Assembly: GCA_963790205.1 (NCBI GenBank)
Contig: CAWBNQ010000003.1
Coordinates: 736,001 to 800,000 of the forward strand
Direction of reading: 5' to 3'
DNA length: 64,000 nt
Origin: Nitrospirota bacterium
Lineage (GTDB): Bacteria; Nitrospirota; UBA9217
In this document: one piece after another, positions 1 through 64,000 of the stretch
How the letters are laid out: the number at the start of each line of letters is the position of its first letter
Position numbering within the stretch: position 1 is the first letter of the stretch
The notes under the pieces: generated by a model
Databases searched by the model: none
Seen by the model: the letters and a program-made list of their open reading frames with translations, nothing else
What the model was told of the DNA's origin: nothing
Made by a program: the position numbers and the translations under genes

Positions 1-1272
1 TCCGTGGCGGGGCTCGATGCCAAGGCCGCGGTCAGGATGGCGGGGGTGAAGATCGGGAGCGTCGAAAAGGTTGAGCTCTTTGACAACCGCGCGAAAGTGA
101 CCATGAGGATCCTTCCTGAGGTGCGTATCCCGCGCGGCGTACGGGCCGGGATCAAAACCATGGGGCTCCTCGGAGAGAAATTCGTCGAGATCACTCCGCC
201 GGAAGGCGGCGCTGCCGCGGAAGGCCCGCCGGGGCAGTCGGCGTATCTCAAGGAGGGGGACCAGATCCTGGCAACGTCGTCCCCGAGCGACGTCGACAAG
301 CTCATCAACCAGCTCTCCGGCATCGCCGACGATGTCAAGCAGGTGACGGCGTCGCTCCGGCAGGTCTTCGGGACCGAGCGGGGCGCCCAGTCCATGGAAG
401 ACATCCTTGCCGACCTGCGGAAGACCACGGAGAACATCCGGGAATTTTCCCACACGCTGAACAGCGACGGGAGCGAGCTCGTTATGAGGCTGAACGAGCT
501 CACGGCCAGCCTCAACGGCGTGGTGGATGAGAACCGGGACAATCTCAAGGTGTCGATGGAGAATATCCGCGAGGCGTCGAAGAACGCGGAACTGGCCCTG
601 GCCTCGATCCAGAACGCCGCCAAGAAGATAGACCACGGCGAAGGCACGCTCGGCAAGCTGGTGAGCGACGACAGCGTGTACAACAACATCGACAGCGCGG
701 CAAAGGGGATCAGCGACTATACCGGGCGCGTCGACCGCCTGCAGACGATCGTGAGCTTCAGGTCGGAATACCTGTTCCCCGACGCCAAGACCTATTTCTC
801 GCTCGACCTCAAACCGAAGCCGGACAAATACTATACGCTCGAGGTCGTTTCCGACCCCCGGTACAAGTTTTCGCAGAGCATCGTGGCCGCGACCCCCGGA
901 GGCGTCGTCACGACCGATACCTATCAGGACAAGTTCCTCTTCAGCCTGCTGTTCGTCAAGCGGTGGGGCAACCTCGGGCTGCGGCTCGGCCTCATGGAAT
1001 CGACGGGCGGCATCGGCGCCGAATACTATACGCTGAACGACAGGATAAAGTTCAACCTCGACGCCTGGAACTTCTCGAGCAAGGAGCCGGGCAACGAGAA
1101 CGCGCACCTGAAGGCGACGGTGAGCTACGACATCAACAAGCTGCTCTTCCTCGACGCGGGCTACGACAACTTCCTGAATGCCGGCCGCAGGGCGGCCTTC
1201 GTGGGCGCGGGCCTCCGGTTCGACGATGAGGACCTGAAATACCTGATCGGGAGCGTGCCCATACCCAAGTGA
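1..1272 (+). CDS. mlaD: MlaD/MCE family protein (5' truncated by window edge)
   Basis: MCE motifs GL..A.VRMAGVKIGSV and IKTMGLLGEKFVEI, followed by a helical region and a beta-rich C-terminus. Confidence 0.85.
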   Translation, partial: SVAGLDAKAAVRMAGVKIGSVEKVELFDNRAKVTMRILPEVRIPRGVRAGIKTMGLLGEKFVEITPPEGGAAAEGPPGQSAYLKEGDQILATSSPSDVDKLINQLSGIADDVKQVTASLRQVFGTERGAQSMEDILADLRKTTENIREFSHTLNSDGSELVMRLNELTASLNGVVDENRDNLKVSMENIREASKNAELALASIQNAAKKIDHGEGTLGKLVSDDSVYNNIDSAAKGISDYTGRVDRLQTIVSFRSEYLFPDAKTYFSLDLKPKPDKYYTLEVVSDPRYKFSQSIVAATPGGVVTTDTYQDKFLFSLLFVKRWGNLGLRLGLMESTGGIGAEYYTLNDRIKFNLDAWNFSSKEPGNENAHLKATVSYDINKLLFLDAGYDNFLNAGRRAAFVGAGLRFDDEDLKYLIGSVPIPK

Positions 1273-1275
1273 TGG

Positions 1276-1364
1276 AAGGGGAGACGTTGAGAAGATAAGA
1301 GGTTGGGAAGGTGAGAAGCTGAGGTTTTCCGTGCCTCTCTGCTCAGCTTCTCAATCGCTCAACA
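1276..1364. repeat. Octamer-periodic palindromic intergenic repeat
   Basis: GTTGAGAA/GATAAGAG/GTTGGGAA/GGTGAGAA/GCTGAG followed by the complementary CTCAGC/TTCTCAAT/CGCTCAAC. Confidence 0.6.
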
Positions 1365-1385
1365 TGTGGTTATCCGGGGATGTTC

Positions 1386-1414
1386 TTGACTTTTCAGGGT
1401 CAGTTCCCTAGAAT
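1386..1414 (+). promoter_or_regulatory. Sigma-70-type promoter for galU-lon
   Basis: TTGACT-N17-TAGAAT, upstream of RBS AAGGAG and the GTG start. Confidence 0.6.
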
Positions 1415-1432
1415 GGCGTCAAGGAGAGCATC

Positions 1433-2302
1433 GTGAGCAAGGAGATAACAAAAGCGGTTTTTCCGGCCGCGGGCCTGGGGACCAGGTTTCTTCCCGCGAC
1501 CAAGGCGTCTCCCAAGGAGATGCTCCCGCTCGTGGACAAGCCCCTTATCCAATACGTCGTCGAGGAGGCCGTGGCGTCCGGGATCGAGGAAGTGGTGGTG
1601 ATCACGGGCAGGGGCAAGAGGGCGATCGAGGACCATTTCGACGTGGCGTTCGAGCTGGAGGAGGACCTCAAGGCAAAGGGCAAGCACAAACTGCTCTCCG
1701 AGGTGCAGCGCATCGCCGACCTGGTGACGTTCTGTTACATCCGGCAGAAAAAGGCGCTGGGGCTCGGTCATGCCGTGCTGACGGCAAAGCGGGTGATCGG
1801 CGAAGAGCCGTTCGCCGTGCTGCTCGGCGACGATATCATCGACTCGGACGTCCCGGCGCTGAAGCAGATGATGGCCGTGTACAAGCGTTATCCGGCGACG
1901 ATCCTCGCCATCCAGAAAGTGCCGAAAGCCCAGACGCGGAACTACGGCATCATTGACGGGAAACGGATAGAGGACGGGGTCTATCTGGTGAAGGACCTGG
2001 TGGAGAAGCCGTCACCGGACGAGGCGCCGTCGAACCTGGCCATCATCGGCCGCTATATCCTGACCCCCGAGATCTTTGCCGCTCTTGAACAGACGAGGCC
2101 CGGCAAGGGCGGCGAGATCCAGCTTACGGACGGACTCCGGCTGCTGATGGAAAAGCAGCCCATCTACGCCTATGAGTTCGAAGGCAAGCGGCACGACGCC
2201 GGCGACAAGCTGGGGTTCCTGAAGGCCACGGTCGAGTTCGGGCTCAAGAACGGGGAGTTTGGGGCGGAATTCAGAAGCTATCTCCAGAAGTTGAAGCTGT
2301 AG
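1433..2302 (+). CDS. galU: UTP--glucose-1-phosphate uridylyltransferase
   Basis: KAVFPAAGLGTRFLPATKASPKEMLP, VEKP and GEIQLTD motifs. Confidence 0.97.
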   Translation: MSKEITKAVFPAAGLGTRFLPATKASPKEMLPLVDKPLIQYVVEEAVASGIEEVVVITGRGKRAIEDHFDVAFELEEDLKAKGKHKLLSEVQRIADLVTFCYIRQKKALGLGHAVLTAKRVIGEEPFAVLLGDDIIDSDVPALKQMMAVYKRYPATILAIQKVPKAQTRNYGIIDGKRIEDGVYLVKDLVEKPSPDEAPSNLAIIGRYILTPEIFAALEQTRPGKGGEIQLTDGLRLLMEKQPIYAYEFEGKRHDAGDKLGFLKATVEFGLKNGEFGAEFRSYLQKLKL

Positions 2303-2369
2303 GATACGGACAGCGGTGAAGAACCGGCAGTCATGAACACACGATCGCAAACAGGATGAGGAGGATAGC

Positions 2370-4782
2370 TTGGCTAAGACGGAAACGAAGAACATAGATC
2401 TCCAGCAGTCCATCGAGATACCGAAAAAACTGCCGCTGCTCCCGATCCGGGACATCGTGGTCTTCCCCTACATGGTGCTGCCGCTCTTTGTCGGCCGGGA
2501 GATGTCCATCAAGGCGATCGAGGTGGCGCTCGAAGGGAACCGCATGATATTCCTGACCTCGCAGAAGGACATCAACGTGGAAAACCCTTCGCCGTCGGAC
2601 CTCTATTCGGTCGGCACGGTCGGCGTGATCATGCGGATGCTGAAACTGCCCGACGGCCGCATCAAGATCCTGGTCCAGGGCGTGGCGCGGGCGAAGACCG
2701 TGAAATTCCTGCAAAAGGAGCCTTACTACCAGGTCGAGATCAAGACCTTCACCGATGTTCCGGCGCTGGCAAACCTCGAGACCGAGGCGCTCATGCGGAA
2801 CGTGAAGGAACAGATCGAGAAGCTGGTCTCCTTCGGCAAGGTCATCCTTCCGGACATCATGGTGGTCATCGAGAACGTGGACGACCCGGGAAAACTGGCG
2901 GACCTTGCCGTGGCCAACATGGGGCTCAAGGTGGAACAGGCGCAGGAGATCCTCGAGATCACCGATCCCCTTCAGCGGATCAAGCGCATCAACGAGGCGC
3001 TCGGCAAGGAGATCGAGCTCCTCTCGATGCAGCAGAAGATCCAGGCCGACGTGCGGGGCGAGATCGACAAGACCCAGCGCGAGTATTTCCTGCGCGAGCA
3101 GCTCAAGGCGATCCAGCGCGAGCTCGGCGAGACCGACGACCGGTCCGAGGACATGCGCGAGCTCCGGGAAAAGATCAAGGAGGCCAAGCTGCCGGACAAA
3201 GCGGGGAAAGAGGCCGAGAAGCAGCTTCGCCGGCTCGAGCGGATGCACCCCGACGCGGCCGAGGCGTCCATGACCAGGACGTACATCGAATGGCTCGCGG
3301 AACTTCCCTGGAGCAAGGCGACGAAGGACAACCTCGACCTCAAGGCCGCGCACAAGGTGCTCGAAGAAGACCACTATGACCTCGAGAAGGTGAAGGAACG
3401 CATCATCGAGTACCTCGCGGTGCGCAAGCTCAAGGAGAAGATGAAAGGCCCGATCCTCTGCTTCGTCGGGCCTCCGGGCGTGGGCAAGACCTCGCTCGGC
3501 AAGTCGATCGCCCGGGCGCTGGGGCGCGAGTTCGTGCGCATATCGCTGGGCGGCGTGCGCGACGAGGCGGAGATCCGCGGGCACCGCCGCACCTATGTCG
3601 GCGCGCTCCCCGGCAGGATCATCCAGGGCATCAAGACGGCGGGCAACAACAACCCCGTCTTCATGCTCGACGAGATCGACAAGATCGGCGCCGATTTCCG
3701 GGGCGACCCGTCCGCGGCCCTGCTGGAAGTGCTCGATCCGGAACAGAACAACTCCTTTTCCGACCACTACATCGGGATGCCCTTCGACCTGTCGCGCGTC
3801 ATGTTCATCACCACGGCGAACATGACCGATCCCATCCCGGGCCCGCTCAAGGACCGGATGGAGATCATCCGCTTGTCGGGATACACGGAGCAGGAGAAGC
3901 TCGGCATCGCGAAGAGCTACCTGGTCCCCCGGCAGCTCACGGAGCACGGCATCACGGACAAGAACATCAGCCATCCCGGACAAGACCATCCTGCAGGTCA
4001 TCATGCAGTACACGCGCGAGGCGGGGGTGAGGAACCTTGAGCGCGAGATCGCCCACCTCTGCCGCAAGGTGGCGAGAAAGATCGCGGAGGGCGAGACCGG
4101 ACTCTTCACGGTCACGCCGGCCAACCTGCACACGTACCTGGGCGTGCCGAAGTTCCTGCCCGAGGTCGAGCGGGAGAAGGACGAGATCGGCGTGGTGACC
4201 GGCCTGGCGGTGACCGAGACCGGAGGCGACATCCTCTATATCGAGGCCACGACCATGCGCGGCAAGGGCACGCTCACCCTGACGGGGCACCTCGGCGACG
4301 TCATGAAAGAGTCCGCCCACGCGGCGCTCACCTACGTGCGCTCCCGGGCCAAGGTCCTCGGCATCAAAGACGACGTGTTCGGGAAGACCGACGTCCACGT
4401 CCACGTGCCGGCCGGCGCCATCCCCAAGGACGGCCCCTCTGCGGGCGTTACGATGACCACCGCCCTGGCTTCCGTTTTCAGCAACGTGCCGGTCAGAAAA
4501 GACGTCGCCATGACCGGCGAGGTCACGCTCCGGGGACGGGTCCTTCCGATCGGCGGGCTCAAGGAGAAGACGCTCGCCGCAAAGCGGGCGGGGATCATGA
4601 CCATGATCATCCCGAAGGAAAACGAAAAAGACCTTGACGATATCCCGAAGAACCTGAGAAAAGACATGAAGTTCATACTTGCGGAGACCATGGACGACGT
4701 TTTCTCCACGGCGCTTCGCAGGAAGACGCCGCAGCGCATAGCGCATAAAAAGCTCCCCGGCAGGTCGCGGGCAACGCATTGA
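2370..4782 (+). CDS. lon: Lon (La) ATP-dependent protease, split by a +1 frameshift at ~3971 (probable sequence error)
   Basis: N-domain LPLLPIRD and Walker A GPPGVGKT in ORF 2370-4040; PKDGPSAG catalytic Ser motif in ORF 4003-4782; removing one C at 3971-3972 gives ...[24 protein letters not shown]. Confidence 0.93.
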
Positions 4783-4869
4783 TTCAGTAAAAAAGTTCGG
4801 AGTCGGGAGTTCGTAGTTCGTAGAAAACGCCGTTGTTTTTTCTCCGTGTTTCTGCGGCAATACTATACG

Positions 4870-5979
4870 ATGAAGATATCAGACCTGGGCGAATTCGGCC
4901 TGATCGGTCGCATTAAAAAGCTGGCCTTGCGAAAGCCTTCCTCGGCGCCGGTCGGCATCGGCGACGATGCCGCGGCGTTGAAGCTGTCCGCGTCCCATAT
5001 CCTGCTGGCAACCACTGACCTGCTGATCGAAGGCGTGCATTTCGACCTCGCGTATACGGACTTCTCTTCGCTCGGCTGGAAAGCCGCCGCGGTAAATTTG
5101 AGCGACATCGCGGCCATGGGGGGCGTTCCCCGGTACTGCCTGACCGCGCTCGGCATCCCGGCGGGCGTCTCAGTGGAGCAGGTGCTCGAGTTCTACCGGG
5201 GATTCAACGCGCTTTTGCGGGCCCATGCGGCGACGCTTGCGGGAGGGGACACCTGTTCCTCCGGCAGGGGACTGTTCATCAGCGTGACCGCGCTCGGCGA
5301 GGTTGAACCGAAGCGCATCATCACCCGGGCAGGGGCGAAGCCGGGGGACAGGATCTACGTGACCGGCACGCTGGGGGATTCCGCCGCGGGACTGGAGCTT
5401 CTGCGATCTGGCGTCAGGAGCAAGGAGTCGGGAGTAAGGAGTAAGAACCTTAAATCCGCGATCCGCACACCCTGCACTCGCGGTTCCACTCGGAAACGCT
5501 GGGCGCAGGCTCCGCAATCCGCAATAGAAAAGCTCATCGCGCGCCACCTCCGGCCGGCGCCCCGCGTCGAATGGGGCAGAAAGCTCGCGCTTTCCGGGTG
5601 CGCGAACGCGATGATCGACCTGAGCGACGGGCTCTCGTCCGATCTGGCCCGCATCTGCGAACAGAGCGGGGTCGGCGCGGACATCGTGGCCCACGGGATA
5701 CCGCTTTCCGCCGCGCTTCGCGCCCTGTCCGGGAAACTGGCAAGGCCCGCGCTGCAGTACGCGCTGTCCGGCGGCGAGGATTACGAGCTGTTGTTCACCG
5801 TGCCGCCCGCCAGGGTGAAGAAACTTTGTTCCCTGAAGCTCCCGGTAACGGAGATCGGATCGATAACCTCCGGGAAAACGCTTTCACTGGCCGACGCCCG
5901 GGGGCGGAAAAAACCGCTTCCGCCCGCGGGATACGACCACTTTCGCGGGGGCGGAAGACCGCTCCGGCACATCAAATAA
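4870..5979 (+). CDS. thiL: Thiamine-monophosphate kinase with an in-frame repeat insertion
   Basis: GEFGLI, GIGDDAA, NLSDIAAMGG, DLSDGL and GGEDYEL motifs. Confidence 0.95.
   Translation: MKISDLGEFGLIGRIKKLALRKPSSAPVGIGDDAAALKLSASHILLATTDLLIEGVHFDLAYTDFSSLGWKAAAVNLSDIAAMGGVPRYCLTALGIPAGVSVEQVLEFYRGFNALLRAHAATLAGGDTCSSGRGLFISVTALGEVEPKRIITRAGAKPGDRIYVTGTLGDSAAGLELLRSGVRSKESGVRSKNLKSAIRTPCTRGSTRKRWAQAPQSAIEKLIARHLRPAPRVEWGRKLALSGCANAMIDLSDGLSSDLARICEQSGVGADIVAHGIPLSAALRALSGKLARPALQYALSGGEDYELLFTVPPARVKKLCSLKLPVTEIGSITSGKTLSLADARGRKKPLPPAGYDHFRGGGRPLRHIK
5410..5525. repeat. Heptamer palindromic repeat with a nested 42-nt hairpin cassette, inside thiL
   Basis: GGAGTAA-type heptamers at 5410-5444; AATCCGC-type heptamers interrupted by ACCCTGCACTCGCG...AACGCTGGGCGCAGGC (5469-5510). 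Confidence 0.8.
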
Positions 5980-6000
5980 TTACTACAGGACCGTCCCGCA

Positions 6001-6468
6001 ATGCGCATGAAATACATGACCGACCGCATACGCTCACTTTTCCGGCTGAACGACACGCCTCACAGGCTGGCCACCGCCTTTGCGCTCGGCGTTTTTATCG
6101 CCTTCAGCCCCACCATCGGGCTCCATACGGTCACCGCCCTGCTGATCGCATGGGTCTTTCGCTTGAGCAAGCTTGCGGTCCTGACCGCGGCCTTCATCAA
6201 TAATCCCTGGACCATCGTCCCGCTCTACGGGTCCTGCCTGTGGCTGGGCATGAAAATTACGGGCAGCGGCGCGGCCATGCCGCATATTGCATGGAACGAA
6301 CTGAGCCTGGGCAGCGCCTATCTGGTCCTGAGGCCCTATCTCTGGCCCTTTATAGCCGGGACGCTCCTGGCCGGCGTCATCGCCGCCGCTGTTGCCTACG
6401 GCGCGGCGTACTGGGCGGTTGTGCGTTACCGGAAAACGGGCGGAGAAACGCAGACGATCGCGGAATAG
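6001..6468 (+). CDS. DUF2062 family membrane protein
   Basis: DTPHRLATAFALGVFIAFSP and NNPWT motifs; hydrophobic helices. Confidence 0.8.
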   Translation: MRMKYMTDRIRSLFRLNDTPHRLATAFALGVFIAFSPTIGLHTVTALLIAWVFRLSKLAVLTAAFINNPWTIVPLYGSCLWLGMKITGSGAAMPHIAWNELSLGSAYLVLRPYLWPFIAGTLLAGVIAAAVAYGAAYWAVVRYRKTGGETQTIAE

Positions 6469-6572
6469 TCATGAACGCGGAAACCGCGGGGCCCCGCCTC
6501 AGGGGTCCGCGTCCAACGGCCGGGGACGCCCCGTAAAAACGGGAAGCGCCGATACGCAAGAGGGGAGTTAAC

Positions 6573-8423
6573 GTGAATTCATACTTTCCGGACCTCGCCG
6601 CGTCGCTGGCATGTTACGCGCTCATGGCCGCCGCCTATTACGGGTGGGGAGGCTTTCTTGTCAGATCGCTCAAGATCGACGGGAAGCTCGGGAATGCTTT
6701 TTTTCAGCTGACCTGGATCGGCTGGTGCGGCTCCATCCTCGTGCTTCAGATCGTGAATTTCTTTGTCCCGATCGACCGTTTCTCAAGCGGCGTCTTTTTC
6801 CTTGCCGGCGTCGCATTCTGCGTTACGTCGCTCGTCCGGAATCCGCCCCGGGTCCTTTTCGGCGCGAGGACCCTCGCATTCGCCGGCGTACTGGCCGTCC
6901 TCACGGTCTGGGCCGCATCCTGGGCGATGCTTCCGCCGGTAAACTACGACAGCGGCTTATACCATTTTAATACGATCCGCTGGCTGAACGAATATCCGCT
7001 GGTCCCGGGGCTCGGCAATCTTCACGGCCGGTTCGCCTTTAACCAGTCCTTTTTCACCTATGCGGCATCGTTGAATTTTTATCCGCTCTTTCCTCACGGC
7101 CACAACGTGGCCAACAGTTTTCTGCTCCTGCTCCTCTTTGCCGAATGCCTCTATGCCCTCGTTGTCCGGCCGGGAGGGGAACAGGGCGACAAAGGCGGTC
7201 CTTCAGCCCTTTTACTTGTCCCGCTCTGCATGCTTCCCGTGCTGGTGTTCATCGCCGTCGCGAACAGCCTGTCCTCGCCCACTCCCGATATCGCCGTAGC
7301 CGTCCTCTCCCTTGCGCTCTTTTACTCTTTTGCGCGTCATGTCGCGCTGCGGACGTCGGACGCCGCAACGTCCTCCCTTCCGGTCATCCTGATCCTGTCG
7401 GCAACCGCGGTAACGATCAAGCTGAGCCTTCTGGTGTACGCTTCGGCGGTCTCGCTGCTGTCCATCATCCTTGTGTGGAACGCGCTGACGAAAAAAGGGA
7501 GGTCAGAGGGTTTTCGCAGGCATGTCCTGTACTTGTTCCCCTGCCTCATTCTTGCGGTCTGGGTAGTGAAAGGGCTCATCCTCAGCGGATATCCCGCGTA
7601 TCCCGTTCCGGTCGCCCGCCTTCCCGTTGACTGGTCCGTGCCGGTCGAAAAGGCGGCGAACGATCTGGCCTGGGTGAAAAGCTGGGCGCGAATGCCGGGC
7701 CTTCCGCCGGAGAAGGTCCTGGGGTCCTGGGACTGGCTGGGGCCGTGGCTCGACACTATCGGAAAACAGACCGTCACGGTCGTGTACCCCTGCGCCGCCG
7801 CCGTCGTTGCCGCTCTTCTGGGCGCGGTCCTGTCGTTTCTCATCCCTTCGGCCAGGCGGGCGGGAACAGCCGGTCCGAAGTCGCCCGGGGGGTCGCGTCT
7901 TCCTCCACCTCATGCCGGCGCCCGCCGGCGCGGGTCTCCTGGCGCCGCGTCCCTTGCGGGCGTCGAACCGGACCGCGCGTTGTGGCTGCTCGCGGCGCCG
8001 CCGCTTCTGGGGCTTGCCTACTGGTTTTTTACGGCGCCTGATTACCGGTTCGCATCCGCTCTCTTCTTTCTGCTGCCGATCTCGACGGCCTATCCCCTCC
8101 TGCAGAGCGCCCGGTCCCGGCGGAAGTCCGCGAACCTGGCGCTGATGCTGGCCCTGTTCCTGTCCGTCCATGCGATGCTGCTGGACTGGCTGATCGAGCG
8201 GTCATCGGTCATCGCGACCGTTCCGGAAGAGGGCTACGCGGGCGTTGCCGTCGCGCCGCTCGTGGAGTATAAAACCGCATCCGGGCTGCACCTGTGGGTG
8301 CCCGCCTCCGGGGACCAGTGCTGGGATTCTCCGCTCCCCTGTACTCCCTATCCTGACCCCCGGCTGCGACTGAGAGGCGACGGCCTCCGGTCGGGATTTA
8401 CCGTCAACGACCGGCGCCCTTGA
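6573..8423 (+). CDS. Multi-pass membrane protein, LIC_10190-like / GT-C-fold candidate
   Basis: More than 12 TM helices; YDSGLYH, PGLGNLHGRFAFN, SSPTPD, APDYRF and C-terminal CWDSPLPCTP motifs. Confidence 0.6.
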   Translation: MNSYFPDLAASLACYALMAAAYYGWGGFLVRSLKIDGKLGNAFFQLTWIGWCGSILVLQIVNFFVPIDRFSSGVFFLAGVAFCVTSLVRNPPRVLFGARTLAFAGVLAVLTVWAASWAMLPPVNYDSGLYHFNTIRWLNEYPLVPGLGNLHGRFAFNQSFFTYAASLNFYPLFPHGHNVANSFLLLLLFAECLYALVVRPGGEQGDKGGPSALLLVPLCMLPVLVFIAVANSLSSPTPDIAVAVLSLALFYSFARHVALRTSDAATSSLPVILILSATAVTIKLSLLVYASAVSLLSIILVWNALTKKGRSEGFRRHVLYLFPCLILAVWVVKGLILSGYPAYPVPVARLPVDWSVPVEKAANDLAWVKSWARMPGLPPEKVLGSWDWLGPWLDTIGKQTVTVVYPCAAAVVAALLGAVLSFLIPSARRAGTAGPKSPGGSRLPPPHAGARRRGSPGAASLAGVEPDRALWLLAAPPLLGLAYWFFTAPDYRFASALFFLLPISTAYPLLQSARSRRKSANLALMLALFLSVHAMLLDWLIERSSVIATVPEEGYAGVAVAPLVEYKTASGLHLWVPASGDQCWDSPLPCTPYPDPRLRLRGDGLRSGFTVNDRRP

Positions 8424-8678
8424 GGCGCGGAGCCCGGGGCCGCGGGTGTGATGGACAGGGGGCGGCGGTGATTGCCCTGGAAAGTTCTGTACGGGCAATT
8501 CCAATTATGCTACAATAACCCATTGCAACACACTGTGCATCGTGCGCCTGCCGAACACGGTTGCAGTGCGGAGGTTGATGCGTGAGCGCTCTGTTTTCCC
8601 GTGCCTCCCTTGCCCGTTGCCGGCGGGCCTTGCGCTCGAAAGAGAGCTTGCTGCCGCGGATAAAGGAGCTTGTCGTTC

Positions 8679-9380
8679 ATGCCGATACTGTCTGTGGTGA
8701 TCCCGGTCTATAACGAAATAAAGACCATCGAAGAGAATTTAAAGCGGGTCTGCGGCGTTTCGCTTCCTGCCGACTTTGCAAAAGAAATAGTTATAATCGA
8801 CGACGGCTCGAGGGACGGCACCCGTGAGTTTCTTGCCCGGCTCGACGGTCCCTACCGGATTATTTATCACGAGAAGAACAGAGGAAAAGGCGCCGCCGTG
8901 CGTTCGGGCTTTGCGGCCGCGACAGGAGACTATATCGTCATTCAGGACGCGGACATGGAGTACGATCCCCGGGAGTACGGGGACCTGCTGAAACCGCTCC
9001 TTGACGGAAAGGCCGACGTGGTATTCGGCTCCCGGTTCATGAGCGGCCGGCCCCACGCGGCGCCGCGGTTCTGGCACTATTTCGGCAACAAGATATTAAC
9101 GGCGTTTTCAAATGCGTTTTCGAACCTCTACCTCACCGACATGGAAACGTGTTATAAGATGTTCACCCGCAAGGTGGTCCGGGACATCGCCCCGAGGCTT
9201 GTTTCGAACCGGTTCGCGATCGAGCCGGAGATTACCGCGCGTGTCGCCCAGGCGCGATACCGGGTGTACGAGGTGGGCATCTCATACGGGGGCCGATCGT
9301 ACGCGGAGGGGAAAAAGATCGGGTGGAAGGACGGCTTTTCAGCCCTGTGGGCCATTGTCCGGTTCAACCTGCTGCCGTGA
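8679..9380 (+). CDS. GT2 polyprenol-phosphate glycosyltransferase (Dpm1-like)
   Basis: VVIPVYNE, DDGSRDGT, NRGKGAA, QDADMEYDP, DMETCYK and GKKIGWKDG motifs. Confidence 0.9.
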   Translation: MPILSVVIPVYNEIKTIEENLKRVCGVSLPADFAKEIVIIDDGSRDGTREFLARLDGPYRIIYHEKNRGKGAAVRSGFAAATGDYIVIQDADMEYDPREYGDLLKPLLDGKADVVFGSRFMSGRPHAAPRFWHYFGNKILTAFSNAFSNLYLTDMETCYKMFTRKVVRDIAPRLVSNRFAIEPEITARVAQARYRVYEVGISYGGRSYAEGKKIGWKDGFSALWAIVRFNLLP

Positions 9381-9450
9381 GAATGCGGTTGACCCGCTCT
9401 TCGGTCCCTTCCGGGGGGAGAAGCCGGCCGCGCGCTTCTCGGGAACGACC

Positions 9451-10140
9451 ATGAAGGTATTGATCATTGTTCCGGCATACAACGAGGAAAAAAGCCTGCC
9501 CGGCGTGGTCCGGGACCTGGAAAAGCACGCGGCTTACGCGGACGTGCTGGTGGTCGACGACGGGTCCCGCGACGCGACGGCGCGCATCGCCGGGGAGCTC
9601 GGCGTGACCGTGCTGAGGCTGCCGTTCAATCTCGGCATCGGCGGGGCCATGCAGGCGGGCTACCTCTACGCGGACCGGCGGGGCTACGAGGTCGCGGTCC
9701 AGTTCGACGGGGACGGTCAGCACCTCGCGTCCGAGATCGATGCCTTGCTGGGGCCGATCCGGGAGGGAACGGCGGACCTTGCGGTCGGCACCCGGTTCCT
9801 GAACCAGGGCGGCTATCGGGCGCCCCTGTTCAGAAGAATGGGCATCGGGGTGTTCTCGCTCGTCCTCTCGGCGATCCTCGGCATGCGGATGACCGATACC
9901 ACGTCCGGGTTCCGCGCGGCAAACCGGAAGGTCATCGATTTTTTCAGCCGCGGGTATCCCGACGATTATCCCGAGGTGGAGTCCCTCGTGCTCGTGCACA
10001 AGCGCCGCCTGAGGATCGCCGAGGTGCCCGCGCAGATGCGGCAGCGCGTTACGGGAAAATCGTCCATAACGCCGCTGCGCTCCGTGTATTATATGGTGAA
10101 AGTGCTCCTCGCGGTCCTTGTTGATCTGCTCAAAAAATGA
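9451..10140 (+). CDS. GT2 glycosyltransferase (Dpm1-like, DUF2304-associated)
   Basis: IVPAYNEE, NLGIGGAMQAG, QFDGDGQH, DTTSGFRA and DYPEVE motifs. Confidence 0.9.
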   Translation: MKVLIIVPAYNEEKSLPGVVRDLEKHAAYADVLVVDDGSRDATARIAGELGVTVLRLPFNLGIGGAMQAGYLYADRRGYEVAVQFDGDGQHLASEIDALLGPIREGTADLAVGTRFLNQGGYRAPLFRRMGIGVFSLVLSAILGMRMTDTTSGFRAANRKVIDFFSRGYPDDYPEVESLVLVHKRRLRIAEVPAQMRQRVTGKSSITPLRSVYYMVKVLLAVLVDLLKK

Positions 10141-10147
10141 GGTGGCC

Positions 10148-10531
10148 ATGGATCTGTTGAAAATACTCGCGATGGTCGGCAGCGGATCGGTCTTTGTCCT
10201 GGTGATCGAGCTGATCAGGAGGGGGCGTTTGAAGGAACGGTATTCCCTGCTCTGGCTCTGCGCCAGCGCCCTGCTTTTGGTCCTGTCCCTGTCGAGAAGC
10301 GTGCTCGAATATCTCTCCCATGTTCTGGGGGTCTATTATCCGCCTTCCCTGCTTTTTCTCCTTGCGTTCCTGTTCCTCCTGTTGATAACGCTGCATTTTT
10401 CCGTCGTGCTGTCCGGCCTTTCCGAGAAAAATAAAAAGCTGGCCCAGGAGCTGGCCTTGCTGCGGCAGGAACTTCAGGCAACGCTGAACGCCCGCGGGGG
10501 AAGCAATGCGGAAGGACGCCCGGGGCGGTAG
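10148..10531 (+). CDS. DUF2304 family membrane protein
   Basis: LIRRGRLKERYSLLW, LGVYYPPSLLF and KKLAQELALL motifs; follows a GT2. Confidence 0.85.
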   Translation: MDLLKILAMVGSGSVFVLVIELIRRGRLKERYSLLWLCASALLLVLSLSRSVLEYLSHVLGVYYPPSLLFLLAFLFLLLITLHFSVVLSGLSEKNKKLAQELALLRQELQATLNARGGSNAEGRPGR

Positions 10532-10546
10532 CGTCAAAAATTTTAT

Positions 10547-10746
10547 GAAAACCAAAGAGGCAAATAGGAAACCACAGAGCGCACCGAGAAAAAAGGGGAA
10601 AGAGCAAGCCCTGTGTTCTCAAGTAGTTTTGGAAAAATCCCGGGATGAGTAACTGAGGGACCTGAAGAGGACGCAGAGGGGAGGTGAAACAATACTCCCG
10701 AACTTGCCAGGATCAAATGCATTTCTCTGAGTTCTCTGTGGTGAAT
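10547..10746. repeat. Nonamer-type palindromic element (empty-site counterpart of 26867-27172)
   Basis: GAAAACCAAAGAGGCAAATAGGAAACCACAGAG...CTGTGTTCTC...TTCTCTGAGTTCTCTGTGGT. Confidence 0.7.
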
Positions 10747-10790
10747 TTTACAATACATTAATACATTAATGAAGCGGAGGATTGTCGGGA

Positions 10791-12089
10791 ATGAAAACGG
10801 CACAGGAACAAGAAAAGAATTTTAAGCTCACGGACAGCAGGTATTTCAATCTTGCGGCTTTCGGCCTGATCGCCGCGATGGTCCTCATCGCCTATTCCAA
10901 CACCTTCACCGCGAGCTTTCATTTCGACGACACCCCCGCGATCATGGAGAACGCAACGATCAAGCAGGCCACGCTCGACAATATCCTCGCCATCCTCTCC
11001 GGCTCGCGTCCGGTGGTCTATCTGTCCCTCATGCTGAATTACCAGCTGAACGGCCTGAACGTGATCGGATGGCACATTTTCAACATCGGCGTGCATATCG
11101 CCAATAGTTTTCTGGTGTACCTGTTCATACTCACGACCCTGACCCTGCCGTCGCTCAAGGCGAGGTACGCCGAACGGGCCGGGTGGCTGGCGCTGTTCGG
11201 CTCCCTGCTCTTTGCCGTCCATCCCATCCAGACGGAGTCCGTGACGTACATCATCACCCGTTCCGAGCTGCTGGCCACGTTTTTCTATCTCGGCGCCCTG
11301 CTCCTGTTCATCTCCGGCGCGCAAACGGGCAAGCGGCGGTATTACGCGGCGGCCTTTTTCTCCGCAGTTCTGGCCATGGGGTCCAAGGAATGGGCCGTGA
11401 CGCTGCCCGCCGTTATCTTTCTGTACGACTACCTGGTCCTGTCGGAGGGCAATATCAGGACCGCGCTGTCCCGCTGGGGGGCGTATATTCCGATCGTTCT
11501 GTCGTGCTGGGTCGCCGTGAGGAACCTGAACCTCTTTACCGCGCAGAATACGACCGTGGGGTTCAACATAACCCAGCACTCGTCCGCCGGCGCGCCGCTG
11601 ACGGCCTGGACGTATCTGCTGACGTCCTTCAACGTCATCTGGACGTATATCAGGCTGCTGTTCCTGCCGATCAACCAGAACATCGATTACGACTATCCCA
11701 TTGCAAAGACCCTTTTTGAATTCCCCACGCTCCTTTCCTTTGCCGGACATTTGGCCGTTATCGGCGGGGCCTTCTGGCTTTACCGGAAGAAACACTGGAT
11801 TGCGGCCCCCCTGGGAGTGGCCTGGTTCTATATAACCCTTTCCCCGGTGCAGAGCTTTGTGCCGGTCACCGACGTGATCTTCGAGCACCGGCTCTATCTG
11901 CCCTCGATCGGGTTCTTTCTTGTTGTCGTCGTTCTGTTCGAAAAATTGTTCGCGCGGATCGAGCAGCGGGACGTTCCCGGGGACGTTACCGTGAACGCGG
12001 TCGCTGCTCAGGGACCGGCGTCCTCTCACAAGGGGAGAAAAAGCTCGCGCAAGGCCGCCAGGCGCGCAAGGAAGCAGGGAACGGAGTAA
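10791..12089 (+). CDS. TMTC-like (GT-C) integral membrane glycosyltransferase lacking TPRs
   Basis: YSNTF..SFHFDD, RPVVYLS, FAVHPIQTESVTYIITRSELL, SKE and EHRLYLPS motifs, typical of the TMTC/DUF1736 membrane domain. Confidence 0.75.
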   Translation: MKTAQEQEKNFKLTDSRYFNLAAFGLIAAMVLIAYSNTFTASFHFDDTPAIMENATIKQATLDNILAILSGSRPVVYLSLMLNYQLNGLNVIGWHIFNIGVHIANSFLVYLFILTTLTLPSLKARYAERAGWLALFGSLLFAVHPIQTESVTYIITRSELLATFFYLGALLLFISGAQTGKRRYYAAAFFSAVLAMGSKEWAVTLPAVIFLYDYLVLSEGNIRTALSRWGAYIPIVLSCWVAVRNLNLFTAQNTTVGFNITQHSSAGAPLTAWTYLLTSFNVIWTYIRLLFLPINQNIDYDYPIAKTLFEFPTLLSFAGHLAVIGGAFWLYRKKHWIAAPLGVAWFYITLSPVQSFVPVTDVIFEHRLYLPSIGFFLVVVVLFEKLFARIEQRDVPGDVTVNAVAAQGPASSHKGRKSSRKAARRARKQGTE

Positions 12090-12111
12090 GTCAGGAGTAG
12101 GGAGTAGGGAG

Positions 12112-12939
12112 TCAGGAGGTCCTTCGCTTGCCCGGAAAGATTGCGCGGATGCTCCTGGAAAAAAACGCCATGGACACATACGCGGCCACGATCAGCGCGT
12201 AGTTCGCATAGTGGAGCAGCCGCACCATCCTCGATGGGGAGTATTTTTTCGCCACGTCCAGCTCCTGCCTGAAATTCGAAAAATTCGTGGCCTGGGTCTT
12301 GGCCCCTCCGTGCACCCGGAACCGGGCAAGGTATTCATCGAGGACCCCGGGGCCGTAGCGTCTCCCGATCCGGAGCCAGTACTCATAATCCATCACCAGG
12401 TGCTCGTTCACGTCGAAGAGCCCGAACTCCCGGACGAGCTCGCGCCTCCAGAACGTCGCGGGCTGGCTTACCGGGTTCGTCACCAGAAGCATTTCATAGG
12501 AATAATGGCGCAATAAAAAGTTCTTGTACGCCGTTATCATGCCCCGGATCTCGCGGTCCTGCTTGTCGATGATCCGGCATTTCCCGGTGAGCCACATGGT
12601 TTTGGGATGGGCGGCGAAGTATTCCGCGACCCGCAGGAGCGCCCCCGGCTCGAGCACGTCGTCCGAGTTCAGGTACGCGATGATGTCGCCGGTCGCCAGC
12701 CTGATCCCCTTGTTGATCGCGTCCGCCTGCCCCGCGTCCTTCTCCGAGCTCCATTTCAGGCGATGTTCATACCTCTTCAGGACCTCGATCGTCCCGTCCG
12801 TCGATCCCCCGTCCATAACGATATATTCGAGGTCCGGATACCCCTGGTCCAGGACGCTTTGGATCGTGCGCTCGATGAACGGCCCCTGGTTGTAGGACGG
12901 CGTGATGATGGATATCTTCGGAAGCTGCTCCCTCTTCAT
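12112..12939 (-). CDS. GT2 glycosyltransferase
   Basis: ISIITPSYNQG, DGGSTDGT, YLNSDD and QPATFWRR motifs; ATGA overlap with the upstream gene. Confidence 0.9.
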   Translation of the reverse strand: MKREQLPKISIITPSYNQGPFIERTIQSVLDQGYPDLEYIVMDGGSTDGTIEVLKRYEHRLKWSSEKDAGQADAINKGIRLATGDIIAYLNSDDVLEPGALLRVAEYFAAHPKTMWLTGKCRIIDKQDREIRGMITAYKNFLLRHYSYEMLLVTNPVSQPATFWRRELVREFGLFDVNEHLVMDYEYWLRIGRRYGPGVLDEYLARFRVHGGAKTQATNFSNFRQELDVAKKYSPSRMVRLLHYANYALIVAAYVSMAFFSRSIRAIFPGKRRTS

Positions 12940-14075
12940 CGGGTCCCTCCGGGACGGACTGTTCTCAGGAACTCCAGCGTTTTCCCCGCCGTCGCACCCC
13001 ACGTGAATTGCCGCGCCCGCTCGAGCCCTTTTTCGATCAGGAGCGTTCGCGCTGCCTTGTCCCGCACCGCCGCTACGATGCCTTCCGAAAGAGCGACCGG
13101 GTCAAGGGGGTCCACGAAGAGCGCCGCGTCTCCCGCGACCTCGATCAGCGGTTCGATGCGCGAACACACGATTGGCGCGCCGCAGGCCATCGCCTCGATG
13201 ATCGGCAGGCCGAAGCCCTCGTGCAGCGTGGGGTACACAAAGGCGTCGCAGGCCCGGTAGAGCGCCGGCACATGCCCGAAGGGCAGCCACCCCAGGAGGA
13301 GGACGTCGCTCTCCAGGTCCAGCGACCGGATGTTCCGGCGCAGCTCCGGCTCCCCCTGGTCCCGGGCCCCGATCAAGACGAGCCTGAGGCCGGGGACCTG
13401 TTTGCGCACGAGCGAGAAGGCCTGGAGCAGGCGCGCGTGGTTCTTGTGGGGGAGCGAAGAGGCCGCGTAGAGGAGGAACCGTTCGGGGAGTTTGTAGGAG
13501 TCCCGGACCGCTTTCTCATCAGGGGAGGGGCGCGGCGTGAACAGCTCGTGGTCGACGCCGAGGTGCGTCACCGCGATCCGTCCCGCGGGGAGATGGTAAT
13601 GACGAACGACGTCCCTTTTGGCTTGTTCCGAAATGGTCACGACCCCGTCAACGCTTTTGGCGCTCAGGTAGATGATGCTTCGCAGAAACGGGAGATAGAA
13701 GCGGGAAAAATTCTGCGGCTGGTTGATATGCTGGAGGTCGAACAGGACGAGCACCGACGTCGCGGGGCAGAAGAAGGGGGCCGTCATGCCCGCGGAAAGG
13801 AGGACGTCGATCTTATGTTGCCGGACCCGGAACGGCAGGATGAACTGCTCCCAGAGTATCCGCAGCGGACGGCTCTCCGCCCGCACCGGGCAGGGGACGA
13901 TCTGTATGCGCGGCGACTGGTCCGAAAATACTCCCTCGCTCTCCCGGTTGATGAACAGGACAAAGGTATCGTCCCCCCCGTTCTTCGCCAGCTCCCTGAC
14001 GAGGTTCCTGATATACGTTTCCGAGCCGCCCACCTTGCCCGGCAGCAGGTACAGCGCGTTGATGCCTATCCTCAA
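12936..14075 (-). CDS. GT4 (glycosyltransferase group 1) protein
   Basis: GGSETY, PHKN and YPTLHEGFGLPIIEAMACG motifs. Confidence 0.92.
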   Translation of the reverse strand: MRIGINALYLLPGKVGGSETYIRNLVRELAKNGGDDTFVLFINRESEGVFSDQSPRIQIVPCPVRAESRPLRILWEQFILPFRVRQHKIDVLLSAGMTAPFFCPATSVLVLFDLQHINQPQNFSRFYLPFLRSIIYLSAKSVDGVVTISEQAKRDVVRHYHLPAGRIAVTHLGVDHELFTPRPSPDEKAVRDSYKLPERFLLYAASSLPHKNHARLLQAFSLVRKQVPGLRLVLIGARDQGEPELRRNIRSLDLESDVLLLGWLPFGHVPALYRACDAFVYPTLHEGFGLPIIEAMACGAPIVCSRIEPLIEVAGDAALFVDPLDPVALSEGIVAAVRDKAARTLLIEKGLERARQFTWGATAGKTLEFLRTVRPGGTR

Positions 14076-14115
14076 AGCTATTCACTCCTGACGTTTAACT
14101 TGCAATTCCTTTTTG

Positions 14116-14231
14116 TTCCCTCCCCCTTGATGGGGAAGTGAAGGTTCTTATAGGAAGGGTTAGGTGGGGGTGACGGTGATGCACGACGGATACTTCACCC
14201 TCCCCTTGATCCCCTCCCATCGAGGGAGGGG
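14116..14231. repeat. REP-like paired CCCTCCCC...GGGAGGGG hairpin element
   Basis: TTCCCTCCCCCTTGATGGGG...GGGGGTGA / TCACCCTCCCCTTGATCCCCTCCCATCGAGGGAGGGG. Confidence 0.7.
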
Positions 14232-14272
14232 TAAAATTAAGAACAGATATGCCCCGCTAAAATATCCTTTTT

Positions 14273-14343
14273 TGTCATGCCGGACTTGATCCGGCTCCAG
14301 GGTCTTCTGAAAAGACTGGATTCCTGCCTTCGCAGGAATGACA
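14273..14343. repeat. REP-like palindromic element (GTCAT...ATGAC type)
   Basis: TGTCATGCCGGACTTGATCCGGC-TCCAG...CTGGA-TTCCTGCCTTCGCAGGAATGACA; multi-hairpin palindrome. Confidence 0.75.
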
Positions 14344-14437
14344 ATCTTAAGTGTAACGGCAATAAAAATACGGACTCTAATTCTTCATACATCAGGCACA
14401 ATAAGCCTGGCGAACAATCCCGCACCGCATGGACGTT

Positions 14438-15349
14438 TTACGTCGTCTTTCTCAATTCCCCGAACCTGCCCTGGAAATAATGAAAAGCTCCGCGGCAGAT
14501 CTGCGACATTCCAACGCCTTTCGGCAGGCCCTGCGTGAAGAGACCCAGGAACGCTGCTGCGAGGACCGGAAAATATCTCGTCTGGCGGAGGGGAAAGGGC
14601 AGGGGCTTGTTCTCATCGAGGCATTTGAGCATGTTCCTGGTGAAGTAATAGAGCGATATCCCGGTGCTCCCGCCGCCCGTTGATTTCGACACCTTATGCC
14701 ATACCCTGGATGTGGGAATATACATGATCCTATAGCCGGCATTCTGAGCCCGCATTCCCCAGTCAAGGTCTTCGCAATAGCAAAAAAACTCTTCACGAAG
14801 AAGTCCGATCTTTTCGCAGAGCTCCCGGGTCGCCATGAGCGCGCAGCCCGTGGGCCGTTCCGTTTCCTCGACCCGGTCATACTGTCCCTTGTCGCGTTCG
14901 TTATATCCACGATGGCGGCCCCATCCGAGCCAGGGATGGAAGGACGCGCCCGCGTACCAGAGAACATCCGGACGGTCGTAAAAATATATCTTGGAGCACA
15001 GCAGGCCGATGGACCTGTCCGTTTCCGCGGCCTTGACCAGCTCTCCGGCGAAGTCCTTGTCAACGATCGTGTCGTTGTTCAGCAGGATGACGTAATCCGC
15101 CCCGTTGTCCAGCGCATAACGCATGCCGATATTGTTTCCGCCGGTAAACCCGAGATTGCGGCCGGTCTGGATGATCTTAATGTCCGGAAAGGACTTCCTC
15201 AGTATTTCTTCGGACCCGTCCGAAGAGCCGTTGTCAACGATGACGATCTCGCTGTCGGGATACGCGACCTTCCCGAGGGAGTTGACGCACTCCACGGTGT
15301 CCCGGTATCCGTTCCAGTTCAAGACTATGATGAAAACCTTTGGGCTCAT
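14438..15349 (-). CDS. GT2 glycosyltransferase (rhamnosyltransferase-like subfamily)
   Basis: IIVLNWNG, NLGFTGGNN, LLNNDT and YCEDLDW motifs. Confidence 0.88.
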   Translation of the reverse strand: MSPKVFIIVLNWNGYRDTVECVNSLGKVAYPDSEIVIVDNGSSDGSEEILRKSFPDIKIIQTGRNLGFTGGNNIGMRYALDNGADYVILLNNDTIVDKDFAGELVKAAETDRSIGLLCSKIYFYDRPDVLWYAGASFHPWLGWGRHRGYNERDKGQYDRVEETERPTGCALMATRELCEKIGLLREEFFCYCEDLDWGMRAQNAGYRIMYIPTSRVWHKVSKSTGGGSTGISLYYFTRNMLKCLDENKPLPFPLRQTRYFPVLAAAFLGLFTQGLPKGVGMSQICRGAFHYFQGRFGELRKTT

Positions 15350-16485
15350 TAGTTCTTTGGTCCAGCGGCGGTTTTATGTATATCTATTGCCTGTCGAACA
15401 GCTTCGAGGAATCTTCTGCCATTTTTCACGTCCGGCTCCAAATGGCAGCCCTCGGCCCATTCGTTCCATGCGTTTATAAAAATTATTTTCTCGTCCTCGT
15501 CGTATTTTTCCACTCTCTGAAAGGCGTTTAAGATCCAATCGGAAAATTTACGAGGGTCATCATTCTGGATTATTTGCGCTATGTTTTTTCGCGCGCTGTT
15601 GTCCCATGATGGCGTAACGCAGGGAAACTTCCTGTGGTCACTAGGATGGGGTATGGCCATTGCCTTGTCCGCTAATTTCCCATAGCAGAGAATATTATTT
15701 TCATTTAAGAGTGGAATGCGCAATCGTAAATTTAGCCCGGTGATCATTTTGTTAATATAATGATTAACGGCAAGTTTAAATAATACCCGTAAAGAACGTC
15801 TTGGAAAATTTTTACTAAACGGCTGAAACTCTACGATCGCATCAAAGCCGGCTTCTATCATAGACGGCTCGCTCATCTGGCTGAAGTTGCTCCTGACCGC
15901 GCATAGATACAGATCGTTGAATCCCTGTTCTTTTGCGACCCTTCTCCAGTCATGGATCCTTTCCTTCAAATCGGGTATCGTGTCCGTTCTATAGATGAGC
16001 AAGAGGGGCCTGTTGTTTACCTTTATATACCGCGGGTCTTTAAACGCCTTGCAGAGCCAATGAATGTGTTCGATCCTGTCGCGCGCGCCGTATTCCTGCT
16101 TTATCAGTATTTCCTTTTCCAGCCCGTCCCATGCCCGTGTCCAGCTTTCGTTCGCCCAGCAGAGGCAAAAGGGGAAGTCGGGCTTCCCCGACTGAAGTAC
16201 TTCATTGAAAGGCCGATCCAGGAGCAATTTCCCGTTGAACCAGTAGTGGTAGTAACAAAAAGCGGATATGCCGTATTCAGCAGCCAATGCAGCCTGGGCG
16301 ATTCTCGTCTCTTCAAGTCTGAGATCATAGAAACCCAGATCAGCCGGTATCTGGGGCTGGTGGTGACCTTTAAAACGCGGTCGTGCCGCGGCAACGCTGA
16401 CCCATTCGGTAAAGCCTTTTCCCCACCAGGCGTCGTTTTCAGGGATGGGGTGGTATTGGGGAAGATAGAAGCTGATTATTTTCAC
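15349..16485 (-). CDS. WbsX / glycoside hydrolase family 99-like domain protein
   Basis: FYLPQYHPIPEND.WWGKGFTEW, CWANESW, PSWDNSAR and NAWNEWAEG.HLEPD motifs. Confidence 0.9.
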   Translation of the reverse strand: MKIISFYLPQYHPIPENDAWWGKGFTEWVSVAAARPRFKGHHQPQIPADLGFYDLRLEETRIAQAALAAEYGISAFCYYHYWFNGKLLLDRPFNEVLQSGKPDFPFCLCWANESWTRAWDGLEKEILIKQEYGARDRIEHIHWLCKAFKDPRYIKVNNRPLLLIYRTDTIPDLKERIHDWRRVAKEQGFNDLYLCAVRSNFSQMSEPSMIEAGFDAIVEFQPFSKNFPRRSLRVLFKLAVNHYINKMITGLNLRLRIPLLNENNILCYGKLADKAMAIPHPSDHRKFPCVTPSWDNSARKNIAQIIQNDDPRKFSDWILNAFQRVEKYDEDEKIIFINAWNEWAEGCHLEPDVKNGRRFLEAVRQAIDIHKTAAGPKN

Positions 16486-16511
16486 GTTGCACCGAGGTCC
16501 CTTTAAGAAAA

Positions 16512-17258
16512 TTATTTTTTTCTGTTTACGAAGACGTCAAGGAATTCAGCTTCAAGGCCCAGAGATCTATCATGAAACGTAAAGATCTCCGTTGTCAGGC
16601 CGCTGTTTGCCCGGATAAAATCACACATATCGTCTCCCCAGTCCGTAACGACGAGTGAGCCTTTTTTGTCGACCGGGTTGCCGTGATACATCGGATCACG
16701 AAGATACTGAATTTCATTTCCAACACCAACGGCCCGGATGACGGTCTTTTGGCCTTTGTAAAGAGGCACCGTAAATATATGCGCGCCGCCCGGCTTTAAT
16801 ACGCGCGCGATCTCCCGAAACGCCGGAGCAGGATCGAGAACATGCTCGAACACGTCCTGCGTTATGACCAGATCAAAAGACCTGTCCGCGAAGGTCAGCT
16901 TTTCCAGATTTTCACACCGGACCCCCCGTTTGCATGCGCCCGGCTGCACAGCGGAGTAGAACTGCGAAGGCAAATACTGTTCGCACTCCTTTTGTAGTTT
17001 ACGGGAGGACGCGCCGCAGGGCGCCGATTCGTATATCTGCAGCTGCCGCCAATTGGGGAACTCCTTGTGGACAACTTTAATGAGCGCTCTCTGACGCGGT
17101 ACCGACCCACAGAAGATACAGAAATAGGTATCCCGCAACCATTCGGACTGCTCTACAAATAATGTCTTATGTTCACAGATAGGGCAAACCCCGGTATTCG
17201 TCTTGCCATTCAAAATGGACAAAGGCAGTTTTGCAACGGTTTTAATTATCGTTATCAT
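16512..17258 (-). CDS. Class I SAM-dependent methyltransferase with N-terminal CxxC...CxxC (start uncertain, ORF extends to 17336)
   Basis: CPIC...CIFC, FDLVITQDVFEHV and RVLKPGG motifs. Confidence 0.85.
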   Translation of the reverse strand: MITIIKTVAKLPLSILNGKTNTGVCPICEHKTLFVEQSEWLRDTYFCIFCGSVPRQRALIKVVHKEFPNWRQLQIYESAPCGASSRKLQKECEQYLPSQFYSAVQPGACKRGVRCENLEKLTFADRSFDLVITQDVFEHVLDPAPAFREIARVLKPGGAHIFTVPLYKGQKTVIRAVGVGNEIQYLRDPMYHGNPVDKKGSLVVTDWGDDMCDFIRANSGLTTEIFTFHDRSLGLEAEFLDVFVNRKK

Positions 17259-17326
17259 AGGAGCTGACTTAACCGAGCGATAATGTATCCAGGATGGGAC
17301 GGCCGCGTTCCTGAATAACAATGGCA

Positions 17327-18391
17327 TCAAGCGCATATCCTGCTTCCAGAGAGAAACTGTTTTCTCAAGGCTGCCACAATCCGCCGGAAATACCGGCGAT
17401 AATAGAAACGGCTTGTTTTGAGACTATCCCGGAGGACGAAGTCCTGCGCAGATACCATTGTAAAGTACAATACAGCCAGTAAATTGAGCAAGATGCCCGG
17501 GAGCAGGGCGACCGCCCTGGCGGCAGCGTGTTTCCAGCGCGAACCAAGCCGGGTTTCAAGGTACCGGTGGTATTCGGAAAGAGAGTAGAAACCGCATGCT
17601 CTCTGTACAAGAAGCGCCGGCAGGCTGTTCCATGGGTTTTTGGGGCATACGCGCGTTTTCGCCGCGTCACTGATGCCGGAAAAGGACCAGATGAGGCCCG
17701 GCCACTTGATCATCCATATTTCAAAATGCCGCGGCGACCATTGCGCGTTCCCATAGCGGATTATAATGCAAGGTTCAGCCACCGCGAATGCGCCGTGAGG
17801 AAGCTCCTTCTGAAAGATGATCCCGACGTGGATGAATTCCGTGCCGATATAGGGTTCCTTGATGCGCTCGTTCCACAGGGCACGATCGATAACCACGGCA
17901 CCGATGAACGAGAGGTACGTTACGGTCTCGATGAACAGTTTTTCCTGCGATGAAGTCTGGTAAAAAGTGTCCGCCTCAAGGTGCAGATGCTTGCGTTCCA
18001 ATTGATGAACCAGTGTCCGGTCCCACACTTCCGCGTTCAGCACGATAAGGCTGTACCTGCGCGGGAGGAGATCAAGAATGGTATTGATGGCCCCCGGTTT
18101 TACAATATCATCATCCGTCAGAAGCCAGCAGTAATCCCCGGTCGCGAACGATACGGCATGACAATAATCACGGTCCACGCCGCCCTTGACGGGCATGCGG
18201 TGATACCGGAGGGCGGGGCATCGGTCCTGATAACGACGCATCACATCGGGGGTGGTATCGGTCGATGCGCCGTCAACAACGATTATCTCTACCTCCTCCC
18301 TGATCTGCGCAATGATGCTGTCCAGGGTCTGGCCGATGACGTCGGCGCGGTTATAGGTCGCGATGCAGATCGACAAGCGGGGAACGCTCAT
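17327..18391 (-). CDS. GT2 glycosyltransferase (abequosyltransferase-like)
   Basis: LSICIATYNRA, DGASTD, GVDRDY and WLLTDDD motifs. Confidence 0.8.
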   Translation of the reverse strand: MSVPRLSICIATYNRADVIGQTLDSIIAQIREEVEIIVVDGASTDTTPDVMRRYQDRCPALRYHRMPVKGGVDRDYCHAVSFATGDYCWLLTDDDIVKPGAINTILDLLPRRYSLIVLNAEVWDRTLVHQLERKHLHLEADTFYQTSSQEKLFIETVTYLSFIGAVVIDRALWNERIKEPYIGTEFIHVGIIFQKELPHGAFAVAEPCIIIRYGNAQWSPRHFEIWMIKWPGLIWSFSGISDAAKTRVCPKNPWNSLPALLVQRACGFYSLSEYHRYLETRLGSRWKHAAARAVALLPGILLNLLAVLYFTMVSAQDFVLRDSLKTSRFYYRRYFRRIVAALRKQFLSGSRICA

Positions 18392-18542
18392 ATTTTTCTG
18401 AACTCCATGACGAGCATGCCCTTCCGGGGCATTCATCCATTGATCCTGCAGCATATGATCACGTCACCAGGACGGACCGCTTGTTCCGGGACGGAGTCCT
18501 GGACAACCTGATCAACGTTTTCTAAACAAGGCTTCGAGGCCC

Positions 18543-19430
18543 TTACCGGCCCGGTGAAGTTACCATCATTTCGGCAAGTTCGGAAAAAGTTACTACTGGG
18601 TGCCATCCAAGCTTGTGCATGGTGGCTGGATTCGAATAGAGGCGCTTATATTCCGAAGTAAAACCTTCCCGCAGCCGGACGTGATGATGCCAGTCTTTGC
18701 CGATGATCCTGAAGCACTGTTCGAGCCAGTTTTCGATCGAGTAAACCTTGCCCGAGCCGATCACGGCCTCGAATACGGCATCCTGCCCAACCAGCGTGAA
18801 GATTCCCTTCGCGATGTCTCCGGCAAAGGTCCATTCTTTTTCAACGGAAAGGTCGCCCACCTCAATGAGCTCACTGCTGCCGTCGGCGATCCGCTTTGCC
18901 GCGAGAGCGATCATCTGACACACGTGGTGAGGTTTTCGGAGGGGACTCTCATGATGAAACAAATAGCCGACGTAGACCTTTAATCCGAGCGAACGGTAAT
19001 ATCGCGCGGCATAGGCCGATTGAATGCGCGCTATAGAGTAGGGGCTGCTCGCTTCAAAGACATCGGTTTCGGATATGGGGAGCCCCTTGTTTACGAACTG
19101 AACGCCGCTGCCGGTTAGGAACACTTTTGCCTCGGGATGATGCTTTTTCACCGCCTCAAGAATATTCAGACTGCCGGTAGAAATGGTTTCGTGGTTCTCA
19201 AAAAGCGCATCGTGCCGCGTCGTCGATTTGGCGGCAACATGAAAGATGTATGCAGGTTTGTGTTCGCGGATCAAATGTTCTACCAGCGTGTAATCGGAGA
19301 CATCGCCTCGCACCCCGTTGCCGGAGCGCGATACCGCGATCGGTTCAATTTGATTAAGCTTGCACAGCTCAATCAAGTAATGGCCGTCCTGGCCGCTAGC
19401 GCCGAAAATTATAGCTTTCATCGTGTTCAT
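18543..19430 (-). CDS. NAD-dependent sugar epimerase/dehydratase, GDP-mannose 4,6-dehydratase-like
   Basis: GASGQDGHYL Rossmann motif, SPYSIAR and FHHESPLR; divergent (YxxxR in place of YxxxK). Confidence 0.75.
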   Translation of the reverse strand: MNTMKAIIFGASGQDGHYLIELCKLNQIEPIAVSRSGNGVRGDVSDYTLVEHLIREHKPAYIFHVAAKSTTRHDALFENHETISTGSLNILEAVKKHHPEAKVFLTGSGVQFVNKGLPISETDVFEASSPYSIARIQSAYAARYYRSLGLKVYVGYLFHHESPLRKPHHVCQMIALAAKRIADGSSELIEVGDLSVEKEWTFAGDIAKGIFTLVGQDAVFEAVIGSGKVYSIENWLEQCFRIIGKDWHHHVRLREGFTSEYKRLYSNPATMHKLGWHPVVTFSELAEMMVTSPGR

Positions 19431-21232
19431 GTTTTTTTCTTTGTAAAAACAAAAGTGGCGAAAGTATATTTGCAACCGGCATAGGTGAAGTCAGGATTCG
19501 GGCAGTCCCATTGTGGTTCGTCAACAAGCGAGCAATCCTTCAGAAGAGGGAACAGCCTCTCCTTAAAATCCTTTTGAGTATAGAAACGAAAATCTTCACG
19601 AGGTATTGGGTCCCCGGGTCTGTACGTGTCATTATAATCACACGTCACGACCGCTATGCCGCCCGGTGCGAGAAGGTCAACGACCTGGTTGATGAAGAGT
19701 TCATCATTTTTTACATGTTCGATTACTGATGTCGAAAATATAACATCGTAGCTTCCCCTGGCGGTTGTGGGCTTATGAAAGAATGTATTAAGGTCGTAAT
19801 TCAGCACCGGATCGACTTCGTCCATTATGAACCCAAGTTTTTTCAAGCTTGCCGCTGCCGTATCGTCATAACTTCCGACGCACAGCATTTTCGGAGAGGC
19901 AAGCGGGGAGGCGAACGTATAAACGGTGTCCAGTACAAAGGCCTGCTGGATATTGGCTTCGCGAAGCTTATGCGTCATCATGTCGGGAACGATTTCAAAG
20001 AGGGTGTCGGTCGCCGGTTCATATTGGCGCCTTGCAGCGTTGTCTAAAATCCTATTGAACCGTTTTTTGCCAGGAAGGGGCGTGAATGAATATTTTTTGC
20101 GTTGCATTTCAGAAGGCTGATGAACGTCTCCATGAATTTGGGGGATCCATGATTCTGCCTGTTCATCCGGCGGGCCTAACACCCGGTTGCGGATGGCGGA
20201 GAACAGAGGTCTGATGATCGGCAGATTCAATTTGCGGCGGCGGGGACGTCTCACGGTATCGGCAAGTATATTATCGAGGATTCTTTCATAATCCCATATC
20301 AGGTTCTCTTCACACCACTCTTTCCGGTAAGGCAGAAGAGGAGCAAGCCCGTTCTGTACGATTTGCTTCAGTGTCGAATCATTGATGCATATGGAAGGGT
20401 TTGCCGCATAAAGATGCCTGAACATGTTGCTTTTCGAAATCGCGATTGGCCGCTGGACTGCAAGCGCCATATCAATCACACTCGATATCCCCCGGCCTTT
20501 GTTTTCCTCATAGAAAAAAGCATTGATGGTATTTTGAGCGAGGAAATCCAGCAGCTGCTGCCTGCTGAGAAAGTCATGGGTTATGCTGAGTTTTATATGG
20601 GGCTTCACGATCAGACTATTGCACCGCTCCGATATTGCGCGAGCTTCGCTGCCGGTCGCGTCTCCAAAGGCCGCATAAGGGATATGGAGGCGTATCCGAG
20701 CTTCGTCATATTCCTGTTGCACGACGGAAATGAGGCGTTCGAACCCCTTACCTTTTGTCCCGAAACCAAAACTGCCGATGGTCGGCACAACGGGTTGCGG
20801 GAAGATATTATTGTATTCCGGAACGAGTCGGCCCGTTTTGAATACGATGGGATTTTTCAACAGGAGCGTCGGGTCCGGTGCAATATGAAACTGAAAAAAT
20901 GAGTCGTCCGCTAAGTCCGCGGCCTGCTGGGATACTTCATGCATGATTCCAATACGCGGGACTTTGATCCGCCGCATGATATTTTTTTTCAACCAGGGCA
21001 TTGTGGACGGGTAGTAATTGAAAATAATCGCGGCTGGATTCTCTCGCGCCGTTATCGCAAAGAGATCATCGGGGCCAGAGCACTCCGCATAGACAAAAGC
21101 ATAGCGGGCAGATTTTTTCACGGCTTCGCAGATGTTCAGTCCATACTCATGAACACCGCACAATTGTTGTTTGTGCGAGAGTATGAGTATCTTTGTTCGT
21201 TCAGTATTGTTTATTGTCGATTCATTTGCCAT
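19427..21232 (-). CDS. Fusion of a glycosyltransferase-like N-terminal domain and a C-terminal SAM methyltransferase domain
   Basis: CGVHEYG, FGFGTKGKG and SSVIDMALAV at the N-terminus; YDVIFSTSVIEHV and LAPGG at the C-terminus. Confidence 0.7.
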   Translation of the reverse strand: MANESTINNTERTKILILSHKQQLCGVHEYGLNICEAVKKSARYAFVYAECSGPDDLFAITARENPAAIIFNYYPSTMPWLKKNIMRRIKVPRIGIMHEVSQQAADLADDSFFQFHIAPDPTLLLKNPIVFKTGRLVPEYNNIFPQPVVPTIGSFGFGTKGKGFERLISVVQQEYDEARIRLHIPYAAFGDATGSEARAISERCNSLIVKPHIKLSITHDFLSRQQLLDFLAQNTINAFFYEENKGRGISSVIDMALAVQRPIAISKSNMFRHLYAANPSICINDSTLKQIVQNGLAPLLPYRKEWCEENLIWDYERILDNILADTVRRPRRRKLNLPIIRPLFSAIRNRVLGPPDEQAESWIPQIHGDVHQPSEMQRKKYSFTPLPGKKRFNRILDNAARRQYEPATDTLFEIVPDMMTHKLREANIQQAFVLDTVYTFASPLASPKMLCVGSYDDTAAASLKKLGFIMDEVDPVLNYDLNTFFHKPTTARGSYDVIFSTSVIEHVKNDELFINQVVDLLAPGGIAVVTCDYNDTYRPGDPIPREDFRFYTQKDFKERLFPLLKDCSLVDEPQWDCPNPDFTYAGCKYTFATFVFTKKKT

Positions 21233-21336
21233 AGAGCGACTGTCCTCATTAATTTATTGCGATTTCGATTGCAGGCAGGAGGAATGTAGGCCAGAATTCC
21301 TATTCCTTATCCCCCCATCGCGCACATCCCGCCGTA

Positions 21337-22575
21337 CTATATGATCTCGATCTCCGGAAACGGGAATATCATTTTACCACCATTCGCCAGGTACTCTTTT
21401 TCGCGTCGAAGGATTCCATCTTTAAAGTGCCAGGGAAGTACGAAGAAGTAATCCGGTTTCATTGCCCGCGCTTCTTGTTCAGAGATAATCGGGATATGAG
21501 TGCCGGGTGTAAAGCATCCGAATTTTTCGGTATTCACTTCCGCGATGGCCGGGATATCTTTGCTCGTCAGGCCGCAGAACTGAAGAACGACATTCCCTTT
21601 CGTCGACGCGCCATAGCCGAGGATCTTTTTCCCATCTGCATTCAATGCGCGGATCAGCCTCGTCAGGTCGTCTCTATGACGGAAAACGCGCTCCTCAAAA
21701 TCACGGTAGGGGCGGGGAGTATTCAGTCCCATCCTGTTCTCCTGGTCAAGCAACCAGTTGATGACGGCGGAATTTTGAACAATGCTGCGATTGCCTGCCT
21801 TCGCAGCAGTTACGGCGAAGCTGCCTCCGTTTACCGCGTTCATCATGACGTCTACGATTTTGAGTCCCGCTTTATCCAGAATATTTTTTACCACGCCCAA
21901 CGAGTAGTACTCAAGATGTTCATGACATATCGTATCGTAAGCGTTCATTCGCAGCATGGAGGGCATATAACTTTGCTCAAAGTGCCATATTCCGTCATCA
22001 GCAAGAATCGATTCTATCTGCCTGGCAAATGCGACCGGCGAGTCAAGATCGTAGAACATCGCTATGGAAGTAACGATTTTTGCCGGACGCGGTTCTGCGG
22101 CATGATAGATGTCAGCCGTAAAGAAATCCGGGACCAGTTTTATATTCTCCGTATAGTATTGGGCGAATTTTCTCCCCGTAGGATCAATGCCGATCAACTG
22201 GATTCCCTTGACAGAATACGCTTTCAGCGTGGTTGCGTCATTGCTTCCGATGTCCAGCACCACTTCACCCGGTTTCAGCATAGCCAGCCGTTCAAGGAAA
22301 CGGATCTTCTCAGTCAGGTGGTTGACCATCGATTGATTCAGCCCTGAACGGTATCCGTAATTCTGTCCGTACATTTCAGACGGATCATAGGAGTGGCGGA
22401 GTTGCAGCAGGCCGCCGTCGGGGCACCAGACGAGTTCAAGAGGGCCGGAGGTGATTCGTTCGGATGTACTTTTCGGGAATACTCCGGTCAAGACCTGATG
22501 CCCGAGATTAAGGACCGAGACCAGGTTGGTACTGTCGCTCACACGGCATCTTTCGATTTCTTTGTACGCAGTCAT
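21337..22575 (-). CDS. NDP-hexose C-methyltransferase family protein
   Basis: YGYRSG, DIGSNDA, YDTICHEHLEYY, NGGS, GYGASTKGN and LPWHF motifs; RBS AGGAGG. Confidence 0.88.
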   Translation of the reverse strand: MTAYKEIERCRVSDSTNLVSVLNLGHQVLTGVFPKSTSERITSGPLELVWCPDGGLLQLRHSYDPSEMYGQNYGYRSGLNQSMVNHLTEKIRFLERLAMLKPGEVVLDIGSNDATTLKAYSVKGIQLIGIDPTGRKFAQYYTENIKLVPDFFTADIYHAAEPRPAKIVTSIAMFYDLDSPVAFARQIESILADDGIWHFEQSYMPSMLRMNAYDTICHEHLEYYSLGVVKNILDKAGLKIVDVMMNAVNGGSFAVTAAKAGNRSIVQNSAVINWLLDQENRMGLNTPRPYRDFEERVFRHRDDLTRLIRALNADGKKILGYGASTKGNVVLQFCGLTSKDIPAIAEVNTEKFGCFTPGTHIPIISEQEARAMKPDYFFVLPWHFKDGILRREKEYLANGGKMIFPFPEIEII

Positions 22576-22700
22576 GAACATTTCCTCCTGAATCGCAATC
22601 GTACCGAGCAGCACGCGCGATATGCAATATTATACAATCAACATTATGGTAGCCTCAAGCATAACTTAACGCGGGTACTCGTTTTATCGCCGCGCAAATA

Positions 22701-23747
22701 TTATGAAGGCCGCGCTATCAGGTCGAGCTGCATCTTGTCGTTCTGGAGCGCACTCCAGAATTTCATGATTGCAGCTGGATCTTCCGCCATCTTCACACGA
22801 CCCGAGGATTCGATGATCGAAAGCCGGTATCCTATCGCTGCAAGCTGGTCCAAATAATCCTGCGGAGGCAGACCGCAGCGGTGCTCGATGTGCCAGGGGC
22901 TGAATTCGGTGACAAGAACAGGCTTGTGTTTCTCGATAATCTTCAACATGCCGCGTAACGCAAACGGCTCAAACCCCTCTATGTCCATCTTGAAGGCGTC
23001 TATTCGAGGCACACTGAGCAGAATTTCGTCGAGGACCACAGACTGGATGTACTGCACCCCCATCTGACCTGGCGTCGGAGCTTCCAGAAATCCGTTCGAG
23101 CCGAAGGACTGAAGCCTGTGGATCTGAGCTGAATGGGAGGCCGCAACCGGAAACACGACGATGTTTTTCATGTCGTTTTCGACGATACTGGCGTAGAGCA
23201 ATCCAAGATTGCGGGCATTCGGTTCGAAGGAGATGACCTTGCCGGTCGGGCCTACAATGGTCGCGGCCATCAGGGAGAAATATCCGATGTTGGCGCCCAG
23301 ATCAACGAATACACTTCCAGTCTTTAGGACATCTTTCAGAACAGAGGCTATGTGTGGCTCAAAACTCTGCGACTGAATGATCTGTGTGCCCACGTCAAGG
23401 TCGCTGGAGCGGCAGTACAACTTGAATGTCGGTAGATTGACTAGGACGATATCTTTACGGCTTCTGAGCTGATCATACTCGTAACTTGCCTTGAGCGAAT
23501 TTTCCACCTGCCGGATGGATGTGCCGGCGCCCAAGAAAAAGTTCCAATGCATCAGTTCGTCCTTATTAGGCTCGCGATCTATAACGCGACGGTAAACATC
23601 GGCGATCTTTGCATCATAGGCAGAAGGGGACAAGGCGGTCCATGCTTTGACCTTTCCATAGAATATACGCAGAAGATCGAGGAACAGGTTGTGTCGGACT
23701 TCTTTTACCATAGAGAGACTCCTTTTCCAAGACATTTGTGAGAGCAA
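22701..23747 (-). CDS. FkbM family methyltransferase with an N-terminal DUF4214-like segment
   Basis: FVDLGANIGYFS, FEP and KMDIEGFE motifs; YRRVIDREP N-terminal motif. Confidence 0.85.
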   Translation of the reverse strand: MLSQMSWKRSLSMVKEVRHNLFLDLLRIFYGKVKAWTALSPSAYDAKIADVYRRVIDREPNKDELMHWNFFLGAGTSIRQVENSLKASYEYDQLRSRKDIVLVNLPTFKLYCRSSDLDVGTQIIQSQSFEPHIASVLKDVLKTGSVFVDLGANIGYFSLMAATIVGPTGKVISFEPNARNLGLLYASIVENDMKNIVVFPVAASHSAQIHRLQSFGSNGFLEAPTPGQMGVQYIQSVVLDEILLSVPRIDAFKMDIEGFEPFALRGMLKIIEKHKPVLVTEFSPWHIEHRCGLPPQDYLDQLAAIGYRLSIIESSGRVKMAEDPAAIMKFWSALQNDKMQLDLIARPS

Positions 23748-23751
23748 TAGC

Positions 23752-24636
23752 TTAGTTGGCTATCGGAGTAAAAATATAATTAATGACGCCGGAGTCGCAA
23801 CGCCCCGATTGGATCCATCGCTTAATATCCCCGCTTTGGATAAGTTTATTCTGACGATCAGCGGTGCGGACTTCATAGCCATGTTCCCAAAACATCTTGA
23901 AAGTAGCTGCATAATTCGGGTTGAGGCCGCTCGGATGAAACTCGTTCAAACAAATCTCGATTATCCAGGTGGGCCGCGGGGTCATTTCCATTGTTTTCAA
24001 TGCACCCTGTAAAACTGGATATTCAAATCCTTCCACGTCGATTTTAATGAACATCTTCTTCCCGGCAAAACGTTCGCCCCGTATAATATCGAGCGTAGAT
24101 AAAGAGATGACGCGCCTGAACCGTTTAGAAGCCCCCGCCCAATTACCGATGAGGGAGGCACCTGTGCTTGACGCGCCGTATAGTACGGCAAGACCAGGGT
24201 GATCGCTTAACCCAACAGGGAAGACCTCGACATCCTTCCAATTATTCTCGATCAAGTTGCTATATAAATGGTTTAAATTATTTGGTAACGGTTCAATTGC
24301 GATTACTTGTTTCCCTAATGACCGGGCAAGGCAGGAGTAGAAGCCAATGTTCGCACCCACGTCGATAAACACATCGGATTGACTCAAGTGCTGTCTTATG
24401 AGCGCAGTTTCTTCCTCTTCAAAAGTTCCCTTCTGCATGCCGAGATGATGTGTCGAGCTGCTGCCCCGCAACTTGAAGCCATACGGTGTGTCCACCGCTT
24501 TTAGCGAGCCGCGCAAATACGAATCGCGTATATCACGCAGTTCATTTGTCGCATTATATTTTAGTTTGTGGACGGCTTCGTACAAAGCGACCACTGATGG
24601 ATAGCGTTTCAAATAGGATTTCAATTGATTAAACAT
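23752..24636 (-). CDS. FkbM family methyltransferase
   Basis: FIDVGANIGFYS, IEP and KIDVEGFE motifs. Confidence 0.9.
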   Translation of the reverse strand: MFNQLKSYLKRYPSVVALYEAVHKLKYNATNELRDIRDSYLRGSLKAVDTPYGFKLRGSSSTHHLGMQKGTFEEEETALIRQHLSQSDVFIDVGANIGFYSCLARSLGKQVIAIEPLPNNLNHLYSNLIENNWKDVEVFPVGLSDHPGLAVLYGASSTGASLIGNWAGASKRFRRVISLSTLDIIRGERFAGKKMFIKIDVEGFEYPVLQGALKTMEMTPRPTWIIEICLNEFHPSGLNPNYAATFKMFWEHGYEVRTADRQNKLIQSGDIKRWIQSGRCDSGVINYIFTPIAN

Positions 24637-26140
24637 GTATAACCCTTGTTTTTATTTGTAATAACATCCATGCTCTCATGTGTGGCGCTACTAGTGCCGA
24701 CGCCATAAGCGTACTGAGTAATATGACGGTCAAGCTGATGATCGCTGTTACCGGAGGCATCGGGCTGGCAATCAACCAACGTCCGGCTCCGCCAACCAGG
24801 AGAGCCGCCCCCAAAGGCGGAATGATATCTTGGACGAACCAGCGACCCATTTCGCCTTTCAATAGACGGCGGTGCGTGAATGGAATGCCGATCAGCATGT
24901 AGATACCGTTTAGTACTACCCATACAGCAGCCGCTCCCACGGCGCCATAGCGTGTCGCCATAAAATAAATCGCTGGTACAAGGGTGATGATCAAGAACGT
25001 GTTGATGCGCAGCCCTATACTGGTCCATCCATGTGATAATTGCAGTGCATAGGGCATGGCCATGAGACAGTTCAATGCCATCCCGAGCACGAGGAGACTG
25101 ACAATGGGAGACGCAGCATCTGCTGTTTTTACACTGCCGGTCCACAAAAGAAGGATGTCAAAAGAAAAGAACGCCAATACTGCAGCGGCGGGCAGGACAA
25201 GAGTGGCAATCAACTGCGAACCCTGATGGTACAAAAGCTTGAGTGCCGTGTCGTCATTCACTGCTGCGAGTGAAGTGAAACGTGGGAAAATGGCGTTGAA
25301 GACCGGACCGCCGAGCAGAAGCGGAATTACATTGCTCGCCACTCCTGCAAGGGTGTAATAGCCGAACATTTCCAGACTAAGCAGCCTGCTCAAAATAACC
25401 TTGTCAAGCTGCATCAGAATAATTGAAGAAATTGCTATTCCACTCAGGCCGGCGGCGAATCTCCAAATATTGCGCAGCAGGTTCGGGTTGAAGACCGGGG
25501 GACGATCGGCAGGAGGCAGGCTGCGCCAAAGTGCAGCCGTGTAGAAGGCTACCATGAGAGCGCTTACAAAAATTTGCCACGTGAAAAAAGCGGTGATGGT
25601 TGGAGAAACTTTCCAGAGTATGAGTACGGCCCCGACACTGCTGAGCGTGTACATGCCGATCTTAATGCTGTTGGACAGCACCTGTTTCTGCAATCCCATG
25701 AGGCCGCCGTCATAAAAACTGAGCGGCCACTGGAATGCAGACACCACGCCCATGATCATGACGGCCTGCTGTATTGTTTTAACAGGTATCGCACCCGCTT
25801 TGATCCAGTCCCGGGCAATGAACGGCGCAGCGATCAGCACGCAAACACCAATTACGAGCCCGATCGCCCAGTACCCGAATTCCAAGGTTCTCACAAAGTC
25901 ACGCGCTTCACCGGCTTTTTCCGGCAACGTCGAGTAGCGGGCCATCTCCCGGTTCATCGTCTGGCTCAGACCCAGGTCGAGGATCTGGAACGACGCCTGC
26001 AGCATGGCAAAGAACCCGATCAGGCCATAGGCCTCGATGCCGAGAAATTTGATATACAGCGGAACGAATGCCAGGGCCATCAGGGCTGCCCAGCCTTGGC
26101 CCGCGAAATTAGCGATGATATTGCGTTTAAGAAGGCTCAT
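24629..26140 (-). CDS. wzx: Oligosaccharide flippase (Wzx family)
   Basis: LKRNIIANFAGQ, LGIEAYG, DLGLS and QLDKVILSRLL..EMFGYY motifs; about 12-14 TM helices. Confidence 0.88.
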   Translation of the reverse strand: MSLLKRNIIANFAGQGWAALMALAFVPLYIKFLGIEAYGLIGFFAMLQASFQILDLGLSQTMNREMARYSTLPEKAGEARDFVRTLEFGYWAIGLVIGVCVLIAAPFIARDWIKAGAIPVKTIQQAVMIMGVVSAFQWPLSFYDGGLMGLQKQVLSNSIKIGMYTLSSVGAVLILWKVSPTITAFFTWQIFVSALMVAFYTAALWRSLPPADRPPVFNPNLLRNIWRFAAGLSGIAISSIILMQLDKVILSRLLSLEMFGYYTLAGVASNVIPLLLGGPVFNAIFPRFTSLAAVNDDTALKLLYHQGSQLIATLVLPAAAVLAFFSFDILLLWTGSVKTADAASPIVSLLVLGMALNCLMAMPYALQLSHGWTSIGLRINTFLIITLVPAIYFMATRYGAVGAAAVWVVLNGIYMLIGIPFTHRRLLKGEMGRWFVQDIIPPLGAALLVGGAGRWLIASPMPPVTAIISLTVILLSTLMASALVAPHMRAWMLLQIKTRVIHV

Positions 26141-26143
26141 TCA

Positions 26144-26761
26144 TCATCCCCGGATCTTGAAGACCGTCCGGATATTTTTTTCTTCTATCCCCTGGGAGAG
26201 CAGCGTTTGGCGCATGGCTTCCCGTTTCAGATAGGACGTGACCACGATGCTGTCGTATTTTATTTTCTGCAGTCCGCTTAAGGGGGTTATCATCCGGCCA
26301 AAGAACATCTCTCCCGCCTTGTCCGGGTCCACGACCTCCACAAGCTTCAAATTCGTTTCCTGCAGCGTAATGTACGCGATCTCCGCCACTTCATCCGCCC
26401 CGGCAAATACGATCCTTTTCACGCCGTTCGTCTGCAGCTCGTGGAACAGCTGCGTGAAGTTTCTGCGCGCCTCGCGGTAGATCCTCGTATAATCATGAAG
26501 GAGATCGTAGGTGAGCTTCGTCTTTTCGGCAAAGCCCTTGGGAGTAAGATAGTACGCGAAGCGTTTCGTGGGGATCGCTTTGACGGTAAGATAGCCTTTT
26601 GCGACGAGGTTTTTTATGTAGGAATTGACCAGGCCCAACGCGATGCCCAGGCGGTCGCTCAGGTCCCGCTGGGTGAGCGAGTCGTTGTTCGAGAGCTCGT
26701 CCAGGATCTGCAGCGACCGGTAATGTTCGGTCCCGGGAGGGGATGGGCGTTCGGCGTTCAT
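26144..26761 (-). CDS. Winged-helix (MarR-like, EPS-cluster-associated) transcriptional regulator
   Basis: LTQRDLSDRLGIALGLVNSYIK and YYLTPKGFAEKTKL motifs; Rossmann-like C-terminus; heads the glycan cluster. Confidence 0.85.
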   Translation of the reverse strand: MNAERPSPPGTEHYRSLQILDELSNNDSLTQRDLSDRLGIALGLVNSYIKNLVAKGYLTVKAIPTKRFAYYLTPKGFAEKTKLTYDLLHDYTRIYREARRNFTQLFHELQTNGVKRIVFAGADEVAEIAYITLQETNLKLVEVVDPDKAGEMFFGRMITPLSGLQKIKYDSIVVTSYLKREAMRQTLLSQGIEEKNIRTVFKIRG

Positions 26762-26887
26762 AAAGTGAACATACCATGAATCCCGTTGTTAAGTCAACAG
26801 TAACTTTCGTTGAACCTTCTTTACACTGTCCGCGTATGATGTTATAGTGCTCTCAAGCGGAACAGAGAAAACCAAAGAGGCAAGTAT

Positions 26888-27020
26888 GATGAACTCGCAA
26901 TAAGTCAGGACTAGCCACAAAATGCACAAAGAGCACAAAGGTAAAACCTTGAAACCCCAAAGAACTTTTCTGAGCTTTTTGTGACTTTTGTGGCTAAAAA
27001 AGACTTTTTACGAATCTATC
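26888..27020. mobile_element. MITE with ~19-bp imperfect terminal inverted repeats and a 6-bp target-site duplication
   Basis: AAGTAT|GATGAACTCGCAATAAGTC...GACTTTTTACGAATCTATC|AAGTAT; internal nonamer hairpin TAGCCACAAA...TTTGTGGCTA. Confidence 0.8.
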
Positions 27021-27034
27021 AAGTATGAAACCAC

Positions 27035-27120
27035 ACCCTGCACTCGCGCTGAGCATGGCCTGTATTCGCGCAGTGCACTCATAAGCACTGGCCACAGGCT
27101 CGTGAACGCTGGGCGCAGGC
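27035..27120. mobile_element. Hairpin cassette ACCCTGCACTCGCG...AACGCTGGGCGCAGGC (second copy)
   Basis: Same ends as the cassette at 5469-5510; interrupts ACCAC|AGAG of the host repeat. Confidence 0.75.
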
Positions 27121-27261
27121 AGAGAGCGCAGAGAAAAAAAGGAAGTCACAATCTCTGTGTTCTCGTGGTTTAAATGACAAGACAAAACAAGCGGAGCGGG
27201 TAATTCAAGGCCTTCTCTGCGTGCTCTGTGGTTAATTCTTGACTTTACGAACGGGAATATC

Positions 27262-28250
27262 ATGACGAACACTGAGCGGGCTCCTCATGAGCCGAAGATA
27301 GCGCTGGCCCTGGGCGGCGGCGCGGCGAGAGGCCTGGCGCACCTGGGCATTCTCAAGGTCTTCGAGGACGCGCGGGTCCCCTTCGACATGATCGTCGGAA
27401 CGAGCCTGGGCGCGTTGATCGGCGGCTCCTATGCGTCGCAGCCCGATGCCGCGTACTGGATGGGGAGGGTGGAGCAGTATCTTCGCAGCTTCCGGTCCAG
27501 GAAGACCCGCCTCGAGTTCATCCGCAGGCTCGAGGACCCCGATGCGCGGAACCACGGTTTTTTCAGCGACATGGCGAACCTGATCCGCAAAGGCTACTTC
27601 TGGGGAGTCACCGCCACCAAGCCCGCGTTCATTTCCGAAAAAGAGTACGAAGAGTTCATCTACCCCCTGATCCCCGATATCAATATAGAAGACACCAAGA
27701 TACCCTTCGCCTGCGTGGCCACGGACATCCGGAACGGCAAGCGGGTCGTCTACAAGAGCGGCCCTCTCCGCCGCGCGGTCAGCGGCAGCTGCGCCCTGCC
27801 GGGCATCTTCCCTCCGGTGGCGGACGGCGACATGCTGCTCGTGGACGGCGGCTGGGTGGAGCGCGTGCCCGTGCGCTGCGCCAAGGACATGGGCGCCGAC
27901 ATCATCATTGCCGTGGACGTTTCGAGCGAGATCGGCAGGTTCGAGGACAAGTTCGGGCTCGACGTGGTGCTCCGCGCGGACGCGGTGTCCCGGATCTACC
28001 TGAACGAGCTCCTCGTCCAGGAGGCCGACGTGTCGATCCATCCCGCGGTCGGGGACACGCACTGGGCCGATTTCAGCAACCCCCGGGAGCTCTACCGCCA
28101 GGGAGAGGTCGCGGCGCTCGAAAAGCTCGTCACCATCCGGACCGTGATCCACCGGTCCGCCGTCTCCCCGGCCCCGCAGAAAACGCTCGTCGACCAGATC
28201 AAGGACATCAAGGACAAGATCATCGAAAAGGTCGTGGGCGGGAAGCAGTA
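27262..28250 (+). CDS. Patatin-like phospholipase
   Basis: GGGAARG, GTSLG and DGG motifs. Confidence 0.92.
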
Positions 28251-28260
28251 GGACGTGACG

Positions 28261-28333
28261 GTAAGAAGTAAGAAGTAAGAAGTAGGAAGTAGGAAGTAGG
28301 AAGTAGGAAGTAGGAAGTAGGAAGTAGGAAGTA
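28261..28333 (+). repeat. Heptamer tandem repeat (GTAAGAA)3(GTAGGAA)7
   Basis: Read directly from the sequence. Confidence 0.95.
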
Positions 28334-28336
28334 AAA

Positions 28337-29310
28337 CCCCTGCGCCGGGTAGCTCTGACGCGAAAGCCGTGCTCAAGCATGCCCTCGATAATGAAACAAA
28401 AAGATAACAGCCGGCTTGCACGTGCGTAGCGAAAGTGCATCTGGACCGCTGAATAATGTTATAAAACCAACTTGCTCACCGGCATGCAGCACGGCTAAGC
28501 GATGAGCTGCAGAAAAAAAATAAGGATCTTGAACCCGGAACGTTTCTCCGAAGTTCATGATCCTTTTTTTCGTCGCCTTTCTTGCGTGCCCAAGAAAGGC
28601 GACCCAAAGAAGGGCACCCGGCAAAAATTCTTTACGGCATGCCCGGTCGTCCTCAGTACATTTCGGAAACTCGCCCTTCGGGCTCAGACATCCGAAATGC
28701 TTTACCCTCGGACTCGGTCGCCTGCCTGAATTTTTGCATGGGGTTCTTGATTCCCGTCTCGCGATCCTAAGCGGGATGGTACGACAATGGGTCTCAGTAT
28801 TACCTCTGATCGCGTCTCGGCATAAAGACTCAAAGCTTTGCTTTGCCCCTGCGCCGGGTAGCTCTGACGCGAAAGCCGTGCTCAGGCATGCCCTCGAAAT
28901 GAAACAAAAAGAGAACATCGGGCCAGCACGTGCGCAGCGAAAGTGCATCCGGACCGCTGAATAATGTTATAAAACCAAGTTGCTCCCTGGCATGCAGCAC
29001 GGCTAAGCGATGAGCTGCCCAAAAAAAACAAGGATCGTGACCATCCATGATGTCCGTGATCCTTTGTTTTTTTCTGCACCGCCGCTCACAGCTCCGCGCA
29101 GACATGCCAGGATGTCTTCTATTTAACGTGTCGATATGCAATCCATGCGCGCTTACGCTGCGCACACGCAGCACGCGCATGCATGATCTGTGGTTCGTCG
29201 GGCTCTCTGCCGGGCATGTAAAGCGCGGACCTGTTCACGGGATGCAGGGGCCTCTGGAAAAGCAAAGATCCAAACGACCTGCTTTTGAATCTTTACCCCA
29301 CCCCTGCACG
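28337..29310. repeat. Modular array of long hairpins, including a ~190-bp direct repeat (28337-28528 and 28846-29036)
   Basis: Two near-identical CCCCTGCGCCGGGTAGCTC...GCGATGAGCTGC units, each self-complementary; modules shared with 35088-35430. Confidence 0.85.
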
Positions 29311-29430
29311 AAAATAAATTTTTTCACAAAGACTCCAAGCTCACCAAGAAAGACTTTATCTTTTAAATTTAAAACCAGGATTTGAAGATTTCCTTTGCGA
29401 CCTTTGCGCCTTTGCGAGAGACGCCTTTTG
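29309..29430. repeat. Nonamer palindromic element (inverted copy at 38433-38540)
   Basis: CGAAAATAAATTTTTTCACAAAG...CCTTTGCGACCTTTGCGCCTTTGCGAGAGACGC. Confidence 0.8.
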
Positions 29431-29480
29431 TTTTATTCCTTCCGGTTGCGGATTCCGTAGATTCAGGTATAATTTATCCC

Positions 29481-30191
29481 ATGCCGACCCCGCTCATCAT
29501 CGCCCACCGCGGCGATTCCTCCCGCGCGCTCGAAAATTCGCCCGAGGCCTTCCGCCTGGCCCTGGCCGTCCCCGCGGACATGATAGAATTCGACCTCCGC
29601 ATGAGCAGGGACGGCGTTCTCTACGTGATGCACGACAAGCGTACGGGCAGGACCGCGGACCGCGACCTCGATATCGAGCAGGCAACGTCCGAAGAACTCG
29701 CGGGCGTCAGGCTCAGGAACGGCGAGCCGGTCCCCACCCTCGACGACGCGCTCAGGCTCATTGCCGGCAGGGCGGGGATCAATATCGAGATCAAGAGCGA
29801 CGGCGCGGGCGCCGCGCTCGGCCGCCATCTCTTTCAGTACCGCTATTCCGGGTACCTCATGGTTTCGTCCTTCAAGGAGGCGGAAACGCTTGCGGTCCGG
29901 GGGGTGATGCTCGACCTGCCGCTTGCCGTGATCTATGACACGTTCTCGACCCGCCATATAGCCGCGTACAAGGCAAAGGGCTTTTCCATTGTCAGTCTCA
30001 GAAAAAATACGGTCACCGAGCACCTGGCGAAGGCCTGTCGCGCCCAGGGTATCCGGATCTACGTATGGACGGTGGATGACGAAGAAGAGATGGAACGATG
30101 CGTGGCGTGGGAGCTCGACGGCATTTACACCAACAGGCCGGCGGAGCTGAAGAACGTAATAAGCAGGTTCCAGGCGGCAGGCAAAAAATAA
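29481..30191 (+). CDS. Glycerophosphodiester phosphodiesterase
   Basis: IIAHRG, EN, IEFD, MHD, NIEIK and WTVD motifs. Confidence 0.92.
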   Translation: MPTPLIIAHRGDSSRALENSPEAFRLALAVPADMIEFDLRMSRDGVLYVMHDKRTGRTADRDLDIEQATSEELAGVRLRNGEPVPTLDDALRLIAGRAGINIEIKSDGAGAALGRHLFQYRYSGYLMVSSFKEAETLAVRGVMLDLPLAVIYDTFSTRHIAAYKAKGFSIVSLRKNTVTEHLAKACRAQGIRIYVWTVDDEEEMERCVAWELDGIYTNRPAELKNVISRFQAAGKK

Positions 30192-30234
30192 ACATTAATG
30201 AATAACTCAACCCGGACAAACCGGACATCATTTT

Positions 30235-30490
30235 AGCCGCAGAATTCACCTAAAGCACAGGGAAAAACCGAGTTGCTGATATAAATCGAAATCCTGTTTT
30301 TTAGTTCTTTGTGTCTTTTGTGCTTTTTGCGGCAAAATATTCTTGCCATTTTGGGTAGACATTGATTCCTTAAGTTACTAAAATCAAATTTTCACACGGA
30401 GACACAAAGGCGCTAAGAAGGGCACACTGAAATTCAGGATTTTTTTTCTTTGTGACTTCGTGACTTTGTGTGAGGCAAGACTTTTACGGT
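30235..30490. repeat. Two adjacent nonamer-type palindromic elements
   Basis: GCCGCAGAA...TTTGTGTCTTTTGTGCTTTTTGCGGC and TCACACGGAGACACAAAG...CTTGTGACTTCGTGACTTTGTGTGA. Confidence 0.7.
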
Positions 30491-30541
30491 TCTCTAAAAT
30501 TGATCCAAGGTTATTTCGGGAACACCTGCGAGGAGAAATGC

Positions 30542-32149
30542 ATGTCCGGCGCATTCGTATCGGATCCTGAGAAAATCTACGACGTCCTCGTGGTCGGCGG
30601 CGGCATAACCGGCGCGGGCGTGGCGCGGGACGCGGCGCTGCGCGGGCTCTCCTGCCTGCTTTTGGAAAAGGGGGACTTCGCCTCCGGCGTCACGTCCAAG
30701 TCCACGCGCCTGATCCACGGCGGCCTGCGGTATTTGGCGAACTTCGAAGTGGACCTCGTGGCCGAATCGCTCCGGGAGCGGGCCATCCTGCGGAGGATGG
30801 CGCCGTACCTGATCCGTCCCATTCCGCTCGTCATCCCCATCTACAAGGGCGATCCGCACGGCAGGGCGGTCATCTCCCTGGGCATCCATCTCTACGACCT
30901 GTTGTCCCACGAGCACGATATCCCGCACTACTTCACCTCGGGAAGGGACCAGACCCTTGCCTTCGAGCCGCGCCTGAACCAGGACGGCCTCACCGGGAGC
31001 GCGCTGTTCTACGACCACCAGATCCTGATGCCCGAGCGGCTGGTGCTGGAGAACATCATCGGCGCGCGCGAGGCCGGCGCCGCGGTCCTGAATTACGTCC
31101 GGGCCGAGAAGATCGAGGAGACGAAGGCCGGCATCACGGTGACCGCGCGAGACGTTCTGGCGGACCGGGCGCAGGTTTTCCGTTCCAAGGTCCTGATCAA
31201 CGCCTCCGGCCCCTGGAGCGACTCGGTGCGGCGCGCGGGAAACATCGATTCCCGCAGGATCATATTCCCGACAAAAGGCATCCACCTCGTTTTGCCGAAG
31301 CTCTCCGAGCAGGCCCTGTTCGTGACCTCGAAGGACGGCAGGATGTTCTTTATCATTCCCCTGGACCAGTGGTCCCTCATCGGCACCACGGACACGAAGT
31401 ATGAAGAAAGCCTGGACGACGTGCACGCGAACAAAGACGACGTGGACTACCTGATAGCCGAGAGCAGGCGCGTTCTTCCCGGGCTGAACATCACGCGGGA
31501 GGCCATTCTCTACACCTACGCCGGGATACGGCCGCTCGCCTTTTCGGGGACGAGCGAGTCGAAGATCTCGCGCAAGCACCGGGTCATCAAAGAGGGAAGG
31601 ACGCGGAGGATCATCACGATCGCCGGCGGCAAGCTCACGACCTACCGCAACATGGCCAAAGACGCGGTGGACGCAGCGTGCAGGGCGCTCGGCAGGAAGG
31701 CGTTGTGCGTGACCGACCGGAGACCGTTCCCCGGCGGATTGCCCGGGGACTATGACGACTACCTGAAAGAGGCCGTGCCGGAGCTGGCGTCGCGGCATAG
31801 GATCGGCGAAGAGACCGTCCGCCACCTGGTCCGCTTCTACGGCTCCCGGGCCGGGCGCGTGCTCGAGCTTGCCGAGACGGACCGGCTGATGGGAGCGGCC
31901 ATCTCCCCCGAGAGCCGGGACGTCTACGCCCAGGTCGTCTACAGCGTCCGGGAGGAAGGCGCCAGGACGCTGTCGGACATCGTCCTCCGGCGGATGCACC
32001 TCGGCATGACCGGTTCGCGCGGGAGGGGCCAGGCGGACAGGATCGCCTCGCTCGCTGCGCAAGAGCTCGGGTGGAGCGGGGATGAGACGCGTCATCAGAT
32101 TGAAAATTTCCATAAGGACCTGGGCAAAGAGAATGAATGCCTGAAATGA
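30542..32149 (+). CDS. glpD: FAD-dependent glycerol-3-phosphate dehydrogenase
   Basis: DVLVVGGGITGAG.ARDAALRG, SKSTRLIHGGLRYL, GTTD and GGKLTTYR motifs. Confidence 0.93.
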   Translation: MSGAFVSDPEKIYDVLVVGGGITGAGVARDAALRGLSCLLLEKGDFASGVTSKSTRLIHGGLRYLANFEVDLVAESLRERAILRRMAPYLIRPIPLVIPIYKGDPHGRAVISLGIHLYDLLSHEHDIPHYFTSGRDQTLAFEPRLNQDGLTGSALFYDHQILMPERLVLENIIGAREAGAAVLNYVRAEKIEETKAGITVTARDVLADRAQVFRSKVLINASGPWSDSVRRAGNIDSRRIIFPTKGIHLVLPKLSEQALFVTSKDGRMFFIIPLDQWSLIGTTDTKYEESLDDVHANKDDVDYLIAESRRVLPGLNITREAILYTYAGIRPLAFSGTSESKISRKHRVIKEGRTRRIITIAGGKLTTYRNMAKDAVDAACRALGRKALCVTDRRPFPGGLPGDYDDYLKEAVPELASRHRIGEETVRHLVRFYGSRAGRVLELAETDRLMGAAISPESRDVYAQVVYSVREEGARTLSDIVLRRMHLGMTGSRGRGQADRIASLAAQELGWSGDETRHQIENFHKDLGKENECLK

Positions 32150-32227
32150 CCGGGGATATTTCAGGTTTTTCTCGGTGAACTCTGTGGTTGATTTCGGCAT
32201 TACGCCTTACCCGACGAGGAGGTTCCC

Positions 32228-32674
32228 ATGAACTGGGCGCACGTACATCTCATGATAAATCATTTTCCGGTGGTCGGCGTCCTCGGCGCCATTCTTCTGC
32301 TGGTCTATTCCCTGGTGCGGAAGAGCGAAGAGGTCAAGATGGTGAGCTTCGGCCTGTTCGTGCTGCTTGCGCTGATAACGTTCGCCGTGTACTTCACCGG
32401 AGAGGCGGCCCAGGACACGGTCAAGAAGCTCCCCGGCGTGACGGAGGCCTATATCGGCAGGCACGAGGAGATGGCCGGCGTGGCCCTGGTATGCATGGAA
32501 ACCCTGGGCGTCGCGGCGCTGGCGGGGCTTTTTTTTCTCCGCCGCTTCGGGTCCATTCCGACGTGGCTCGTGGTCATCGTTCTCCTCCTGTCCCTCGTTG
32601 CCGCCGGGGTCGTGGGCTTCACGGCAAATCTCGGCGGCCAGATCCGCCACACGGAGATCCGGGGAGACGGATAG
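32228..32674 (+). CDS. Small 4-TM membrane protein (DUF2231-like, His-containing)
   Basis: HVHLMINHFP, TGE.A, RHEE and GGQIRHTEIR motifs; RBS AGGAGG. Confidence 0.6.
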   Translation: MNWAHVHLMINHFPVVGVLGAILLLVYSLVRKSEEVKMVSFGLFVLLALITFAVYFTGEAAQDTVKKLPGVTEAYIGRHEEMAGVALVCMETLGVAALAGLFFLRRFGSIPTWLVVIVLLLSLVAAGVVGFTANLGGQIRHTEIRGDG

Positions 32675-32798
32675 AGGAGCGGGGCTTTTGGAATTATAAG
32701 ACGCTCTGTGCTCTCGCGGTTGAAGGGTTCAAGATAAGGATTAAAGCTTTTTCTGCGTTCTCTGTGGTTAAAGTTTGGCATGGTGTATTGGAGGTTCT

Positions 32799-33701
32799 AT
32801 GGCGCAGTTGATGAAAGGCAGCGGGATATCCTCGAAGATCACGGCAGCGGTCGAGGAGGAGACAGCGAGACTGGCGAAGCACGGCATCAGGGCGGGGCTG
32901 GCGCTCGTGCTCGTGGGCGAGGACCGGTCTTCCTATATGTATTACCAGGCGATCCAGAGCGCGGCGGCCCGGGCCGGGATCGACGTCTATAATCATACCC
33001 TGCCTGCCAAGAGAGCGTCCCTGAACGAGCTCCTGAACCTGATCAAGACGCTGAACCATGACGAACGCGCGAACGGCATCCTGGTGTTCATGCCCCTTCC
33101 CCGCCACATCGATACCCGGAAGGTCGTGAACGCGATCGCGCCCGAGAAGGACATCGACGGACAGGGGGCCATCTCCGTCGGCCGTCTCTCCGCGGACGAG
33201 ACCACGCCCCAGCTCTTCGAACCGGGCTTTACGCTGTCCGTGCGGTCGACCTTCCTTCCCTGCACGCCCTACGGCGTGATGAGGATGCTCGAACACTACG
33301 GCATCGATCCGAAGGGAAAGAAGGTCGTTATCGTGGGCAAGAGCCTTGCCGTGGGCAAACCGCTCGCGATGATGATGCTGATGCGGGAGGCCACGGTCAC
33401 CGTGTGCCACCGCGAGACCGGGGACCTCGGGGCCGAGACGAGGCAGGCCGACATCCTGTGCTCCGCAACGGGAAGGCCGGGCCTCATCAAGGCGGACATG
33501 GTGAAAGAGGGCGCCGTGGTGGTGGACATCGGCATCACCGTCCTGCCCGACGGCAAAACCGCGGGGGACGTGGATTTTGAAGAAGTCTCGAAAAAGGCGT
33601 CGTTCATCACGCCGGTGCCCGGCGGCGTGGGGCCCGTGACCATCGCCATCCTGCTCAAGAACACCGTGATCTCCGCCAAGCGGATGGTCGGGGTGGGGTA
33701 G
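32799..33701 (+). CDS. folD: Methylenetetrahydrofolate dehydrogenase (FolD family; cyclohydrolase residues altered)
   Basis: PCTPYG, VGKPLA, GDVDF and ITPVPGGVGPVT motifs. Confidence 0.9.
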   Translation: MAQLMKGSGISSKITAAVEEETARLAKHGIRAGLALVLVGEDRSSYMYYQAIQSAAARAGIDVYNHTLPAKRASLNELLNLIKTLNHDERANGILVFMPLPRHIDTRKVVNAIAPEKDIDGQGAISVGRLSADETTPQLFEPGFTLSVRSTFLPCTPYGVMRMLEHYGIDPKGKKVVIVGKSLAVGKPLAMMMLMREATVTVCHRETGDLGAETRQADILCSATGRPGLIKADMVKEGAVVVDIGITVLPDGKTAGDVDFEEVSKKASFITPVPGGVGPVTIAILLKNTVISAKRMVGVG

Positions 33702-33822
33702 AAAGTAAGTAAGAAGTGTGAAGAGAGAAGGGAGAAGGGGGAAGGGGGAAGTAAGCAGTAAGAAGTAAGAAGTAAGAAGTAAACAGTAAGAAGTATGAAG
33801 TAAGAAGTACGAAGTAAGAAGA
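33702..33822 (+). repeat. Degenerate heptamer tandem repeat (GTAAGAA-type)
   Basis: About 15 imperfect GTAAGAA units immediately after the folD stop codon. Confidence 0.85.
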
Positions 33823-33834
33823 CTCTCGCGAAAC

Positions 33835-35013
33835 CTACTTCGGCGTTACCTTCAGTTCCAGCGAGTTCGCGGTCGAGCCGACCACCTCGACGGCAAAGGC
33901 GCCGAAATCCTTGAGCGCCAGTTCGCCGGACAGGGATTGCGCGCTGCCCTTGCAGTCGACCGAGATCCTGGCCGTGTTCCCGCTGAAGCTCCGCTCATGC
34001 AGGTCCTGGATGCCGCGCACCCGGTTCTTGAGCACGTCCTTGAACTTCACGAACTGGGTCTTGTTCAAACCGGTGACGGTTATATTGACCGGCTTCGTGC
34101 CGCCGGCCTCCCTGGAATAGACCGCCAGGATCTTGTCCGCCATCTGCTCCGCGGCGGCCTGCGCGGCCTTCCTGAGGGCCTCGATCCCCGCCGTTTCTTC
34201 GGTGATGCGCACCGCGGCGCCGCGCGTGGTCGCCGAGGCGAGGACCCGGCCCGTGTCCGTCCGGATCGCCCTCGCCGACAGGTCCGCCTGCGCCGACTTC
34301 TTGCCGCCCCCGATATCGCCGTATGACCTGGCCGCCGCCTTGCCGACGATCACGACCTCGGCGTCCGCCTGGGCGCCGAGCGTCCTGGCCTGGTCGGGGG
34401 TAAGGTCCCGGACCTTGTAGGCAGCGGTGACCCTGATGTTCTTTTCAGCCGCATGGCGGTCGATGCATTCGAACCCCTTTTTCGTGAACACGTCGATAAA
34501 GGTATTTTCCACCACGCCGATGTCGGTCTGTTGTCCCTGATGTCCCCACCACCAGGCGTGCCACTCATGCCCGATGTTCTGCTCGGCGATCATGATCATG
34601 GTCCTGGGCTTGTGCATCCGCCCGGGGAGGATGCCGATGCCCGAGAGATCGTGGGCAAGTTTGCCGAGGGAGACTTCCGCATTGATCTTAACGCGCAGCA
34701 GATTTTCCTCAACGGTCTCGCCCGCAATGGAATAGTGGGTAATGTAGCCCTTGGTCTGAGGCAGGATCTTGTCGCTGATGAGCTGGTAGTTCTCGACCTG
34801 GGTCTGCGAGTCGATGAGTATGCCGATCGCCTGCTCCACCGCGCGTTTCCGGGCGTCTTCGAGGGCCGCGTCGCGGGCGATGTCCTTTGCTCCGCCCTGG
34901 ATGACGGCCACGCCCTCGGCGGCCACGGTTTTTGTCTCCTGGGACCATGCGGCAGGGGCGCCTGCGAGGAGCGCCAGGACCAGCATCGCGGCGATCTTGG
35001 AAATACGGAACAT
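33835..35013 (-). CDS. Secreted protein with an FlgT N-terminal-like domain
   Basis: Signal peptide; AEGVA...ARDAALEDARKRAVEQAIG..IDSQT.VEN motif. Confidence 0.7.
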   Translation of the reverse strand: MFRISKIAAMLVLALLAGAPAAWSQETKTVAAEGVAVIQGGAKDIARDAALEDARKRAVEQAIGILIDSQTQVENYQLISDKILPQTKGYITHYSIAGETVEENLLRVKINAEVSLGKLAHDLSGIGILPGRMHKPRTMIMIAEQNIGHEWHAWWWGHQGQQTDIGVVENTFIDVFTKKGFECIDRHAAEKNIRVTAAYKVRDLTPDQARTLGAQADAEVVIVGKAAARSYGDIGGGKKSAQADLSARAIRTDTGRVLASATTRGAAVRITEETAGIEALRKAAQAAAEQMADKILAVYSREAGGTKPVNITVTGLNKTQFVKFKDVLKNRVRGIQDLHERSFSGNTARISVDCKGSAQSLSGELALKDFGAFAVEVVGSTANSLELKVTPK

Positions 35014-35087
35014 GGCTCCTCCCTGGACGAGCATGCGTAGGGATAGGGTAACTATATCAGAGCCCTTCTGTACGGTCAAGCCTGTAT

Positions 35088-35430
35088 GATCATGATCCTG
35101 GTTTTTTGAGGCAGCTCATCGCATGTTGTATTTCTTTGCACATCCCCTTCGCGTCCTGAACGAAATTTTTGACCCGTCTAAGGCCACGTCCGCTCGTTCG
35201 CGCAAACCCGGCCTGCGGCCTCGGACATGCGCGTTCGCCCCTTGGGACGCTACCTTAGGCCAAGACGGGTGCCCAAAAATTTCGTAGGGCCGCTCCGTGG
35301 ACGCGCGGGGTTTGGGTAAAGACTGAAAGGAATTTTGTTTGTACCTTCGTTTTTCCAGAGGCCCCTGCATCCCGTGAACAGGGACGCGGCGGTGCAGGAA
35401 AAAACAATGGATCCCGAACATCATGGACGA
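35088..35430. repeat. Long hairpin element sharing modules (inverted, permuted) with 28337-29310
   Basis: Reverse complement contains CCATGATG..GATCC.TTGTTTTT..TGCACCGCCGC, CCTGTTCACGGGATGCAGGGGCCTCTGGAAAA and GCGATGAGCTGC..AAAAAA.CAGGATC. Confidence 0.8.
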
Positions 35431-35529
35431 CCTGCAAGAGTAAGGCAGCGATAGGACGTGAATTTTCTGGATATTTATCAGGATAGATGCTAGAATTTGG
35501 AACAACAGGGTCCTGGAAGGAGTGACGCG

Positions 35530-36249
35530 GTGCCGAGACTGTCCGTGAACATCGATCATATTGCCACGCTCCGGCAGGCGAGAAAGGGCATCGAGCCCGA
35601 TCCGGTCGCCGCGGCCGTGCTCGCCGAGCTCGCCGGCGCCCAAGGCATCATCGCCCATTTGCGCGAGGACCGGCGGCATGTCCAGGACCGGGACCTGCGC
35701 CTGCTCCGCGAGACCGTGCAGACGAAGCTCAATCTCGAGATGGCGGCGACGGAAGAGATGCTGCGCATTGCGGTCGAGGTGAAGCCGGATTTTTCCACGC
35801 TGGTCCCGGAGAAAAGGGAAGAGCTCACGACCGAGGGCGGCCTGGAGGTCGCTTCGCGGATCGATTTCATGAGGTCCTCCGTCAGCCGGCTTCAGCAGGC
35901 CGGGATCGCGGTCAGTCTGTTTCTCGACCCCGATGAAAAGCAGATCGCGGCGGCGAAGAAGAGCGGCGCGGACTGGGTCGAGCTCCACACGGGCGCGTAT
36001 GCGAACGCGAAGGCCGGGAAGGACCGCGACCGGGAGTTCGCCAGGATCGCCGATGGGGCGCGGCTCGCGGCAAGTCTCGGACTGCGCGTGGGCGCGGGCC
36101 ACGGGCTCAATTACGTGAACGCGCAGCGGATCGCGGGCATTCCCGGGGTGGAGGAGCTGAACATCGGCCACAGCATCATCTCGCGGGCGGCGCTCGTGGG
36201 GCTTGAACGGGCGGTGCGGGAAATGATCGGATTGGTAAACACCAAATAA
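35530..36249 (+). CDS. pdxJ: Pyridoxine 5'-phosphate synthase
   Basis: [33 protein letters not shown] and NIGHSII motifs. Confidence 0.97.
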
Positions 36250-36371
36250 CAAGCGCCAAATCTCAAATAAATATCAAGCACCAAGCACCAAATTTAAAAC
36301 GTTTCGAATTTGAAGCTTCGAATTTGGTTACTATTTGTAATTTGGGATTTGTAATTTGGGATTTGAATTTT
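36244..36371. repeat. AT-rich heptamer palindromic repeat
   Basis: CAAATAA/CAAGCGC/CAAATCT...CAAGCAC units answered by ATTTGTA/ATTTGGG units. Confidence 0.75.
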
Positions 36372-36387
36372 TTCAACGGGGGTGGGA

Positions 36388-36792
36388 ATGATCATCGGCA
36401 TCGGGGTCGATCTCGTAAAGATAGACCGCATCGACAAAGCGGGGAAGAACCACAACGGGTTCCTTGAACGGGTCTTCACCGAGCGCGAGCGCGAGTACTG
36501 CTCCCGGCAGAAATACCCGGCCCAGCACTATGCGGGCAGGTTCGCCGCAAAAGAAGCGGTGCTCAAGGCCATCGGCACGGGCTGGAGCGCGGGCGTCAAG
36601 TGGACGGACATGGAAGTGCTGCACGGCGAGGGCGGCGGCCCGATCGTGAATATTTCGGGAAGGGTCAAGGACCTCATGGACCTCAGGGGAGTAAGGCAGA
36701 TCCTCTTAAGCTACTCGCACGACGAAGGGTATGCCGTTGCGCAGGTGGTGCTGGAGGGCGGCATGATGCAGGGGACGAGTGAACAGCCCTGA
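36388..36792 (+). CDS. acpS: Holo-[acyl-carrier-protein] synthase
   Basis: GIGVDLV, RFAAKEAVLKAIGTG and SYSH motifs. Confidence 0.95.
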   Translation: MIIGIGVDLVKIDRIDKAGKNHNGFLERVFTEREREYCSRQKYPAQHYAGRFAAKEAVLKAIGTGWSAGVKWTDMEVLHGEGGGPIVNISGRVKDLMDLRGVRQILLSYSHDEGYAVAQVVLEGGMMQGTSEQP

Positions 36793-36863
36793 AAGATCAG
36801 AGCAATGAAAAAGGAAAAGCAGGTTAAGGCTGAGGCTGAGGTTTCCTCACAACCCTCCATGAT

Positions 36864-38411
36864 ATGAAGATCGTCACCGCACAACAGATAAAAAACATCG
36901 ACCGCAGGGCGATCCGGGACTTCGGCATTCCCGGCCCGGTCCTGATGGAGAACGCCGCAGCCGCGGTCATGGCCGAGATGGAGAAGTTCTTCGACGGCCT
37001 CGCCGGCATGCGGGTCGGCATTCTCTGCGGCAAGGGAAACAACGGGGGCGACGGCCTTGCGCTCGCCCGGCGGCTCAGTATCCGGGGCGTGCCGGTGCGC
37101 GTTGCGCTGCTTGCGCCCTTCGGCGCGGTCACGGGCGAGGCGAAGGTCAATCTCTCCATTCTCCGGAAGATGGATGTCGAGCTCGCGCAGAACGCGTCCA
37201 CGCGCGCAATTGCCGACGTAGTAGCGTGGTCCGACATTCTCGTGGATGCCCTGCTCGGCGTGGGACTTTCAGCGCCCCTCAGGGGGACCTACGCATTTGC
37301 CGTGGAACGGATGAATGGGTCGGGCAAACCCCTGGTTGCCGTCGATGTTCCCACGGGCATCAACGCGGACACGGGCGAGGCCATGGGCCCGGCGATCCGG
37401 GCGGACCTTACCGTCGCCATGGCGCTCATGAAGCGCGGGCTCGTGCTCCATCCGGGCGCGCAGCATGCGGGTACGGTGCGGGTCGCCGACATCGGCATTC
37501 CGTCCGGGGTGGTGGACCAGGAAAAGATCCTGACGAGCCTTTTGACGCGCGGCTCTGCCTGGGGCCTTGTCGGTCAGAGGAGGCCGGACGCCAACAAGGG
37601 GAGCTTCGGGCACGCGCTGGTCGTTGCCGGATCGCTCGGAAAGGCCGGTGCGGCGGTCATGACGGCCCGCGGCGCGCTCAGGGCCGGAGCGGGGCTGGTG
37701 AGCGTGGCATTGCCGAACGGTCTCGTCCCGATCGTCCAGCAACAGGTGTTCGAGGCGATGTGCATCCCTTCAGCGGAAAGCATCGACGGCACGATGGGCA
37801 TCGGGGCGGAGGTCGAGCTGCTCAAGGCAGCGGGCTCGATGAGCGCCTGCGCCATCGGCCCCGGACTTTCGACCCATTATGAAACGATCCAGATGGTGCG
37901 GAATTTCGTCCAGAGGCTTACGATCCCCGCGGTCATCGATGCGGACGGGCTGAACGCGCTCGTCGGCGCTCTCGGGGTGCTCAGGAAAATAAAGGCCCCG
38001 GTCATCCTGACGCCCCATCCCGGAGAAATGGGCAGGCTGCTCGGCATTTCTTCCCGCGAGGTGCAAAAGGACAGGATCGGCATCGCCGGCGAATTCGCGA
38101 TGAAATATAAAGTAACGCTCGTGCTCAAGGGCGCGGGCACGGTGGTCGCGACGCCAGACAACAGGGTCTTCATTAATTCGACGGGCAACCCCGGCATGGC
38201 CACGGGCGGCACCGGCGACGTGCTCACCGGCATGATCGTGGGTCTCCTGGCGCAGGGATATGCGTCAACGGAAGCTGCGTGTCTCGGCGTATACCTCCAC
38301 GGCCTGGCCGGCGATCTGGCGGCCAAGGAAAAAGGCGAGATGGCCATGATCGCCGGGGACCTGATCGAGAAGATACCGGACGCGATAAAACAGATAAAAG
38401 ACGAAGGATGA
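36864..38411 (+). CDS. nnr: Bifunctional NAD(P)H-hydrate epimerase/dehydratase
   Basis: LMENA, GKGNNGGDG, DADGLN, TPHPGEM and GGTGDVL motifs. Confidence 0.95.
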   Translation: MKIVTAQQIKNIDRRAIRDFGIPGPVLMENAAAAVMAEMEKFFDGLAGMRVGILCGKGNNGGDGLALARRLSIRGVPVRVALLAPFGAVTGEAKVNLSILRKMDVELAQNASTRAIADVVAWSDILVDALLGVGLSAPLRGTYAFAVERMNGSGKPLVAVDVPTGINADTGEAMGPAIRADLTVAMALMKRGLVLHPGAQHAGTVRVADIGIPSGVVDQEKILTSLLTRGSAWGLVGQRRPDANKGSFGHALVVAGSLGKAGAAVMTARGALRAGAGLVSVALPNGLVPIVQQQVFEAMCIPSAESIDGTMGIGAEVELLKAAGSMSACAIGPGLSTHYETIQMVRNFVQRLTIPAVIDADGLNALVGALGVLRKIKAPVILTPHPGEMGRLLGISSREVQKDRIGIAGEFAMKYKVTLVLKGAGTVVATPDNRVFINSTGNPGMATGGTGDVLTGMIVGLLAQGYASTEAACLGVYLHGLAGDLAAKEKGEMAMIAGDLIEKIPDAIKQIKDEG

Positions 38412-38432
38412 CCATAAAGTAAAACCTAAACC

Positions 38433-38540
38433 AAAAGCGTCTCTCGCAAAGCACGCAAAGGGCGCAAAGGTTTTAAACCAGGAATTCTTTTTGAGCTTTT
38501 CTTTGCGAGCTTGGCGCCTTTGCGAGAAAATTTATTTCGA
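38433..38540. repeat. Nonamer palindromic element
   Basis: CTCGCAAAGCACGCAAAGGGCGCAAAG...AAACCAGGA...CTTTGCGAGCTTGGCGCCTTTGCGAG. Confidence 0.85.
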
Positions 38541-38605
38541 GTTTTTGATTCAAAATTAAAGATTTTATTTTGTGCAGTACTTTAACTATTTTCCGAGGAG
38601 TAATT

Positions 38606-39058
38606 ATGCTTACTGCGAAAGACATCATGACGAAAACCGTTGTAACGGTGAAGCCTGAAACGTCCATCGAAGAACTGTCGTCCCTGCTCGTACAGAACCG
38701 GATCAGCGGCGTGCCGGTGGTGGACGCCTCGGGCGCGCTGTACGGCATTGTGACGGAGAACGATCTCATCAGCCGGAACAAGCGGCTCCATATCCCCACC
38801 GTGGTAAGCTTCCTCGATGCCGCCATTTACCTCGAAAGCTCGAAGAAGTTCGAAGAGGAGGTCAGGCGTCTGGCCGCAACAAAGGTCGGCGATATCTGCG
38901 TCCGCAAGGTGATCACGATCACGGAAGACACGACGGTGACGGACATCGCCACGATCATGGCCGAGAAAAAGGCGCATCTCCTTCCGGTGGTCAAAAACGG
39001 CAAGGTCGTGGGCATCGTCGGCAAGCGCGATGTGGTCAAAGCCGTGGCGCAGGGCTGA
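38606..39058 (+). CDS. CBS domain pair protein
   Basis: AKDIMT, ISGVPVVD and GIVTENDL motifs. Confidence 0.9.
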   Translation: MLTAKDIMTKTVVTVKPETSIEELSSLLVQNRISGVPVVDASGALYGIVTENDLISRNKRLHIPTVVSFLDAAIYLESSKKFEEEVRRLAATKVGDICVRKVITITEDTTVTDIATIMAEKKAHLLPVVKNGKVVGIVGKRDVVKAVAQG

Positions 39059-39061
39059 AGG

Positions 39062-39556
39062 ATGTACAGCGTGGTCACCTCGAGCCCGGAGCAGACCTGG
39101 CGGACGGGCGAACTGCTCGGCGCGCTGCTCGGCCCCGGCGACCTCGTTTGTCTCTATGGCGACCTCGGCGCAGGCAAAACGAGTTTTTCGTACGGCATCG
39201 CCCTGGGGCTCGGAGTCAAGGAACAGTATATAACGAGCCCTACCTTCACGTTCGTGAACGAGTACGAGGGGCGCGTGCCCTTCTATCATATCGACCTTTA
39301 CCGTCTCAAGGACCCCGGGGAGCTGGAGAACATCGGGTTCGGGGAGTATCTCGGTTCCGACGGTGTAACGGTCATTGAATGGGCCGAACGGGCGGAGGAA
39401 GAGCTTCCCGAAGAACGGCTCAGCGTGTATCTCACGTATGTCGATGAAAACAGCCGCGAGCTCGGCTTTCTTGCCGAAGGAGAACGGTATCAGAAGATAT
39501 TGGATGCTTTACAGCAAGGCCTGGGTCAAGAGATGTCCCCGCGCGGGGGACACTGA
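39062..39556 (+). CDS. tsaE: tRNA threonylcarbamoyladenosine biosynthesis ATPase
   Basis: GDLGAGKT, SPTF, HIDLYRL and IEWA motifs. Confidence 0.95.
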   Translation: MYSVVTSSPEQTWRTGELLGALLGPGDLVCLYGDLGAGKTSFSYGIALGLGVKEQYITSPTFTFVNEYEGRVPFYHIDLYRLKDPGELENIGFGEYLGSDGVTVIEWAERAEEELPEERLSVYLTYVDENSRELGFLAEGERYQKILDALQQGLGQEMSPRGGH

Positions 39557-39586
39557 CGTGAACCCTATACCCATGAGCGCTATCCT

Positions 39587-40439
39587 ATGAACAGGTTCGG
39601 CATCATCGCAAAAAACATCCCTGAGGCGCAGAAGGCTGCAAGGAAGCTTGCGTCGTGGCTTGCCTCGCGTCATAAGAAGGTTTTCATAGACAGCGATACC
39701 GCCGCGGCCATAAAAATGCCGGGCCATGAGAGGACCGAGATCGTTTCGCTCGCCGAGATGCTTATCGTGCTGGGCGGCGACGGAACGCTCCTTTCAGCGT
39801 CCCGGCTCGTCGCCGACGCGCACCGGGACGTGCCGATCTTCGGCGTCAACCTGGGGAGCCTGGGGTTCATGGCCGAAGTATCGCTCGACGAGCTCTACGA
39901 CAACCTCGAAAAGGCGATCGCGGGCAAGCTCGCGACCGAGGACCGGATGCTGCTCTCCGCGAGCGTGATCCGCGACAGCCAGGCGCGTGGCCCAATACCG
40001 GGTGCTGAACGACGCGGTGATCAACAAGGGGGCCCTCGCGCGCATGATGGAGCTCAAGATATCGGTGAACGACGGGCACCTGACCACGCTCAGGGCCGAC
40101 GGGCTGATCGTCGCAACGCCGACGGGTTCCACGGCCTATTCCCTTTCCGCGGGCGGTCCCATCATCCATCCCACGATCCACTGTTTTGTCCTGACGCCCA
40201 TCTGTCCGCACACGCTCTCGAACAGGCCGATCGCTCTGCCGGACACCGTGACGGTCACGGTATGTCTTACCTCGCAGAGCGAGGACGTGGCGCTCACGCT
40301 CGACGGGCAGATCGGGTTCCCGTTGGTCCCGCATGACGTGGTGGAGATCAAAAAGTCCCGGTTCAAGATGAAGCTGATAAAACACCCTGCGAAGAGCTAT
40401 TACGAGATCCTGAGGACCAAGCTCAAGTGGGGGAACTGA
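39587..40439 (+). CDS. nadK: NAD kinase, split by a +1 frameshift at ~39980 (probable sequence error)
   Basis: GGDGT and NLGSLGF in the first frame; LNDAV and [20 protein letters not shown] in the second frame. Confidence 0.92.
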
Positions 40440-40488
40440 AATACAGTTCGGAGTTAGGAGCGCGGAGTCCGAGGTTCAAAACCTTATC

Positions 40489-41272
40489 ATGGATGAAATA
40501 CAGCGGGAATTCCTGGATATCGTAACGCAAGTGAGGACCCATCTTGAGTACCAGAGGGCGCTTGGCGTGAGCGCAGTCGAGGTCGAGACGGTTGCGGCGA
40601 AGCCCGTGTCTCCCCCGGCAATCGCTCTTCCCCCGGCGGTCAAGCCGGCAGCAAAAACACAGAAAGAACCCGAACCACAAAAACCCGCTGCTGCAGTCGC
40701 CGGAGGGCTCTCCGCCGTGCGAGAGGAGCTCGGGGACTGCACACGGTGCAAGCTCTGCAAGGGCAGAAAGACCATCGTGTTCGGCGAAGGGGACCCGGAC
40801 GCCGTGCTGGTGTTCGTGGGAGAAGGGCCGGGGCAGGAAGAGGACCAGCAGGGGCGGCCTTTTGTGGGCGCCGCGGGCCAGCTCCTGACGGACATCATCG
40901 TCAAGGGCATGAAGCTCGACCGGGAAGACGTCTACATCTGCAACATCGTAAAGTGCCGTCCGCCCGACAACCGGAATCCCGAGCCGGATGAGATCGAGGC
41001 CTGCGAGCCCTTTCCTGATAAAGCAGCTCCGGGCGATCAAGCCGAAAATGATCGTCGCGCTCGGGAACGTCGCCGTCAAGACCCTGCTCAAAACCAAAGA
41101 GGGGATCACCAAGCTGCGCGGCACGTGGAAGACCTATCAGGGGATACCGCTTATGCCCACGTTCCATCCGGCGTACCTGCTCAGAAACCCGTCGGACAAA
41201 AAACTCGTCTGGGAAGACATCAAGAAGGTCCTGGCAGAGATGGAGAAGCTAACGAAAGGAAGTAAGGAGTAG
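40489..41272 (+). CDS. Uracil-DNA glycosylase family 4, split by a +1 frameshift at ~41010 (probable sequence error)
   Basis: CTRC.L, GEGPG, PFVG and KCRPP.NR.P in the first frame; TFHPAYLLR in the second frame. Confidence 0.9.
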
Positions 41273-41341
41273 ACGGCAAGCGGCAAGCAGAAAATTTATC
41301 CGCCTGCTGCCTACCGGTTACTGCATACGGTCTGCAAAACT

Positions 41342-41836
41342 ATGGACCACCTCTGGGCGCCCTGGCGGATGGGGTATATCGCGAACAACTCGAAAAATCA
41401 TGAAGGCTGCTTTCTCTGCGAGTCGCTGAAGCGGAATGACGACCGGAAGAACTATGTCCTGTACCGCGGCAGGCATTCCTGCGTCATCATGAACCTCTAT
41501 CCCTATAACAACGGCCACCTCCTGGTCGTCCCGTATGCGCACGTTCCGGACATGAACGCGCTGCCGATCGAAGCATTGACGGACCTTATGAAGCGCGCCC
41601 AGGACTCGCTCAACGCGCTGAAGCAGGACATGAACCCCGAGGGGTTCAACGTCGGCATCAATATCGGGAAGGTCGCCGGCGCGGGACTGCCCGAGCATAT
41701 GCATATCCAGATCGTACCGCGCTGGACGGGAGACACGAGCTATTTAACGGTCTTCGATGAAACGCGCGTGATGCCGGAGCTTCTCGACGGGACCTATAAG
41801 AGGCTGAGACCGTATTTTGAGAAGATCAAGGGTTGA
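41342..41836 (+). CDS. HIT family hydrolase (Ap4A phosphorylase-like)
   Basis: LWAPWR, CFLC, NLYPYNNGHL and HMHIQIVPRW motifs. Confidence 0.9.
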   Translation: MDHLWAPWRMGYIANNSKNHEGCFLCESLKRNDDRKNYVLYRGRHSCVIMNLYPYNNGHLLVVPYAHVPDMNALPIEALTDLMKRAQDSLNALKQDMNPEGFNVGINIGKVAGAGLPEHMHIQIVPRWTGDTSYLTVFDETRVMPELLDGTYKRLRPYFEKIKG

Positions 41837-41863
41837 ACTTTTGTAATTAACCAGGTCATTTTT

Positions 41864-41952
41864 TTATCCGCAGATTACGCAGATTTCGCAGATAAAAGCA
41901 AATCCGAATCCTGGTTTTAAAATCTGCGTCCATCTGCGTAATCTGCGGGTTG
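41864..41952. repeat. Nonamer palindromic element
   Basis: CCGCAGATTACGCAGATTTCGCAGAT...ATCCTGGTTTT...ATCTGCGTCCATCTGCGTAATCTGCGG. Confidence 0.9.
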
Positions 41953-42017
41953 ACGGCCTGAGTTGATTTTTCCCTGAGCATGTTTCAATTTTTTTACAAA
42001 AGAGCCCCGTAAATCAC

Positions 42018-44708
42018 ATGACCGACCTGACCCCCCTCATGAAGCAGTACCGCGATATCAAGCGCGAACACCTGGACGCGATCCTGCTCTTCCGCATGGG
42101 CGATTTCTACGAGATGTTCGACCAGGACGCGGTGACGGCTTCCAAGGTCCTCGAGATCACGCTCACGGCGCGCAACAAGTCGAAGGGCATCGAGACGCCG
42201 CTCTGCGGGTTCCCGTACCATGCGGCGGAAGGGTACATCGCCAAGCTCATTCGGCGCGGCTTCAAGGTCGCCGTCTGCGAGCAGGTGGAGGACCCGAAGC
42301 TCGCGAAGGGGATCGTGAAGCGCGAAGTGATCCGGGTGGTGACGCCGGGCACGGTGCTCGACTCCAACCTGCTCGACGCCAAGGACAACAACTACCTCGC
42401 CTCCCTCTATCCCGCACAGGACGGTTTCGGGCTCTCGTTTCTCGACATCTCCACGGGCGGTTTTTTCATGGCCGAAGTGGCCGGCGCCGGCAATCTCGCC
42501 GAGCTCGACACCATGCTCGCCCGTTTCACGCCCCGGGAGATCGTTCTGCCCAAGGGACTTCAGATCGACGCCGGACTTTCAGGATTGCTGCGGCAGTACA
42601 CGCAGGCCGTCAATACGTACGACGACTGGACCTTTGACCGGGACACGGCCCTCCGGACGCTCCTCGATCACTTTAAGGTCTCCTCGCTGGAGGGCTTCGG
42701 CTGCAGCGGCATGAAACACGGCGTCTCCGCCGCGGGCGCCGCGCTCAGATATATCGGGGAAACGCAGAAAACGGGCCTTGCGAACATAGCCCGGATACGA
42801 CCGTTCCTCGCCCGGGAATACATGGTCCTCGACGCCTCCTGCCAGCGCAACCTCGAACTCGTCAAAAACATTTATGACGGCACATCAAAAGGGACGCTGC
42901 TGTCCGTGCTCGACTTCACCGTCACCTCCATGGGAGGGAGAAAACTGCGCGAATGGCTGCTGAACCCCCTTATGAACGCGGCTGAGATCGAGCACCGGCT
43001 CGATGCGGCAACGGAGTTCAAAAACGATCACCAGCTCCGGTCCGGACTCCGGACGGCGCTCGCCGCCGTATACGACCTCGAGCGGCTCATCAGCCGCGTC
43101 TCGCTCGGCGCGGCGAATGCGCGGGACCTCATCGCTCTCAAGCAGTCTTTTTCGGCATTGCCGGACATCAGGCGACTGTTGTCCCAATGCGAGTCGAGGC
43201 CGGTTTTCGACATGGTTTCCGGGTGGGACGGGCTTGAGGACGTATTCGAGCTCATCGACAAGTCCGTCCACGACGATCCCCCCTACACCCTGCGGGAAGG
43301 AAAACTGATCAAGAAAGGGTTCAACGCCGAGCTCGACGAGCTGCGTTCCATCAGCTCGGAAGGAAAAGGCTGGATCGCCGGCATCGAGCTGCGCGAGCGG
43401 GAGCGCACGGGCATCAATTCGCTCAAGGTGAGCTATAACAGGGTCTTCGGATACTATATCGAGGTCACGAAGACGAACCTGGCGAACGTGCCTCTGGATT
43501 TTATCCGCAAACAGACGCTCGCGAACGCCGAGCGGTTCATCACGCCGGAACTCAAGGAATATGAGGACAAGGTCCTGGGCGCCGAGGAGAAGATCCTCGA
43601 CCTGGAGTACCGTTTGTTCCAGCAGGTGCGGGAATTGGTGGCCGCCTCGACCGTCCGGATCCAGGACATGGCGCGGCGGCTTGCCGTTCTTGACTGTTTC
43701 GCCTCGCTGGCCGAGGCCGCGGCCAAGAACAATTATGCGCGACCGGTCATTCTTGAGAGCGACGTGCTCAAGATCAGCGAGGGCAGGCACCCGGTGCTCG
43801 AACAGCTCTCGCTCGAAGAGCGCTTCATTCCGAACGATACGCTGCTCGATTGCGAGGAGAACCAGCTCATAATCCTTACCGGGCCGAACATGGCGGGCAA
43901 ATCCACGTACATGCGGCAGGTCGCGGTGATCACGCTCATGGCGCAGATGGGCGGCTTTGTGCCCGCGCGCGAGGCGCAGGTGGGCCTCGTGGACCGGATC
44001 TTCACGCGCGTGGGGGCGTCGGATTTCATCACGCGCGGCCAGAGCACCTTCATGGTCGAGATGAACGAGACCGCGAACATCCTGAACAACGCCACCGACC
44101 GGAGTCTCATCATCCTGGACGAGATCGGCAGGGGGACCAGCACGTTCGACGGCATCAGCATTGCCTGGGCCGTGGCCGAGTACATTCACACGAAGCTCAG
44201 GGCGCGGACCCTCTTTGCGACGCACTATCACGAGCTTGCCGAGCTCAGCCTCACCATGGACCGCGTAAAGAACTATACCGTGGCCATTAAAGAGTGGAAC
44301 GACCAGATCATTTTTCTCCGCCGCGTCGTCGAAGGCGGGGCGGACAAATCCTACGGCATTCAGGTGGCCCGGCTCGCGGGGCTTCCCCCGGCGGTGATCC
44401 AGCGGGCCCGGGAAGTGCTGGCGAACCTCGAGAAGGCCGAGTTCAACGATCTCGGCGAGCCCGTGGCGGCATCGAAGGGCGGAGCGGGAGACGCGGGGAG
44501 CGGAAAACGCGGGGACAAGGACATTACAACCGGAAAATCCGGCGGGGAGGAAGCGGTTATGCCGCAGCTCGGCCTGTTCGCGAGCGATGCGGGGCTGTTG
44601 TTTAAAGAGATCGCGGACCTGGAACTCGACAGCATGACCCCCCTCGATGCCATGAACAAGCTGCACGAACTGAAAAAGAAGGTGAACGGCGGCGGAGCGT
44701 CGGGATAA
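42018..44708 (+). CDS. mutS: DNA mismatch repair protein MutS
   Basis: FRMGDFYE, TGPNMAGKSTY, DEIGRGTS and ATHYHEL motifs. Confidence 0.97.
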   Translation: MTDLTPLMKQYRDIKREHLDAILLFRMGDFYEMFDQDAVTASKVLEITLTARNKSKGIETPLCGFPYHAAEGYIAKLIRRGFKVAVCEQVEDPKLAKGIVKREVIRVVTPGTVLDSNLLDAKDNNYLASLYPAQDGFGLSFLDISTGGFFMAEVAGAGNLAELDTMLARFTPREIVLPKGLQIDAGLSGLLRQYTQAVNTYDDWTFDRDTALRTLLDHFKVSSLEGFGCSGMKHGVSAAGAALRYIGETQKTGLANIARIRPFLAREYMVLDASCQRNLELVKNIYDGTSKGTLLSVLDFTVTSMGGRKLREWLLNPLMNAAEIEHRLDAATEFKNDHQLRSGLRTALAAVYDLERLISRVSLGAANARDLIALKQSFSALPDIRRLLSQCESRPVFDMVSGWDGLEDVFELIDKSVHDDPPYTLREGKLIKKGFNAELDELRSISSEGKGWIAGIELRERERTGINSLKVSYNRVFGYYIEVTKTNLANVPLDFIRKQTLANAERFITPELKEYEDKVLGAEEKILDLEYRLFQQVRELVAASTVRIQDMARRLAVLDCFASLAEAAAKNNYARPVILESDVLKISEGRHPVLEQLSLEERFIPNDTLLDCEENQLIILTGPNMAGKSTYMRQVAVITLMAQMGGFVPAREAQVGLVDRIFTRVGASDFITRGQSTFMVEMNETANILNNATDRSLIILDEIGRGTSTFDGISIAWAVAEYIHTKLRARTLFATHYHELAELSLTMDRVKNYTVAIKEWNDQIIFLRRVVEGGADKSYGIQVARLAGLPPAVIQRAREVLANLEKAEFNDLGEPVAASKGGAGDAGSGKRGDKDITTGKSGGEEAVMPQLGLFASDAGLLFKEIADLELDSMTPLDAMNKLHELKKKVNGGGASG

Positions 44709-44824
44709 GAGAAGACTGACGGAAGGCGCGCCGGATGAAGAAACAGCGCCGCCATGCCGGGTAACGCCTGATGCTCCCCCGGCAAGACGGTCCAACCGGA
44801 CGGACCGTGCGAAGAAATTCCTTA

Positions 44825-44854
44825 TTGACACTTTACCCCCCTTTCTGGTAGTAT
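44825..44854 (+). promoter_or_regulatory. Sigma-70-type promoter for rplI
   Basis: TTGACA-N18-TAGTAT with a TG extension. Confidence 0.55.
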
Positions 44855-44893
44855 CGTGCCACTATCACGTGTTCGAAAGGAGCAGTCTCGTCA

Positions 44894-45340
44894 ATGCAGG
44901 TAATATTAAGGGAAGATATTGATAATTTGGGCAAGATCGGCGATCTGGTGAAGGTGGCCGACGGTTATGCCAGGAACTTCCTCGTGCCCAACAAAAAGGC
45001 GATCGAGGCCACGCCGAAAAACGTCCACGCCATGGACCATGCGAAGAAAATGGTCTCTGACCGCATCCGCAAGCTGAAAAAGGAAGCGGCCGCCGATGCC
45101 GACAGGATCAAGGCCCTCGCGATCACCATCAAGGCCAAGTCCGGGGAAGAAGGCAAGCTCTTCGGCGCCGTGACGTCCATGGACATCGCCGAGGCCATGA
45201 AGGCCCAGGGCGTTGCCGTCGACAAGAGAAAGATCGTTCTCGATGAGCCGATCAAGCGGCTGGGAGATTTTACGGTCGCCGTAAAACTGCATGCCGATGT
45301 CACGGCTGAATTCAAGCTGTCGGTTATCGCGGAAGAGTAG
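44894..45340 (+). CDS. rplI: 50S ribosomal protein L9
   Basis: MQVIL..LG..G..VKVADGYARNFL and GKLFGAVT motifs. Confidence 0.97.
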   Translation: MQVILREDIDNLGKIGDLVKVADGYARNFLVPNKKAIEATPKNVHAMDHAKKMVSDRIRKLKKEAAADADRIKALAITIKAKSGEEGKLFGAVTSMDIAEAMKAQGVAVDKRKIVLDEPIKRLGDFTVAVKLHADVTAEFKLSVIAEE

Positions 45341-45390
45341 GCTCCAGCCTGCTGTGAACGCTGCTTAGTTTTTGAATATTCATTCTCTTG

Positions 45391-45420
45391 AGGCTGGTGC
45401 CCGCACCAGCCTTCATTTTT
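45391..45420 (+). terminator. Putative intrinsic terminator/attenuator between rplI and dnaB
   Basis: AGGCTGGTG-CCCG-CACCAGCCT followed by TCATTTTT. Confidence 0.5.
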
Positions 45421-45451
45421 CCATTCCCTGCAGGTTTCTCGAGGGTGTTCT

Positions 45452-46849
45452 ATGTCCGTCCAGACTGAAGTGTCCCTTCAAAAGCTCCCTCCCCAGAACA
45501 TAGAGGCCGAGCAAATGGTGCTCGGCGCCGTCCTCATTGAAAACGATTCCATGAACAAGGTCATCGATCTCCTGTCTCCCGACGATTTCTATAAGGACAC
45601 GCACCGCCGGATCTTTATGGCCATGATCGACATGTTCGAGACCGGAGAGGCGATCGACCTGATAACGCTGACCGACACGCTCCGCGGCAAGGTGGGCCTC
45701 GAGGCCGTGGGCGGCGCGTCCTATCTTGCGTACCTCGTGAGCCTCGTCCCTACCTCGGCGAACATACGGAATCACGCACGGATCGTGCGCGAAAAAGCCG
45801 TCCTGCGGAAGCTCATCCATACGGCCACCGATATCATTACCCAGAGCTATGACGATTCGCGCACCGTGGTCAATATCGACGAACTCCTGGACCGGGCTGA
45901 AAAAGCCATTTTCGAGATCGCCCAGAAGAAGATCAAGGATGCCTTTGTTTCCATGAAGAACATCGTGGGCCACAGCTTCGCGATCGTCGAGCGGCTCTAC
46001 GAGCGCAAAGAGATGGTCACCGGCCTTCCGACCGGCTTTGTCGACCTCGATGAGCGGACCTCCGGGCTGCAGCCGAGCGACCTCATCATCGTGGCCGGCC
46101 GGCCCTCCATGGGCAAGACGGCGTTCTGCCTCAACATCGCCGCCTATGCCGCCATCGAGAAGAGAAAGTCCGTCGCGATATTCAGCCTCGAAATGTCCAA
46201 GGAGCAGCTCGTGCTCCGTCTCCTGGGTTCCGAGTCGCGGGTGGATGCGCACAAACTGCGGACCGGCCACCTGTCCGAGCGCGACTGGCCCCCGCTTTCC
46301 AACGCGGCCGGCAGGCTGGCGGACGCGCCGATCTTTATCGACGATACGGCCGCGATCTCGGTGCTCGAGACGCGGGCCAAGGCGCGGAGGCTCAAGGCGG
46401 ACCAGGGCCTGGACCTGGTCATCGTCGACTACCTCCAGCTCATGCGCGGCAGGGGCGACGAAGGCAGCCGCGAACAGGAAATATCCAATATCTCGCGTTC
46501 GCTCAAGGCGCTGGCCAAGGAGCTCCAGGTCCCGGTCATCGCGCTCTCTCAGCTCAACCGCGCCGTGGAGACCCGTCCGGGCAAGGAAAAGAGGCCTTTG
46601 CTCGCCGACCTCCGCGAATCCGGCGCTATCGAGCAGGACGCGGACGTGATCTTATTCATCTACCGGGACGAGGTCTATAACAAGTGCGAATGCCCCCACG
46701 ACGGCGAATGTCTGTGCGGCCAGCGGGGCAAGGCCGAAGTGGTCATCGGAAAGCAGAGGAACGGCCCGATCGGAAAAGTCGATCTGACCTTCGTCAACCG
46801 GTACACGCGGTTCGAGAACGCCGAAAAACAGCACGGCATCGGCCAGTAG
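45452..46849 (+). CDS. dnaB: Replicative DNA helicase
   Basis: AGRPSMGKT, FSLEM, VDYLQL, LSQLNR, DLRESGAIEQDAD and KQRNG motifs. Confidence 0.97.
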   Translation: MSVQTEVSLQKLPPQNIEAEQMVLGAVLIENDSMNKVIDLLSPDDFYKDTHRRIFMAMIDMFETGEAIDLITLTDTLRGKVGLEAVGGASYLAYLVSLVPTSANIRNHARIVREKAVLRKLIHTATDIITQSYDDSRTVVNIDELLDRAEKAIFEIAQKKIKDAFVSMKNIVGHSFAIVERLYERKEMVTGLPTGFVDLDERTSGLQPSDLIIVAGRPSMGKTAFCLNIAAYAAIEKRKSVAIFSLEMSKEQLVLRLLGSESRVDAHKLRTGHLSERDWPPLSNAAGRLADAPIFIDDTAAISVLETRAKARRLKADQGLDLVIVDYLQLMRGRGDEGSREQEISNISRSLKALAKELQVPVIALSQLNRAVETRPGKEKRPLLADLRESGAIEQDADVILFIYRDEVYNKCECPHDGECLCGQRGKAEVVIGKQRNGPIGKVDLTFVNRYTRFENAEKQHGIGQ

Positions 46850-46994
46850 CGCATCGGCGGAGCGGCAGGGGCATTCGATACCGCGAAACAGGATCACGCG
46901 TGCGGGCGCCGTTCTTCCATACCTTTCCTGGTTTTTTCTTTGATCTGCGACATTGACCGGTCAACCCTTTCACATCAATCAAGGAGGACTCCCC

Positions 46995-47777
46995 TTGGCT
47001 TCGGAAAAAGCGGCGATCAGCGATAAAGTTCAGAAGTACCTGGATAGATCAGACTGGAAATCAGCGGTCGGGGAGATGGAAAAATTGTTCGCCGTCGACC
47101 CCGACCCTATCGTGCGGGTGCGCATGGGCGATGCATACCAGAAGCTCAGCCGGAAAGGCGAAGCGGTGAAGGAGTACATACGCGCCGCGGACCTGTACGC
47201 TGAAAAGGGGTTTGTGGTCAAGGCCCTTGCCCAGTACAAGCTCGCCCAGCGGGTCGACCCGTCGAACAAAGAGGCGCAGAAAAAGATGGAGGGGCTCCAT
47301 TCCCACAAGACGGTCTCCGAGTTCAAGCTCGAGCCGATCATGGACGGCGAGGAACAGCCTTCGCGGAGCGTCATCCCGCTCTTCTCCGATCTTACGCAGG
47401 AGGAATTCAACGAATTCACGAAGCGCATGATCATCCATACGCTGCCGCCGGGGAAACCGATCGTGCGGGAAGGCGAGGCCGGCAGTTCGGTTTTCATACT
47501 CACCCGCGGGACCGTAAAGGTTTATTCTACAATTCAGAACAAGCGGGTCGACCTCGCCGTGCTCCAGCCCAGCGATTTCTTCGGCGAGATCGCGTTCCTT
47601 ACGGGCAGACCCCGGACGGCCACGGTCGAGGCGGTGGAAACAACGGACGTGCTCGAGGTGGCCGAAGAAGACCTCAGGGACATGATCCAGAAGTGGCCGC
47701 GCATCAAGCAGGTGCTGCAGAATTATTACGAAGAACGCGTCAAGAGCACCATGGAAAAAGTGAAAGGCGTGCTGTAA
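46995..47777 (+). CDS. TPR-like plus cyclic nucleotide-binding domain protein (paralogue 1)
   Basis: Helical N-terminal repeats; FFGEIAFLTGRPRTATV phosphate-binding cassette; RBS AAGGAGG before TTG. Confidence 0.85.
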   Translation: MASEKAAISDKVQKYLDRSDWKSAVGEMEKLFAVDPDPIVRVRMGDAYQKLSRKGEAVKEYIRAADLYAEKGFVVKALAQYKLAQRVDPSNKEAQKKMEGLHSHKTVSEFKLEPIMDGEEQPSRSVIPLFSDLTQEEFNEFTKRMIIHTLPPGKPIVREGEAGSSVFILTRGTVKVYSTIQNKRVDLAVLQPSDFFGEIAFLTGRPRTATVEAVETTDVLEVAEEDLRDMIQKWPRIKQVLQNYYEERVKSTMEKVKGVL

Positions 47778-47889
47778 CAGGGCGGAAGTCGAGAAGGGAG
47801 GAAGATACGAAAATGAGACGAACTGCTTGTGGTACTCACCTTCTTGACTTCTCACGTTCCTACCTTCGGTCGGCAGACTGGAGCCTCGT

Positions 47890-48678
47890 ATGCCATCGGA
47901 TAAAGCGCAGTTGATCGACAGCATCCAGGAGCATTTCAGAAAATCCGACTGGAAGGCGGCGGTGGCGGACATGGAGAAGCTGTATGCCCTCGATCCCGAC
48001 CCCATCATCCGCGTCCGGATCGGCGATGCTTACCAGAAGCTGAGCCGGAAGGCCGAGGCGGTACAGGAATACCTGCGCGCAGCCGATAGGTACGCGGCCG
48101 CCGGGGCCGTGGTCAAAGCGCTGGCGCAGTACAAGCTTGCGCTGCGGCTCGAACCGGCAAGCGCTCAGGCCCAGGAACGGATCGAGGCGCTCCACTCGAA
48201 CAGGACCGTGAAGGAAAACAAGGCGGAACCGGTGGAGCAGGGCGCCCGGAAGCCCGCCGGCAGCGTCATTCCTCTCTTTGCCGGGTTTACGCAGGAGGAG
48301 TTCAATGCCTTTACAAAGGTCATGAACGTTCACCCCCTGCCGGGAGGCCTTCCCATCATCGAGCAGCACGATACCGGAAAATCGGTTTATATCATTGCGA
48401 ACGGCTCCGTGAAGGTCTATGCCACGCTCCTGTCCGGCGAACGGGTCGAGCTCGCCGTGCTCTGGCCCGGCGATTTCTTCGGGGAAATGTCCTTCCTGAC
48501 CGGCAAGCCCCGCACTGCGACGGTGGAGACCGCCGAAGACTCGGTCATTCTCGAGGTTACCGAGGACCAGCTCCGCGAGGTGGCGGCCCAGAGGCCCCGT
48601 GTGCTGGATGTGCTCCGGCAATATTCAGAGCTGCGGACCAAAGGCACGAGGGAAAAGATCCAGGAGTCCGGCAAGTAA
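47890..48678 (+). CDS. TPR-like plus cyclic nucleotide-binding domain protein (paralogue 2)
   Basis: Same architecture; FFGEMSFLTGKPRTATV. Confidence 0.85.
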   Translation: MPSDKAQLIDSIQEHFRKSDWKAAVADMEKLYALDPDPIIRVRIGDAYQKLSRKAEAVQEYLRAADRYAAAGAVVKALAQYKLALRLEPASAQAQERIEALHSNRTVKENKAEPVEQGARKPAGSVIPLFAGFTQEEFNAFTKVMNVHPLPGGLPIIEQHDTGKSVYIIANGSVKVYATLLSGERVELAVLWPGDFFGEMSFLTGKPRTATVETAEDSVILEVTEDQLREVAAQRPRVLDVLRQYSELRTKGTREKIQESGK

Positions 48679-48685
48679 CCCCGGG

Positions 48686-48740
48686 AAAGCAGGTTGAGGT
48701 TAAGGTTTAGGTTCTCTTAGCCTCAGCCTTAACTTAGCCA
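48686..48740. repeat. Hexamer palindromic repeat (related copies at 36817-36856 and 49664-49684)
   Basis: AAAGCAGGTTGAGGTTAAGGTTTAGG...CTTAGCCTCAGCCTTAAC. Confidence 0.7.
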
Positions 48741-48761
48741 CATTGCCTCATTGAGACGCCT

Positions 48762-49637
48762 ATGAACCGTCAACCCGCAGTTGCAGGCCATTTTTATCAG
48801 GGAACAAAGGAAGCGCTCAGGCGGCAGGTCGAGGAATTTATCGTCCCCGCTGAAAAGGTCAGGGCGTTCGGGATCCTGTCGCCGCACGCCGGCCTGATCT
48901 ATTCCGGGGCCGTGGCGGGAGCGGTGTATTCGAGCATCGATCTGCCTGATACGTTTGTGCTCATCGGCCCGAACCACACCGGGCTCGGCGCGCCGGTTTC
49001 GATCATGTGCGAAGGCAGGTGGGAAACGCCGCTCGGATCAGTGGCTATCGACGAACCCCTGGCCCGTTCCATACTCTCCCGGTCGCCGCGCCTACGGGAA
49101 GATTCCCTCGCCCACCTGAGAGAACATTCCCTCGAAGTCCAGCTCCCGTTCATACAGTATTTCAAAAAGAGCTTCACCATCGTTCCCATCCAGATGCTCG
49201 ATACGAGGCTCGAGACCTGCCTCGAGGTCGGCAGGGCGGTGGGTGAGGCGATAGGGGGAAGAAGTCAGGAGTCAGGAGTCAGGAGTCAGGGATCACGCAA
49301 TGAAAAACTCAGCGCTCCGAACTCCCTGCTCCGAACTCCTAACGGTGTTCTCATTATCGCGAGCTCCGACATGAGCCATTATGAGCCGGCAGCCGCGGCA
49401 AAAGAAAAAGATTACGAAGCCATCCGCCATATACTTGCCCTCGACCCCGAGGGCCTGTACTCCACGGTCAAAAACCAGGGCATCACCATGTGCGGTTACG
49501 GCCCCGCCGTTACCATGCTCGCGGCATGCAAGATCCTCGGCGCTACGAAAGCGAAGCTGATCAAATATGCAAACTCCGGCGACGTGAGCGGAGACTACGA
49601 ACAGGTGGTCGGATACGCGGGAATAGTCATTATGTAA
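48762..49637 (+). CDS. amrB: AmmeMemoRadiSam system protein B (MEMO1 family) with an in-frame repeat insertion
   Basis: RQPAVAGHFY, PHAG..YSG, GPNH, EHSLEVQLPF, SSDMSHY, MCG and VGYA motifs. Confidence 0.92.
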   Translation: MNRQPAVAGHFYQGTKEALRRQVEEFIVPAEKVRAFGILSPHAGLIYSGAVAGAVYSSIDLPDTFVLIGPNHTGLGAPVSIMCEGRWETPLGSVAIDEPLARSILSRSPRLREDSLAHLREHSLEVQLPFIQYFKKSFTIVPIQMLDTRLETCLEVGRAVGEAIGGRSQESGVRSQGSRNEKLSAPNSLLRTPNGVLIIASSDMSHYEPAAAAKEKDYEAIRHILALDPEGLYSTVKNQGITMCGYGPAVTMLAACKILGATKAKLIKYANSGDVSGDYEQVVGYAGIVIM

Positions 49638-49719
49638 TCAGTTACACAGCTAAGCAGTTCTTCCCCCCAGCCCCAGCCTCAACCGGGTCATAACTCTTTA
49701 AAAATTAAACAAATTATTG

Positions 49720-49735
49720 TGGCACCGGCATTGCA
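49720..49735 (+). promoter_or_regulatory. Sigma-54 (-24/-12) promoter upstream of the pilY1 locus
   Basis: TGGCAC-CGGCA-TTGCA fits TGGCAC-N5-TTGCW (GG-N10-GC); AT-rich tract upstream. Confidence 0.75.
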
Positions 49736-49780
49736 CTTATTATCGTGAAAAAACAAATTGACGAGGTCGCGGTGTTATCC

Positions 49781-49972
49781 ATGGTTAAATTTCAAGTGAT
49801 ATGTCCTGAATGCAGAGCGGCCGTAGTCACGGCGCACCCCGAGGCCCTTGTGTGGGAGCATTGTCCGGCGTGCGGGCGCCATATCTGGGACCGGTATGAC
49901 GCCTTGATGGCGGACGTACTGCCCAACGAAGCGCCCGGCGCCGGTGGACGAAACGCACGGATTAACAATTAA
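49781..49972 (+). CDS. Small zinc-ribbon protein
   Basis: CPEC...CPAC; first ORF after the sigma-54 site. Confidence 0.5.
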   Translation: MVKFQVICPECRAAVVTAHPEALVWEHCPACGRHIWDRYDALMADVLPNEAPGAGGRNARINN

Positions 49973-50010
49973 GGGACCTTGTTTGGTCACGCAGCAATAA
50001 CCATTATCGC

Positions 50011-50340
50011 ATGGAGGGTGTCATGGAAATAAGAAAAACGCAATACGGGGTGCTCTTTATCTTGACGGTTGCATTGTTGATTTTGTTTATCCACCCCCTC
50101 TATGCCGGGGACGAGCTTTACTTGACCGGCATTGTAAAAAGTGTCGATCACAATACGAAGATAGTCGTTGTTGATGTGCAGTCCGCAAGCTGTCACGGAG
50201 TCAGGAAGTTTGTTTTGGATGAACCCGCCATATTATTAGAAGATTTTATCGGTAAAATAATCAATTTTTCCATTGATAGTTCGACCTGCGAAAGCGGTAA
50301 AGTATATACAATGTTTCCGGACGGGAGGAAATGGAGATGA
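50011..50340 (+). CDS. Small exported hypothetical protein
   Basis: Signal peptide-like N-terminus and two Cys; overlaps the pilY1 start. Confidence 0.6.
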   Translation: MEGVMEIRKTQYGVLFILTVALLILFIHPLYAGDELYLTGIVKSVDHNTKIVVVDVQSASCHGVRKFVLDEPAILLEDFIGKIINFSIDSSTCESGKVYTMFPDGRKWR

Positions 50341-53300
50341 AGAAATATATTGCAAAAGGGTTGATTTTTTTCTCAATCCTGCTTTCTTTCGGTTCCTCCT
50401 CAATCAGCTTTGGCGCGGCAATGACCGATTATTGCCAGGTCCCGCCCTTTATCGGCACCGGAGGCTCGCCCAACATCCTGCTTGTCGAAGACGTCAGCGG
50501 AAGTATGTCCTGGCCCGCCTATTCAGCGATTGATAATGGCACCGCTATCCCTTATAATTCTGCACAAGGATATGAAGGATATTTTGACCCCTCAAAGACT
50601 TATAAAACGCAAAATCCGTCCTGCGATCCCACTACAACGAGCTGTCTTTATATCGAGACGACGCCCACGGGACTGCCGTGTACTCATACCTGCTCCGCGA
50701 ATTCCTGTGTGAGAAACAGCGGCTCTTGCAGCATGCACGGCCAATACGGCAGCGGAACCGGGGCATTCGGATGTAAGACGAGCAGTAATAAGCCCTATGG
50801 CTGCTGCACTGCCATTACAAGCTCCGGAGACTGCAATCTGAATACCGGCAATTACCTTAACTGGTACCATATGCACAGAATAGACCTTACCCGCTGGGCC
50901 ATGACCGGAGGCACCCCTGCTTCGTGTACCGGCACCAGTACTTTCAACGCCAACAATTGCGATCCTGAACTGTGGAACCAGACGGGAAACTCTACGAAGG
51001 TTGGTGCTGTCTGCAATAACAGCCTCGCCATCAACGATGCAGGGACCGAGCTCGGCGGCTGCATCCTTCTGATGGACGACGGAACGCAAGTTACGGTCCC
51101 CTGGAGCAGGGTTAACGACGGCCTTGCTACTCAATTTATGAATTTGCTGGTGCAGCCCAGACTGGGTGTGATGACTTTTGATGGCAATAGCCCGTATGTA
51201 AATTCCCATCAGGTGTATCTCGGTGATTTTCTTGCTTCCAACAATAACAGCGCCGCCTTTCCTTATTCGAATTTCATAACGAACATCAATTCGCAGAGCG
51301 CGGGCGGGGGCACGCCTACGGGTCTGGCCATGTGGGACGCCCTTAATTATTATGCACAGAACCCCGCGCAATATGGAGGCTTCCCTAATCAGACCGGATC
51401 AGGGGACCGATGGAAAAATCCCTTGTTTATCTGTGACGGCGGGGGAGGGAACAACTGCGTGCAAGATACCTGTGCAAGGAATTATGTGCTGCTTATGTCG
51501 GATGGAGAGTGGAACACCCCTAGCACTACAATTGGGAGCAGTCCTACCTGTAGCACGACTTCTACTTCAACGGAATCCGCAGACCCCATGGTGCCCGCTT
51601 ACTGCATGCATAAGGGCTTCACGAATGCGGCCACAAGTACTGCTACCTCGGTAAGCGGTGTTTACACCGTAGGCCTTTTTATGCAATCCGGCAGCGCTGG
51701 GCTCCAGGCCATGGAAAATACAGCCATGTACGGTTCCTTTGCGTATTCGTCACCGACACAGATCTGGCCGGGCAATAAAACCGGTTTTCCCTCGAACAGC
51801 GCTAGGTGCGGAGGTACCACTCCTCCCACTGATCCTTCTGACTGCGGCGGAAGCAATTGCGCATCGGGAAGCCTGTGCGCGCCATTGCCTCCGTCGTCTC
51901 CTGACTGGGACCAGAACGAAGACGGCGCGCCGGACACCTTTTACAACGCCTCTGATGCCATCAACATCAAACAGGACATTATGAACGCGGTCCAGGACAT
52001 ACTTGCGCACGCGACTTCGGGCACGGCCGCATCGGTCCTTGCGTCGGGCCAGGGCAGCGGCGCAAACCTCGTTCAGGCAACCTATTATCCAGTGCGCAAA
52101 TTCTTCAACTCCAGCGTCCTGTGGACCGGCGGACTCCAGAACCTGTGGTATTATATCGACCCGGCGTTTAACAACAGCAGCATCAGGGAAGATGACGGAG
52201 ACAAGATCCTTAACCTTATAACAGACTCTACCCATCAAGACAATATAACGAGTTTCTATTTTGATACCGCTGAACAGAAGGCGAAAGCGCGGCTTTATTC
52301 ATCGTTAAGCACTCCCCTCGGCGCAACGGGCTCCCTCGTCGCCACGATCGACTTCGAGGATCTTGCAAATCTCTGGGAAGCAGGTGTGCTTTTATGGAAC
52401 AGGACCGCTTCCGACAGGGCTATTTATACCCCGCTCAACGCGTCGCAGGCCCTGACCGCCGCCGCGAATAGTTTCTCGGTCGGCGCCCCCACGCCCGATA
52501 ACACCGCTGTGCTGAGACCGTTGCTGAATACCGATGATACCACGGCATCGGCCGCCGTGAACAACCAGCTTGCCGATAATATCGTCAATTACATTCGCGG
52601 CACTGACCTCGCGGATTATATCTACACGGTAGGGACTTCGACCGTGGGCGTGAGCTACAGGCCCAGGACGGTACAGATCGACCTGAACAATGACAACAAT
52701 ATAACGGACACGAGCGTTCCCGTGAGCGGCGTTGCCATGAATGAAACCGTGCCAAATGTCTGGAAACTCGGCGATATCGTCGATTCAACCCCGAAGATCG
52801 CCTCATGGGCTCCCTTGAACAACTATGACACGAAATGGAGCGACTCTAGCTACAAGTCCTTTATCAGCTCGGCCACGTATACGACCAGAGGCACGGTATA
52901 CGTGGGCGCGAACGACGGAATGCTCCACGCGTTCAACCTCGGGACCCTGCAATACACATGGTCCGGGCAGAACAATCCCAGGGAGATTGCCAAGCTTGCC
53001 GGCTCCAACCTCGGGAAAGAGAAGTGGGCCTTCATCCCCAAGAACGTGCTGCCTTATCTCAAGTATCTGGCGGACCCGAATTATTGCCATATCCACACCG
53101 TTGACCTCACGCCATTTCTCGTTGACGCAAGCATAAACAACACGGCAGGCTGTTCAGGAAACTATTGGCAGTGCCAGAAGGACGTAACCAGTTGGCGGAC
53201 GATCCTTATCGGCGGAATGAAGCTTGGAGGCGCGTGCGCGGATACCGCTTCCACCTGTACGGACTGCGTAAAGACGCCGGTTACCGGCCAGGGTTACTCC

Positions 53301-54593
53301 GAGTATTTCGCCCTCGACGTTACGGATGAGAACAATCCGCAGTTGTTGTGGGAGTTTTCGGATCCTACCCTCGGGTTCTCAACGTCCGGTCCCGCGGTTG
53401 TCAGGATAGGTTCCCGGACCCCAAACAGCTCGACAACCAGCGCCTTGGATTCAGGCACGAATGGAAGGTGGTTTGTCGTGTTCGGCTCCGGTCCGACAGG
53501 ACCGATAGATGTCGCATCGCAGAAGTTCCAGGCCCACTCTGATCAGGACCTGAAACTTTTCATTCTCGATCTAAAAGGACCCGGCACCGGTGCGTGGACA
53601 CTGAATCAAAATTACTATACAATAGACACGGGGATTCAAAATGCCTTCGCAGGCTCGTTGCTGAATTCAGTTTTTGACAATTATCCCAACTCAGGCGCTG
53701 ATTATCAGGACCGGGCGCTCTATATCCCTTATGTAAAATTGTGCTCCGCTAACTCCACTTACTGTACTGCCAATACCTGGACGGACGGCGGCGTGTTAAG
53801 GCTCCTCACCAACCAGGACCTGAACGGCACTGACGTGAGCGCCACGGGAGCGACAGCGCTTAACCCCGGCAACTGGGCCTTGAGCACGGTCATGAGCGGC
53901 ATCGGCCCGGTTACCTCGGCAGTTGCGAATCTCCTGAATAAAAATACGGGCCAGCTGTGGCTCTATTTCGGCACAGGAAGATACTACTATAGAAGCCCCG
54001 CAGGATCAGACGATCCGAACACACAAAGAAATCTCTTCGGCATCGTTGAGCCGTGCTTTTCGGGCACTGGCTTTTCGAGCGGCTGCACGACCAGCCGTCT
54101 TATAAGCGAGCTGTCGCCTGTGAACACATCAACAACAGCGGGTGTCACCACTTCAAAGGGCTGGTATGTTAATCTTCAGGGTTCAGGCACCTACACCTAT
54201 GACGAGAACAACAACGGCACAACCGCCGACGATGTGGCGAGAAGCTATAATGCTGAGCGTGTCATCACCGACCCGGTTACCTCTCCGGCTGAATATTCCG
54301 TCTTTTTCACGACCTTCGAGCCCTATAACGATCTCTGCGCCATCGGTGGCAAGACCTTTATCTGGGCGCTCAATTATAACACCGGAGGCTCTGCCAGCCA
54401 ATACCTGGTGGGAACGGCCTTGATCCAGGTCTCCACGGGCGCTATCGAACAGATGAACCTGTCGACCGCCTTTACCGACATGGGCCAGAGAAGGACAGGC
54501 GCCATGGAAGGCCTGCCGCCGACGACGCAGGGCCTGAACCTTATGTCGGCGCCGGCCCCGGTACAAAAGGTCCTTCATGTGCGGGAGAAATAA
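50331..54593 (+). CDS. pilY1: Type IV pilus tip adhesin PilY1/PilC
   Basis: Signal peptide, YCQVPPFI, vWA-like DVSGSM, WKLGDIVDSTP, YVGANDGMLHAF, EKWAFIP, YFGTGR and ERVITDP motifs. Confidence 0.92.
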   Translation: MEMKKYIAKGLIFFSILLSFGSSSISFGAAMTDYCQVPPFIGTGGSPNILLVEDVSGSMSWPAYSAIDNGTAIPYNSAQGYEGYFDPSKTYKTQNPSCDPTTTSCLYIETTPTGLPCTHTCSANSCVRNSGSCSMHGQYGSGTGAFGCKTSSNKPYGCCTAITSSGDCNLNTGNYLNWYHMHRIDLTRWAMTGGTPASCTGTSTFNANNCDPELWNQTGNSTKVGAVCNNSLAINDAGTELGGCILLMDDGTQVTVPWSRVNDGLATQFMNLLVQPRLGVMTFDGNSPYVNSHQVYLGDFLASNNNSAAFPYSNFITNINSQSAGGGTPTGLAMWDALNYYAQNPAQYGGFPNQTGSGDRWKNPLFICDGGGGNNCVQDTCARNYVLLMSDGEWNTPSTTIGSSPTCSTTSTSTESADPMVPAYCMHKGFTNAATSTATSVSGVYTVGLFMQSGSAGLQAMENTAMYGSFAYSSPTQIWPGNKTGFPSNSARCGGTTPPTDPSDCGGSNCASGSLCAPLPPSSPDWDQNEDGAPDTFYNASDAINIKQDIMNAVQDILAHATSGTAASVLASGQGSGANLVQATYYPVRKFFNSSVLWTGGLQNLWYYIDPAFNNSSIREDDGDKILNLITDSTHQDNITSFYFDTAEQKAKARLYSSLSTPLGATGSLVATIDFEDLANLWEAGVLLWNRTASDRAIYTPLNASQALTAAANSFSVGAPTPDNTAVLRPLLNTDDTTASAAVNNQLADNIVNYIRGTDLADYIYTVGTSTVGVSYRPRTVQIDLNNDNNITDTSVPVSGVAMNETVPNVWKLGDIVDSTPKIASWAPLNNYDTKWSDSSYKSFISSATYTTRGTVYVGANDGMLHAFNLGTLQYTWSGQNNPREIAKLAGSNLGKEKWAFIPKNVLPYLKYLADPNYCHIHTVDLTPFLVDASINNTAGCSGNYWQCQKDVTSWRTILIGGMKLGGACADTASTCTDCVKTPVTGQGYSEYFALDVTDENNPQLLWEFSDPTLGFSTSGPAVVRIGSRTPNSSTTSALDSGTNGRWFVVFGSGPTGPIDVASQKFQAHSDQDLKLFILDLKGPGTGAWTLNQNYYTIDTGIQNAFAGSLLNSVFDNYPNSGADYQDRALYIPYVKLCSANSTYCTANTWTDGGVLRLLTNQDLNGTDVSATGATALNPGNWALSTVMSGIGPVTSAVANLLNKNTGQLWLYFGTGRYYYRSPAGSDDPNTQRNLFGIVEPCFSGTGFSSGCTTSRLISELSPVNTSTTAGVTTSKGWYVNLQGSGTYTYDENNNGTTADDVARSYNAERVITDPVTSPAEYSVFFTTFEPYNDLCAIGGKTFIWALNYNTGGSASQYLVGTALIQVSTGAIEQMNLSTAFTDMGQRRTGAMEGLPPTTQGLNLMSAPAPVQKVLHVREK

Positions 54594-54597
54594 AGAG

Positions 54598-55089
54598 ATG
54601 AGGGATGAGAACGGTTTTACGTTGATCGAGATGCTCATCACGCTCGCCATCATCGGCATACTGCTCGGGATTGCGGCCATTTCCGCCGGTGCATGGCTTG
54701 AACGGTACCGGGTGGAAGGCCAGACGAAACAGATGTATACCGATCTGATGAATGCACGGGTAAGCGCCATGCAGAGAAACCGGGTTTTTTTCGTGACCCT
54801 GGGGGCGAACCAGTATGCAATCTATGAGGATTCGTGGCCTGCTCCGGACGGAAACGGGAACCTTGATCCGGGAGCTGGACAAGACCGGCTCGTGATGCAG
54901 AAGACCACGCAATATGCCCTCAACTCGAGCGCGGCAAACTTTAATTTTAGCCAAAACGGCCTGGTGTCCTGGAGCAGCGGTACGATCTGGGTCACCTCTA
55001 CGGCAAGCCCGGCTTCCGACTGTATTGCCTTGGCTACTACAAGAATTCTCATGGGGAAAATGAATGGAACGAATTGCATTACACAATAA
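54598..55089 (+). CDS. FimT/FimU-like (GspH family) minor pilin
   Basis: Prepilin cleavage motif G-FTLIE; C-terminal Cys pair. Confidence 0.88.
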   Translation: MRDENGFTLIEMLITLAIIGILLGIAAISAGAWLERYRVEGQTKQMYTDLMNARVSAMQRNRVFFVTLGANQYAIYEDSWPAPDGNGNLDPGAGQDRLVMQKTTQYALNSSAANFNFSQNGLVSWSSGTIWVTSTASPASDCIALATTRILMGKMNGTNCITQ

Positions 55090-55462
55090 GAAGGGCATGA
55101 CGTTGATAGAGGTCCTGATCGCGCTCCTCCTTCTCATGGTCGTAGCGCTGGCGGTGATGCGGACGGCGCTGGTAGGGATGAATGCGAATCTGCAGAATTC
55201 CGAGCGGGACGAGGCGGTGAATGTTGCGGACCTGCGGATGAACGAACTGCGGGACATGCCTTTTGACAACATTGTAAGTGATCTGACGGGCACGACAATA
55301 TCACGAACTTTCCGAGGCGCCACCGTGACCTATACGCAGACGCAAACGGTAACACAGGTCGATACCGGCAATAACACGAAGCAGATAGCCATAACGGTTG
55401 CCTGGCCCTTTGGGGGGCGGACTTATACTCATAGCGTGACAACGATCATGAGGCGGCAATGA
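55064..55462 (+). CDS. pilV: PilV-like minor pilin
   Basis: G-MTLIEVLIAL; position in cluster. Confidence 0.8.
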   Translation: MERIALHNKKGMTLIEVLIALLLLMVVALAVMRTALVGMNANLQNSERDEAVNVADLRMNELRDMPFDNIVSDLTGTTISRTFRGATVTYTQTQTVTQVDTGNNTKQIAITVAWPFGGRTYTHSVTTIMRRQ

Positions 55463-56559
55463 ACAGGCGAAATAAAGGAGTTACCTTGATCGAACTGCTG
55501 ATCGTTCTGGCGATTTTCGGCATCGTTCTGGCGGGGACCTCGCAGATGGTCGTCGGCATGCTGACTACTCACCGGCAGCAGAGCAAGATCGCGGAGAGCA
55601 ATATAGAAGGAATTATCGGCCTTGAGATGCTGCGGCAGGACCTCGGAAAAGCGGGGTTCGGCCTGCCGTGGAACGGATTGACGACGTATACCGAGGCTAC
55701 GGGCAATCCCTATAATTTGAATGATGCGTCGAACCCTCCGCGAGGGATCGTGAGTAAGAATGACGGAGGATGGAACGGCACGGATTATCTGGTGATAAAA
55801 GCCGCAAATGTGGCGACGAATACTGCATGCAACAAATGGACATTCCTTTCACCGGCCAATGTACCAACTGTATGGACGTCGTCCACGTCAACGAGCGATA
55901 ATTTTGCCGACACTGACCGGGTGATCATTCTTTCGCCAGGATCGCCTAGTTCGGAAGGCACCGCAAGAACACTGATAACATCGGGCTCGTTTTTCGCCCA
56001 GTTCGGTTCCACCTCCGCCTTGGCGTCGACTATGACGTCAACAGGAATCGTCTACGGCATCGATCCGGCCACCGACCTGAGGATGCCCTTTAACCGGGCG
56101 GACTTCTATGTCAAGCAGCCGGCCACCGCGATGCCCCAGCGATGCGCTTTGGGAACGGGCATTCTGTATAAAGCGGTCGTGAACCAGAGCGATGGGAATT
56201 TGACGGAAATGCCGCTGCTCGACTGCGTTGCCGATATGCAGGTGATCTACCGTTATGATCCGAACGGCAGCGGATCTGCGTCACTTTCACTTACAAACGA
56301 TATCTCGACCTGGAGCGCCCAGACCATTCGCGACAATGTCAAAGAGGTGAGAGTATATGTTCTGGCGCAGGAAGGCCAGAAAGATCCAAATTTCACCTAT
56401 CCGGGGGCAAACGCCTGTGTTGGCTGCGACTCGACCGTTGGCATTACGGGTTCCCTTGGAAGGCAACCTCAACCTTTCAACTTCTCCGGGATCACTAATT
56501 GGCAAAACTACCGGTGGAAAATTTACACCCTGGTTGTAAAACTGGATAACCTCCTGTGA
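55459..56559 (+). CDS. pilW: PilW-like minor pilin
   Basis: G-VTLIELLI, LRQDLGKAGFG and PLLDCVADMQV motifs. Confidence 0.82.
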   Translation: MNRRNKGVTLIELLIVLAIFGIVLAGTSQMVVGMLTTHRQQSKIAESNIEGIIGLEMLRQDLGKAGFGLPWNGLTTYTEATGNPYNLNDASNPPRGIVSKNDGGWNGTDYLVIKAANVATNTACNKWTFLSPANVPTVWTSSTSTSDNFADTDRVIILSPGSPSSEGTARTLITSGSFFAQFGSTSALASTMTSTGIVYGIDPATDLRMPFNRADFYVKQPATAMPQRCALGTGILYKAVVNQSDGNLTEMPLLDCVADMQVIYRYDPNGSGSASLSLTNDISTWSAQTIRDNVKEVRVYVLAQEGQKDPNFTYPGANACVGCDSTVGITGSLGRQPQPFNFSGITNWQNYRWKIYTLVVKLDNLL

Positions 56560-56677
56560 ATCGGGAAGAGGCATGGTGGTCATATATATGAAAAACGTGG
56601 ATACGACAAAAAAACGGGAAACGCGCTTCAGTGTTTTCATCGAACCGTCTGCGGGTGATGGAGGGGAGAAGATTGCC

Positions 56678-57322
56678 TTGCCAACGGGTATTAAATCCGA
56701 AAAAGGGGTCGTCCTCGTCGTGGTCCTGGTGATGTCCGCGGTGGTGCTTGTGGTCATGACGGCGTTGATCTATATGATCACTTCCGGAACGCAAATCTCC
56801 GGTTTGCAGAAAAGATATAAGACGTCCCTTGAAGCGTCCAGGGGCGGCAGCGACCTTTTTTATCAAGTTGTCGGGTCAAGAGGGATACCCTTAACGCTGA
56901 CGGGCGTGAATCCATTTATTCTTGGCGCGCCGGCATGCAGCGGCACCGATATTTACACCGGAGCGACGTATACGGGATTTCAAGCCAAACTCATGACGTC
57001 TTCGGCGACATGGTCCGCAGGTTGTAATAGTACTCTGAACATCAATCTGAACGATGGTACTCCCGCTCCCTATGATATGATGCTGGCAATCGGGACATCA
57101 CCCCAATACAACTATTACGCTAAAATAGTTGGTGCCATACAGGGGAATTCAGCCTCACTCGGGAGTACCTCGCTTTATACGGGCAGTGTGATGACCGGAT
57201 CAAGCGGGGCCGGCGCCATCCCGGTAGTGAGCCAGCCCTATCTGTACGCAATAGAGGTGGACACGGAAAACGCCACGAATTCTGCTGAGCGGGCGAAATT
57301 ATCCATTCTTTATCAGTATTGA
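56678..57322 (+). CDS. pilX: PilX-like minor pilin (probable TTG start; ORF extends to 56573)
   Basis: EKG-VVLVVVL without Glu5, typical of PilX; follows pilW. Confidence 0.78.
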   Translation: MPTGIKSEKGVVLVVVLVMSAVVLVVMTALIYMITSGTQISGLQKRYKTSLEASRGGSDLFYQVVGSRGIPLTLTGVNPFILGAPACSGTDIYTGATYTGFQAKLMTSSATWSAGCNSTLNINLNDGTPAPYDMMLAIGTSPQYNYYAKIVGAIQGNSASLGSTSLYTGSVMTGSSGAGAIPVVSQPYLYAIEVDTENATNSAERAKLSILYQY

Positions 57323-57397
57323 GGCAGGCGCGGATCACTATGTTTCTGCCGACACAATAACATCACTAGCATTCTTTCCTCTTTTCCCGAAAATCCT

Positions 57398-58303
57398 ATG
57401 CGTGGACTGACTTGTGCAGTGCTTATAGTGTTTGTTCTTTCCTGCTCTTCTGAAAAGCAGGCAGAGCGCACCCGAAATCCATCTGCGGGGCCCGGCGTTG
57501 CCGGGACCACACAACCGGTTTCTCCTCGTACAAAGGAACCCTATGTACTGGAAATCTCACCGAAAGCGGCCTCTCGGGATTCAACGGTAAATCTCATCTT
57601 TACGGGCTTTGCCGCAAGTGACGCAAAGATCGAGTGGCTCCTGAACGGAGCGCCGGAGGAAAGCGCTTCGCCGAACCAATTTACGTTATCGCGGGCGAGA
57701 AAGGGTGACACGCTCCAGGCGAAGGCGATCATTCAGGGCCGGGAGATACTGTCCAACATGATCGAAATCGTGAATGCGGCCCCCGAGATCACCAGTATTA
57801 AACTTCTCGCTGAAATTGTTAAGCCCGGCGACGCTCTGGGCGTAGCGGTCACGGGAAGCGATGCCGATGGAGACACAGTAATGTTTCTGTACGAATGGAC
57901 GATCAACGGCGAACCCGCGGGGAACGAAGAGAGAATAGGGGGGCCGGTAAAAAGAGGGGATCGGGTTTCCGTGAAGGTCACGCCTTTTGACGGGGAGAGC
58001 TACGGTCGTCCCGTCGTGCTGGACAGGGAAATCCAAAATATGCCTCCAATAATTCAAGAACACAGGGAATTTCAATTCGATGGGAAACTGTACACGTATC
58101 AGGTGAAGGCATCAGACCCGGACGGTGATCCTCTCGCCTACGCAATCGAGTCGCCGGCGGAAGGCATGATGATCGATAAATCAAGCGGGTTACTAACCTG
58201 GAATGTGCCTGCTGAATTTAAAGGCAAGAAAAACGTATCCGTCATTGTGACAGACGGACACGGCGGCATTGCGAGGTATGTTTTAAATATAACCATTCAA
58301 TAA
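57398..58303 (+). CDS. Lipoprotein with Ig-like/cadherin-like repeats
   Basis: Lipobox VLSC; NAAPEI...SDADGD and NMPPII...ASDPDGDPL.Y...VTDGHGG repeats. Confidence 0.75.
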   Translation: MRGLTCAVLIVFVLSCSSEKQAERTRNPSAGPGVAGTTQPVSPRTKEPYVLEISPKAASRDSTVNLIFTGFAASDAKIEWLLNGAPEESASPNQFTLSRARKGDTLQAKAIIQGREILSNMIEIVNAAPEITSIKLLAEIVKPGDALGVAVTGSDADGDTVMFLYEWTINGEPAGNEERIGGPVKRGDRVSVKVTPFDGESYGRPVVLDREIQNMPPIIQEHREFQFDGKLYTYQVKASDPDGDPLAYAIESPAEGMMIDKSSGLLTWNVPAEFKGKKNVSVIVTDGHGGIARYVLNITIQ

Positions 58304-58610
58304 AATGAAGCGTTAACATGGGCGTTACAAGCCATTTTGCTTTCTTCTTCTTCGCTTCTTTTTATCACTCATAAATCCCGCGAACCCGTGATTTTCTTCG
58401 GTTGTTTCTCTCTGACGACCGGTTCATTATCCGCTCTCCGAATACCCCGAAAATACCCGCTAACGGGTATGTACACTCGCCTGCCGTTGCGAGTAAAATC
58501 AAACCCTGAATTTGAAGCTTTTTACATAGCGTCCGGCAATCCATAGTTGCCCGGAGGGAGCCCCGTTTTTTTTGAATGACGAACCTTGCATCGAGGAGAG
58601 GTGATCAATC

Positions 58611-59111
58611 ATGAAAAATAGCGGATTTACCATGCTCGAAATTATCGTCGTCATGGCCATTCTTGGCACCCTGCTCGGCATTGCCGCCATGTCCGGACGC
58701 GACTGGTTGGAACGGTACCGGGTGGAAGGGCAGACAAAAGAGCTGTATGCAGATTTGATGAATGCAAGGGTAAGCGCCCTGCAGAAAAACCGGGTGTTTT
58801 TTGTGGCTCTGCAGACAGCAAACCAGTATGCAATCTATGAGGACACGCATCCTTCTCCTGACGGGGATGAAGACCTGCAACCGACGCGAGACACGCTTGT
58901 GATGCAGAAGCCCACGCGCTTCCCGCTTCAGCCTCGTCTGGCTTTAGGCCGCACAACCTTTAGCTTCGGGAAAAACGGCCTGGTGTCGCTCAATGGCTCG
59001 ATCCGGTTTTATTCATCCGCAGATCCTTTCTCCGACTGTATTAAACTTTTTTCAACAAGGATACTCATGGGGAAATGGGACGGATCGTCATCGACATGCA
59101 TTGCTCAATAA
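58611..59111 (+). CDS. Second FimT/FimU-like minor pilin (paralogue of 54598-55089)
   Basis: G-FTMLE; WLERYRVEGQTK..Y.DLMNARVSA.Q.NRVFFV shared with the first copy. Confidence 0.88.
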   Translation: MKNSGFTMLEIIVVMAILGTLLGIAAMSGRDWLERYRVEGQTKELYADLMNARVSALQKNRVFFVALQTANQYAIYEDTHPSPDGDEDLQPTRDTLVMQKPTRFPLQPRLALGRTTFSFGKNGLVSLNGSIRFYSSADPFSDCIKLFSTRILMGKWDGSSSTCIAQ

Positions 59112-59338
59112 GCATGGTATGATGCCGGGAGAGGATTGAGTCGCCGGGCACGTGGCGCTGTGGTCGCGGATGAAGATATTATATCTTCCTCGAAAAGAGG
59201 TGATATGGTATAATACAAACTCTCACCGACAAAAAAAGCGGTATCCAATGCCATGGATATTGCCGCACAGGTGATTCATGCAAAGTTTCGATGTTCTCAA
59301 AATCCGCCTCAATAGGTTTTTTAGTGTAAGAGATTACT

Positions 59339-60052
59339 ATGGATTTGCTGATCGAAGGTTTTAAACGGGCCTTTTCGCTCATTTTCCATTTTGATGCCGA
59401 GTTGATTGGCATTGTTTATTTATCCCTCAAAGTTTCAGTCCTTGCTCTGCTGATCGCAACGGCAGCTGGTTTGCCGCTGGGGGCGCTGCTCGGCCTGAAG
59501 CGTTTTTCTGCCAAAGGGCCGATCATCAGTCTCATGAATACCTTTATGGGACTGCCTCCGGTGGTGGTCGGGCTTTTTCTCTACCTCCTCCTTTCGCGCA
59601 GCGGCCCGCTCGGGTTTATGGGGTTGCTCTACACGCCCGGGGCCATGGTTTGTGCCCAGATAATCCTTGCCCTCCCGATCGTGCTGTCTCTGACACACTC
59701 CGCTGTTGTCAATGTCGATCCAATCATCCGCCAGGCGTCGCTCTCGCTCGGTGCATCGCCGTTTCAAGTCGTTCTGGCGGTTATTGCCGAGGCGCGGTAC
59801 GGCATTCTGTCGGGGATCATGGCCGCCTTCGGCCGGGTAATGGCCGAGGTCGGCGCGATCCTGATCGTGGGCGGCAATATAGCCGGGCTTACACGGGTCA
59901 TGACCACGGCCATTGCGCTCGAGACGGACAAGGGAAATTTCGAACTTGCGCTTGCGCTGGGCGTTGTTCTGCTGCTGCTGTCGTTGATCATCAACATTGC
60001 GCTCCACTTCGTCCAGAAGAAGGGGACGGTGCATACCGAAACATGGCTCTGA
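59339..60052 (+). CDS. tupB: Tungstate ABC transporter permease
   Basis: NTFMGLPPVVVGL, SRSGPLG and EVGAILIVGGNI.G.TRVMTTAIALET motifs. Confidence 0.88.
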   Translation: MDLLIEGFKRAFSLIFHFDAELIGIVYLSLKVSVLALLIATAAGLPLGALLGLKRFSAKGPIISLMNTFMGLPPVVVGLFLYLLLSRSGPLGFMGLLYTPGAMVCAQIILALPIVLSLTHSAVVNVDPIIRQASLSLGASPFQVVLAVIAEARYGILSGIMAAFGRVMAEVGAILIVGGNIAGLTRVMTTAIALETDKGNFELALALGVVLLLLSLIINIALHFVQKKGTVHTETWL

Positions 60053-60705
60053 CGCTCACGCTGACCAACATATCGAAACGCTATAACGGCAAAGCAGCGC
60101 TTCGCGATTGCTCCTTTGCCTTCGATCACAGCGTGATCTACGCGCTTATGGGTCTGAACGGCAGCGGGAAATCGACGCTCCTCAGGATATGCGCTCTTCT
60201 CGAACCTGTCGACGACGGCACGCTCACGTATCAGGCAGGCAAAGACCTCCTTCCGCATGACCTGGCGCTCAGGCGCAGGATGTCCCTGGTGCTGGCCAGG
60301 GTCGGCGTTTTCAACACGACGGTAATGAACAACGCGGCCTACGGGCTCAGGGTGCGGGGATTCGAAAAGGCCGTCATCGCACGGAGAGTCGAAGCGGCGC
60401 TTGAAACCGTCAGGCTCGCGCATAAAAAGCAGCAGAATGCCCTCACTCTTTCGAGCGGGGAGACCCAGCGTCTGGGCCTGGCGCGGGCGATGGCTATCGA
60501 GCCGGAAGTCCTGTTCCTGGATGAGCCCACGGCCTCGATCGATGAAGAAAATACGCAGATCGTCGAAGGCATCATTCGTGCCATGAAACAGGGCGGAAAG
60601 ACCATGGTCATCATGACTACCCATGACCGGGAACAGGCCGCGCGGCTGGCGGACAGGGTGATCGAAATGCGGGACGGAAGGATATTTATTGCTGATGGCT
60701 CATAG
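60043..60705 (+). CDS. tupC: ABC transporter ATP-binding subunit (TupC-like)
   Basis: GLNGSGKST, LSSGETQR and LDEPT motifs; overlaps the tupB stop. Confidence 0.8.
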   Translation: MALTLTLTNISKRYNGKAALRDCSFAFDHSVIYALMGLNGSGKSTLLRICALLEPVDDGTLTYQAGKDLLPHDLALRRRMSLVLARVGVFNTTVMNNAAYGLRVRGFEKAVIARRVEAALETVRLAHKKQQNALTLSSGETQRLGLARAMAIEPEVLFLDEPTASIDEENTQIVEGIIRAMKQGGKTMVIMTTHDREQAARLADRVIEMRDGRIFIADGS

Positions 60706-60714
60706 CGGAGAGCT

Positions 60715-61326
60715 ATGAGCACCGAACACGAGCGTATGGCCCCTTTTATGAATGAACCGATCATCCTGGCGTCCAACTCCCCCCGGCGACGGGAGCTGCT
60801 GAAGCAAATCGGCTTGATCTTTACGACAGACCCGGCCGATGTGGACGAGCGGGTGCTGCCCGGCGAGGGCGCTGAAGCGTATGCTGTCCGCGTGGCGCTC
60901 GATAAAGCACGTGTCGCCGCGGGCCGGGCCGGGAAGGGGATCGTCATCGCCGCCGACACGATCGTGGTCCTCGGCGACGCTATCCTTGGCAAGCCGGCGG
61001 ACGCCCGGGACGCCGAACGCATGCTCGGCATGCTTTCGGGCAGGATGCACCGGGTGATCTCGGGATTGGCAATCGTGGACGCGAAAACGGGCAGAGCGAG
61101 CACTGGAGCGGCCGGTACCACGGTCTGGTTCCGGGGCCTCACGCCCGCCGAGATACGCTCCTATGTTTTGACCGGAGAGCCGCTCGATAAAGCGGGCGCT
61201 TACGGCATCCAGGAAAAGGGAGCGCTTCTTGTAGAGAAGATCGAAGGGTGCTACTTCAACATTGTCGGCCTTCCCCTGTTCCTTCTCGGGGGAATGCTCC
61301 GCGAGTACGGGGTAAACCTTTTATAA
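60715..61326 (+). CDS. maf: Maf family nucleoside triphosphate pyrophosphatase
   Basis: ILASNSPRRRELL, ADTIV, LGKP, DKAGAYGIQ and NIVGLP motifs. Confidence 0.95.
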   Translation: MSTEHERMAPFMNEPIILASNSPRRRELLKQIGLIFTTDPADVDERVLPGEGAEAYAVRVALDKARVAAGRAGKGIVIAADTIVVLGDAILGKPADARDAERMLGMLSGRMHRVISGLAIVDAKTGRASTGAAGTTVWFRGLTPAEIRSYVLTGEPLDKAGAYGIQEKGALLVEKIEGCYFNIVGLPLFLLGGMLREYGVNLL

Positions 61327-61426
61327 ATCGGCTCCTTCCCCCATTTCCCCGCTTTTTGCCGAAGAGCTGCTATTTCCCGATGCGCCCCGTTGGAGCGGGT
61401 TTCGCTTAATTATTTACCCCCCCGGC

Positions 61427-61455
61427 TTGACAAGCCCTGTTTGTCATTCTAAAAT
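61427..61455 (+). promoter_or_regulatory. Sigma-70 promoter with an overlapping inverted-repeat operator candidate
   Basis: TTGACA-N17-TAAAAT; TGACAA-N7-TTGTCA at 61428-61446. Confidence 0.65.
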
Positions 61456-61508
61456 ATTAATATGTACGAACTATCAATGAGAATGCCATGTATTGGGGGT
61501 GAGCTATT

Positions 61509-62150
61509 GTGAGTGCTATCCGCATAATGATCGCTGATAATGATACCGGACAGGTGGAGACCTTGAGAGCGGCGCTCGATCACGGGGATTTTGAGATATT
61601 GTCGGTTGTCTCGGCGCGGGAAACCGCGATCAAGCAGCTGTCTATCGAGCCCGATATCATTCTCCTGAACCCCGAGATCCTGAAACAGCGCACGCTCTCG
61701 CGTTTCATACACTCGGTGCAGAGCAAGTCTCCTTCTACCCGCGTCGTCTGCGTGCTGAAGGACGCTCCGTCCGAAGAAAACGCCATTGCCGATATCAAGG
61801 CCGGCATCAGGGGTTTCATCAAGACCACGGACCAGGCTACAAACATTGCCAAGGCCCTCCGGTCGGTGTACGGCGGTGAAATATGGGCAGAGCGCAGGAT
61901 TCTGGAGAAGGCCATTGCCAACCCCATGCTTCTGCCGGAGACGCTGCAGGCCCACGTGCCGGGCTTGCCGCCGCTGACCAACAGGGAAATGGAAATGCTT
62001 ACCCTGGTTCTGCAAGGCGCTACCAACAGAGAAATCGCCGACCGGAGCAAAATAAGCGAGAGGACGGTGAAAACTCATTTGTACCGGGTCTATCGGAAGC
62101 TCAGGGTCAAGAGCAGGACCAAGGCAATAGCTTTGCTGTCTCATGCATAA
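61509..62150 (+). CDS. LuxR/NarL-family regulator with an atypical (pseudo) receiver domain
   Basis: LTNREMEML...GATNREIA...ISERTVKTHL HTH; receiver reads DIILLN instead of DxxLLD. Confidence 0.88.
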   Translation: MSAIRIMIADNDTGQVETLRAALDHGDFEILSVVSARETAIKQLSIEPDIILLNPEILKQRTLSRFIHSVQSKSPSTRVVCVLKDAPSEENAIADIKAGIRGFIKTTDQATNIAKALRSVYGGEIWAERRILEKAIANPMLLPETLQAHVPGLPPLTNREMEMLTLVLQGATNREIADRSKISERTVKTHLYRVYRKLRVKSRTKAIALLSHA

Positions 62151-62184
62151 ATTTGCAGTTCCATAAAATACGACTTTGGGGCCA

Positions 62185-62212
62185 TTGACACCGGATGATT
62201 AACTGCTATGTT
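62185..62212 (+). promoter_or_regulatory. Sigma-70 promoter for the candidate ncRNA
   Basis: TTGACA-N16-TATGTT with a TGn extended -10. Confidence 0.6.
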
Positions 62213-62218
62213 TAAAAC

Positions 62219-62440
62219 AACGACTGTGCTGTTGGAAGGCTTTGATCGGGCTTGAGGCTGGCGCAACGGCGGCTGACTTTACCCCCCCTATGAGCAGAGT
62301 GGATGCCGCGCTTGAGTCTCCCAACGAGATGCCGAAAGGCCGAACGAGCCGTGGTAAAAACATCAGTGCGCGTGCCAACAGAGTACAACAGTACAGCCAT
62401 TAAGGCGTCCCGACGAGTCGGGGCGCCTTGTTTTTTCTTC
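62219..62440 (+). ncRNA. Candidate stand-alone structured non-coding RNA, family not recognised
   Basis: Own promoter and terminator; 11-bp 5'/3' closing helix; several internal helices, a GAAA tetraloop and possible pseudoknots; no credible sense ORF. Confidence 0.65.
62402..62439 (+). terminator. Intrinsic terminator
   Basis: AAGGCGTCCCGA-CGAG-TCGGGGCGCCTT followed by GTTTTTTCTT. Confidence 0.85.
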
Positions 62441-62503
62441 CTCTGATGAAAGACGCCGCGGTTGGTTCTTGACGCGGACATGGAATGACGGTAGGGTATC
62501 TTT

Positions 62504-63772
62504 ATGACCGCAGCGCTCATTGTTCTTTACCTGCTTGTTGCCGGGGCCGGTTATTGGCTTAAATATCTCAATCTCACCTATTTAAAAACGCACGGCAAGA
62601 CAGTACCGTCTGAATTCGAGGGGACCGTCGACCCTGCGCTCCTGCAAAAAATAACCGCTTACACCTTCGAAAACAGCCGCACCGGTATCGTAGAATCAAT
62701 CATCGGCAATGTGCTCCTTCTTTTTTTCCTCTTCGGAGGCCTGCTCGGCGCCTATGACCGCTGGATCGCTTCCCTTTCCGGCTCTTTTATCACGGCCGGA
62801 GCGCTTTTTGTCCTCATCCTTCTTGCGGCGGAAACGCTTATCGACATTCCCTTCGGCCTCTACCGGAATTTCAGGATCGAGAACCGGTACGGGTTCAATG
62901 CCATGACCGTGAAGCTCTGGTCCACCGATCTGGTAAAAGCAGTCGCAATTTCCGCCGTCCTGGGAACGCTGGTCACGGCAGCGGCATTGTCCATCGTACA
63001 GGCAACCCCTGCCTGGTGGTGGCTCTGGGTATGGGCCTTCCTGCTGGTCTTCGGCATTTTCATGATGTATATATCTCCGTATGTGATCGAGCCGCTCTTT
63101 TTTAAGTTCGAACCGGTCAAATCCGAGGGATTGGAAAGGGATATCCGGCAGCTCATGGAACGCGCCGGACTCAAGGTGAGCCGCGTGTTCCAGGTCGACG
63201 CTTCCCGGCGGAGCCGCCACTCCAATGCCTATTTTACCGGAATAGGCCGGGTAAAGCGCATTGTGCTTTTCGACACGCTGATCGAACAGATGACGGAGAA
63301 CGAGCTTCTCGCGGTCCTTGCCCACGAAGTGGGTCATTGGAAGAAGCGGCACGTGCTCAAGCGCATGGTCCTTACCGAGGCGTCCGCCTTTCTCGGGCTG
63401 CTCGTTGCCTACTGCCTGCTCGGATGGGCCGGGCTGCCGCATATGATCGGCCTGGAGGACGCTTCATTCTATGCGCGGATCGTCATTGTGGGGTTCCTCG
63501 GTTCCCTTGCGCTATTTCCGATCACACCGCTCTTTAGTTATCTCTCAAGAAAAGACGAACGCGAGGCCGATCGCTTTGCGGCTGAGCTTACCGGCCGTCC
63601 CGAGGCCATGGCCTCGGCGCTTGTCAAGCTTTCACGGGAGAACCTCTCCAATCTTCATCCGCATCCGCTGTATGCGAAATTCTATTATTCCCACCCTCCG
63701 GTCGTTGAGAGGATAAGAAACCTGAAAAAGGCCGGCGAAGGTAACCAGCAGGCAGAAGGCAGTAAACAGTAA
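62504..63772 (+). CDS. M48 family (Ste24-like) zinc metalloprotease
   Basis: DASRRSRHSNAYFTG, HEVGH, EREAD and YSHPP motifs. Confidence 0.92.
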   Translation: MTAALIVLYLLVAGAGYWLKYLNLTYLKTHGKTVPSEFEGTVDPALLQKITAYTFENSRTGIVESIIGNVLLLFFLFGGLLGAYDRWIASLSGSFITAGALFVLILLAAETLIDIPFGLYRNFRIENRYGFNAMTVKLWSTDLVKAVAISAVLGTLVTAAALSIVQATPAWWWLWVWAFLLVFGIFMMYISPYVIEPLFFKFEPVKSEGLERDIRQLMERAGLKVSRVFQVDASRRSRHSNAYFTGIGRVKRIVLFDTLIEQMTENELLAVLAHEVGHWKKRHVLKRMVLTEASAFLGLLVAYCLLGWAGLPHMIGLEDASFYARIVIVGFLGSLALFPITPLFSYLSRKDEREADRFAAELTGRPEAMASALVKLSRENLSNLHPHPLYAKFYYSHPPVVERIRNLKKAGEGNQQAEGSKQ

Positions 63773-63900
63773 CCAGTAAACGATAAGCAGTAGACAGCAA
63801 ACGGGGGGCAGATGCGCACCTGTTCTCAAATTACCTCCGTTTTACTGCCTTCCGCTTTTTCGATTGACCGGTATCCGCCTGTTATGTTATTGTTTCCGAT

Positions 63901-64000
63901 ATGAGAAAGGCTTCCGAAATCCCGCGCCTTGAACAGAAGATCAAGCGCCTGTCCACGCTCATCGACGTCAACGCCCTCATCAGCTCCTCGCTCAATCTCG
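63901..64000 (+). CDS. N-terminus of a probable GAF-domain signalling protein (truncated by window edge)
   Basis: MRKASEIPRLEQKIKRLSTLIDVNALISSSLNL resembles a GAF N-terminal helix. Confidence 0.4.
   Translation, partial: MRKASEIPRLEQKIKRLSTLIDVNALISSSLNL

Follow-up and report, generated by a model that had tools for sequence, protein, structure and literature searches.

The window analysed here, a whole stretch of 64,000 nucleotides, contains a predicted RNA gene between the gene of a NarL/LuxR-family regulator (61509-62150) and that of an M48 protease of the CAAX/Ste24 type (62504-63772), a neighbour outside the RNA unit; these genes and all elements of the unit are on the forward strand. 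The receiver domain of the regulator is atypical: the phospho-acceptor Asp is replaced by Asn. Downstream of the regulator gene a conserved operator-like site, AAAATACGACTTT (62165-62177), forms a pseudo-palindrome 7 nt before the -35, in an activator position. The promoter of the RNA is of the sigma70 type (62185-62212), and both the TTGACA at 62185 and, at a spacing of 16 nt, the extended -10 (TG-n-TATGTT) ending at 62212 are present as claimed in the first-pass annotation. Judged from the -10 and the U tract, the predicted RNA extends from 62219 to 62436 (approximately 215-220 nt). A closing helix, P1 (62224-62234 with 62386-62396), surrounds an irregular rod and a variable 3' side arm (62224-62396). 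The rod carries a distal GCGGC/GCCGC stem with a short inner stem of the ACUU/AGAGU type (62269-62309), an apical loop with a run of seven C (62282-62288; family consensus ACUUCUUCCCCCCC), which we propose as the seed, and a conserved CCA-n-C-A-n-GAUGC motif (62321-62332) in an internal loop that is A/C-rich and weakly paired. The unit ends in an intrinsic terminator, GGCGTCYCGA...TCGGGRCGCC followed by a U tract (62401-62436), with a loop of variable length among homologues; the 13-bp terminator stem (62401-62430) described earlier was confirmed, with pair probabilities of 0.74-1.0 in the ensemble of the window sequence. In many homologues (terminators of L062-L108) the terminator loop is extended by 25-45 nt, often with a GAGAGA-type purine stretch.

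The M48 gene has a separate promoter (62469-62497) that ends a few bases before the ATG, so that its mRNA would be leaderless. This appears to be the case family-wide: at 32 of 38 M48 loci a -35/-10 promoter was recognised whose end lies 5-8 nt upstream of the ATG. Elsewhere in the window (54577-59111) lies a cluster of ORFs whose N-termini, read by eye, are prepilin-like (minor pilin-like); two of these ORFs are alike, and a tungstate-type ABC permease and maf come next.

No credible ORF is found within the unit, in agreement with the first-pass annotation: a 37-codon ATG frame from 62290 is without a ribosome-binding site and is not kept in homologues. A small peptide was rejected as the product, as a ribosome-binding site with an ORF of at least 10 amino acids occurs in 11 of 50 sequences and the lengths differ.

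A DNA search of 60 genomes identified full-length relatives of the RNA in two, and the partial matches proved to be syntenic. A search with the regulator gave a match in 50 of 64 family genomes, and a promoter-RNA-terminator unit was located downstream of it at 38 of these 50 loci (37 by pattern and one by the RNA model). The homologues are 44-68% identical to the copy in the window, which occurs once in its genome, as had been claimed. With the RNA model, matches at E <=0.1 were obtained in 40 of the 64 genomes of the family, and in 38 at E<1e-4, most of these being in the training set. Elsewhere in the phylum no match was convincing: outside the family, 123 genomes gave 15 weak partial matches (E 0.05-0.65), of which the two inspected were both spurious. 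As scoring was limited to 17 candidates per genome here, remote forms of the RNA may be missed. The distribution of the regulator is similar: 23 of 27 genomes of the family have it, among the 123 others only matches of 30-35% were obtained, in two genomes, and almost all named records with the regulator carry Nitrospirota/Nitrospirae in their titles. A pattern scan of metagenomes returned at least 120 loci; among the matches listed there were 14 full-length copies of the RNA, 12 of them with the regulator in the DNA examined, and none of three pattern loci on viral contigs matched the RNA. In three genomes of one genus the RNA is located between maf and xerD with no adjacent regulator, and two of these have no regulator match at all.

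Further variation was observed at individual loci. At L093, L096, L097, L098 (genus g17) and L082 remnants of a decayed promoter or of the C-run persist while the body of the RNA is deleted, and other genomes of these genera retain the RNA, so that these represent natural losses. One genome (G077; L070 and L108) contains two regulator-RNA-M48 modules, through duplication or contamination (6%), and a full copy with regulator (L148:1189-1372) is present on a contig titled 'uncultured archaeon', which is probably mis-binned.

The RNA does not correspond to a catalogued family. At gathering level the window is without an Rfam match and the RNA without a relevant one; at E up to 10 only three chance matches appeared, on the terminator or downstream, and 13 homologous loci searched at E up to 5 gave none on the RNA. 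The models of the 6C, sX13, RsaE and RepG families likewise did not match, at E up to 10 for the window and up to 5 for the 13 loci. The earlier view that this is not SRP RNA, RNase P RNA, tmRNA or 6S RNA is borne out by a canonical copy of each elsewhere in the genome. A divergent 6S RNA was rejected in view of the canonical 6S gene (97.7 bits) and the lack of an RF00013 match to the RNA, and conversely the RNA model did not match any of five 6S loci. Our literature search, which covered sources other than subscription journals and bioRxiv supplements, found no paper describing this RNA.

All of the complementary segments quoted in the first-pass annotation are found where it placed them and can pair as described, but not all of the proposed helices are supported. 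The 11-bp closing helix is well supported (probability 0.95-1.0 in the window) and covaries, with both sides changing in 9 of 12 pairs among 33 sequences and in 6 of 12 among 18 further ones. Only this helix and the terminator are firm in the ensemble of the window sequence itself. The GCGGC/GCCGC stem is conserved, with 86-95% of cells paired and few double changes, but reaches only 0.39 in the window ensemble, and GGCTT/GAGCC (62238-62242 with 62346-62350) is likely in the window (0.33-0.80) but only loosely kept in homologues (65-71% paired). The GGCTTGAG/CTTGAGTC helix as drawn has a probability of 0.0 in the window ensemble, and the GCC-GAAA-GGC hairpin a probability of 0.05, with 44% pairing in homologues; neither is supported.

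In folding energy, the window copy taken alone lies only moderately below its shuffles (z -1.8); the mean across homologues is -3.4, and 38 of 49 fall under -2. In the 33-sequence alignment, from which four divergent copies (E 5e-4 to 6e-3) were left out, the 20 pairs tested hold in 88% of cells and 12 of them change on both sides; none of 500 shuffles and no slid register came near this result. For 18 distinct sequences outside the model, aligned to it and including some near-identical to the training set, kin not being independent, 94% of cells are paired and nine pairs change on both sides. Most of the covariation is found in P1, and the distal stem is largely invariant. Homologues share a rod shape: from the closing helix the rod runs through a variable middle stem and the A/C-rich asymmetric loop with the CCA-n-CA-n-GAUGC motif to the GCGGC stem, followed by a short inner stem and by the C-rich apical loop; its 3' side arm varies among homologues. 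Collection of homologues and a test of covariation had been suggested as checks on the RNA gene; homologues were found and the closing helix covaries. Together with the synteny, the conservation of promoter and terminator and the absence of an Rfam match, this upholds the original proposal of a free-standing structured RNA of unrecognised family. On comparative sequence evidence, we conclude that the locus is a real, uncatalogued and family-restricted non-coding RNA gene of one uncultured Nitrospirota group.

The first-pass annotation considered a ribozyme-like RNA with three pseudoknots, or a riboswitch or attenuator for the M48 protease. The complementarities on which these readings were based do exist in the window copy. 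However, for the three proposed pseudoknots the share of paired cells in homologues is 41%, 21% and 47%, and the whole set tested is 44.2% paired, against 43.2% in shuffles. As the 3' domain aligns poorly, a second, alignment-free test was performed on 49 sequences, in which the longest loop-to-3' helix averaged 5.12, against 5.03 after shuffling. The core contains 44 six-bp helices (G-U allowed), compared to about 33 in shuffled sequence, and such complementarities are therefore commonplace. With crossing pairs not conserved and at chance level with and without alignment, the pseudoknotted ribozyme was rejected. In the case of the protease, the RNA is upstream of the M48 gene in 29 of 38 loci, as expected of a leader, but the gene has a promoter of its own in 32 of 38 loci and the two occur independently, with nine loci each way in which one partner is present without the other: no M48 match is found in the DNA examined at 9 of 38 RNA loci, and M48 is present at 9 of 12 regulator loci without RNA. 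The RNA therefore holds no fixed place in the leader of a regulated gene. The alternative helix proposed for attenuation has a near-zero probability in the window ensemble, and its partner is found in 1 of 33 sequences, that of the genome of the window. When this helix is forced, the terminator still forms (-79 vs. -83 kcal/mol), and opening the terminator costs 21 kcal/mol. We therefore regard control of M48 by a riboswitch or attenuator, like a ribozyme, as extremely unlikely.

The promoter region suggests how the RNA may be regulated. In homologues anchored on TTGAC, the TG of the extended -10 and its T/A/T positions are each kept in 34 of 36 cases. The operator-like site, overlooked in the first-pass annotation, recurs as AAAT(A/G)C(G/A)ACTTT in 30 of 37 RNA promoters, always 7 nt upstream of the -35; it is absent from all three RNA copies without an adjacent regulator and also from seven regulator-linked copies. 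A weight matrix of the site has its best match in the genome at 62165-62177 itself, and the genome scan revealed no clear regulon. The next-best matches are G000:C3:430372 (reverse strand) and C14:271468 (forward strand), the former being followed by a promoter-like TG-n-TATAAA, with a spacing 2 nt off, and by a universal-stress-like ORF. The occurrence of TTTACCCCCCC before the -35 of the regulator's own promoter in the window was dismissed as coincidence, since homologues lack it there. The neighbouring NarL/LuxR regulator is probably the activator of the RNA, acting through the upstream site. Its homologues share a near-invariant WAERR stretch, and at the phospho-acceptor position (54) 33 of 47 have N and 8 of 47 have D. 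The best NCBIfam match is CsgD, far under the cut-off, and VpsT is among the PDB relatives; a c-di-GMP input resembling that of VpsT is conceivable.

As no terminator-like site is listed between the regulator gene and the RNA, the regulator mRNA probably also ends with this RNA. In a rival reading, the RNA would be a structured element of the 3' UTR through which the stability of this mRNA is controlled in cis. Its place immediately downstream of the regulator, at 38 of 50 loci, would fit, as would metatranscriptome contigs. A small part of the stretch is represented in fifteen RNA runs, of which four were examined, as contigs. In each of the four, contigs of relatives span the RNA wholly or in part, and contigs bridge regulator and RNA, although a contig does not demonstrate a single transcript. 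A 204-nt contig of a relative (X3) spans approximately 62228-62431, matching the predicted RNA. The M48 gene is uncovered in the four runs and RNA depth is higher in X1 and X3, but contigs cannot rank expression; as they carry neither strand nor ends and DNA may be present, their cover is only a weak hint of expression. Against the UTR element stand the conserved promoter of the RNA's own and its retention in the three genomes without the adjacent gene, by which the RNA is not merely a UTR element; we consider a purely cis-acting role very improbable.

The most conserved feature of the RNA, likewise missed in the first-pass annotation, is the run of seven C at 62282-62288. At least six C are present in 45 of 50 sequences, the last three C and the following three bases have a computed unpaired probability of 0.87-0.92, and sequence conservation is highest on the unpaired run; 24 nt around it are identical between G000 and G025, the whole RNAs being 73% identical. 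The seeds fall into classes, among them CUUUAC-C7, ACUUCUU-C7 and CUUA-CCCUCUU. In the internal-loop motif C is found in 33 of 33, A in 32 of 33 and C in 32 of 33 sequences, about half of it unpaired, and this loop may be a contact for a protein, possibly Hfq. Hfq is encoded in 59 of 64 family genomes; in G000 two tandem Hfq-domain matches over the cut-off (C11:119724-120237) are found besides the main hfq gene at C3:892980. Because the exposed, anti-Shine-Dalgarno-like C-run is conserved, Hfq is widespread and no CsrA is found in G000, we favour a base-pairing RNA: somewhat more probably than all other readings taken together, it is a trans-acting small RNA that presents a C-rich loop on a closed rod. 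In this model the NarL/LuxR-type neighbour would bind upstream of the -35 and switch the RNA on, the C-run and its 5' pyrimidines, a look-alike of the anti-Shine-Dalgarno sequence, would pair with ribosome-binding sites that are rich in G, on several mRNAs, and this pairing would block initiation. Protection of the RNA could come from the closed rod, and the A/C-rich internal loop and the U tail may be the places where Hfq assists.

The search for targets gave none that withstood the controls. A genome-wide ranking of 3852 script-called G000 genes showed no gain over seeds with shuffled flanks (best hybrid energy -33.7, vs. -33.5 +/- 2.2). Ranked highest were an OmpL-like porin encoded in a nitrogen cluster and a c7 cytochrome with 11 contiguous pairs over the ribosome-binding site. 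In 10000 permutations, matched pairs of RNA and leader had no advantage over mismatched pairs for the regulator (7228), hfq (7686) or a thioredoxin-like gene (6113). The corresponding values are 880 of 10000 for the c7 cytochrome (1661 without G000) and 274 of 10000 for the porin (772 without G000), and none of the five candidates is significant without G000. The complement of an 11-mer occurred at 22 sites in three genomes, against 18 for a control pattern, with no evident shared gene, and genes with a G5 leader were not enriched for haem or signal-peptide proteins. The leader of the c7 triheme cytochrome contains at least five G in 21 of 29 homologues (L376-L405), compared to 170 of 3852 G000 genes, but this G-run is equally common in genomes with the RNA (15/20) and without detected RNA (6/9); as it was chosen after ranking, the c7 cytochrome is a lead only.

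An exposed, conserved C-run without a demonstrable mRNA target would, with Hfq present, fit equally a sponge for another small RNA with a G-rich seed. The likeness of the loop to an anti-Shine-Dalgarno sequence points toward mRNAs instead, and we judge a sponge to be improbable.

The first-pass annotation also raised protein binding, which survives as a minority possibility, appreciable but clearly second to base pairing. As a decoy or scaffold, the RNA could use the A/C-rich internal loop and the C-loop of its rod to engage RNA polymerase (like 6S or Ms1), Hfq (as a sponge), the pseudo-receiver regulator or a protein that binds poly(C). Its length and closed ends resemble 6S RNA (RF00013), a rod of approximately 180 nt with paired ends and an internal loop; here too a conserved motif sits in a weakly paired internal loop, no co-varying mRNA target was found, and the phospho-acceptor is missing from most copies of the regulator. 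Yet canonical 6S RNA is encoded elsewhere, with no model match either way, and the conserved part of this RNA is the apical loop. In 6S RNA two long stems flank a large central bubble; many homologues of the present RNA are predicted to have an asymmetric, weakly paired loop, but a short distal arm, and this short arm and the apical-loop conservation are unlike 6S. A CsrB/Rsm-type decoy was rejected, with about two GGA motifs per RNA (mean 1.9) and no CsrA (PF02599) found in G000, which is 98% complete. A more specific proposal is doubtful: that the ligand is a protein and not mRNA, with the internal CCA-n-CA-n-GAUGC loop and the C-loop binding either RNA polymerase, which would make this a second 6S-like RNA without homology to 6S, or the phosphorylation-independent NarL-type regulator that shares its distribution, to form an RNA-gated feedback switch.

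If the RNA is a base-pairing regulator with a C-rich loop, as we favour, it has functional counterparts in other phyla. The 6C (B11) RNA of Actinobacteria is described as pairing directly with several mRNAs through C-rich loops (PMC6486639); 6C has several such loops, in contrast to the single C-loop here, on a closed rod of 170 nt in an Hfq-bearing host. The apical C-rich loops of sX13 of Xanthomonas (PMC3771888) and the apical C-rich loop of RepG (HPnc5490) of Helicobacter (PMC8295292) are described as repressing mRNAs with G-rich motifs near the start. Neither matches this RNA in sequence, and in sX13 three stem-loops are combined with a 5' region that is unstructured, whereas the 5' end here is buried in the closing helix. 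RsaE, FsrA and the streptococcal csRNAs are presented as exposing a C-rich or anti-Shine-Dalgarno-like single strand, the csRNAs being driven by a response regulator (PMC4152353). These RNAs are shorter and belong to Firmicutes; here the regulator is mostly of the pseudo-receiver type and encoded immediately upstream. Compared to the known C-loop RNAs, the present RNA is longer, more closed and has a single loop.

Almost no small RNAs have been described in Nitrospirota. Three Rfam small RNA families are listed for Nitrospirae (PMC9029176). The locus adds a well-bounded module of regulator, operator and RNA in an uncultured lineage, and its natural losses allow comparison. With the ribozyme and riboswitch readings failing, no new kind of chemistry is implied. 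If the RNA does act in trans through its C-rich loop, it would add a further case in which C-loop riboregulation arose independently, here on an unusual scaffold, the closed rod.
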